Of a DNA stretch of 35,767 nt, positions 1-35,767 are shown piece by piece (position 1 is the stretch's first letter; every line of letters begins with the position of its first letter). The stretch comes from Promethearchaeota archaeon (GTDB taxonomy: Archaea > Asgardarchaeota > Lokiarchaeia > Sigyniarchaeales > SOKP01): contig JAHPZE010000036.1 in assembly GCA_019058365.1 (NCBI GenBank), forward strand, positions 1 to 35,767. The letters are read 5' to 3'. A program made the position numbers and the translations under genes. A model generated the notes under the pieces. The model was not told the DNA's origin. It did no database searches and was given only the letters and a program-made list of their open reading frames with translations.

Positions 1-133
1 TCAAAACCCACAAGCTATAAATATTTTTGTCGATGAAGGGAAATTAAAAATTATCCTAAAAATCAAAATTTAATAATACTTACACTATTATTTTATAAAA
101 TTTAATAAAACTTTATTTAAAGGAGAAATTAAC

Positions 134-880
134 ATGAGTTTAACCGATACAAAATCATCTTTAAAGAAGATTATCTCTATTATTGAAGAAATTAATGGAT
201 TAAATTCAAATTCTATTCCTAAATTACAAACTCAACCAGCTACTCTCCTGGAACAGATTGGAAATCTTGAACAAGCTAAAACCAATAATTTAAGAACTAT
301 TGAATCCAATGATGATGAAATTAATTCTTTGAAAAATAAGATTTCTCAGAATCAACGGGATATTGCCTCATTAGAAGAAAGTAATGTTGAGCTTAATAAT
401 CAACGACAAGCTTTTCTGGACAAAATTAAGGAGGCACAAAATGAATTAAATGATACACAAACAAAAATTACTGCACGAAGGGAAGAATTAGCTACTCGGA
501 GTAGTCGATTAGATGAATTAGAAAATAGACTTATAGAATTAAAAGATATTCAAGAGAAATTCGATAATAAAATGAAAGAACTTGAAACTCAACTTCAAGA
601 AGAATATAATAAAAAAGAGAAGTTTAGCAATTCATATGCTATGCGAACAGCTGCGATGAAATCTTTAATCAAAGCAGGTTATATACAATCTGCTCAATTA
701 AAACTTATCCAAGCATTACAGCCTAATACGACTCTTGATCTAAATGCTATTGTCCAAGCTATGGGTTTAAAGCTAGATGTAGCTAAAAATATATTAACAA
801 AAATGGTTCAAAAAAATGGACCAATCGAGTATGATACAGGAAGTGGAACTGTAACATTAAAAGGGGAGGTTGATTTCTAA
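134..880 (+). CDS. Long coiled-coil protein with C-terminal winged-helix domain
   Basis: About 180 aa of E/K/Q/L-rich heptad sequence, then a wHTH-like tail (QLKLIQAL..LDLNAIVQAMGLKLDVAKNILTKMVQKNGPIEYD..SGTVTL). SD-like AAGGAG upstream of ATG. Confidence 0.75.
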   Translation: MSLTDTKSSLKKIISIIEEINGLNSNSIPKLQTQPATLLEQIGNLEQAKTNNLRTIESNDDEINSLKNKISQNQRDIASLEESNVELNNQRQAFLDKIKEAQNELNDTQTKITARREELATRSSRLDELENRLIELKDIQEKFDNKMKELETQLQEEYNKKEKFSNSYAMRTAAMKSLIKAGYIQSAQLKLIQALQPNTTLDLNAIVQAMGLKLDVAKNILTKMVQKNGPIEYDTGSGTVTLKGEVDF

Positions 881-1608
881 TGGGTTCACAAGAAATTTTA
901 GCATTAATTGAACAGTTTGAGACCGTTTATGATACTTACTGGCAAGTACTTCAAAAACATAACGAAGAGGTTCTTTCTCAGTTAAGAGAAGCTTGGCGTT
1001 TTATGCAAGCAGAACAAAAAGAAGAAGAAAGTATCAAAGAAAAATTATCTACTCAAAATTCAGAACTAACAGAATTAAGAACAAAGTCAGAAGAATTAGA
1101 TAGAACTATGGAAGGATTAAAAACTAAAAAAGATGAATTAAATTCGAAGATTTCTGAATTAACAAATAATTTAGAAACCAACGTCAATGATTTAAAGAAA
1201 CCGGCCTTTGAACTTACACAGCTTGAGGAAAAGCTTGCATCTATTAATGAGAAGATTACTGCGAAAGAGCAAGAGAAGACTGCGCTTGATCAAAAGACAG
1301 TTGAGAATGAAAATCGAGAGGTAGAATTAAAAAATACTTACCAGAAAAAGATGGATGAAATTGAATCCAAAATTAATCAAATGAGACAGCAAAATTTCTT
1401 TACATCATTTTTAATCGAGGAAGGCGAAGAAGAAGTGCATGAGGTCTCAATTTTAACAGCAATTATGGAGAAAGGAGAAGCCAAATTAGATGATCTAAAA
1501 AAACTTCTTGATGTCCCTCCAATTATGGCAGTTAGAACCATTAAACAGCTTGCGGTTAAAGGAATTCTTAACCTCGATGAAAATAGTGGAAAAGTAACTT
1601 TACCTTAA
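880..1608 (+). CDS. Coiled-coil protein with C-terminal winged-helix domain; same architecture as upstream gene
   Basis: TAATG stop/start overlap and GGAGG SD inside upstream gene. Heptad rod, then EVSILTAIMEKGEAKLDDLKKLLDVPPIMAVRTIKQLAVKGILNLDENSGKVTL (wHTH). Confidence 0.75.
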   Translation: MGSQEILALIEQFETVYDTYWQVLQKHNEEVLSQLREAWRFMQAEQKEEESIKEKLSTQNSELTELRTKSEELDRTMEGLKTKKDELNSKISELTNNLETNVNDLKKPAFELTQLEEKLASINEKITAKEQEKTALDQKTVENENREVELKNTYQKKMDEIESKINQMRQQNFFTSFLIEEGEEEVHEVSILTAIMEKGEAKLDDLKKLLDVPPIMAVRTIKQLAVKGILNLDENSGKVTLP

Positions 1609-1610
1609 AC

Positions 1611-1640
1611 TGTTTTTTTATTATTTTTTCTATTTTAATA
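1611..1640 (+). terminator. Oligo-T archaeal terminator candidate
   Basis: TGTTTTTTTATTATTTTTTC immediately after the stop codon, between convergent genes. Confidence 0.45.
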
Positions 1641-1676
1641 TTAAAATTGGATTCCTTTTTTCAACAATTGAAATAA

Positions 1677-2576
1677 TTAATCCTTAATTCTTGCATAAAC
1701 TATGCAATGTGTTCCATTTACTTTCCCCACGATATTGCCGTTTTTGTCCTGAAAATACTTTTCTTCTAACTTTTGGGAATCCATATGCTCAATTAATTCT
1801 AAACCTCGTTGTTGAAGAAAATTATTAATGTCTCCCTCAGCTATTCCAAAGGTCCAGCCTTCACCAGACTTTTTGACTCTTTGATATATTTGTTGTTCTC
1901 CATAATACAAATTCTCTTCTTCAAGAACAGATTGATATATATAATCAAAAACAACTTCACTTCCCATACCAGCACTTTCGGTGATAAACTTAAAATCCTC
2001 TTCGATTGCAGAATCATTCAAATACATAGTAATTCCTTCGAGTATATAGAGTGTTTTTTTATCATATTGGAAACCAGCTGTTTTAAGTTTGTTCTCGATC
2101 TTCTCGGTATTAAAATCTATTTCAACAAATATAATCTTTCCAGGATCTATTTTTCGCTTTTTGTATTGTTTTAATTTGTCAGATATAGTGGTTTTTACAT
2201 CTAATTCAAAAATACGTGTCTTTTCATTTTCATCAATAAGACGAATACCACGAGAATCAAAACCCGCTCCAAAAAGAAGGATCTGGTTAAAATTATTTGA
2301 AATTGCGTTTACGAAAATTCCATCAATTATTTTCGTCCGAGCAATAACATATTCATAAATTCCCTGTGGGGCTACTTTCTTAAGAAGAAGAGATCTCATC
2401 CGTTTAGATTTGATTAAAAGGTGAATAAATTTGGGTAATAACTTGAGAGCTATATAATCATTACTCTTATAATTTGGTGATTTCTCATAAAATGAAGATG
2501 CTCTGGAAACACAAGTCATAGCGGCTGTTCTAGACGACTTTTTCTCGATCCGTCGTTTAACTTTTCTTGAATTCAT
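1677..2576 (-). CDS. SAM-dependent methyltransferase, leucine carboxyl methyltransferase (LCM)-like family
   Basis: Motifs SRTA, ARTKIID, QILLFGAGFDSR, FELD, ILEGITMYL, FDY. Confidence 0.88.
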   Translation of the reverse strand: MNSRKVKRRIEKKSSRTAAMTCVSRASSFYEKSPNYKSNDYIALKLLPKFIHLLIKSKRMRSLLLKKVAPQGIYEYVIARTKIIDGIFVNAISNNFNQILLFGAGFDSRGIRLIDENEKTRIFELDVKTTISDKLKQYKKRKIDPGKIIFVEIDFNTEKIENKLKTAGFQYDKKTLYILEGITMYLNDSAIEEDFKFITESAGMGSEVVFDYIYQSVLEEENLYYGEQQIYQRVKKSGEGWTFGIAEGDINNFLQQRGLELIEHMDSQKLEEKYFQDKNGNIVGKVNGTHCIVYARIKD

Positions 2577-2847
2577 AAGATCTAATATAATGAAGGAATT
2601 TTTATCTTTTAAATTAAATCGATTAAATAATGATAAAGTCAGTGAAATGAATTTAACAATTTAGTTTTTAGACTTGAATTGTATAGTTTTTTATAATATC
2701 ATAGTCTTATTCACAGAAAGTGTTCTATTCATTATAGGTTTAGAGTATAGTGTTCAACTTAGATAATAATCATAAAATCTTTTTTTTAATTTTTCAGGAA
2801 CATAAGAACCTAAACTCCTTCAAAAAAAAAACAAAATTCTGTCTATA

Positions 2848-2938
2848 TGACCATTGGTCACATAATGACCAAAAGTTTAAATATGATCATAATTTCAAAA
2901 TAATTAATGACCCTTGGTCAATTAATGAACATAAGTCA
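2848..2938 (+). promoter_or_regulatory. TetR operator array (TGACC-N3-GGTCA) around a BRE/TATA promoter
   Basis: Perfect palindromes at 2848-2860 and 2908-2920, degenerate copies at 2866, 2884 and 2926. TTTAAATA TATA at 2876-2883 preceded by AAAAG. Confidence 0.75.
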
Positions 2939-2961
2939 AAAGATTAAAATAAGATAAAATT

Positions 2962-3648
2962 ATGAACCCATCAAAACAAGAAAAAAGAAGTCCAGCAAAA
3001 AATAGAAGGGAACGAGAAAAAAAACAACGACGTTCAGCTATTATTGAGGCGGCAGAAAGATTATTTCTTTCTCAAGGATTTGAAACTACTACTATGGAAC
3101 AAATAGCTAATGAAGCTGAATATAGTAAAGGGACGCTATACAATTATTACAATTCAAAAGAGGAATTGTATATTGCAATTGGTAGTAAGGCTTATAATCT
3201 GATAATAGATTACACTAAAGAATTCACTGAAAAAGAAGTTCCTGGAATAAAGCAACTTATGGCTGTGGGATATGCTTTCTATGATTTTACGAAAAAATAT
3301 CCAAATTATGCCTCACTCTTTCATAATATCGCAATAAATCTGCCAGATATGGCATCAAAACCTAAAAAAGAACTTTCAGATATAGAAAAAGAATATCTTA
3401 ACTTAAGTAATACTTATAGGGACATTTTTGTAGAAATCTTAAATGATGCAGTAAAACATAATGCCATTAGGTCAGATAAAAATCCATTTATGATTGGTTA
3501 TATACTTTCAACTCTTACAAGAAGATTGGTTGAGGATCTTTTACAATCTAAAGATATTGTAAAAAGAATATTTAATTTAAATCCTGATGAGGTTATAGAT
3601 TTTGCTTTTGAAATTATTGGTGAAGGATTAAAACCAAGGGAACTATAA
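2962..3648 (+). CDS. TetR/AcrR family transcriptional regulator
   Basis: IIEAAERLFLSQGFETTTMEQIANEAEYSKGTLYNYYNSKEEL is a canonical TetR HTH. Confidence 0.95.
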   Translation: MNPSKQEKRSPAKNRREREKKQRRSAIIEAAERLFLSQGFETTTMEQIANEAEYSKGTLYNYYNSKEELYIAIGSKAYNLIIDYTKEFTEKEVPGIKQLMAVGYAFYDFTKKYPNYASLFHNIAINLPDMASKPKKELSDIEKEYLNLSNTYRDIFVEILNDAVKHNAIRSDKNPFMIGYILSTLTRRLVEDLLQSKDIVKRIFNLNPDEVIDFAFEIIGEGLKPREL

Positions 3649-3669
3649 AAATAAGGAGGATTATAAGAA

Positions 3670-4164
3670 ATGTCTAAGATGTTAGTTGTATATTACTCTC
3701 TCACAGGAAATACAAAATTTATTGCAGAAGCAATAGCAGAAGCAATAAATGCTGATATTCTCGAGTTAAAACCTGTGAAAGAACTTGATGCTGAAAGTGG
3801 GATGAAATATTTTTGGGGTGGATTTCAAGCTACAATGAAAAAGAAACCCAAATTAAAAGAGTTTGAAATAAACCCCCTCGATTATGATTTAATTTTTTTA
3901 GGAACTCCTGTATGGGCATGGACATTCTCCCCCCCAATTCGTTCTTTCTTAAAGAAATATAATCTTTCAGGTAAGAATATAGCTCTTTGGGTATGTGCTG
4001 GAGGAGATGGTATAAAATCAATGAACCGATTTAAGGAGGCTCTAAAGGATACAAATATCAATGGCGAAATTCGTTTTAAAGAACCAAAACAGAATGCACC
4101 AGAAAATGCTAAAGAAAAAGCAATAGCTTGGGCTAAAGATATTATTCAAAAGATAAAGAATTAA
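3670..4164 (+). CDS. Flavodoxin
   Basis: YYSLTGNT FMN phosphate loop, LGTPVW motif, strong AGGAGG SD. Confidence 0.92.
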   Translation: MSKMLVVYYSLTGNTKFIAEAIAEAINADILELKPVKELDAESGMKYFWGGFQATMKKKPKLKEFEINPLDYDLIFLGTPVWAWTFSPPIRSFLKKYNLSGKNIALWVCAGGDGIKSMNRFKEALKDTNINGEIRFKEPKQNAPENAKEKAIAWAKDIIQKIKN

Positions 4165-4179
4165 GGTATGTGATATAAA

Positions 4180-4956
4180 ATGGGACAATATGTAAAATTA
4201 TTCAAGTTCAGAAAGCTCTTAATGTTTTTATGGGTTATTTTATTGCCCATAACCTTCAATTGGATGTCCCCTGTTCTTATTATTATGGGAGGTTTTGAAG
4301 GATATATTAGCATGAGTTTTGTTATTTTCGCCGTATGGTTTATTTCATCACTATTTTTCGGTAGAACTTTTTGTGCTTATAGTTGTCAATGGGGTGCTGC
4401 TCAAGAGGTTCTTGGTGATTGCATTCCCAAGCAATTAGATCCTGCAAAGAAACAGAAGAGAAGAAAAATCAAATATATTATATTTATCATCTGGATAGTA
4501 TTAGTGGCGTTAGGACCAATAATAAATTTAGGGTACCAATACGGATTCAATCCATTTTATCCAACTCCAGAAGATCCTACGGGAATTATCTCATGGAATG
4601 AGTTTGCGATTGGACTGATGATTTTCTATTTTGGAATAATCGGATCAGTAGTGATTCTATTTACAATCGTAGGAGGAAAGAGATCTTTTTGTAATTATGC
4701 ATGTCCAATGGGAGTTTTAGGAATTCTTGGAACAAAAGTAAAGAATGCCCTCAAATATCCATCATTACATTTGGAAGTTGATATTGAAAAATGTACAAAC
4801 TGTAAACAATGTTCAAAAGCGTGTGAAATGGGGCTTGATGTGAATGAATTGGTTCAATCAGGAAATATGTATGATCCTGATTGCATTCTTTGTGGTAGTT
4901 GTGTTTCTACTTGTCGACAGGATGTTATAAGCTATGCTTGGAAATGGAGTAAGTGA
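4180..4956 (+). CDS. Membrane 4Fe-4S binding protein (NapH/MauN-like)
   Basis: TM helices, GRTFCAYSCQWG and RSFCNYACPMG motifs, and two C-terminal CxxCxxCxxxC motifs. Confidence 0.88.
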   Translation: MGQYVKLFKFRKLLMFLWVILLPITFNWMSPVLIIMGGFEGYISMSFVIFAVWFISSLFFGRTFCAYSCQWGAAQEVLGDCIPKQLDPAKKQKRRKIKYIIFIIWIVLVALGPIINLGYQYGFNPFYPTPEDPTGIISWNEFAIGLMIFYFGIIGSVVILFTIVGGKRSFCNYACPMGVLGILGTKVKNALKYPSLHLEVDIEKCTNCKQCSKACEMGLDVNELVQSGNMYDPDCILCGSCVSTCRQDVISYAWKWSK

Positions 4957-5037
4957 TATATCTCTTAAATACAATCTTTAAAACTAAAAAGACTTATAAA
5001 TTTTTTTTAAAAATTAAATAAAGAAAAAGGTGGATAA

Positions 5038-5832
5038 ATGATAAAGATAATAAAAAAGTATCCTTTAACAAGTTATTTTGTAATTGCTTGGATATCGACA
5101 TGGTTATTAGTAATGCCATTAGTCTTAACTGGTTTAGGAATTCTACATGTGAATATAATTTGGCATTTTCTAGGTCCATTAGGTCCAACAATTTCTGCAA
5201 TTATAGTAATATACGTGTCATCAAAAAGAGAAGGACTTAAAAAGTTAAAAGACTCAATTATCAAATGGAGAATCGGTGTTTTTTGGATTCTTTTTTCTGC
5301 TCTAATTATGCCAGCTTTCTTAATCTTAACAATTTTAATAAACTTGGCTTTTACAGGGAATTTTATTGATTTAGGTGGTTATCTTATCAATGAAGGAATT
5401 ACTAACTTTATTTCATTTTTAATTTGGATATGGGTTGGAGCTATTTCTTATGGCATATTCGAAGAGATCGGGTGGAGAGGATATGCTTTACCCAAGTTGC
5501 AAGAAAAATATAGTCCATTAACATCAACTATTATATTAGCCGTTGGTTGGGGTTTTTGGCATACACCAATGTTTTTTTACCGATTTAGTATAGATATACT
5601 ATTCGGATGGCTTTATGGACTCTTTCTTGGAGCAATAATTTTAACATTTATTTATAATAGTTCTGGAGGAAGCACGTTTGCAGCAATACTTTTCCATATC
5701 TCGAATAATATTTGTTGGCTATTCAATATAGCTGAAATTCAGATGTTTTTAACAATAATGATTACTTTACTTGTTTTTATAATTTTAATTATTTGGAAAA
5801 AGAGATTATCTACAAAAAAATTTTCAAATTGA
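5038..5832 (+). CDS. CPBP (CAAX prenyl protease 2/Abi) family intramembrane metalloprotease
   Basis: EEIGWRGY, WGFWH and AILFHISNN motifs in a polytopic protein. Confidence 0.92.
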   Translation: MIKIIKKYPLTSYFVIAWISTWLLVMPLVLTGLGILHVNIIWHFLGPLGPTISAIIVIYVSSKREGLKKLKDSIIKWRIGVFWILFSALIMPAFLILTILINLAFTGNFIDLGGYLINEGITNFISFLIWIWVGAISYGIFEEIGWRGYALPKLQEKYSPLTSTIILAVGWGFWHTPMFFYRFSIDILFGWLYGLFLGAIILTFIYNSSGGSTFAAILFHISNNICWLFNIAEIQMFLTIMITLLVFIILIIWKKRLSTKKFSN

Positions 5833-5904
5833 AATCTTAATTGATAATTTTTTTTAAACTCATTTTTAAACTAAATAATATTAACAAAAGGATTTCGAAA
5901 TTTA

Positions 5905-5948
5905 AAAAAGAATTTAAATTATCGTTATTTCCTATCAAACATAACGTT
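5905..5948 (+). promoter_or_regulatory. BRE/TATA promoter followed directly by a ModE-type palindrome
   Basis: TTTAAATT at 5913-5920, then ATCGTTAT-TTCCTATCAAAC-ATAACGTT (CGTTAT-N12-ATAACG, 5923-5946), matching the CGnTAT-N12-ATAnCG frame of ModE boxes. Confidence 0.6.
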
Positions 5949-5975
5949 ATAAAAATTAAAAAAAAACTGAATAAA

Positions 5976-7157
5976 ATGAATAAAAAAGATATTATAATTG
6001 GAGTGTTACTTATAGGAATAGTTGGTGTATCTTGTGGATTAGGTTTTGTTCTAGTTTCTTGGACACCAAAAGAGACACAACAAACCCCTACTTACCTTTC
6101 AGGATTACCTGATAACTGGGATACAGCTCCTAATTCTACATATATCATTTTAAACAATCAAACACAGAGTAATATTAAAATATATTTTAAAGATATATTA
6201 GAGAAGATACAAACTTTTCAAAATACTCAAAAGGGTGCTTATGATACAGGCATAGAATTGAAAACTATAATTGACCCTGAGACTGATATCCCAATAACAG
6301 GTATTAGCATAACAGATTTATTCGATCAATATCACACCTTTTTTCCTGGAGCTATTAATTTTGTATCTAAACAAGATGATTTTGGTCAAACTAATGTTTT
6401 TAGTACGAGTGCTGCTGATATATTAGAAAAAATAGAAGATGGAGAAGAAGATTTAATTATTGCTATAGCCGCAAATAAGCAATGGTTAGCGGAATCTCCA
6501 TTAGGAGCTAAATATGGCAATTTTACATTAATTGGAGAGTCTATGGATGCAAAAATATATAATCTGGAACAAATTAACGTTCTTAGCAATTGGACTTTAG
6601 ATGTATATGTAGATGGTCTATTAAAACTTTCTTTACAACCTGATAATATTACAGATGCTTCTTATCAATATGATTATATTTATTCATATGATAGAAGTGA
6701 TGACTGGAATCTTAATAGACATTACTGGGGAATTAACATCTCAATGATTTGTGATTGGGTTAGTCTTAATGATTCTGTTGATTTTGAGTTAAAAGCATTA
6801 GCTGCTGATAATTGGGCTGCTCCTCATGGGAAACCGTCTAAACGTGGTTTAACTGAAACTGAGGTATATCATGGATTAGAATTTAATTCAACTTATTGGG
6901 ATTATATTAATGAAACAGAAGCTAATCCTGATGGAGTTCCATTGCCTGATGATTATGATGGGTTACCTATTCTTTTAGCATATGAAATTCAAGCCTTGGG
7001 GGAGTATGATTTAATATCAGGTGATACTAATCCGGCATGGTCTTCAAGTAAAATTTGTGGTTTTGCTCATGGACCTTATGTAGTAATAATACCTGGTAGA
7101 ACAAGATCTAATCAAATAAGAATGATAAATGCAATCGATATCATAACTAATCCATAA
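5976..7157 (+). CDS. Membrane-anchored extracellular protein with two degenerate sulfite-oxidase (Oxidored_molyb)-like domains
   Basis: Probable start ATG 5976 (MNKKDIIIG, N-terminal TM); the ORF-track extension to 5841 overlaps the promoter. Fold landmarks occur twice: TGISITDL..IIAIAANKQWL..GNFTLI and WGINIS..ALAADNW..ILLAYE..GPYVVIIPG..IRMINAIDI. No Cys at the Mo-ligand position. Confidence 0.6.
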   Translation: MNKKDIIIGVLLIGIVGVSCGLGFVLVSWTPKETQQTPTYLSGLPDNWDTAPNSTYIILNNQTQSNIKIYFKDILEKIQTFQNTQKGAYDTGIELKTIIDPETDIPITGISITDLFDQYHTFFPGAINFVSKQDDFGQTNVFSTSAADILEKIEDGEEDLIIAIAANKQWLAESPLGAKYGNFTLIGESMDAKIYNLEQINVLSNWTLDVYVDGLLKLSLQPDNITDASYQYDYIYSYDRSDDWNLNRHYWGINISMICDWVSLNDSVDFELKALAADNWAAPHGKPSKRGLTETEVYHGLEFNSTYWDYINETEANPDGVPLPDDYDGLPILLAYEIQALGEYDLISGDTNPAWSSSKICGFAHGPYVVIIPGRTRSNQIRMINAIDIITNP

Positions 7158-7227
7158 ATATTCAAATTATATTTTTTTTTATTTTTGATTAGAAATTTTA
7201 AAATTTAATACTAAATTCAAGATTAAT

Positions 7228-8124
7228 ATGTTTTTAATGAAACGAATAAACATCTCATCGATATTAATCGTAATTTTAACCTTTTTAGCACCATTCATAT
7301 TTATAAGCAATACTATAGCGTATCCTGGTGAGGGTGATTGTGCGGGATATCATGGGATAACATATATTGACATTCCTGTTGATAATGATGCATTGATAAT
7401 ACTAGATGGTGACCCTTCTGAAAATTTTTGGACAGAAAATGGTAATCAAAAAGGAAAAGTTGAAATTAAATTAGCTGAGATTAAAGTAGGAGAGGAAATT
7501 CCTGAAATTTATACATTAAATGCAACATTCATTATGAACTCTGAATATTTATATATTTTGTGTCAGTGGATAGATAATACACCACTTTATGATTATCCTC
7601 CAGAGAAAGATGGAATTGCATTCTGTTGGAATATTAATGCTCCGAATTTTTCAGCCTATTATGTTGCAGATATGAACACAATTCATATGGGAGGTGGACG
7701 TGTAGATGCGTGGAGATGGGTTTATTCAAATTTTGTCTCTTCTGGAGAAGAACACTTATGTGGAGATGACTGTTTTGATGAAAATGGATGGGTTGATGGA
7801 AATCCTGAAGCAAACAGTATAAATGTTGCTTATACCAATACAGGAAATTTATATAATTTAGAAATGAAAAGAAAATTAATTACAAATGAATATTATGATG
7901 TTCAATTCGATGAAGCAAAAATCTACAAGTTTAATATTGCTATTTTAAATGATAGTTATGGAGTAGATCATGCTATATCATGGACTTATGCTCTTGACCT
8001 TAGAGAACCATCTAACATAATTCCCTTTTTCCAACTGAACTTTATAATAATATTATTATTAATAGCGATAATTTTAACTAAAATCAATTTTAAAAAGGTC
8101 TTTAATAATATTGATAAAAACTAG
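7228..8124 (+). CDS. Secreted, C-terminally anchored DOMON/ethylbenzene-dehydrogenase-gamma-like heme-binding protein
   Basis: Signal peptide, LDGDPSENFW, YLYILCQWID, DGIAFCW, HMGGGRVDAWRW, LEMKRKL..YDVQF and DHAIS (candidate Met/His ligands). C-terminal IPFF + TM + basic tail. Confidence 0.6.
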   Translation: MFLMKRINISSILIVILTFLAPFIFISNTIAYPGEGDCAGYHGITYIDIPVDNDALIILDGDPSENFWTENGNQKGKVEIKLAEIKVGEEIPEIYTLNATFIMNSEYLYILCQWIDNTPLYDYPPEKDGIAFCWNINAPNFSAYYVADMNTIHMGGGRVDAWRWVYSNFVSSGEEHLCGDDCFDENGWVDGNPEANSINVAYTNTGNLYNLEMKRKLITNEYYDVQFDEAKIYKFNIAILNDSYGVDHAISWTYALDLREPSNIIPFFQLNFIIILLLIAIILTKINFKKVFNNIDKN

Positions 8125-8665
8125 GAATTTTTATATTCTAGTCGTCTCAATTCTAATAGGTTTAACCACGGTTTGGCTGTCAATATTAGCCATAATTGAA
8201 TTAGATATTGAACCATTTCAAGACCCTAATAAGATAGAAATAAAAGGAAATGGTGTAAATAGAGAAATAATATTATCATTAAATGACTTAAAATCTGAAC
8301 AATACCTTCAAGTCGAAGATAGAGTTTATCATATTATGAATAGTTTTGAAACTGAATATGATGTTATATATTCAGGAGTATCTTTATGGAGTATATTAGA
8401 AATAGAAGGCATACTAAATGATAATCCAATAACATTAACTTTCCAATTTTTTGCTCGTGATGGTTATCGTTCTCCAAAACCACTTAATTTGTCTATTGCT
8501 CAATTTAATCCTGAATTAGTTATTTTAGCTTATGCAAAAGATGGAAATCAGTTATTTGATGAAGGACCATTGAGATCAGTTATTGACCAATCTATTATAC
8601 CTTCTGGTGAATATAGTTCTCAATACTCTGTTCAAATGTTAAAAGAGATTATTATAAACGAATAA
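8111..8665 (+). CDS. Membrane-anchored, Cys-less molybdopterin-oxidoreductase-fold protein
   Basis: TTG start and N-terminal TM. IEIKG..LSLNDL, YSGVSLWSIL, FFARDGY, ILAYAKDGNQL, GPLRSV and VQMLKEI parallel the catalytic domain at 12206. The protein has no Cys. Confidence 0.75.
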   Translation: MIKTRNFYILVVSILIGLTTVWLSILAIIELDIEPFQDPNKIEIKGNGVNREIILSLNDLKSEQYLQVEDRVYHIMNSFETEYDVIYSGVSLWSILEIEGILNDNPITLTFQFFARDGYRSPKPLNLSIAQFNPELVILAYAKDGNQLFDEGPLRSVIDQSIIPSGEYSSQYSVQMLKEIIINE

Positions 8666-8678
8666 TAGGTTCGTATCA

Positions 8679-9332
8679 ATGGATATTAAAAAAGATGATA
8701 AAATTGTAGAAGATGAATTAAAAGAGATAGAATCTCATTCAAGAACAGGAGATTTCAAAGAAACTGGATTTATACAAGAGGGGAAAAAAAAAATTGTTCT
8801 ATTAGATCTTTTATATTCTACTATAATTGGTGTTATGGGAGGAATAATTTCAAGTCTTATACCATTTAGTTTATTAATAAAAGTTTGGTATCCATTAACG
8901 GGAGGCACGCAGTTAGTAAGTGGACATCATGTTATATGGGCATCAATAGTATACGGATTAACTAAGAAAAAAAAGAATATTCTTCTAACTATGCTTTCTA
9001 AAGGATTTCTTGAATTTCTTTTTGGAGATGCCTGGGGTTTATTAATTATTTTTGTGAATTTAATGGAGGGGTTCTTCTTAATAAGTGGTTTTGTATTCAT
9101 GGAAAAGATTGGAGAAGGAGAAACTAAACTTGGTTGGGCTATTGCGGGAGGATTCGGTAACTTTTTTCAAGCTCCATTTTTCTGGATTATTAATCAACGT
9201 TGGTATTTACATTGGATACTTTGGGTCTTAGCTTTTATATTTGCTTTTATATCAGGGATGTTAATAACAGGATTATTAGGCAGAACAGTGAAAAACTATT
9301 TGATTAAAGCTGGTGTACCTACTACTTTTTGA
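8679..9332 (+). CDS. ECF transporter substrate-binding S component (YkoE-like)
   Basis: About 6 TM helices, Gly-rich, directly upstream of ECF ATPase and T genes. Confidence 0.75.
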   Translation: MDIKKDDKIVEDELKEIESHSRTGDFKETGFIQEGKKKIVLLDLLYSTIIGVMGGIISSLIPFSLLIKVWYPLTGGTQLVSGHHVIWASIVYGLTKKKKNILLTMLSKGFLEFLFGDAWGLLIIFVNLMEGFFLISGFVFMEKIGEGETKLGWAIAGGFGNFFQAPFFWIINQRWYLHWILWVLAFIFAFISGMLITGLLGRTVKNYLIKAGVPTTF

Positions 9333-9338
9333 AATGAG

Positions 9339-11165
9339 GTGTTGCATTTTCTCTCTAATCAAAAAATAGCCATAGCTTTCAAAAATTTTTCTTTTATCTA
9401 TGGAAGAGATAAAAATCAGGAGCTTGCTGTTTCTAATATCTCTTTTGAATTGAAAGAAGGGAATGTCTTAATCTTAGCAGGTCCAAGCGGAAGTGGTAAA
9501 TCTACTATATCATTTGCTATTAATGGGATAATACCATGGCGTCAAAAAGGGTTTGTTAAAGGAGATGTTGAAATATTTGGAAAAAGTATTTGGGATTATG
9601 ATTTTTCAGAATTATCAATGTTAGTGGGATTAGTAAAACAAAACCCTGTTGATCAGCTAGTTACATTTAAGGTAAAAGATGAAATCGCATTTGGTCTTGA
9701 AAATTTGAATTATCCTCCAGAAATAATTGAAGAGAAAGTTAAAAATATCTCCAATTTGATGGGTATTAATCATTTATTAAATCGAGATATAGATCAATTA
9801 AGTGGAGGACAAAAACAACTTGTTGTATTATGTTCCTTTTTAGTAATGAATCCAAAAATACTTGTTCTTGATGAACCAATTGCTTTTTTAGATCAAAATT
9901 CGGAAAGTTTTTTATTAAATCGATTGAAAAAGCTCATCAAATCAAATAAAATTCCTTTAACATTAGTTATAATAGAGCATAGATTATCTAGAGTAATGGA
10001 TGTAGCAGATAATTTAATAGTTTTAGATGAAAACGGAAAAATATCCATGAATAATAATATTAAACAGATTATAACTAATGAATTTGAAATATTACGTTTA
10101 AGCAATGTACGAGTCCCTTGGATTGTAGATATATTTCATGATTTTAAAAAGAATAATGTAAAGTTTCAAAAATTTAAAAATCCAACAAATTTTAAAGAAT
10201 TGCTTGAAATTCTTGATCAATTAAATAAAGAAGATCTAAACGAATTATATCAGATTTTAATTGATAAAGAAATTAATCCTGTAGAATTACGAAAATACGA
10301 GATGTATAATGAATTAATAGAATTTAATGATACATATATCGAATCATTAAAACACTTTAAAGATAAATATGAAAGAAATGAAATTAAGGATGAAAATCAT
10401 GAATATAATATAATTTTAGAAACCAAGAATCTTAATTTTAAATATCCAAATAGTGGAATTCTAGCGGTAAAAAATTTATCTCTGAAAATAAATCGAGGTG
10501 ATTTCATAGGATTAATAGGTTCTAATGGCTCAGGAAAGACTACTCTGTTATATTTACTTGCGAATTTATACGAGCCAACATCAGGAGAGATTCTTTACAA
10601 GAATAAAAATCTAAAAGAAATTAATCAATATGAATATGCGAAAGAAATTGGATTTATATTCCAAAATCCTGAAAATATGATTTTCAAATCTTCAATTAGA
10701 GAAGAATTGTTATATGGACCTAAAAATTTTGGAATTATTAATGAAATAAAAGAAAGTTATATTGCTAGGTTATTGAATCTAATAGGAAAAAATAATTCTG
10801 AGGAAAATCCATATAACTTAAGTTGGGGACAGAAGAGGAGGTTGAATCTAAGCTCTATTTTTGTATATAATCCTGAAATTATCTTATTAGATGAGCCATT
10901 TATAGGTCAAGATCAAAAGACTATAAACTCTTTGATCGAGACTCTTTATATTGAAAATAAAAGAGGAAAGACCATAATTATTTCTTCTCATGATTATCAT
11001 TTACTCCTAAAATATACAGAAAGAATAATTGAACTGAATAAAGATGGTACGCTACGGGATTATGATATTAGTAGTAATTATTTTCAAAAACATAGAAATT
11101 TAGGACCTATAATTTTATTAGATGAGATCAAAAAAAATATTAATAAGAAATTAGATGCCGAATAA
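9339..11165 (+). CDS. ECF transporter fused double ATPase (EcfA-A')
   Basis: Two Walker A motifs (GPSGSGKS, GSNGSGKT), QNP Q-loops, LSGGQ and LSWGQ signatures, two LDEP Walker B motifs. Confidence 0.93.
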   Translation: MLHFLSNQKIAIAFKNFSFIYGRDKNQELAVSNISFELKEGNVLILAGPSGSGKSTISFAINGIIPWRQKGFVKGDVEIFGKSIWDYDFSELSMLVGLVKQNPVDQLVTFKVKDEIAFGLENLNYPPEIIEEKVKNISNLMGINHLLNRDIDQLSGGQKQLVVLCSFLVMNPKILVLDEPIAFLDQNSESFLLNRLKKLIKSNKIPLTLVIIEHRLSRVMDVADNLIVLDENGKISMNNNIKQIITNEFEILRLSNVRVPWIVDIFHDFKKNNVKFQKFKNPTNFKELLEILDQLNKEDLNELYQILIDKEINPVELRKYEMYNELIEFNDTYIESLKHFKDKYERNEIKDENHEYNIILETKNLNFKYPNSGILAVKNLSLKINRGDFIGLIGSNGSGKTTLLYLLANLYEPTSGEILYKNKNLKEINQYEYAKEIGFIFQNPENMIFKSSIREELLYGPKNFGIINEIKESYIARLLNLIGKNNSEENPYNLSWGQKRRLNLSSIFVYNPEIILLDEPFIGQDQKTINSLIETLYIENKRGKTIIISSHDYHLLLKYTERIIELNKDGTLRDYDISSNYFQKHRNLGPIILLDEIKKNINKKLDAE

Positions 11166-12030
11166 AAACAAAGCTTTAGATCATAAGAAATATTTATTTG
11201 CATATGTTCCAGGAAACTCTCTAATACATAAATTAAATCCCATTTCTAAGATTATTTTTCTGGTTTTACTGACAATCATAACTTTTATGGTTAAAAGTTT
11301 AATTTTATTAACAATAATTTTTATCGCAATATTGGGATTAGTGCTAGTCAGCAAAATATCTTTTAAAAATTTATTTAGAAAGTTAAAATTCATAATTATT
11401 CTTCTATGTTTTAGCGTGATTTTGAACATATTTTTTAATGCCATTCCTTCTGGAAATGAAACAGTTATATTTTATCTTTTCAATTTATCTTTCCTACCCA
11501 TAAGACGATTAGCTGTGTATTATGCCTTAAAAGCATCTTTAATAATCCTAATATTATTCACATCAACTATAATTTATAGTAATACAACTTCACCAAAAGA
11601 CTTCCTATACTCACTTATAAGATTAAAAGTGCCATATAGATATTGTTTTTCATTAATGGTTGGAATCAGATACATTCCATTGATTGAACAAGAAGCTAAA
11701 ACAATAGCTTTAGCTCAAAGAGCAAGAGGGTTTGGACTTGAAAAAGCAAACTCAGTGAAAAAAGCTTATAAACTGATTTTTGAAAGATTAGTGGCAACTT
11801 TAATTTCAATCCTGAGAAAAGGGCACATAACTTCAATTTCAATGGAAAATCGTTGTTTTGGTATTCATAAAAAAAGAACCAATTTAAAAATTATAAAGTT
11901 CAGACTAATTGATGGCGTTTTTATCTTTTTCTGCATATTTGCTTTTTCGTTTTTTATATTGTATTTACTTCAATCATTACCAATTCCTCCATTACCTTCT
12001 TTATATCATTTGTTTTTGACAATATTCTAA
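11155..12030 (+). CDS. ecfT: ECF transporter transmembrane T component
   Basis: SLIHKLNPISK, RYIP, AQRARG and SMENRCF (XRX coupling motifs). Confidence 0.92.
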   Translation: MPNKNKALDHKKYLFAYVPGNSLIHKLNPISKIIFLVLLTIITFMVKSLILLTIIFIAILGLVLVSKISFKNLFRKLKFIIILLCFSVILNIFFNAIPSGNETVIFYLFNLSFLPIRRLAVYYALKASLIILILFTSTIIYSNTTSPKDFLYSLIRLKVPYRYCFSLMVGIRYIPLIEQEAKTIALAQRARGFGLEKANSVKKAYKLIFERLVATLISILRKGHITSISMENRCFGIHKKRTNLKIIKFRLIDGVFIFFCIFAFSFFILYLLQSLPIPPLPSLYHLFLTIF

Positions 12031-12205
12031 AATTACTAGGATAGATACTGAAGAAGTTTAATTCAATTATTATAATTAAACTCTTATAATTTATAGCAAG
12101 GAACTTTTAAAATTAAGAAAACCTAATTGATATAATAAAAAATAGTATCATTCTCCGTCATTACTCTTATAAGATATTACAAAGTTTAGATTCGAAGTAA
12201 TCTTT

Positions 12206-13255
12206 ATGGATAGAAAGAGAAAGATGTATTTAAAATACATTGGAATTTTACTTTTATTATGTCTTCCCTTATTTGGGCTGATGGGGCTCGTATTGAGCAG
12301 AAATATTATTACTCCTAATGACGAGTTTTTTGTAGTGTCCAAGGGGGAATCTCCATCTATTCCTGTCAATACATGGAGTTTAACGATATATGGACATGTT
12401 AATAACACTTTAATTTTTACTTATTCCAACTTTACATCCTTACCTTCAAAAGAAGTTATTGCAACACTACAATGTGTTGATGGACCATCTGGTACTGCCA
12501 GATGGAAGGGTATTCCAATTAAAGATTTACTAAATTTAGCACAGGTGCAAATAGGGGCTGTGGATGTTGTTTTTTATGCAGCAGATGATTATTCCTCCTC
12601 ACTGACTATTGAAGAGGTAAGTATAGAAAATGTTCTATTAGCATATGAAATGAATGGTGAACCTCTTCCTGTTGATCAGGGATTTCCAGTCAGAGTAGTT
12701 GCTCCAAACCACTTAGGATATAAGTGGGTGAAATGGGTTGTTAGAATGGAGATTGTAGATTATAATTATATAGGTTTTTGGGAGAGTCGTGGGTGGAGTG
12801 ATAATGCCTATCGTACACCTGTCACCGATTGGATTTACCATGCTGGATTATTGGCGATTTCTTTTCTCTTGGGGGGGATTGCGTTAATGTCAGGATTAAA
12901 AAAGTCGCCTGTTACTGATTTCTTTCATGATCTTCCTAAGTTTGTAAATAAGAAATTCCATATAGCAATTGGAATTGGATATTTTCTCATAGCTCTAAGT
13001 ACTTTCTTCTATTGGGTTATTTCCACAATTTTGAACAGAGGAGCTATTTTTTATACAATTCATGGCATTACGGCTTTAATATCCATTATTCTTATAATAC
13101 CTGGTGCTATTACGGGTGTTAAGAAATCAAGAAAAAGAGATAATGAAAAAAGAACATGGCATTACAAATGGAATTTGTATTCCTTTTATTTCTTTTTAAC
13201 CACGATTATTCTAGGATTTTTATTAATTTTTATTAGATGGCTTTATTTATACTAA
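12206..13255 (+). CDS. Sulfite-oxidase-family (MsrP/YuiH-like) molybdoenzyme fused to a 4-TM cytochrome b561-like domain
   Basis: ITPNDEFF, LQCVDG (Mo-ligand Cys), WKGIP, LLAYEMNGEPLPVDQGFPVR, GYKWVKW, GFWESRGW. C-terminal TMs each carry a His (WIYH, KFH, TIHG, TWH). Confidence 0.88.
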   Translation: MDRKRKMYLKYIGILLLLCLPLFGLMGLVLSRNIITPNDEFFVVSKGESPSIPVNTWSLTIYGHVNNTLIFTYSNFTSLPSKEVIATLQCVDGPSGTARWKGIPIKDLLNLAQVQIGAVDVVFYAADDYSSSLTIEEVSIENVLLAYEMNGEPLPVDQGFPVRVVAPNHLGYKWVKWVVRMEIVDYNYIGFWESRGWSDNAYRTPVTDWIYHAGLLAISFLLGGIALMSGLKKSPVTDFFHDLPKFVNKKFHIAIGIGYFLIALSTFFYWVISTILNRGAIFYTIHGITALISIILIIPGAITGVKKSRKRDNEKRTWHYKWNLYSFYFFLTTIILGFLLIFIRWLYLY

Positions 13256-13382
13256 CTTGGAAAAGTATTAAAGAAGCAGTCCATATTCATCATTCATTAT
13301 TAAAATTCGAGTAGATTTTTAAATAATTAATGGCTTCTTGGAGAGCCTCATTATTCATACTTATTAGAAGTGTAATGAAAAA

Positions 13383-13661
13383 TTGGAAGTAGATGTTCTT
13401 TATTTCGCTGAATTTAAGAATATTACAGGAAAAGAGAGAGAAAAGTTTAAATTATCCAAGTCCACTTTAGCAGAATTACTAAATATATTATTTGAAAAAT
13501 ATAAATTGAGGACTTTAATTTGGGATGAAAAAAATCAAAAGTTGCATAATTTGGTTTCAGTTATAATTAACAACCAAGCTACACATGAGAAAAATCCATC
13601 CTTAATTAATTTAAATGATAGAGATACAATTACCTTCTTATTACCAGTTTCAGGAGGATAG
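13383..13661 (+). CDS. moaD: MoaD/ThiS/SAMP family ubiquitin-like sulfur carrier
   Basis: TTG start, VLYFAEF, and the C-terminal LPVSGG di-glycine. Confidence 0.88.
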   Translation: MEVDVLYFAEFKNITGKEREKFKLSKSTLAELLNILFEKYKLRTLIWDEKNQKLHNLVSVIINNQATHEKNPSLINLNDRDTITFLLPVSGG

Positions 13662-13825
13662 ACGCAAATGAATTCTAGCGAGAAAATAAAATTATGGAAG
13701 AGAGAAGCTTTTAATAATTAATTAATTAAAAATGGTCTATTGAAAATTAATTAATGAAAATTGACTATTTTTAACTTAGATTAGAAAAATATCTTCTAAA
13801 AAATTTTTGTGAAATTAGAAAATAG

Positions 13826-14395
13826 TTGATAAGAATGATAAAAAAATCAAAGATTTCAGAAGATCCTAAAAAGAAAACTCCTGAAAAAATTAATTTAGCT
13901 CTAATCATAGTAAGCACAAGTCAATTTTGTGAGCTAAAGGCGGAAAAGAAAACTTCAGATAAGGTAATTCCTAAAGTAGAGAGATTATTGAACAATAACC
14001 AATCAATTTCATTAGTTTTTTCTGAAATTATCACAGATTCAGAAGACCATATAAATAAAGTTTTGGTAGAATTAATGAAAGATGATAAAATTGAAGCTAT
14101 AATATTTAGTGGAGGTATGGGATTATCTAAAAAAGATATTACATATGAAACTTTAAAGCCTCATTTCGAAAAAAGAATAAACGGTTTTGAAGAACTCTTC
14201 AGATCTCTTTCTTATAATGAAATTGGCACATCTGCAATGTTATATAGAGCAACTGCGGGTATTTTAAGAAGTAAAAAAAAGAGTAAAGCCGTCTTTTTAC
14301 TTCCAGGTTCTCCAGATGCTGTGAGACTTGCTCTTCAATATGTAATAATTCCCGAATTAGGGCATATTCTCTCTATAGCCAATAAAGAAGAGTAG
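13826..14395 (+). CDS. moaB: MoaB/MogA family molybdopterin adenylyltransferase-like protein with atypical motifs
   Basis: IIVSTS, SGGMGLSKKDITYE, GFEELFR, AMLYRA, LPGSPDAV. The start may be ATG 13835. Confidence 0.85.
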   Translation: MIRMIKKSKISEDPKKKTPEKINLALIIVSTSQFCELKAEKKTSDKVIPKVERLLNNNQSISLVFSEIITDSEDHINKVLVELMKDDKIEAIIFSGGMGLSKKDITYETLKPHFEKRINGFEELFRSLSYNEIGTSAMLYRATAGILRSKKKSKAVFLLPGSPDAVRLALQYVIIPELGHILSIANKEE

Positions 14396-14470
14396 GATCA
14401 TATAAGATAGTATCCTATTTAGCATCAATGTAATCTAAAATTATTTTAGAGATGGTTAATTCTTAAACAT

Positions 14471-15343
14471 ATGGTTGATACGACCGGAAAAGTAAAAGAA
14501 ATACAAGAGAAATATAAAATAATTGGTAGAACAGAAGAACTAAGACAAATTGTTTTAGCACATTCAGTAAGTAAGAACATTTTAATTGAAGGTGAAGTTG
14601 GGGTTGGAAAAACAACCTTAGCTAAAGCTGTAGCTTCTTTTTTTGATTCTGACTTCTATCGTGTTGACTGTAGTGAGGAATTATTACCTCATAATCTAGT
14701 AGGTTATTTTGATCCTCCTCTCGTAATTTCACAAGGTTATACCGAAGATTCTTATAAATACGGTCCATTGGCGTTAGCTATGCTGAATGGAGGCTGCTTA
14801 TTCATAAATGAAATAAATAGGATGCCAGAAAGTACCCAAAATTCATTACTAACATCGTTGGATGAAAGAATCCTAAAAATACCTAAATTGAAAACGATAA
14901 AAGCCAATAAAGAATTCTTTGTTATCGCAACCCAAAATCCAAGCGCCCATGTTGGAGTCACTGTACTGGGAGAAGCCTTAAAGGATAGATTCATATGGAT
15001 CAACCTTAGTTATCAGCCTCCCGAAGAAGAATATCTTATTATTAAACAAGAAGCGGATTTAAATAGTGATGGTGCTGATAAGATTGCACAAATCTCTCAA
15101 AATATAATACAAGTAACTAGAAAAAGTACTTCTGTCCGGAGAGGAAGTTCAATAAGAGGAGCTATTGATTTAGCTACCCTGATCAATCAATATGATAACG
15201 ATAATAGTACCAAAAATTGGGTTGAAGCCGCAGTAATGGCATTATACAACAAAATCGAACTGGAAGACGGATTGACTCAATCTAAAAAAGAAGTTGTCAC
15301 TAATATTGTATTGGCTGTTTTAAATAAATCGGATTTTCAATAA
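14471..15343 (+). CDS. MoxR family AAA+ ATPase
   Basis: Walker A GEVGVGKT, Walker B variant LFINEINR, ATQNP, ALKDRF Arg finger, SIRG sensor 2. Confidence 0.92.
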   Translation: MVDTTGKVKEIQEKYKIIGRTEELRQIVLAHSVSKNILIEGEVGVGKTTLAKAVASFFDSDFYRVDCSEELLPHNLVGYFDPPLVISQGYTEDSYKYGPLALAMLNGGCLFINEINRMPESTQNSLLTSLDERILKIPKLKTIKANKEFFVIATQNPSAHVGVTVLGEALKDRFIWINLSYQPPEEEYLIIKQEADLNSDGADKIAQISQNIIQVTRKSTSVRRGSSIRGAIDLATLINQYDNDNSTKNWVEAAVMALYNKIELEDGLTQSKKEVVTNIVLAVLNKSDFQ

Positions 15344-15387
15344 TCGATGATTTCTCTAAGGAAGAAGCCGAAGAGAATGAGAAAAGA

Positions 15388-16452
15388 TTGCATGTAAGAC
15401 TTACTGAAAGTCGCCCGGATAAAGAAATTTTAGAGTATGAAATAATTAGAAAGAAAAGGAAAAAACCAGATTATTATAGACACCTAGCTGACACATTAGA
15501 TTACAAGCAAATCAAAGAATTAACATATCTAGCGATAAAACATAAAAATCTTGAAGCTTTAATGGGATTACTCAAAGCGAACGTTTATGCTTCTACTGAT
15601 GCTCTGGATACCGAACAGGGGGTACAATTTTTCTCAGAGAAAGCCGCGGAATCAGGAGATTTTATGCCAGAAGTCTATTTTTTTATAAGACGCCCTATCT
15701 CTGATAAATATAAGTCAGTTTTTAGACGTTTAGCACGGCAAAGTATTTTAAAATTATCTTTAAAAATAACAAGTAAGGGAATCAGAGGGGAATTTAAAAA
15801 AACTGTTCCCTATTATCAAATGGGTATGCCTGAATTTAGTATGGATGAAACTATTCAACATAATCCACTAAAAATTTATAAAAGAAGTTTGAATTATAAA
15901 GATATTTATGGAATTGAGAGAAAGCGACAAAAAAGAAAAGTGGTATTGATATTGGATACAAGTGGCAGTATGTATGGTCGTTTGTTACTCAATGCCGCTC
16001 TTACAGCCTCAGTTTTAGCTTATAACATGGAAAAAGAAGACTTTGCTATTATTTTATTTAACTCCACTGCAATGATTATGAAAAAAATTGACCAAAAAAG
16101 ACCTATTATTTCAATTATTGATGATATCTTAGATTCTGAGGCTGTTGGCTTTACAAATATTTTTATTGGTTTAGAAAAAGGATTAAAAGAATTAAATAAA
16201 ATTAAAGAAAAGAGAAAAAGCCTTTTTGGTATATTAATAACCGATGGCAACTATAATCGAGGTGATGATCCTATAACTTTAGCAAAGGCTTTTCCTAAAC
16301 TTCACGTGATCGGAATACCATCAAATAATGAAGCAGATCAAGGGATTGAAACATGCCGAGAAATTGCTAAAGCTGGACGGGGTAAATTTTATGCAGTAAA
16401 TGATTATAAAGAAATTCCACGAGCCTTAATAGAATTATTATCTCAAACTTAA
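15388..16452 (+). CDS. VWA (MIDAS) domain protein, MoxR partner; true start uncertain
   Basis: DTSGSM, GFTNI and ITDG MIDAS residues. The frame stays open upstream to 15328 and encodes acidic IDDFSKEEAEENEKR. Confidence 0.88.
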   Translation: MHVRLTESRPDKEILEYEIIRKKRKKPDYYRHLADTLDYKQIKELTYLAIKHKNLEALMGLLKANVYASTDALDTEQGVQFFSEKAAESGDFMPEVYFFIRRPISDKYKSVFRRLARQSILKLSLKITSKGIRGEFKKTVPYYQMGMPEFSMDETIQHNPLKIYKRSLNYKDIYGIERKRQKRKVVLILDTSGSMYGRLLLNAALTASVLAYNMEKEDFAIILFNSTAMIMKKIDQKRPIISIIDDILDSEAVGFTNIFIGLEKGLKELNKIKEKRKSLFGILITDGNYNRGDDPITLAKAFPKLHVIGIPSNNEADQGIETCREIAKAGRGKFYAVNDYKEIPRALIELLSQT

Positions 16453-16709
16453 TTCAAAACTACTTTATACTCAATGCCAGAAAATTAATGGATATAGTAT
16501 TAGTCTTAAAGTATTTATGAGTTATATCCTAAAAAGTAAACTTGAATGATCAATTATTTGGATATTTGGACTTCTTTTAAAATTCTATAGTCTTAAAAAT
16601 ATGGAATTCAATATATTTATAAGTTAAAAGGTAAAAAAATAATAATCAAAAGATACATTTATTTCAAAGATTTATATGAAATATCTAAATTAACAAAGGT
16701 GAATGATTT

Positions 16710-17288
16710 ATATTTAATGAAGAAGACTATCGCTATGTTTTTAAGGTTTGTCTAATAGGAGCTGGTGGAGTAGGAAAAACGTGTATTGCTAGAAGATTAT
16801 GTTTTAATACATTTAATATGAACACTCAATTAACTGTTGGAATAGATTTTTATACGTATGATATTCCTATAATAGTCAATGGAAAGGAAACTAAAATAAG
16901 GCTTTCGATATGGGACTTTGGGGGTCAAGAGCGTTTCAAATCACTTTTCAGATATTATATAGGCGGAGCAAATGGAATCTTCTTAGTATTTGATTTATTA
17001 CAAATGGAAAGTCTTATTAAATTAGACTGGTGGTACGATAAATTAGTAGAGTATAATGTTCAGGATCGCCCTAAAATTCTTATAGGCACTAAACTTGATT
17101 TGGCTGAAGCAAAGGATAGGAATATTAAAATTGATGAACTAATTATTGAGCAATTCCTTAAAACACATAATGAAAAAGATTTCATTAAAACATCTTCTTT
17201 AGATAATATAAATATTCGATATATTTTTAAAGAGATCGTCAAGAAAATTTTAGATTTTCATGAATTTGATTATGAAGAAATATATTGA
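16710..17288 (+). CDS. Small Rab/Roc-like GTPase; N-terminus extends upstream of the ORF-track start
   Basis: In-frame upstream sequence encodes FNEEDYRYVFKVCLIGAGGVGKT (P-loop). Downstream motifs TVGIDF, WDFGGQ, GTKLD, KTSS. Probable ATA start at 16710, 7 nt after GGTGA. Confidence 0.85.
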   Translation: MFNEEDYRYVFKVCLIGAGGVGKTCIARRLCFNTFNMNTQLTVGIDFYTYDIPIIVNGKETKIRLSIWDFGGQERFKSLFRYYIGGANGIFLVFDLLQMESLIKLDWWYDKLVEYNVQDRPKILIGTKLDLAEAKDRNIKIDELIIEQFLKTHNEKDFIKTSSLDNINIRYIFKEIVKKILDFHEFDYEEIY

Positions 17289-17448
17289 CTTTCTTGATTT
17301 TTAAATATTCACTTAAAATTTTTAGATATTTTTGTACTAGTTATAAATAATAGATTTTTTTTTATTGAATTAGGTATAATAGAATAATCATTTGAAATGC
17401 TAAAAACTTCAAAAATTAATTCATCATAAATACATATGTGAGATTATT

Positions 17449-18033
17449 ATGGCATTCAACCAAGAAGAAAAGCCCGCTTACATTTTCAAGCTTGTTTTAA
17501 TAGGGTCAGGTGGTGTAGGAAAGACTTGTATTGCTCGTAGATTATGTTTTGATACTTTTGATGCAAATACTCAAATGACAATTGGAATTGATTTTTATAC
17601 ATATAACATCCCTATTATAGTAAACGCTGAGGAGACTTATGTTAGACATACTATATGGGATTTTGGTGGACAGGAACAATTCAAACGGCTATTTAATTAT
17701 TATATTGATGGAGCGAATGGTATTTTTTTAGTGTTTGATTTATTAAACATGGAAACCTTAACTCGGTTGGCATGGTGGTATGATCAGGTAAGAGCACACA
17801 ACCTTCATGATCATCCGAAAATCCTAATTGGAACTAAACTTGATTTGATTCAAGAGAATAATAAGAAAAAAAAGGTTGATGAATTAATAATTGAACAGTT
17901 CCTTAAAACACATGATGAACAAGATTATTATGAAACGTCTTCAAAGGAAAATATAAATATCCTCCATTGTTTTAAAGAAATGACTAAAAAAATCCTAGAT
18001 TCTCATAAATTAGATTATGAAAAAATCGTATAA
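17449..18033 (+). CDS. Small Rab/Roc-like GTPase, tandem paralog of upstream gene
   Basis: GSGGVGKT, TIGIDF, WDFGGQ, GTKLD, ETSS. Confidence 0.93.
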   Translation: MAFNQEEKPAYIFKLVLIGSGGVGKTCIARRLCFDTFDANTQMTIGIDFYTYNIPIIVNAEETYVRHTIWDFGGQEQFKRLFNYYIDGANGIFLVFDLLNMETLTRLAWWYDQVRAHNLHDHPKILIGTKLDLIQENNKKKKVDELIIEQFLKTHDEQDYYETSSKENINILHCFKEMTKKILDSHKLDYEKIV

Positions 18034-18077
18034 ATCTCATTGTTTTATAACTTAATTCTTTAATATTGAATTCTGTA

Positions 18078-18638
18078 TTATTCGGTAATTAAGTATTCTT
18101 CTGGGATTTTTTGTCCATACCCTGCCTTTTTAAATTTTTGACCATTTTTAACATAAAGATTAGAACTAAATTCATTTAAATTCTTATTAGGGTATGTTTT
18201 TTTTTTAATTGCTGGTATCCCCGCATATAAACTAAAATCTTCTGTTTTATCTCGTAAAACTGAACCTCCCGCCAAAACAGAACCAGTTCCAAGTCTACCC
18301 CCCTCTAAAACAGAGGCATGTATTCCGACTAATGAATAATCTTCGATAGTGCAAGGTCCATGACACATACATGAATGTCCTAACCTTACATTATTGCCAA
18401 CTTTACAAATTTCATTTGGTCTGGAATGGAGTACTGAATTATCTTGAATACTTGTGTTTTCGCCCACAATAATTTTACCCCAATCTCCACGAAGTTTCGC
18501 ACCAAACCATATATTTGTATAAGCACCTATTTCCACATCTCCAATTATTACAACGTCCGTAGCAATGAAAGCCGTAGGATGGATTTTGGGGATTGTACCA
18601 TTGAAAGGACTTTCAATTATCATTATTTGACCACTCAA
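18078..18638 (-). CDS. Gamma-carbonic anhydrase family protein (YrdA/PaaY/CaiE-like)
   Basis: Hexapeptide repeats, IWFGAKLRGD, IQDNSVLH and GHSCMCHG (three His ligands). Confidence 0.92.
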   Translation of the reverse strand: MSGQIMIIESPFNGTIPKIHPTAFIATDVVIIGDVEIGAYTNIWFGAKLRGDWGKIIVGENTSIQDNSVLHSRPNEICKVGNNVRLGHSCMCHGPCTIEDYSLVGIHASVLEGGRLGTGSVLAGGSVLRDKTEDFSLYAGIPAIKKKTYPNKNLNEFSSNLYVKNGQKFKKAGYGQKIPEEYLITE

Positions 18639-18887
18639 AATAAGAACATCTAAAATATATTATGTATATCAGATAAAGCTTATGATGATAACAATATCTG
18701 GTTCAAAATTTCTATAAGAAATTATTCCTCATTTTTTTTTCAAATATGTATGTGTGACGATATCACGTTCATTCATTAAAAAAGATTTTATTAATTAGAT
18801 AAAAATAATAATAGTTTCATAGGCTTTTTTCTTCACTAGGTATAACTTTATAATATTCAAATTATTAGTAAAATAGGTGTAATTCAA

Positions 18888-19502
18888 CTGGCTAGAATAT
18901 CAAATTTCTTAACTCAACTAAAAAACGCCAAGAGATTAATTCGAATGACGATAGTAGGAGATGGAGCAGTAGGAAAAACAACATTAGTACAAGCTATGCT
19001 TCAAAAAACAACGGAATATAATCATAATCATTCTGGTCATAAGGTGGTGGAAGATAAAAAAGTTACACGCACTCCATTTATGGAGATTGAATCATGGACC
19101 TATAAAGATTTAGTTTTTCAATGTTATGATTTAGCTGGACAAAGAACTCCTGGTATGCATCCATTAGATTTATTGCAGAGCTCGGTTTTATCATATATCG
19201 ATATTTATGTCTTTGTTTTTTCAATAGATAGATATGAATCCTTTGAAAATCTTAATAATTGGCTTCGATTAATGAAACTAGATTCTAGATTCAAACATAA
19301 TAACATTGGATTTATTCTAGTAGGAAATAAAGTTGATTTAGAAAGATGTGTTTCAAAAGAATTGGTCCATACATTAGTTGGCAAGGATAAATTCTTTAAT
19401 TCTTATGTAGAAACAAGTTCTATTGAACCCTTTGTGGGTATTAATACAATGTTGGAAGAAATTGTAGGTTTGGGTAGAAGCCTCCTTAATTTGAGTGATT
19501 AG
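18888..19502 (+). CDS. Small GTPase with probable N-terminal amphipathic helix
   Basis: GDGAVGKT, DLAGQ, GNKVD, ETSS. The frame is open upstream of ATG 18945, and CTG 18888 lies 8 nt after AGGTG, giving (M)ARISNFLTQLKNAKRLIRMTIVG. Confidence 0.8.
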   Translation: MARISNFLTQLKNAKRLIRMTIVGDGAVGKTTLVQAMLQKTTEYNHNHSGHKVVEDKKVTRTPFMEIESWTYKDLVFQCYDLAGQRTPGMHPLDLLQSSVLSYIDIYVFVFSIDRYESFENLNNWLRLMKLDSRFKHNNIGFILVGNKVDLERCVSKELVHTLVGKDKFFNSYVETSSIEPFVGINTMLEEIVGLGRSLLNLSD

Positions 19503-19565
19503 GGCGATATATAGAGTGATAAAAGACTCTCATCTTCTAATAAAAAGAAAGGATGAGGTGTTAAA

Positions 19566-21785
19566 ATGACCGAGATTAATTGTAAAATTTGTAATAAACG
19601 AATTAATTTTGATCCTCAAAATCCTAATACTTTTATTCATAAATCTGAATCAGGAAACTTAATGATTGGGAGACTCTACACAATCAGATTAAGTCACCAA
19701 ACAGATTCAGGATCATCACATATTAATGTAGTTGTTATCGATGAAAATGGAGAATATCGAGCTCATAAAGATTATTATGAAGAAAAAGTAAGTGTTAAAG
19801 GAGCGCCCGATATTTGGAATAAACTTCAGCGTTTTATTCCATTAGAACTTCGGTTATACTTATCTCTAGCCAATGATGAAGAGAAAACTATTCTTTCTTC
19901 TCTATCAGAACCATTCAACAAAACACCAAAAGAATGGTATGAATCTTTAAATGAATTAAAACATAATAATCCTAATAATCAATTGGTTACCTTTTTAGCT
20001 GCAAAATGGGGTTTTATAATAGGAAAAGGTAAAGAACTTCTAAGTTATAAATATGAACCAAGCTCTTGGAGTTATCCAATATATTTACGCTTACAAGCAA
20101 GGTTTGCACCCTCACAAGAATTAATCTTGATTGCTAAAAGAATAGATTTTAAATCTTTTCCATTAATTATCCAATTAGAAGCAGCAATTGCAAAAGCCGA
20201 AGTTTTTCTTCGATTAAGTTCATATGATCTTTTAGAACAATTATATGATAATTGCCAAAAAGAATGGGGTGACCAGACTTCTATTGAAGTGAAAACAGGA
20301 TTAATGCTTTTGCAAGGATATTATGGGTTTAGATTATTTTTTCTAGGTAAAATAAATGAAGCAATAGAAGTAATAGAACCAGTTTTTAATTTTGGACAAT
20401 TATTGGGCAATAGAGAAATAATAAGCGTTGTAGGAAATTTTTATGCTGCTGTTAATCAATCCAGTGGCGATTTAGAAAAAGCACTAAAAATCTTCGAAAT
20501 TGTATTAAAAGTTAGTGAAAATATAGGTGATGAAAGAACTCACGCAGTTATTTCTTCGAACATGTCTGTTATTGAATCCAAACAAGGATTATATGATCAA
20601 GCTCTAAAACGCCAACGAGCGATATTAGAATTGCCAATTGTCAATGAGGAGTTTTTTATAAGAATTTCCTTAATGAGTATTATTGCTGAAACGCTTTTTA
20701 TATCTGAACGGTATGATCAATCAGAAAAAACATGCAAGAATCTTCTTTTAGAAGAAAATATACCTACTTATTATAGACTCGACATTTTATCTACTCTAAA
20801 AAGAATTGCTGGTAAAACAGATTCTCATGAATTGATAGATTTTGTAAGAAATAACCTACCAGACGATCCAGACTTTTTAGCTTCACCGGTAGGTAATATT
20901 TTTATGCACGATCTGCAAGCAATAGAAGGAGAATTACGTAGTAACTGGTCAGAATTGATTGAAAATCTGAAAGAGGAAAGAGAAATTATGTTTAAAAACC
21001 AATCTATAGAAAACGCGAGCGATATTGAAATTAGGCTTGCTGAAGGTTATTTTAAATATTTTCAAGAGACTGAAAACCTTGAATACTTGAATCATGCCTA
21101 CAACCATTTAGATTTGGCAAAAACGATTGCTATTGAAAATCAAAGTTATTTAGATCTCTGTAGATTGGTTCTACTTAAAGGATTATTGGCAGCAGAAAGT
21201 AATTTACCAGCACAAGCGAAAATATATTTTGAAGAGGCACTAAGAACCGCACAGGAATATAATTTATCAGGTTTAGAAAAAGAGATAAATGAAAATCTAG
21301 AAATGCTAAATTCGGGTATTATTGAAAGATCAGCTGATTCTGTATTGCGCAGAATGTTTCAACGGTTAACATTCAGAAAATCTGAAGACAAAAGATCAAA
21401 AAAGAAAAGTGTTATTTATTCTCTGTTTATAGGAACACAAGATTCTGCTTGGGAAATAATACTAAAAAATGAAAAGAGTGGGTCTCTTAATGATACTATT
21501 TATCTCGTAGGAATTCATGATCTGTGGAATAACATACGGAAAATTATGATACAACAACAAGTTAATTATTTCACAGTTCGAAGAGGTGCTGTGTTAATCG
21601 AAAATTCGCCTCATTTTCAATTATGTGCTTTATGTGATCAATTGGATTATCTTACTAGATTAACAATTCAAAATCTCTTACCAGAATTAGAAGAGTTCTC
21701 TTTTAGGCATATTCCAGAAGAATTAGAAGATAAAATACTGAAAATGCTTAATAAAAATCTTGGTAAGTTTTCAAAAGTAGAATAA
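19566..21785 (+). CDS. Large protein: N-terminal CxxC/His Zn-binding-like domain, TPR solenoid, C-terminal longin/roadblock-like domain
   Basis: CKIC..SH..SHINVVVIDENG. TPR patterns (GKINEAIE, GDLEKALKIFE, GLYDQAL, AKIYFEEAL). Last ~120 aa show a beta-beta-alpha-beta-beta-beta-alpha pattern. GAGGTG SD. Confidence 0.65.
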   Translation: MTEINCKICNKRINFDPQNPNTFIHKSESGNLMIGRLYTIRLSHQTDSGSSHINVVVIDENGEYRAHKDYYEEKVSVKGAPDIWNKLQRFIPLELRLYLSLANDEEKTILSSLSEPFNKTPKEWYESLNELKHNNPNNQLVTFLAAKWGFIIGKGKELLSYKYEPSSWSYPIYLRLQARFAPSQELILIAKRIDFKSFPLIIQLEAAIAKAEVFLRLSSYDLLEQLYDNCQKEWGDQTSIEVKTGLMLLQGYYGFRLFFLGKINEAIEVIEPVFNFGQLLGNREIISVVGNFYAAVNQSSGDLEKALKIFEIVLKVSENIGDERTHAVISSNMSVIESKQGLYDQALKRQRAILELPIVNEEFFIRISLMSIIAETLFISERYDQSEKTCKNLLLEENIPTYYRLDILSTLKRIAGKTDSHELIDFVRNNLPDDPDFLASPVGNIFMHDLQAIEGELRSNWSELIENLKEEREIMFKNQSIENASDIEIRLAEGYFKYFQETENLEYLNHAYNHLDLAKTIAIENQSYLDLCRLVLLKGLLAAESNLPAQAKIYFEEALRTAQEYNLSGLEKEINENLEMLNSGIIERSADSVLRRMFQRLTFRKSEDKRSKKKSVIYSLFIGTQDSAWEIILKNEKSGSLNDTIYLVGIHDLWNNIRKIMIQQQVNYFTVRRGAVLIENSPHFQLCALCDQLDYLTRLTIQNLLPELEEFSFRHIPEELEDKILKMLNKNLGKFSKVE

Positions 21786-21997
21786 ATCTAATTTTATATT
21801 CTCTTTTTTTAATTTTAGATATGTCTTTAGAAGATTTTAGCTCTATAATTTTTATAGGAGAAGAGTAGTAAAAAAATTTCTTTACAAATTTGAGAATCCA
21901 GAATAATAGATTAATAAAAACATGTACTTTTAGAAAATAACTGAAAAATTTTTCTTTCATTATTTTAATTAATAAAGTAAAGCAAAATATTCTTATT

Positions 21998-22948
21998 ATG
22001 GACATTTTCACTCATTCTGTTTTTGGAGCTCTACTGTACATACTCTTTTTAAAGGACGTGACCTTTGATTATATCATTTTAGCAATTTTTTTCTCATTTT
22101 TACCAGATTTAGACATTTTTTTATACCCATTGAAAAGAATTTTTAAATCGAATTATCTTGAACATCGAGGAGGGTCCCATTCATATATATTAGGTATAAT
22201 CATTTCAGCCATTTTAAGCATTCCTTTCTCTATTTTTAGAAATAAATCGTTTTTTATAGCGTGGATAATTGGATCAGCGTTTTATGGATTACATATATCA
22301 ATGGATCTTCTTACTACTACGAAAATCCCATATTTATATCCGATTTCTAAAAAGGAATATAGCTTTTACGTCGAAAAGGCAGGGAGCTCTTTTACTTTCC
22401 TAACTTCATTGATCTTTCTTATTATACTTCTCGTAATGTACTATAATTCCGCATCACTTTCCCTTTTTATGAGTGTTATTATCTTTTATACCTATTTCTA
22501 TCTATTCTATTATTTATATCGAATTATTGCAAAAGTTTGGATAAATCTGCATCTTAAGGATAACCAGAAATACTTTCCAGGCGTTTTACCATTTTATTAT
22601 ACAATCTTTGAATACGATATTATTCATGATGGAGTATCATTATGCATTGAAAAAAAGTCACATTTTTTAACGTCTAAAGTGATATATAAAAACCATTCTG
22701 TTCTAGATTCAAATGAAATGGTCCTTTTCAAAAAGGCGATTGAATTATGCAATGAGCATTATTATTATGCAAAATGGACCGTTTTACCCATATTTTTTAG
22801 GGAGAATGGGGTATTTTCTGTGAGATTTTTCTTTTTAGAGACGATGGTACGTGGAAGGACTCATTATATTCAATTTAATTTTGATACAGATACTCAGCAA
22901 TATATTGATTCTAATCAGGGTTATGGGTCAATTTATGTTTATAATTAG
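21998..22948 (+). CDS. Membrane-bound metal-dependent hydrolase (YdjM-like)
   Basis: MDIFTH, LPDLD, HRGGSHS and HISMDLLT motifs with TM helices. Confidence 0.88.
   Translation: MDIFTHSVFGALLYILFLKDVTFDYIILAIFFSFLPDLDIFLYPLKRIFKSNYLEHRGGSHSYILGIIISAILSIPFSIFRNKSFFIAWIIGSAFYGLHISMDLLTTTKIPYLYPISKKEYSFYVEKAGSSFTFLTSLIFLIILLVMYYNSASLSLFMSVIIFYTYFYLFYYLYRIIAKVWINLHLKDNQKYFPGVLPFYYTIFEYDIIHDGVSLCIEKKSHFLTSKVIYKNHSVLDSNEMVLFKKAIELCNEHYYYAKWTVLPIFFRENGVFSVRFFFLETMVRGRTHYIQFNFDTDTQQYIDSNQGYGSIYVYN
22778..22927 (+). repeat. Direct repeat copy 1 (3' end of hydrolase gene)
   Basis: 150 bp; 15 mismatches counted by hand against 24084-24233. Confidence 0.92.
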
Positions 22949-23905
22949 AAAAGGATTTAATAAAATAGAAATAACAATAAGTAATAATCCATAAAAAACT
23001 AATAGAAAAAGAATCTCTTTTCTGTTCTCCGGTAAATCTTTTTTAAATACCAGCCTCATTGGCATAGTAAATACGGTTTTCACTGTTTTAGGCAATGGAA
23101 ATAAAAACGATACTTTTTTTTGATACTCAGCATACTTTTCTGGAAATTTCTTACTCATTAAGGTTTCCTCATATAATGCAACTCCAATGATTATTAATGC
23201 TGATAGAAACCAGATATAGGTATATTCAAAAATTTTAGCACCATGGATTGTGGCTCTTAAGGGAATCAATGTTAAAAGATATATACCATAACTCCAGATA
23301 AGATACCCTAGATATTGAGGATGACGGGAACATTTGTAGATCGAAAAATCAAATATTTCTTTTTCTTTAAGAAATCCCTGAATCCAGGTAATTACTCCAA
23401 AGCAAAATATCATAAGTCCAATAAAAATAATCACGTAGCAAGAATAAGTTATAAATGCTTCTGCATCCAAAGAAAATGATGCTAAATAATCAATTATCAT
23501 ATAAGGTAATTTAATAATAGATCCCCAAGATAATATATTATATTCACAAGCATCTAATGGTAATACAATAACTTGTAATGCTTGAATACCTAAAACCCAA
23601 AACATCCCACCAAAAAAATGAGCAAATGTAGGCAGAAATAAAATAAAAGAACCAATAGATGATATTGCTAACTTCTTTATTATAAAACCTAATATAATTA
23701 CTATTAAAATAATACAAAGACAAATTAGACCAACGACTTGAAGATAAGAAATTGGAGCACTAAAGGAAGGATACCCTGGAAATATTGCTTTTAATAGTTC
23801 ATGTAATATATTGCTGAGCTCAAGAGTCAAATAAAATAAAATAATCGTAAACAAAATTCCTAATGAAATTATTATTATATTTTGTAATACTTTAGAAGTT
23901 TGCAA
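22928..23905 (-). CDS. Isoprenylcysteine carboxyl methyltransferase/PEMT/DUF1295-like membrane protein
   Basis: IYKCSRHPQYLG, EETLM..F..Y.EYQKKV.FLFP; multiple TM helices. Confidence 0.8.
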   Translation of the reverse strand: MQTSKVLQNIIIISLGILFTIILFYLTLELSNILHELLKAIFPGYPSFSAPISYLQVVGLICLCIILIVIILGFIIKKLAISSIGSFILFLPTFAHFFGGMFWVLGIQALQVIVLPLDACEYNILSWGSIIKLPYMIIDYLASFSLDAEAFITYSCYVIIFIGLMIFCFGVITWIQGFLKEKEIFDFSIYKCSRHPQYLGYLIWSYGIYLLTLIPLRATIHGAKIFEYTYIWFLSALIIIGVALYEETLMSKKFPEKYAEYQKKVSFLFPLPKTVKTVFTMPMRLVFKKDLPENRKEILFLLVFYGLLLIVISILLNPFLIININ

Positions 23906-24080
23906 GAGTAATAATCTAATTATTTATTCAAAATTATTTAATACAATTTTAATTAAACAAGACAACAATTTTAAAATAATCATACTTTTTTAAGTCATAT
24001 TCATTTTCCTTAATTTAACAATTATCGTATGTAAATTATATGTTTAAATATAATAAAGAGGAATTATAGGGTATTAGTTA

Positions 24081-24248
24081 ATGACTGTTTTGCCAATATT
24101 TTTTAGAGAAAATGAACTATTTTCTGTGAGATTTTTCTTTTTAGAGACGATGGTACATGGGAGGACTCATTATATTCAATTTAATTTCGATACCTATACT
24201 CAACAATATATTGATTCTAATCAGGGGTATGGGCACATTACATCTTAG
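24081..24248 (+). pseudogene. Orphaned duplicate 3' end of the hydrolase gene (repeat copy 2, 24084-24233)
   Basis: ATG..TAG frame MTVLPIFFRENELFSVRFFFLETMVHGRTHYIQFNFDTYTQQYIDSNQGYGHITS is nearly identical to the C-terminus of 21998-22948. Confidence 0.8.
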
Positions 24249-24698
24249 AATCTCAATTTTAGAAGAGTAAGCCAATCTATAAGTATTTTATAAGTTTGAG
24301 AAAAAAAACTAATTTTTTAATATAAGTATTAAAAATTTGTGTCTAAAATAATATAAATTTTCATATTTAATCCAAAATTACATTATATTGAAAATTGATA
24401 ATCAAAATCCAATTTGGGAGTTATAAAATTATCTCCATTGATTCAATGGTAAGGAAAACAACATTGACAACAATTTTAATAAGGAAATACGCAAATTATA
24501 TTCTATTTTATATCTATATATTCTAACACATCCATTTTCTCTAGAGTCTAGAATGAATTTAATGTTTCTTTGAAACCTTATAATTTTAATACCTAATCTT
24601 TATATAATCAGAATTTTTTTTTAAAAATAAAAGTTAACATAGGATTACTATTTATGAACTCGTAAAGATAAACAGAAATTAATAAAGAGGTATAAAAT

Positions 24699-24890
24699 AT
24701 GGCATTGTTCTGGAATTTAAAATTAAGGTTCATATTAGGGGGATGTATTGTATCAATTATAGGTGTTATATTGCTCTTTATACACCCTGCTTTACAAGTC
24801 ATTTCTTATGCACTAATAATCGTAGGAGTAATTGCATTAGTGATTGGGTTAATTTGGAAATCTAAACCTAAAGTGAAACCAGAGAAATAG
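24699..24890 (+). CDS. Small two-TM membrane protein
   Basis: 63 aa, two hydrophobic helices, basic tail, GAGGT SD, upstream of the ABC genes. Confidence 0.7.
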   Translation: MALFWNLKLRFILGGCIVSIIGVILLFIHPALQVISYALIIVGVIALVIGLIWKSKPKVKPEK

Positions 24891-24963
24891 TGTATAAACT
24901 GAAAAAACTTATAATAATTTAACTTGATAAAACTATAATAAAAATCGAAAACGAGGTAAATTA

Positions 24964-25884
24964 ATGATCACGATTAAAAATTTAACTAAAAATTACGGAA
25001 ATTTAACAGCTGTTGACGATCTATCCTTGCAAATCGAAGAAGGAGAAGTATTTGGCTTGCTTGGACCTAATGGCGCGGGCAAAACAACCACAATACGGAT
25101 GCTTTGTTGTCTTATATCAAAAACGAGTGGTACTGCGATATTGAATGACTTATCCATTGATAATAAAAAGGATTGTCTTGAGATTCGTAAAATGATCGGA
25201 TTATTACCGGAAAATGTAGGTCTTTATGAAAGTATGACCGCTTATAAAAATCTGGATTTCTATGCAAAACTATATCAATGTCCTGAAAATAAACGAAAAG
25301 AACGAATTGAATATTATTTAAAAATGTTGGATTTATGGGGGAAAAAAGATGTGGTCGTAGGCACATTTTCCAAAGGAATGAAACAAAAATTAGCCATTGC
25401 TCGGACATTGGTTCATGAACCAAAAATCTTGTTTATGGATGAACCGACAGCAAATTTGGATCCGGAAGCGACTAAAATGGTGAGAGATTTTATCCTTGAA
25501 TTGAAAAAAGAAAAACGCACAATCTTTTTGAACACCCATATGCTTGACGAGGCAGAACGAATCTGTGATCGTGTGGGAATTTTGAATACCCATCTAATAG
25601 CCATTGGATCCCCCGATGAATTAGGCCGGTCCTTGTGGGGAAAGAAATCTGTTGTTATAGTGGATACTGTTACGGATATTATCCTCAAAGGAATAAAATC
25701 TCTTGGATTTGAAAAAATTGTGGTTGACAATAATAAAATGACCATTGACGTTAATGATCCCCACCACGATAATCCTTCCATCATCCGCGCAATACAAGAT
25801 GCTGGTGGACAAATTCAGTCTATCTCAGAGCTTGTTCCAAGCTTAGAAGATGTTTATTTGAAAGAGATTCGGAGGAATGAGTGA
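24964..25884 (+). CDS. ABC-2 type exporter ATP-binding protein
   Basis: GPNGAGKTT, FSKGMKQK, MDEPT, SLEDVYL. Confidence 0.95.
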   Translation: MITIKNLTKNYGNLTAVDDLSLQIEEGEVFGLLGPNGAGKTTTIRMLCCLISKTSGTAILNDLSIDNKKDCLEIRKMIGLLPENVGLYESMTAYKNLDFYAKLYQCPENKRKERIEYYLKMLDLWGKKDVVVGTFSKGMKQKLAIARTLVHEPKILFMDEPTANLDPEATKMVRDFILELKKEKRTIFLNTHMLDEAERICDRVGILNTHLIAIGSPDELGRSLWGKKSVVIVDTVTDIILKGIKSLGFEKIVVDNNKMTIDVNDPHHDNPSIIRAIQDAGGQIQSISELVPSLEDVYLKEIRRNE

Positions 25885-26623
25885 ATTGAATACTAAAAAT
25901 GTTTGGACGATAACTACAAAAGATATTGGTCTTTTTATCAAAAAAAAATGGATCCTTTATTCGGCGCTTATTCTGCCGTTAGCTCTCTCAATTGGATTAC
26001 CCGTAATAAGTTGGTATGTTGTGAATAACAGAGATGTGCCAGATGTATCGGTCCTTTTTCCAATTTTTAATGCATTTTCCTTCTTCTTCATGATCCTTGG
26101 CGCGATAATTCCAACTGTTATCGCAGCTTACAGTTTCGTGGGGGAAAAAACTGAGAAAACTCTTGAGCCCTTATTAGCAACTCCAACCACTGATGATGAA
26201 ATCTTGCTCGGCAAGAGTTTAGCCGCATTCTTACCCGTAATTATCATGATATTTATCGGTGCTGTTATATTCACGGTTCTCATGGATATTTTTACTTTAC
26301 CGAAAGTTGGTTATTTATACTTCCCAAATTGGAACTTCGTGATTATTATTCTTTTGGACACTCCACTAGCATGCGTTATGAGTATAGAATTCAGTGTCAT
26401 AATTTCCTCTCGCATGAACGATGTTCGATCCGCCCAACAATTAGCAGGCGTCATATTTATTCCATTCCTTGCACTATATTTACTTACCGAAATTAGTATA
26501 ATTACACTCGATAATGACACATTGCTTTTGATAGCAGGAATCATTGCTTTAATTGACATAGTTTTCTTTTTTATCAGTCGAGCTACATTTCAACGCGAAG
26601 AAATTTTAACGAAATGGAAGTAA
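25877..26623 (+). CDS. ABC-2 type permease
   Basis: SFVGEKTEKTLEPLLATP..EILLGK motif, 6 TM helices, overlaps the ATPase stop. Confidence 0.92.
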   Translation: MSELNTKNVWTITTKDIGLFIKKKWILYSALILPLALSIGLPVISWYVVNNRDVPDVSVLFPIFNAFSFFFMILGAIIPTVIAAYSFVGEKTEKTLEPLLATPTTDDEILLGKSLAAFLPVIIMIFIGAVIFTVLMDIFTLPKVGYLYFPNWNFVIIILLDTPLACVMSIEFSVIISSRMNDVRSAQQLAGVIFIPFLALYLLTEISIITLDNDTLLLIAGIIALIDIVFFFISRATFQREEILTKWK

Positions 26624-27132
26624 AAGCATTATTTTTCATTTTTGCTATATGTTTAGGAAGATGTTCTAAAGAGTAAAATTTTATACATCTATTACCATTG
26701 TAATTTATTTCTGAAGGATCGAAGATCTTAAAATATATTAAAATTGATTCCCATTAAGTAGGAAAAATCCTTTTTTCAATAATTTTCATTATAATCAGAC
26801 TCAGAATTTATCTTTCTGTCAATCTGGGTAACCTATCGCAAGGAAAATCTAACAAAATTAGAAAGGGTATTCAAAAATCTTAAGAGAAGTTTTTTCTTTC
26901 TATAGAAAGAGTATTATAAATCATCCAGATTTCTAAATTATTTTTTTATTAACTCTAGGGTTAAGTATAATTCAATATTTCAAATTATTATTCTAATCAA
27001 AAAATATAACCATTAAAAAAAAATTTATATCATTTTTTCCTATAAATATTAAAAATTTAAACTCTTATACCTTTTTTATAATAGAAGAAACTTATTTTTA
27101 AATAGGAATATCAGATTTAAAGAGCGAATAGA

Positions 27133-28464
27133 TTGGTTAGACCTCCGACAGAAAAGAATATTTGTCTTCGATGTAAGGGTGCACGATTATTATGCGGGAA
27201 AAAGACTTGCCCAATCTTATTAAAAAAATCTGTAATGAAATCTTTGGTTCCTTTTGAATTAGATAAAACGAGAAAAAACGTTGAGATATTTGGCGCTAGT
27301 CCACCCGGATTTTTCGTTGGCCATTTTAATTATCCAAATGTGTACCTTGGGCCATTAGTACCATTTCAAGAATTTGAAACTGGACTTGACATTTCAGATT
27401 ATCATATTTTGGATGCACCTGAACTATGGTTTGGCAAAAAAATGGTTGATGTCATTCGGTATAGAAGCAGCTTAGTGAGGAGTAATTTTAAAACAAATGT
27501 ATTTATAGGTAAAAAGTCAAGAAAAAACACTCCTTCATTGAAAACTCAAAAATTATTAGAAACATCACAGGAATTATCAATGGCAGCAAGACCAGTAGAT
27601 ACAGAAACTAAATTAGAACGAATGAGTCTGAGAATGATGATGGATAATCATGCCTTACCAATGGGACCTTCTGGAATGACAGAAAAAATTGAAATTACTG
27701 AAAATACTAAAGTTCATCCTCAAGTGGATTACTGTGTTTCAGATACCGATTTAAAAGCATCTGAGGCAGTCTCAGAAAATTTATATTTTAAAGGACACGT
27801 TCCAGAATCTACGATTGAAAGAATATTCTCTGCTGGATTACTTGGTGAAAAAAATAGGCGTAGAATAGTACCAACTCGATGGACCATCACGGCTATAGAT
27901 GATATTATATCAAAATCACTAATTGAAGAGATTAAAATGTATCCAGAGATTGATGATTTTCAGATTTTTGAGTTGACATATCTAGATAATCATTTTAAAA
28001 TTCTGTTATTTCCAGGAAAATTCATATATGAGATGAATGAAGTATGGGCACCAAATACACTTTGGAATGTTTCTCTTGATGGTAAAAATCGAAATTTAAA
28101 ACCACAAATAATGACTGATTTTGAATTTTACGGGGGAAGAAAATCCTATGCAAGTAATATTACGGGCGCTTATTATGCTGCTAGAAAATCAGTTTGTGAG
28201 TATCTCTATAAGATAAGAAAACAAGCAAGAGTTTTAATTTTTCGAGAAGTCTCTGGAGGTTATGTAGTACCTTTAGGAGTATGGGTAATAAGAGAAACAG
28301 TAAATAATGCTATGTTTACAACTGATCCGATTAAATTAGATAATTTTAATGATTCTTTGAAAGCAATGGCAGATGGATTTAAGGTTGATTATAAATATTG
28401 GAAACAAAGTAGTAAATTGATTAATTTCATTAAAACACAAAAAACTTTAGATACTTTTATATAA
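27133..28464 (+). CDS. nreA: Archaeal DNA repair protein Nre with C-terminal PIP box
   Basis: CLRCKGARLLCGKKTCP, SPPGFFVG..YP, VPTRWTITAID, GAYYAAR, PLGVWVIRE, C-terminal QKTLDTF. Confidence 0.92.
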   Translation: MVRPPTEKNICLRCKGARLLCGKKTCPILLKKSVMKSLVPFELDKTRKNVEIFGASPPGFFVGHFNYPNVYLGPLVPFQEFETGLDISDYHILDAPELWFGKKMVDVIRYRSSLVRSNFKTNVFIGKKSRKNTPSLKTQKLLETSQELSMAARPVDTETKLERMSLRMMMDNHALPMGPSGMTEKIEITENTKVHPQVDYCVSDTDLKASEAVSENLYFKGHVPESTIERIFSAGLLGEKNRRRIVPTRWTITAIDDIISKSLIEEIKMYPEIDDFQIFELTYLDNHFKILLFPGKFIYEMNEVWAPNTLWNVSLDGKNRNLKPQIMTDFEFYGGRKSYASNITGAYYAARKSVCEYLYKIRKQARVLIFREVSGGYVVPLGVWVIRETVNNAMFTTDPIKLDNFNDSLKAMADGFKVDYKYWKQSSKLINFIKTQKTLDTFI

Positions 28465-28494
28465 CTTTCCTTATTTAAATTATAAAGTGATTTC

Positions 28495-29349
28495 ATGATT
28501 ATTGATATGCATGTTCATCCCTTTTGTAAAGAAGTTTCGTGGGATGACTTAAATAAGATAGCAGATGCAATGTGGTCATCTGATCCTTTTAGGAGAAGAT
28601 ATATGTATAAGATGTTAAAAAGTGTAAGTGAACATGTTTCGATAGATGACTATATTACTTTAATGGATGAGTTAGGAATAACTAAATCAGTAATTGTAAG
28701 TTTTAATGTGAAAACAGCTTACGATGTAATATTAGTAACTAATGAAGATGTAGCTAATCTTGTAAAGATTCATCCAAACAGACTAATTGGGTTTGCAGGT
28801 ATTGATATTCCCGCTCCTGGAGCACTTGATCAACTTGATTATGCAATAACCTCCTTAAATTTAAAGGGAGTAAAGATAGTACCTCCTGTTCAGAAGTTTG
28901 ATATTTCGGATAGGCAATATGATCCAATATGGAAAAAAATGATAGATCTTAATATCCCCCTATGGACTCACGGAGGTCATCAGGTTTCAACCGTGGGGTC
29001 AATAGCTAAATATGGACATCCTATGTTAATTGATGAAGTTGCTATGAGACATCAAGATTTAACAATAATAATTGGGCATATGGGAACCCCGTGGTTTTGG
29101 GACACTTATTCCGTGGTTCTACGGCATCCAAATGTATATGTTGATATCTCAGCCCATCATCATATATATTCCTATTTTCCATGGGATGCGTTTATAAAGG
29201 ACAAAATTGAACATAAAGTTCTGTTCGCCTCCGATCATCCCTTAGTTCATTGGAAACAAATTATCCCAGCAGTTAAAAATCTACAAATTTCAAAAGGGTT
29301 TAAAGAACGAATTTTTAGTGAGAATGCAAAAATGTTACTCAATATTTAA
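28495..29349 (+). CDS. Amidohydrolase_2 family metallo-hydrolase/decarboxylase
   Basis: IIDMHVH, LKGVK, WTHGG, IIGHMG, NVYVDIS, LFASDHP. Confidence 0.92.
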   Translation: MIIDMHVHPFCKEVSWDDLNKIADAMWSSDPFRRRYMYKMLKSVSEHVSIDDYITLMDELGITKSVIVSFNVKTAYDVILVTNEDVANLVKIHPNRLIGFAGIDIPAPGALDQLDYAITSLNLKGVKIVPPVQKFDISDRQYDPIWKKMIDLNIPLWTHGGHQVSTVGSIAKYGHPMLIDEVAMRHQDLTIIIGHMGTPWFWDTYSVVLRHPNVYVDISAHHHIYSYFPWDAFIKDKIEHKVLFASDHPLVHWKQIIPAVKNLQISKGFKERIFSENAKMLLNI

Positions 29350-29450
29350 TTACTTCTTTTTACTTGAAATGCGTTATTTTTAAGAAGAGAAAATTGATTA
29401 AAGATAAATCCTTTTAAGACTCATTATTTGATAACTAAGTTTAATTTTAC

Positions 29451-30335
29451 GTGATTTCTTTGATTTGGAAAACACAGATTAATAAATTAACTAAGACAAA
29501 ATATCCCCTTATCATGGCAGCATTTGCCGGATTGGGTAAAACAAAATTTGCGGCTTCATTCTCCAATGCAGGAGGTCTTGGAATCATAACCGCTTTGAAT
29601 TATGAAATTAATAGTTTCAAAAAGGAATTAGATAAAATGCATGAACTGACTGATAAACCTTTTGGAGTTAATCTCACAGTTGTCCCCCCAGGAGTTCAAT
29701 TTGGAGATGCTATTATAACAAATGATGATTATCTAAAATATTTAGAGGTTGCTATTGACAAAGGAGTGAATATTTTTACAACATCAGCATATCAGGCAAC
29801 TTTTCTTGGAGAAAGAATACGTGAAGCAGGTTGTTATTGGTTTCATAAATGTGCATTAATGAGACACGCAATATCAGCTGAGAAAGCAGGAGCAAATGCG
29901 ATAACCTTAATTGGTATGGAAGCCGCTGGCTTTAAAAATCCATACCAACATACGACTTTAGTGAATTTAACAATGGCTAAAAAGTTATTAACTATTCCCG
30001 TAATTGCAGCAGGGGGAATCGGTAATGCGCGAGGTTTTCTTGGAGTTTTAGCTATGGGTGCAGAGGCAGTTTGTTTAGGAACAGCTATATTAACAACAAT
30101 AGAAAGCCCTCTTTCAGTAGAAATGAAAGAAAATTGGATGAATACTGATATTTTCTCCGAAGAGTATCATAGAAGGCTTTATCATTTAACACTTGGACCT
30201 ACGAGAGTACCATCCTCCGCAATAGGGTTTCAAAAAGAAATAGTACCACTAAAAGCTTTCATTGAAAAACTCATGAATGAAGTAGAAGAAATTTTAAAAT
30301 CATGGGGTTTTACGAAAAAAGAATTTATTTCATAA
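29451..30335 (+). CDS. Nitronate monooxygenase/FabK-like FMN oxidoreductase
   Basis: SNAGGLGII, TDKPFGVN, GMEAAG, PVIAAGGIG, MGAEAVCLGT. Confidence 0.88.
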   Translation: MISLIWKTQINKLTKTKYPLIMAAFAGLGKTKFAASFSNAGGLGIITALNYEINSFKKELDKMHELTDKPFGVNLTVVPPGVQFGDAIITNDDYLKYLEVAIDKGVNIFTTSAYQATFLGERIREAGCYWFHKCALMRHAISAEKAGANAITLIGMEAAGFKNPYQHTTLVNLTMAKKLLTIPVIAAGGIGNARGFLGVLAMGAEAVCLGTAILTTIESPLSVEMKENWMNTDIFSEEYHRRLYHLTLGPTRVPSSAIGFQKEIVPLKAFIEKLMNEVEEILKSWGFTKKEFIS

Positions 30336-30493
30336 CCTAATTTAAAGAATATTCATTTATTCTTACTTCCTATTAAGAGCTAAGAGTTTATAATGGTTTC
30401 ATTTAAAAATAATTGAGACTAATTAAAATCAATTTACTAATATTGGAATTATTAAATTACATTAATGTTAAAATAACAAAAGAGAGAAAAATA

Positions 30494-31696
30494 ATGTCAA
30501 CTAAACCTAAAGTGTATTGGGCATCTCCAAATGAGGTAGCAGCTTTACCAAATACAGCTAGAAATATGGTCACTAATAACCTAGTAAAAACTCGCTTTAT
30601 TTTAGATAAAATTCTCGATCATATCGATTCTGGAGATAAAGTAGGGGTAAAAGTTCATGTTGGAGAGGCACATAATACACATTATTTACGTCCTGATTAT
30701 GTACGTGAAGTTGTAAATGCTATAACTACTAAAGGAGGTTTTCCGACTCTAATTGAAACTCAAGGAATTGGAAACAATATTGAAAATATTGCGATATGTG
30801 AAGATTACGATATTTGCGTAGGGCATAGGAAAAAAACTGAAGATCATAAAAAAATTGCCGAACTTCATGGATATTCTGAACCAATTATTGGAGCACCTCT
30901 ACAATTTATTGATGGTGATGAAGGTATTGATAGAAAGGTAGTAAATATTGAAGGAATTCAATTTAAAGAGGTTTCTGTCGCAAAGCATTTATTTGAATTT
31001 GACAAACTTGTAATAATATCTCATTTTAAGGGACATCCACAAGCAGGATTTGGGGGAGCATTGAAACAATTAGGAATAGGGTGTGTTACAAAGAGGAATA
31101 AACATTTAGCTCATTTTGATGGTCTTATTGAAGTTAATTTTAAAAAATGCGATTTATCATTATGCAAGCAAGAGTGTGTTTCTGCATGCCCTGTAGAGGC
31201 AATTAAAATTGAGAATGAACATGCTGTAATTGATACTTCCATCTGTTATGGCTGTTTTCGATGTACACAAAAATGTCCTGTTAAAAGGGCATTAAAAGGA
31301 CCTTCAATGAGAAATTTCCCTGACTTTGTCGAACGCTTTATAGATAATACTTTGGGTGTTTTGAGTTTTGGAGGTGAAAAAATTCGTTATATTAATTTTG
31401 CTTTCGACATTCCAGCTATGTGTGATTGCGTTCCAAATGCAGGAGTTCCTGTGGTACCCGACCTTGGAATTTTTGGATCATCTGATCCAGTAGCTATTGA
31501 TAAAGCGTGTGTTGATGCGGAAACAAATGCTCCAGGTCTTCCATTTCTTAATAAAGAAGGTGAATGGACTCAACCACTTGAGAAGGGAATTGAGAAATTT
31601 AAAGCATTGATGCCAATGGTTGATCCCTCCAATGTATTTAAAGCAGCTTTGAGAAATAAGTTGGGATCTTTAGACTATGAATTGGTTAAAATATAA
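30494..31696 (+). CDS. DUF362 domain protein with inserted 4Fe-4S ferredoxin domain
   Basis: KVHVGE, SHFKGH..AGFGGALKQLGIGC, CYGCFRCTQKCP, CDC, SSDPVAIDKAC. Probable start ATG 30494. Confidence 0.88.
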   Translation: MSTKPKVYWASPNEVAALPNTARNMVTNNLVKTRFILDKILDHIDSGDKVGVKVHVGEAHNTHYLRPDYVREVVNAITTKGGFPTLIETQGIGNNIENIAICEDYDICVGHRKKTEDHKKIAELHGYSEPIIGAPLQFIDGDEGIDRKVVNIEGIQFKEVSVAKHLFEFDKLVIISHFKGHPQAGFGGALKQLGIGCVTKRNKHLAHFDGLIEVNFKKCDLSLCKQECVSACPVEAIKIENEHAVIDTSICYGCFRCTQKCPVKRALKGPSMRNFPDFVERFIDNTLGVLSFGGEKIRYINFAFDIPAMCDCVPNAGVPVVPDLGIFGSSDPVAIDKACVDAETNAPGLPFLNKEGEWTQPLEKGIEKFKALMPMVDPSNVFKAALRNKLGSLDYELVKI

Positions 31697-31835
31697 GATA
31701 TTATATGTATTTTCAAAAATCATTCATTCTTTTTTATTAATTTAAATTCATCCGAAGATTTCTTTTTTAGATTTAAATGGATTCAAGTTAAATATATGGA
31801 TAAACTATACAATATATAAAAAAATAAATATTTAA

Positions 31836-33059
31836 GTGAAAATTGTGGCTCTTGCGGGTGAAAAAGTCGGAATTCCTTCCGCAGATGAAGCGCCTATGAT
31901 TGTTATGGCACGCTATAAACAGCCTCTTGCGGGAATTTTATCAATATTAATAATATTCATAATAAGTTGGATAACATGGTTAATATTCTTCGATCCACGT
32001 TGGCATAATCCTTATCCTAACCATGAAATGGAAATTACTGCGTGGGCAACTGTAATCGGTGGTTTTGGTTTAATAGGGGTGGTTTGGGCAATCTGGTTTG
32101 AAAATTGGCCTTATTATGGTTGGTTTCGTACTCCATGGAAAGTAGGACTTGTCGGAACAGCTATCAATTTTGTAATCATATTGATTTTTACACTAGTACT
32201 TTTACCATTATTTAATTCATTTTATGGCAGTCAAATCACAGATCCTTATATAGCATGGTTCGTTGGGGCTTCAATTTTTGGGGCATTGAGTGGTTCTTGT
32301 TTTTCTTTTGCTGTTCTTTGGGTTGCTGGAACTATGTATTGGCCGTTTTTTAAATTTAAACAGCCTAAACGCGGAATTATTATTTGGTTTATTGGTAATG
32401 CCATAACCATTTTGGTCTGGTTTTTTTTATTCTTTCCTGCGGGTGAACGTACAAACATAACTTCCGAGGTTAACGCAGTTAAACCAATAACTTTCTTTCC
32501 CAGTTATGCCTTCTCACTTGGATGGACGCAATGGTTGATTTTCTTTTCGCTATTAACAATGATGGTATTTGAGTATTGGCCATGGAGTAAACTAGGGCGG
32601 AAACAACCCTTTATCGGGATGATAGCAGCAGGTGCTTGTACAGTATTAGGTTTACTCGTTTCTTTATTGGGACCTTATATTGCTCAATACATTTTCGATC
32701 CTTTTTTCCAAGTAATAGGTGGAATACCCCCTGATGAAATAACTCGACTTAAAGGTTGGTATATGATGAGTATTACGTATGCTATATTTCTCATATGCGC
32801 TGTAGTGTTAGTTTCTCTTTTCTTTGATAATTGGCCAAAAAAATATACTCAATGGAAAAATTTTGTTTTTAGGTTTCTTTTAGTTATTGGAATAGGAACT
32901 TTAACTTTTCTGGGTTATTATCTATTATCACCAATCTTGTTTGGCGATACAACAAATTACTGGGAAATGAATCCGACTCCTTTTGTTTTGTGGTTTTTAT
33001 GGATTGAAATCTTATTTGCATATGTATGGAGAAAATGGCCAATATACAAAGCAGTTTAA
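31836..33059 (+). CDS. Uncharacterised ~10-TM membrane protein with five internal WP repeats; putative transporter
   Basis: FENWP, MYWP, FEYWP, FDNWP and WRKWP recur every 68-85 aa. Confidence 0.65.
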   Translation: MKIVALAGEKVGIPSADEAPMIVMARYKQPLAGILSILIIFIISWITWLIFFDPRWHNPYPNHEMEITAWATVIGGFGLIGVVWAIWFENWPYYGWFRTPWKVGLVGTAINFVIILIFTLVLLPLFNSFYGSQITDPYIAWFVGASIFGALSGSCFSFAVLWVAGTMYWPFFKFKQPKRGIIIWFIGNAITILVWFFLFFPAGERTNITSEVNAVKPITFFPSYAFSLGWTQWLIFFSLLTMMVFEYWPWSKLGRKQPFIGMIAAGACTVLGLLVSLLGPYIAQYIFDPFFQVIGGIPPDEITRLKGWYMMSITYAIFLICAVVLVSLFFDNWPKKYTQWKNFVFRFLLVIGIGTLTFLGYYLLSPILFGDTTNYWEMNPTPFVLWFLWIEILFAYVWRKWPIYKAV

Positions 33060-33088
33060 TGATAGAACTGTATAGGTGATTCAATCAG

Positions 33089-34639
33089 ATGGTTAAAGTA
33101 GGAGAAACATCAATACCAGAAGAATATTCCTGGATTGGGGATTGGGCAGGTCGCCGTGCTTTGCTTACTCCTAATCGTGAAGCAATCTTAGATAACATTA
33201 AAAAAAAAACATATACATATGAAGAACTTGACTTTAGAGCGAATAAACTTGCACGGGTGCTGATGGATCATGGAATCTCAAAAGGAGATCGTGTTGCAAT
33301 GTTCTCAACAAATAGAATTGAATGCGTGGATTTATTTTTGGCAACAGCTAAGATCGGAGCAATATTAGTCCCTTTCAATATAAGATTAACAATTCAAGAA
33401 TTAGATTACTTGATTAAAAAAACTGGACCCACTATTTTTTTCTATGAACCAAAATTAAAATCTCAAGCGATTGAAATAAAGGATAAAAATTTAGTTTCCC
33501 AATACGTGGTGATGGGTGAAAAATCAGTATTAAGTGATCCCTCATCTTATGATTTAACACAAAAAATCTCAAATACCCCCATTGAAAGACCTATTATTAA
33601 CTTTGAAGATCCACACCTAATTTTATTCACAGGTGGTACTACAGGGCTTCCAAAGGGAGCAACTCTTTCACACAGGCTTATTTTTTGGAATTCTGTAAAT
33701 ACAATCCTTTCATGGAGTTTGAGACCCGATGATATTCAACCACTTCTGTTTCCGTTATTTCATACAGGCGGTTGGAACGTACTTTTAGTTCCATTTTATC
33801 ATCTTGGGGCTAAGACAATATTGATGGGTGATTTTAAACCCGAAGAAACTATTGAAGTTATAGAACGAGAAAAATCCACTATTGTAATTGGAGTTCCAAC
33901 TATGTTTCATATGATGGCAAACACCCCACAATTTAAATCTACTAATTTTGATTCTGTAAGGATATTTATATCTGGGGGTGCACCATGTCCAGTTGCTATT
34001 ATGGAAAACTATTGGGCTAAAAATAAACCATTTAAAATGGGATATGGATTGACTGAAGTAGGACCTAATAATTTTTACTTACCTGAAGGTAAAATTAAAC
34101 AAAAACCTACTTCTGTTGGTTTACCCGTAATTCACTGTGATATGAAAATTATCGATACAAAAACAGACGAAGTTGTAAAACAAGGAGTAGTTGGAGAACT
34201 CTTACTGAAAGGACCTCATATATTTTCTGGATATTGGGATGAACCGGAAGAAAGCAAAAAAACTATAGAACCAGATGGGTGGGTTCATACAGGAGATCTA
34301 GCTATGCAAGATAATGAAGGATTTTATTATATTGTAGGTCGTAGAAAAGAAATGTACATTAGTGGTGGAGAAAATGTTTATCCTGTGGAAATTGAAGAAT
34401 TACTTTTTAAACATCCTGCAGTTGATTTGGCAGCTGTGATAGGCGTAGTTGATGAAAAATGGGGAGAAGTGGGTAAAGCTTTCCTAACTCTAAAACCCGG
34501 GAAAACATTACACGAAGAAGAAATCCGCGAATATTTATTTGATAAGCTTGCTAAATACAAAATTCCTAAATATATTGAGATTAGGGATTCTTTACCAACT
34601 AGTGCTACTGGTAAAATTTTGAAAAGAGAACTAAAATAG
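33089..34639 (+). CDS. Acyl-CoA synthetase (AMP-forming, FadD/MenE-like)
   Basis: FTGGTTGLPKG, GYGLTE, HTGD, GRRKEMYISGGENVYP, GKILK. GGTGA SD. Confidence 0.95.
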   Translation: MVKVGETSIPEEYSWIGDWAGRRALLTPNREAILDNIKKKTYTYEELDFRANKLARVLMDHGISKGDRVAMFSTNRIECVDLFLATAKIGAILVPFNIRLTIQELDYLIKKTGPTIFFYEPKLKSQAIEIKDKNLVSQYVVMGEKSVLSDPSSYDLTQKISNTPIERPIINFEDPHLILFTGGTTGLPKGATLSHRLIFWNSVNTILSWSLRPDDIQPLLFPLFHTGGWNVLLVPFYHLGAKTILMGDFKPEETIEVIEREKSTIVIGVPTMFHMMANTPQFKSTNFDSVRIFISGGAPCPVAIMENYWAKNKPFKMGYGLTEVGPNNFYLPEGKIKQKPTSVGLPVIHCDMKIIDTKTDEVVKQGVVGELLLKGPHIFSGYWDEPEESKKTIEPDGWVHTGDLAMQDNEGFYYIVGRRKEMYISGGENVYPVEIEELLFKHPAVDLAAVIGVVDEKWGEVGKAFLTLKPGKTLHEEEIREYLFDKLAKYKIPKYIEIRDSLPTSATGKILKRELK

Positions 34640-34643
34640 GTCG

Positions 34644-35672
34644 ATGTTAAAAATGGAACTACGTCCAGTTGGTTTAGAATCATGGGGGATTTATATTCCT
34701 AAAAAAAGGCACACAAGTGATTATATTGCTAAAGAGACAGGGATTCCAAAAGAAATTATTGAAGAAAAATTTGGTCTTAAAAGCAAATCTGTTCCTGGAC
34801 CAGGTGATCATACGGTTGCTATGGGTGCTAAAGCAAGTTTTCAAGCCCTTGAAAGAGCTAACATTACACCTGAGGATTTGGACGTAATTATTTGGGCTGG
34901 AGAAGTTTATGCTGAACGACCGATGGTGGTAAATGGCATAAAACTTCAACAATTATTAGGGAATCCAATGAATTCATGGGCTTTTGATGTCAATCAGAGG
35001 TGTGGAACATTCTTAGTCGGAATTTTGATTGCAAAAAGTCTAATACAAATGAACCCAAATATTAATAGAATATTAGTAGCAAGTGGTTATAGGAATTGCG
35101 ATTTGATTAATTATAAAAATCAGAGATCCAGATTCATGATTAGTTTAGCTGCCAGTGGGGTCGCAGCAATTATTCGAGCAGATTATAAAAAAAATGAAAT
35201 TTTAGGTATTAGTGCTATTTCAGATGGTAGATTTGCAGATGATGTTTATGTCCCAGCAGGAGGCACAATCCAACCTATTACTTCAAAAGCATTAGAAGAT
35301 GGATTAAATTATTTAGATGTTCCTGATTCCGATGGTTTAAAGACTAGATTGGATAAATACTCTATGGATTCATTTGTAAAGGTAATTGATAATGCCTTAA
35401 CTCAATCTGGTCATGTACGTGAAGATATAGACTATTTAGCTTTATTACATATGAAAAGAAGTGCCTTTGAGTATGTAGCTAGAACTGTTGGTGTAGATCC
35501 ATATTCTCAATCAACTTATTTTGAAGAAATTGGTCACAATGGACAGAATGATAGTATAATTTCAATTGAATATGGAATTAGAGATGGAAAAATCAAAAAT
35601 GGGGATATAGTTGTAATGGTATCAGCGGGGATAGGATGGGCATGGAATGCAGGGGTAATCAGATGGGGTTAA
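34644..35672 (+). CDS. 3-oxoacyl-ACP synthase III (FabH)-like condensing enzyme
   Basis: Catalytic Cys in NQRCGT, LLHMK, GHNGQND, SAGIGWAW. Confidence 0.88.
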   Translation: MLKMELRPVGLESWGIYIPKKRHTSDYIAKETGIPKEIIEEKFGLKSKSVPGPGDHTVAMGAKASFQALERANITPEDLDVIIWAGEVYAERPMVVNGIKLQQLLGNPMNSWAFDVNQRCGTFLVGILIAKSLIQMNPNINRILVASGYRNCDLINYKNQRSRFMISLAASGVAAIIRADYKKNEILGISAISDGRFADDVYVPAGGTIQPITSKALEDGLNYLDVPDSDGLKTRLDKYSMDSFVKVIDNALTQSGHVREDIDYLALLHMKRSAFEYVARTVGVDPYSQSTYFEEIGHNGQNDSIISIEYGIRDGKIKNGDIVVMVSAGIGWAWNAGVIRWG

Positions 35673-35689
35673 TAAATCTGGAATTAAAC

Positions 35690-35767
35690 CTTTACTTTAT
35701 TCTTTTTTTACTTTTCAGTATCTAATGAAGTATTTATTTATCTTTAATTTTTTATTTTTTTTATTCC
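35690..35767 (+). terminator. Oligo-T terminator region
   Basis: Several T-runs of 7 or more after the last gene. Confidence 0.45.

Follow-up and report, generated by a model that had tools for sequence, protein, structure and literature searches.

A dedicated ECF transporter with surface-exposed pterin-fold domains, probably salvaging a ready-made tungsten or molybdenum pterin cofactor, in a Promethearchaeota archaeon

Classical ECF transporters need no binding protein. YkoEDC, the dedicated (group I) thiamine/HMP transporter of Bacillus subtilis, uses the S component YkoE (PDB code 5EDL), and the dedicated transporters CbiMNQO and NikMNQO with NikK/NikL add accessory membrane or extracytoplasmic components. 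Nematodes such as Haemonchus, eukaryotes that retain molybdenum cofactor (Moco) enzymes, reportedly obtain Moco from the diet and have lost its synthesis; we know of no transporter identified for this uptake, which is mechanistically unrelated to the system considered here. Our literature search found no paper describing such uptake of ready-made cofactor in prokaryotes. The PruR proteins (Agrobacterium Atu3496; PDB codes 7kos/7kou, 7kom, 7kp2, and 7rkb) are periplasmic pterin-binding proteins that signal to the c-di-GMP enzyme DcpA and hold monapterin-type pterins in a shortened cleft (PMC11194511).

We analyzed a stretch of 35,767 nucleotides (the window) from a Promethearchaeota assembly of 54 contigs with a marker completeness of 100% and a contamination of 6.6%, exceeding its congeners in size by 1.2 Mb. 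Positions 5973–12030 encode a dedicated ECF transporter with all its components and, ahead of it, three surface proteins anchored in the membrane; downstream lie a sulfite-oxidase-family enzyme with the Mo-ligand Cys, moaD, and moaB. All cluster genes lie on the + strand, as an earlier note on this DNA had read them, and profile scores bear out its assignment of the S, A-A′, and T components as well as of the downstream genes. Flavodoxin and polyferredoxin genes lie upstream of the cluster. The features are as follows.

5923–5946, no strand assigned: putative palindromic operator CGTTAT-N12-ATAACG, the single exact match in the window
5973–7157, +: membrane-anchored surface protein, N-terminal TM helix followed by two Cys-less sulfite-oxidase/PruR-fold domains (the second probable)
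7228–8124, +: DOMON/EB_dh-like surface protein (PF09459, 26.7 bits, below the Pfam cut-off of 33.3)
8111–8665, +: PruR-like Cys-less ectodomain on an N-terminal TM anchor (AF2, Foldseek)
8679–9332, +: ECF S component, distant member of PF09819, the YkoE family (29.1 bits, cut-off 25.2)
9339–11165, +: fused A-A′ ECF ATPase with two ABC domains (PF00005 twice)
11155–12030, +: ECF T component, CbiQ family (PF02361, 94.5 bits)
12206–13255, +: sulfite-oxidase-family Mo enzyme with a 4-TM DUF4079 (PF00174, Oxidored_molyb, 136 bits; PF13301, 32 bits)
13383–13661, +: moaD-like gene, ThiS fold (PF02597, 43.3 bits)
13826–14395, +: moaB, MoCF_biosynth domain (PF00994, 82.3 bits)
14471–15343, +: MoxR AAA+ ATPase (Pfam AAA_3/AAA_5)
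15388–16452, +: VWA protein (Pfam VWA)

Like YkoEDC, the transporter is encoded in one operon with a PF09819 S component, a fused two-ABC ATPase, and a CbiQ-type T component. The ATPase exceeds the cut-offs of TIGR04521 (335.6 bits, cut-off 330) and TIGR04520 (324.6 bits, cut-off 315), and the T component reaches 75.3 bits with TIGR02454, which is below the cobalt-specific cut-off. In contrast to YkoEDC, the S component can hardly be aligned with YkoE (E 0.39 against 5EDL) and shows no link to ThiC; we found 320 homologues, the best 120 of which are 70–98% identical. ThiC is present in 26/26 genomes of the organism's own family, whether or not they carry the S component, and is missing from three other families regardless of it (0/26 in f7, 0/19 in f12, and 0/7 in f22), a control that argues against thiamine/HMP as the cargo. 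Functionally, the S component does not group with thiamine/HMP transporters; the earlier note had said that such a grouping would refute its proposal. A further difference from YkoEDC lies in the extracytoplasmic pterin-fold domains, which occur as separate proteins or as part of the S component. In Thor-, Hermod-, and Heimdall-type Asgard archaea, Thermoplasmata, and Bacillota, a domain of the pterin-binding fold is fused to the C terminus of the S component itself. CbiMNQO and NikMNQO differ from the module in having S components of other families, metal ions as cargo, and no sulfite-oxidase-fold domain.

The AF2 model of the 8111–8665 product (pLDDT 94.2) finds its best Foldseek matches in PruR (7kom, E 1.7e-7; 7kp2; 7kos; 7rkb) and further in SorA, chicken sulfite oxidase, and YedY, and the protein also matches the neighboring Mo enzyme in BLASTP (E 9e-5). 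Like PruR, it is a small exported domain of the sulfite-oxidase-family fold without the Mo-ligating Cys, in which D117-G-Y119 aligns with the pterin-contacting N-x-Y motif. Unlike PruR, it lacks the PW motif, has no DcpA beside it here, and is TM-anchored or, elsewhere, fused to a transporter subunit; its model moreover predicts a long two-strand hairpin (residues 67–91) that appears truncated in PruR. Homology links the protein to the domain at the C terminus of the fused S components (hhalign 96.3%, E 1.8e-9), and we propose that it may act as a capture domain. The fusions also lend support to the earlier idea of a physical hand-off, in which such a domain would pass its ligand to the S component.

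The open reading frame of the first gene can be called from position 5841, although the gene probably begins with the Met at 5973, and its product has no Pfam or NCBIfam match. The top Foldseek match of its AF2 model (pLDDT 84) is again PruR (7kom, E 3.9e-5), and residues 32–207 align with both sulfite oxidase and PruR (VIA Z scores of 12–13; 7kom: Z 12.8, rmsd 2.1 Å, 118 residues), a firm assignment of the modeled domain 1 to this fold. Plant sulfite oxidase (PDB code 1ogp) aligns with residues 148–393 (VIA Z 12.2), which makes a second domain of the same fold probable, not certain. The three Cys-less sulfite-oxidase-fold domains of the earlier note therefore stand firmly for two, in separate proteins (AF2, Foldseek, VIA), and with probability for the third. 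A conserved Cys is absent across the families of both proteins. Every named one of the 41 homologues of the 5973–7157 protein is from Asgard archaea, and a gene of this type comes first in the cluster in all f1-type loci.

The product of 7228–8124 has a signal-like N terminus and a C-terminal TM helix, and its family shares a GDGDCxxYH motif near the mature N terminus. What had been called a DOMON heme protein is thus surface-anchored and has a DOMON/EB_dh match, but a sub-threshold one. The gene occurs in 9/11 f1-type loci, missing from L070 and L071, and is absent from all fused-type clusters; its product is, we infer, an accessory part.

Two genomes of the same genus (G150 and G049) show what else can occupy this site. 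There, a CAAX protease gene is followed by tupA-tupB-tupC, (a sulfite-oxidase-family enzyme), moaC-A-D-E-moeA-moaB-moeA, and MoxR-VWA, whereas the window reads CAAX, ECF module, sulfite-oxidase-family enzyme, moaD, moaB, and MoxR-VWA, with flank genes 80–85% identical to those of G150 and G049. Judged from gene order, the replacement of one by the other, ECF module or tupABC-moa/moe operon, between CAAX protease and MoxR-VWA is a cassette swap. MoxR-VWA is the conserved downstream flank of ECF clusters (L002, L003, L070–L073, and L075) and moa operons (L076 and L078–L080) alike. At the other S-positive loci it follows the ECF module; L003 holds both module and operon. The cluster order repeats in every related locus read, the conservation on which the earlier proposal had been made to depend. 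Module and sister operon share slot, operator, and flank and presumably yield the same end product, cofactor for aldehyde oxidoreductases (AORs) and other enzymes, but they do so with different proteins, the operon by anion uptake and de novo synthesis and the module, in our reading, by uptake of ready-made cofactor.

The Cys of the 12206–13255 enzyme aligns with the Mo-ligand Cys (QC motif) of SorA. Because an 84% identical orthologue lies directly upstream of moaC in the S-negative G049, the enzyme is an ancestral neighbor and a cofactor consumer, outside the importer. From its sequence it seems outward-facing, with no clear twin-arginine signal. The moaD of the window is 72% identical to moaD in the intact operons of G150 and G049, and its moaB is 70–72% identical to that of the same-genus operons; by sequence, both look like remnants of a deleted moa operon.

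The ModE-like promoter box of the earlier note proved to be a real palindrome that is conserved in related promoters, with a putative operator role. Its distance to the start codon of the first gene in the cluster is ∼27 nucleotides, an A/T-rich, TATA-like stretch comes after it, and the window contains one exact match, against 0.02 expected. Elsewhere in the genome there is a single exact copy, in front of an AOR gene on contig C49. Exact copies also precede tupA in G150, G049, and G109. Allowing ≤1 mismatch per arm, we found it in 9/11 ECF-cluster promoters and 4/5 tupA promoters, against a genomic background of 0.022 per kb. No TPP or other riboswitch was found within the window. Bacterial relatives of the module, like YkoEDC, are under riboswitch control by the class of cofactor imported, yet their riboswitch is of the Mo/W-cofactor type (RF01055), not TPP. 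Among Bacillota, L147 (46.5 bits) and L114 (68.2 bits) have it immediately in front of the operon; in L143 it precedes tupABC, and the ECF genes come after tupABC.

The source genome encodes 23 Mo/W-pterin enzymes, namely 16 AORs (AFOR_N), six DMSO-reductase-superfamily proteins (PF00384; two DmsA-family, two Fdh-like, and two FwdB), and one PF00174 protein. Profile searches of this genome found no MoaA (Mob_synth_C), MoaC, MoaE (the partner of MoaD), or MoeA (MoeA_N), and tblastn with the proteins of a relative confirmed the absence of the synthesis genes; TupA and TupB were not found either. The genome retains a MobA-like gene (126 bits) and, on contig C43, one oxyanion-type ABC transporter of unassigned specificity. 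The S component occurs in 54/151 Asgard genomes, with MoaC in 0/54, MoeA in 1/54, and TupA in 2/54 of them, whereas S-negative genomes have MoaC in 74/97 and MoaC or MoeA in 79/97; these 151 genomes share ancestry, so that Fisher p-values overstate the association. Both states coexist inside eight genera, and AOR genes are nearly universal (148/151). The co-occurrence with missing moaA/moaC that the earlier note had proposed as a check is thus strongly borne out, and the module and the sister operon are almost mutually exclusive in Asgard genomes. Neither S component nor synthesis genes were found in 18/151 genomes (among them 11/13 of family f5 and G141, which is 100% complete), for which another route must exist or genes were missed. 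MoaC is present in 5/5 of the bacterial carriers tested, and L003 and G087 combine importer and synthesis genes; the importer is thus not always a substitute, and in such carriers a precursor or an oxyanion would also fit as cargo.

The module at 5973–12030 is probably a dedicated ECF importer that salvages ready-made W/Mo pterin cofactor, most likely as metal-loaded molybdopterin (W- or Mo-MPT). Fold, complementarity, swap, and fusion support the earlier proposal of Cys-less Moco-fold capture proteins and an S component of new specificity, for which this ligand and inward transport are the likely assignment. Against salvage counts the chemical lability of Moco and its tungsten counterpart outside proteins. 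The cleft of PruR, which binds small pterins, has likewise been described as too short for Moco (PMC11194511).

Import of metal-free molybdopterin or cPMP, to be completed in the cell, would agree with a fold that binds pterins and not metals, with the retention of moaD and moaB in the window, with the unassigned transporter on C43, and with the full pathway of the bacterial carriers and L003, which could use a precursor. cPMP is, in addition, the most stable intermediate of cofactor synthesis. We nevertheless consider this unlikely, because cPMP needs MoaE, missing from the source genome, and metal insertion needs MoeA, which is absent from 15/15 S-positive f1 and f2 genomes. TupA is also missing from these genomes, and moaB was not found in the other 14, so that the system does not generally include it. 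A non-canonical tungstate/molybdate transporter, with the oxyanion bound by the sulfite-oxidase-like domains, could explain why the module takes the tupABC site with its operator, is controlled in Bacillota like Mo/W transporters, stands beside tupABC in L143, and occurs in bacteria able to make the cofactor. Such a cargo is improbable, however, since it would be useless in S-positive Asgard genomes, which lack MoeA in 53/54 and MoaC in 54/54 cases; the only solved Cys-less members of the domain family bind pterins, and next to tupABC in L143 a second oxyanion importer would be redundant.

There is similarly little probability that another pterin or vitamin is carried (thiamine/HMP, a folate or methanopterin precursor, neopterin/monapterin, or heme) and that the Moco link is incidental. 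Membership of the S component in the YkoE family, the monapterin/neopterin-type ligands of PruR, and a DOMON/EB_dh-like protein that could bind heme speak for it, but the distance from YkoE, the ThiC distribution, the riboswitch findings, and the dispensability of the DOMON-like gene speak against it, and complementarity, swap, and operator point specifically to Mo/W-cofactor supply. Very improbable, finally, is a surface redox or cofactor-delivery module whose ECF transporter exports cofactor to surface apo-enzymes without an evident Tat signal, or is unrelated to it. The orientation of the neighboring Cys-bearing enzyme, the DOMON-like protein, and the upstream flavodoxin and polyferredoxin genes would suit it; however, S-positive genomes cannot synthesize cofactor and have nothing to export, the capture-type domains lack the Mo-ligand Cys, and the flavodoxin and CAAX genes are an ancestral flank also found in the S-negative G150. 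Characterized ECF transporters are, moreover, importers.

For salvage of the ready-made cofactor, the outward-facing, tethered Cys-less domains (two in the first protein, one in the third) would bind the pterin part of free or released cofactor. The single-domain protein, fused to the S component elsewhere, may act beside it or docked on it, and the S component would translocate the cofactor through the membrane, powered by the fused A-A′ ATPase together with the T scaffold. Imported cofactor could enter AOR-type and sulfite-oxidase-type enzymes directly, and the MobA-like enzyme may make the guanine dinucleotide form for DMSO-reductase-family enzymes. Expression would be set by the palindromic operator that relatives use for their tungstate-uptake and cofactor-synthesis operon. 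With 23 cofactor-dependent enzymes, neither synthesis nor tungstate import, and an ECF transporter equipped with outward pterin-fold domains, this archaeon probably takes up its cofactor ready-made.

The ECF module spans positions 5973-12030 of the window and consists of six genes that run in one direction and are tightly spaced or overlapping.

Genes of the ECF module and its 3′ neighbors (window coordinates, strand)
5973-7157, +: first gene (ORF callable from 5841, likely start Met at 5973), N-terminal transmembrane helix and ∼360 residues
7228-8124, +: DOMON-like gene, signal-like N terminus, weak EB_dh/DOMON match, C-terminal membrane anchor
8111-8665, +: single-domain gene, N-terminal helix and ∼145 more residues
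8679-9332, +: S component
9339-11165, +: AA′ ATPase
11155-12030, +: T component
3′ of the module, +: sulfite-oxidase-family enzyme fused to a four-helix DUF4079, moaD-like gene, moaB, MoxR ATPase, and VWA protein

The S component, two ECF-type ABC ATPase domains, and the T component are encoded by adjacent or overlapping genes and make up a dedicated (group I) ECF set. The S component matches PF09819 with 29.1 bits (cut-off 25.2), the 608-residue ATPase contains two ABC domains (TIGR04521, 335.6 bits, cut-off 330; TIGR04520, 324.6 bits, cut-off 315), and the CbiQ-type T component scores 94.5 bits against PF02361. A G+C content of 30%, together with the genes for Ras-family GTPases, identifies the source as an Asgard archaeon, and MAGs of Loki-, Hod-, and Promethearchaeota supply the named homologues. 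All related Loki-type loci that we read share one gene order, namely big protein, (DOMON-like protein), single-domain protein, S, AA′, T; two of them (L070 and L071) lack the DOMON-like gene. What the earlier note had called a DOMON heme protein matches EB_dh/DOMON only below threshold (26.7 bits, cut-off 33.3). This protein and its orthologues (loci L068, L069, and L072-L075) share a conserved GDGDCxxYH motif where the mature chain begins; the motif could be a heme or metal site. Two adjacent genes (16818-17288, 89.5 bits; 17449-18033, 124 bits) encode eukaryote-like small GTPases of the Ras/Roc family, which are typical of Asgard archaea.

The AlphaFold model of the single-domain protein (pLDDT 94.2) contains a transmembrane helix (residues 2-30). 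Its best solved look-alikes are structures of PruR, namely 7kom (Foldseek E 1.7e-7; TM 0.71, target-normalized), 7kp2, 7kos, and 7rkb (with neopterin), followed by the Moco domains of SorA, chicken sulfite oxidase, and YedY. By BLASTP, the protein matches the neighboring Mo enzyme (12206-13255) with an E value of 9e-5. Like PruR, it represents an exported sulfite-oxidase-family fold that lacks the Mo-coordinating cysteine. In PruR, a conserved Tyr and a conserved Trp enclose the pterin, and an Asn hydrogen-bonds to it. The invariant D117 and the nearly invariant Y119 of the family align with the pterin-contacting N-x-Y (NDY in 7kom); the pterin-contacting Trp of 7kom sits in an insertion that has no counterpart in the single-domain profile, and the PW motif that replaces the cysteine in PruR was not seen in the family. 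The system differs from PruR in its genetic context, because the operon partner of PruR, DcpA (GGDEF-EAL), is missing: no GGDEF or EAL domain is encoded in 3670-18033, and the neighbors are ECF subunits instead. Furthermore, PruR has a short cleft with a truncated hairpin, whereas the modeled single-domain protein appears to retain a long hairpin (residues 67-91).

The first protein has no match in Pfam or NCBIfam. In its model (pLDDT 84), sulfite oxidase and PruR align with residues 32-207 at Z scores of 12-13 (Z 12.8, 2.1 Å over 118 residues for 7kom), and plant sulfite oxidase aligns with residues 148-393 at a Z score of 12.2. Comparison of the two domains with the single-domain family by hhalign gave non-significant probabilities of 13.9 and 36.9%. 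As the fold match is not accompanied by a significant profile link, we regard the predicted sulfite-oxidase/PruR fold as firm for domain 1 and as probable for domain 2. Direct Pfam and NCBIfam scans of the first and the single-domain protein up to an E value of 10 returned no match to Oxidored_molyb; the relation to this family is visible solely by pairwise BLASTP, profile comparison, and folds. No cysteine is conserved in either family, the Mo-ligating one included. Among the cluster neighbors, only the enzyme 12206-13255 carries the Mo-ligating cysteine, aligned with the Mo ligand of SorA. The three Cys-less sulfite-oxidase-fold domains claimed in the earlier note are thus essentially right.

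In four other Asgard families (f7, f12, f22, and f24; contig names Thor-, Hermod-, and Heimdallarchaeota), the S component comprises 350-380 residues, and the C-terminal 170 of these show weak matches to Oxidored_molyb. An HMM of the 8111-8665 family detected two of the fused S proteins weakly (E ∼2e-5), so that a profile-profile comparison was needed; hhalign aligned the fused part, including the anchor helix, with the single-domain protein at 96.3% probability (E 1.8e-9, 148 columns). Such a Rosetta-stone fusion argues for a pterin-fold domain that acts extracellularly, at the S component. Complex predictions for the S component and the single-domain protein scored 0.46, 0.16, and 0.19, which is below the mark and counts neither way for binding. 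The fused form is present as well in Thermoplasmata and in Bacillota (for example, Syntrophomonas, Pelotomaculum, Syntrophaceticus, and the cultured Anoxynatronum). Many clusters of the fused type add a calcineurin-type phosphoesterase that is itself fused to another copy of the pterin fold.

Metallophos + sulfite-oxidase-like fusion genes directly upstream of the fused S gene (locus, coordinates)
L061: 10698-12356, − strand
L114: 6397-7998
L143: 6391-7986
L123: 6364-7995

This fusion was found in Thorarchaeota and Bacillota and is absent from the window cluster. It could be an ecto-enzyme that trims the dinucleotide cofactor (MGD/MCD) ahead of uptake. Upstream of the fused-type ECF operon of Anoxynatronum buryatiense, L123:1057-5571 encodes a protein of 1504 residues that contains one or more pterin-fold domains.

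For the genome that contains the window (G000; 4.74 Mb, 54 contigs), marker genes indicate 100% completeness and 6.6% contamination. Its four congeners measure 3.5-3.6 Mb, and the bin may include surplus DNA. Even so, the window contig is, in its flanks, closest to that genus. G000 encodes 16 aldehyde:ferredoxin oxidoreductases (AORs), two DmsA-family, two Fdh-like, and one sulfite-oxidase-family enzyme, and two formylmethanofuran dehydrogenase B subunits. Profile searches of this genome found no match to the MoaA C-terminal domain, MoaC, MoaE, or MoeA; tblastn with the operon proteins of a relative returned only generic radical-SAM similarity, and neither TupA nor TupB was found. A MobA-like guanylyltransferase is retained (126 bits, cut-off 164), and comparably weak matches occur in S-positive and S-negative relatives alike, that is, in genomes with and without a homologue of the S component. 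Retention of this sole post-insertion tailoring step fits an import of metal-loaded molybdopterin (MPT). Binding proteins of the Mo/W ABC importers ModABC, WtpABC, and TupABC (SBP_bac_11, TupA-type) were not found in the ECF cluster. Elsewhere in the genome (G000:C43:43654-46119, L005), an SBP_bac_11 protein (52 bits) without an NCBIfam name is encoded beside a sulfatase-like gene and a permease of the sulfate/molybdate/tungstate type (WtpB, 127 bits, below cut-off); by its sequence, this locus would be an oxyanion ABC importer, the sole one of its kind left in G000.

We searched every marker in the same set of 151 Asgard genomes, scoring a genome as S-positive by the protein query or PF09819. 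The S component is present in 54 genomes, MoaC in 74, MoeA in 77, a TupA-like protein in 52, and AOR in 148. None of the 54 S-positive genomes contains MoaC, one contains MoeA, and two contain TupA, and MoaC or MoeA was found in 79 of the 97 S-negative genomes. The importer had been expected in genomes without moa genes, and the S component and MoaC indeed never occur together in this set. Fisher values (∼1e-23) overstate the case because the genomes are kin, and serve as description only. The split between S-positive and S-negative genomes runs within eight genera and therefore arose repeatedly. In G077, which apparently has neither system, the single-domain gene is severed by a contig end.

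A weak point for cofactor salvage is posed by 18 genomes, mainly of family f5, with neither the S component nor synthesis genes. In the f5 genomes G003, G045, G068, G080, G086, G097, G115, G127, G133, G142, and G145 and in G141, which carry 2-11 AOR genes each, no MoaC or MoeA, PF09819 S component, or single-domain protein was found. These AOR genes must imply another supply route or a highly divergent importer.

The chromosomal site itself differs between congeners. S-negative genomes of the same genus show the order flavodoxin, CAAX protease, tupA, tupB, tupC-like ATPase, (sulfite-oxidase-family enzyme), moaC-moaA-moaD-moaE-moeA-moaB-moeA, MoxR, VWA. In the window, flavodoxin, polyferredoxin, and CAAX protease are followed by the ECF module, the sulfite-oxidase-family enzyme, moaD, moaB, MoxR, and VWA. 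Further S-positive genomes proceed from the ECF module directly to MoxR-VWA, with moaB nowhere in the genome, and in the Loki MAG of locus L003 the ECF module precedes a complete moa/moe operon. Read by gene order, these loci look like successive stages of one replacement, with the window as an intermediate that keeps two leftover genes. Compared with the congeners, the flanking genes show 80-85% identity; moaD and moaB (13383-14395, against L076 and L077) reach 70-72%, a lower value that may reflect relaxed selection after pathway loss. A part for moaB and moaD in the salvage route was rejected, as moaB is absent from the other 14 S-positive genomes of families f1 and f2. In the window (14471-16452) and in loci L002, L003, L070-L073, L075, L076, and L078-L080, the MoxR AAA+ and VWA genes always come after an ECF cluster or a moa/moe operon. 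The two are reminiscent of the CoxD/CoxE-type pairs that mature Mo enzymes and, by analogy, could be a cofactor-insertion chaperone.

Upstream of the first gene, ∼27 nucleotides 5′ of the start codon, lies the palindrome CGTTAT-N12-ATAACG (5923-5946), with one match in the window compared with 0.02 expected. Among the loci compared, the only further exact copies lay 5′ of tupA in genomes G150, G049, and G109. With up to one mismatch per arm, the operator is present in 9 of 11 ECF-cluster promoters and 4 of 5 tupA promoters, against a genome background of 0.022 per kb. The only other exact copy in G000 (C49:36505-36528) is located just upstream of an AOR gene (34713-36470, − strand) and also adjoins a TTTAAAT-type box; at the other 15 AOR and six PF00384 genes of G000, the operator is at background. 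Because it shares the operator with tupA promoters and one AOR promoter, the ECF module belongs to the same regulon as tungstate uptake, cofactor synthesis, and a W enzyme. Of the ModE-like box proposed in the earlier note, the palindromic element is real; as to ModE, a 90-residue TOBE ORF is the only such gene in the genome. A small TOBE protein encoded on C48 is among the candidates for binding the palindrome. A scan for bacterial sigma-70 promoters and terminators stayed at chance level (80 promoter-like sites, 72 expected), the model being unsuitable for an archaeon, and no riboswitch was found in the window.

Riboswitches were found among the bacterial relatives, for which nine Bacillota loci were sampled. 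In a Pelotomaculum MAG, RF01055, the Mo/W-cofactor riboswitch, immediately precedes the fused S gene, and in a Syntrophaceticus MAG it immediately precedes the five-gene operon. In another Bacillota MAG, it lies 5′ of tupABC, with the ECF genes next in order; three more loci have extra copies nearby. Cofactor riboswitches typically switch off the synthesis and the uptake of that cofactor alike. MoaC is present in all five bacterial carrier genomes tested, and the bacterial system accompanies synthesis and does not replace it.

We consider it quite likely that the ECF module imports finished W/Mo-pterin cofactor, which fits all observations, even though the chemical fragility of this cofactor and the short cleft of PruR are weak points. 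Uptake of tungstate would agree with the bacterial data but not with the Asgard genomes, where it was rejected because MoeA and MoaC are missing and the anion is useless to S-positive genomes. Uptake of cPMP or metal-free MPT fails, as MoaE and MoeA are absent. Export of the cofactor by the module is excluded where there is no synthesis. Other small pterins are compatible with the fold alone and are not supported by any context.

Thiamine or its precursor HMP as a cargo was rejected, since every one of the 26 genomes in the own family has ThiC, with or without the S component; ThiC occurs in none of three other families, again irrespective of the S component. The window system also differs from YkoEDC: YkoE (5EDL) is the only PDB match of the S component, at an E value of 0.39 (13.6 bits), the S component forms a clade of its own with 70-98% identity among the best 120 homologues, and the bacterial relatives carry RF01055, not TPP. 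The earlier note had considered that the S component might cluster with thiamine/HMP transporters; functionally, it does not. If finished cofactor is what the module imports, both the cargo of this ECF importer and its extracytoplasmic capture domain would be new.

Cells are usually described as having to synthesize the Mo/W-pterin cofactor for themselves, and according to a review (PMC9026282) it is not obtainable as a nutrient in most organisms. A comparative-genomics survey from 2018 listed several hundred prokaryotes with molybdoenzymes but without the synthesis pathway (“orphan molybdoprotein”) and left them unexplained (PMC6147048). Our search of the literature, with most subscription journals outside its scope, found no description of a prokaryotic importer of the Mo/W cofactor (Moco/MPT). 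On balance, we think it likely that the module is the first identified prokaryotic importer of intact W/Mo-pterin cofactor and that tungstate uptake and the whole pathway were deleted in many Asgard lineages (independently in at least eight genera), probably also in orphan-molybdoprotein organisms.

If this is true, a dedicated importer would explain the orphan-molybdoprotein genomes, and the cofactor would join the “vitamins” traded among microbes. An ECF transporter with tethered or fused extracytoplasmic domains for substrate capture would run contrary to the textbook definition, and the fused form in cultured Anoxynatronum isolates would offer a possible experimental model. Roughly one in three Asgard genomes of the set (54 of 151) would rely on partners for the cofactor of their abundant AORs. 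Partner-made cofactor would then be a hard-wired metabolic dependency in syntrophic relatives of eukaryotes, one that would bear on the difficulty of growing Asgard archaea alone.
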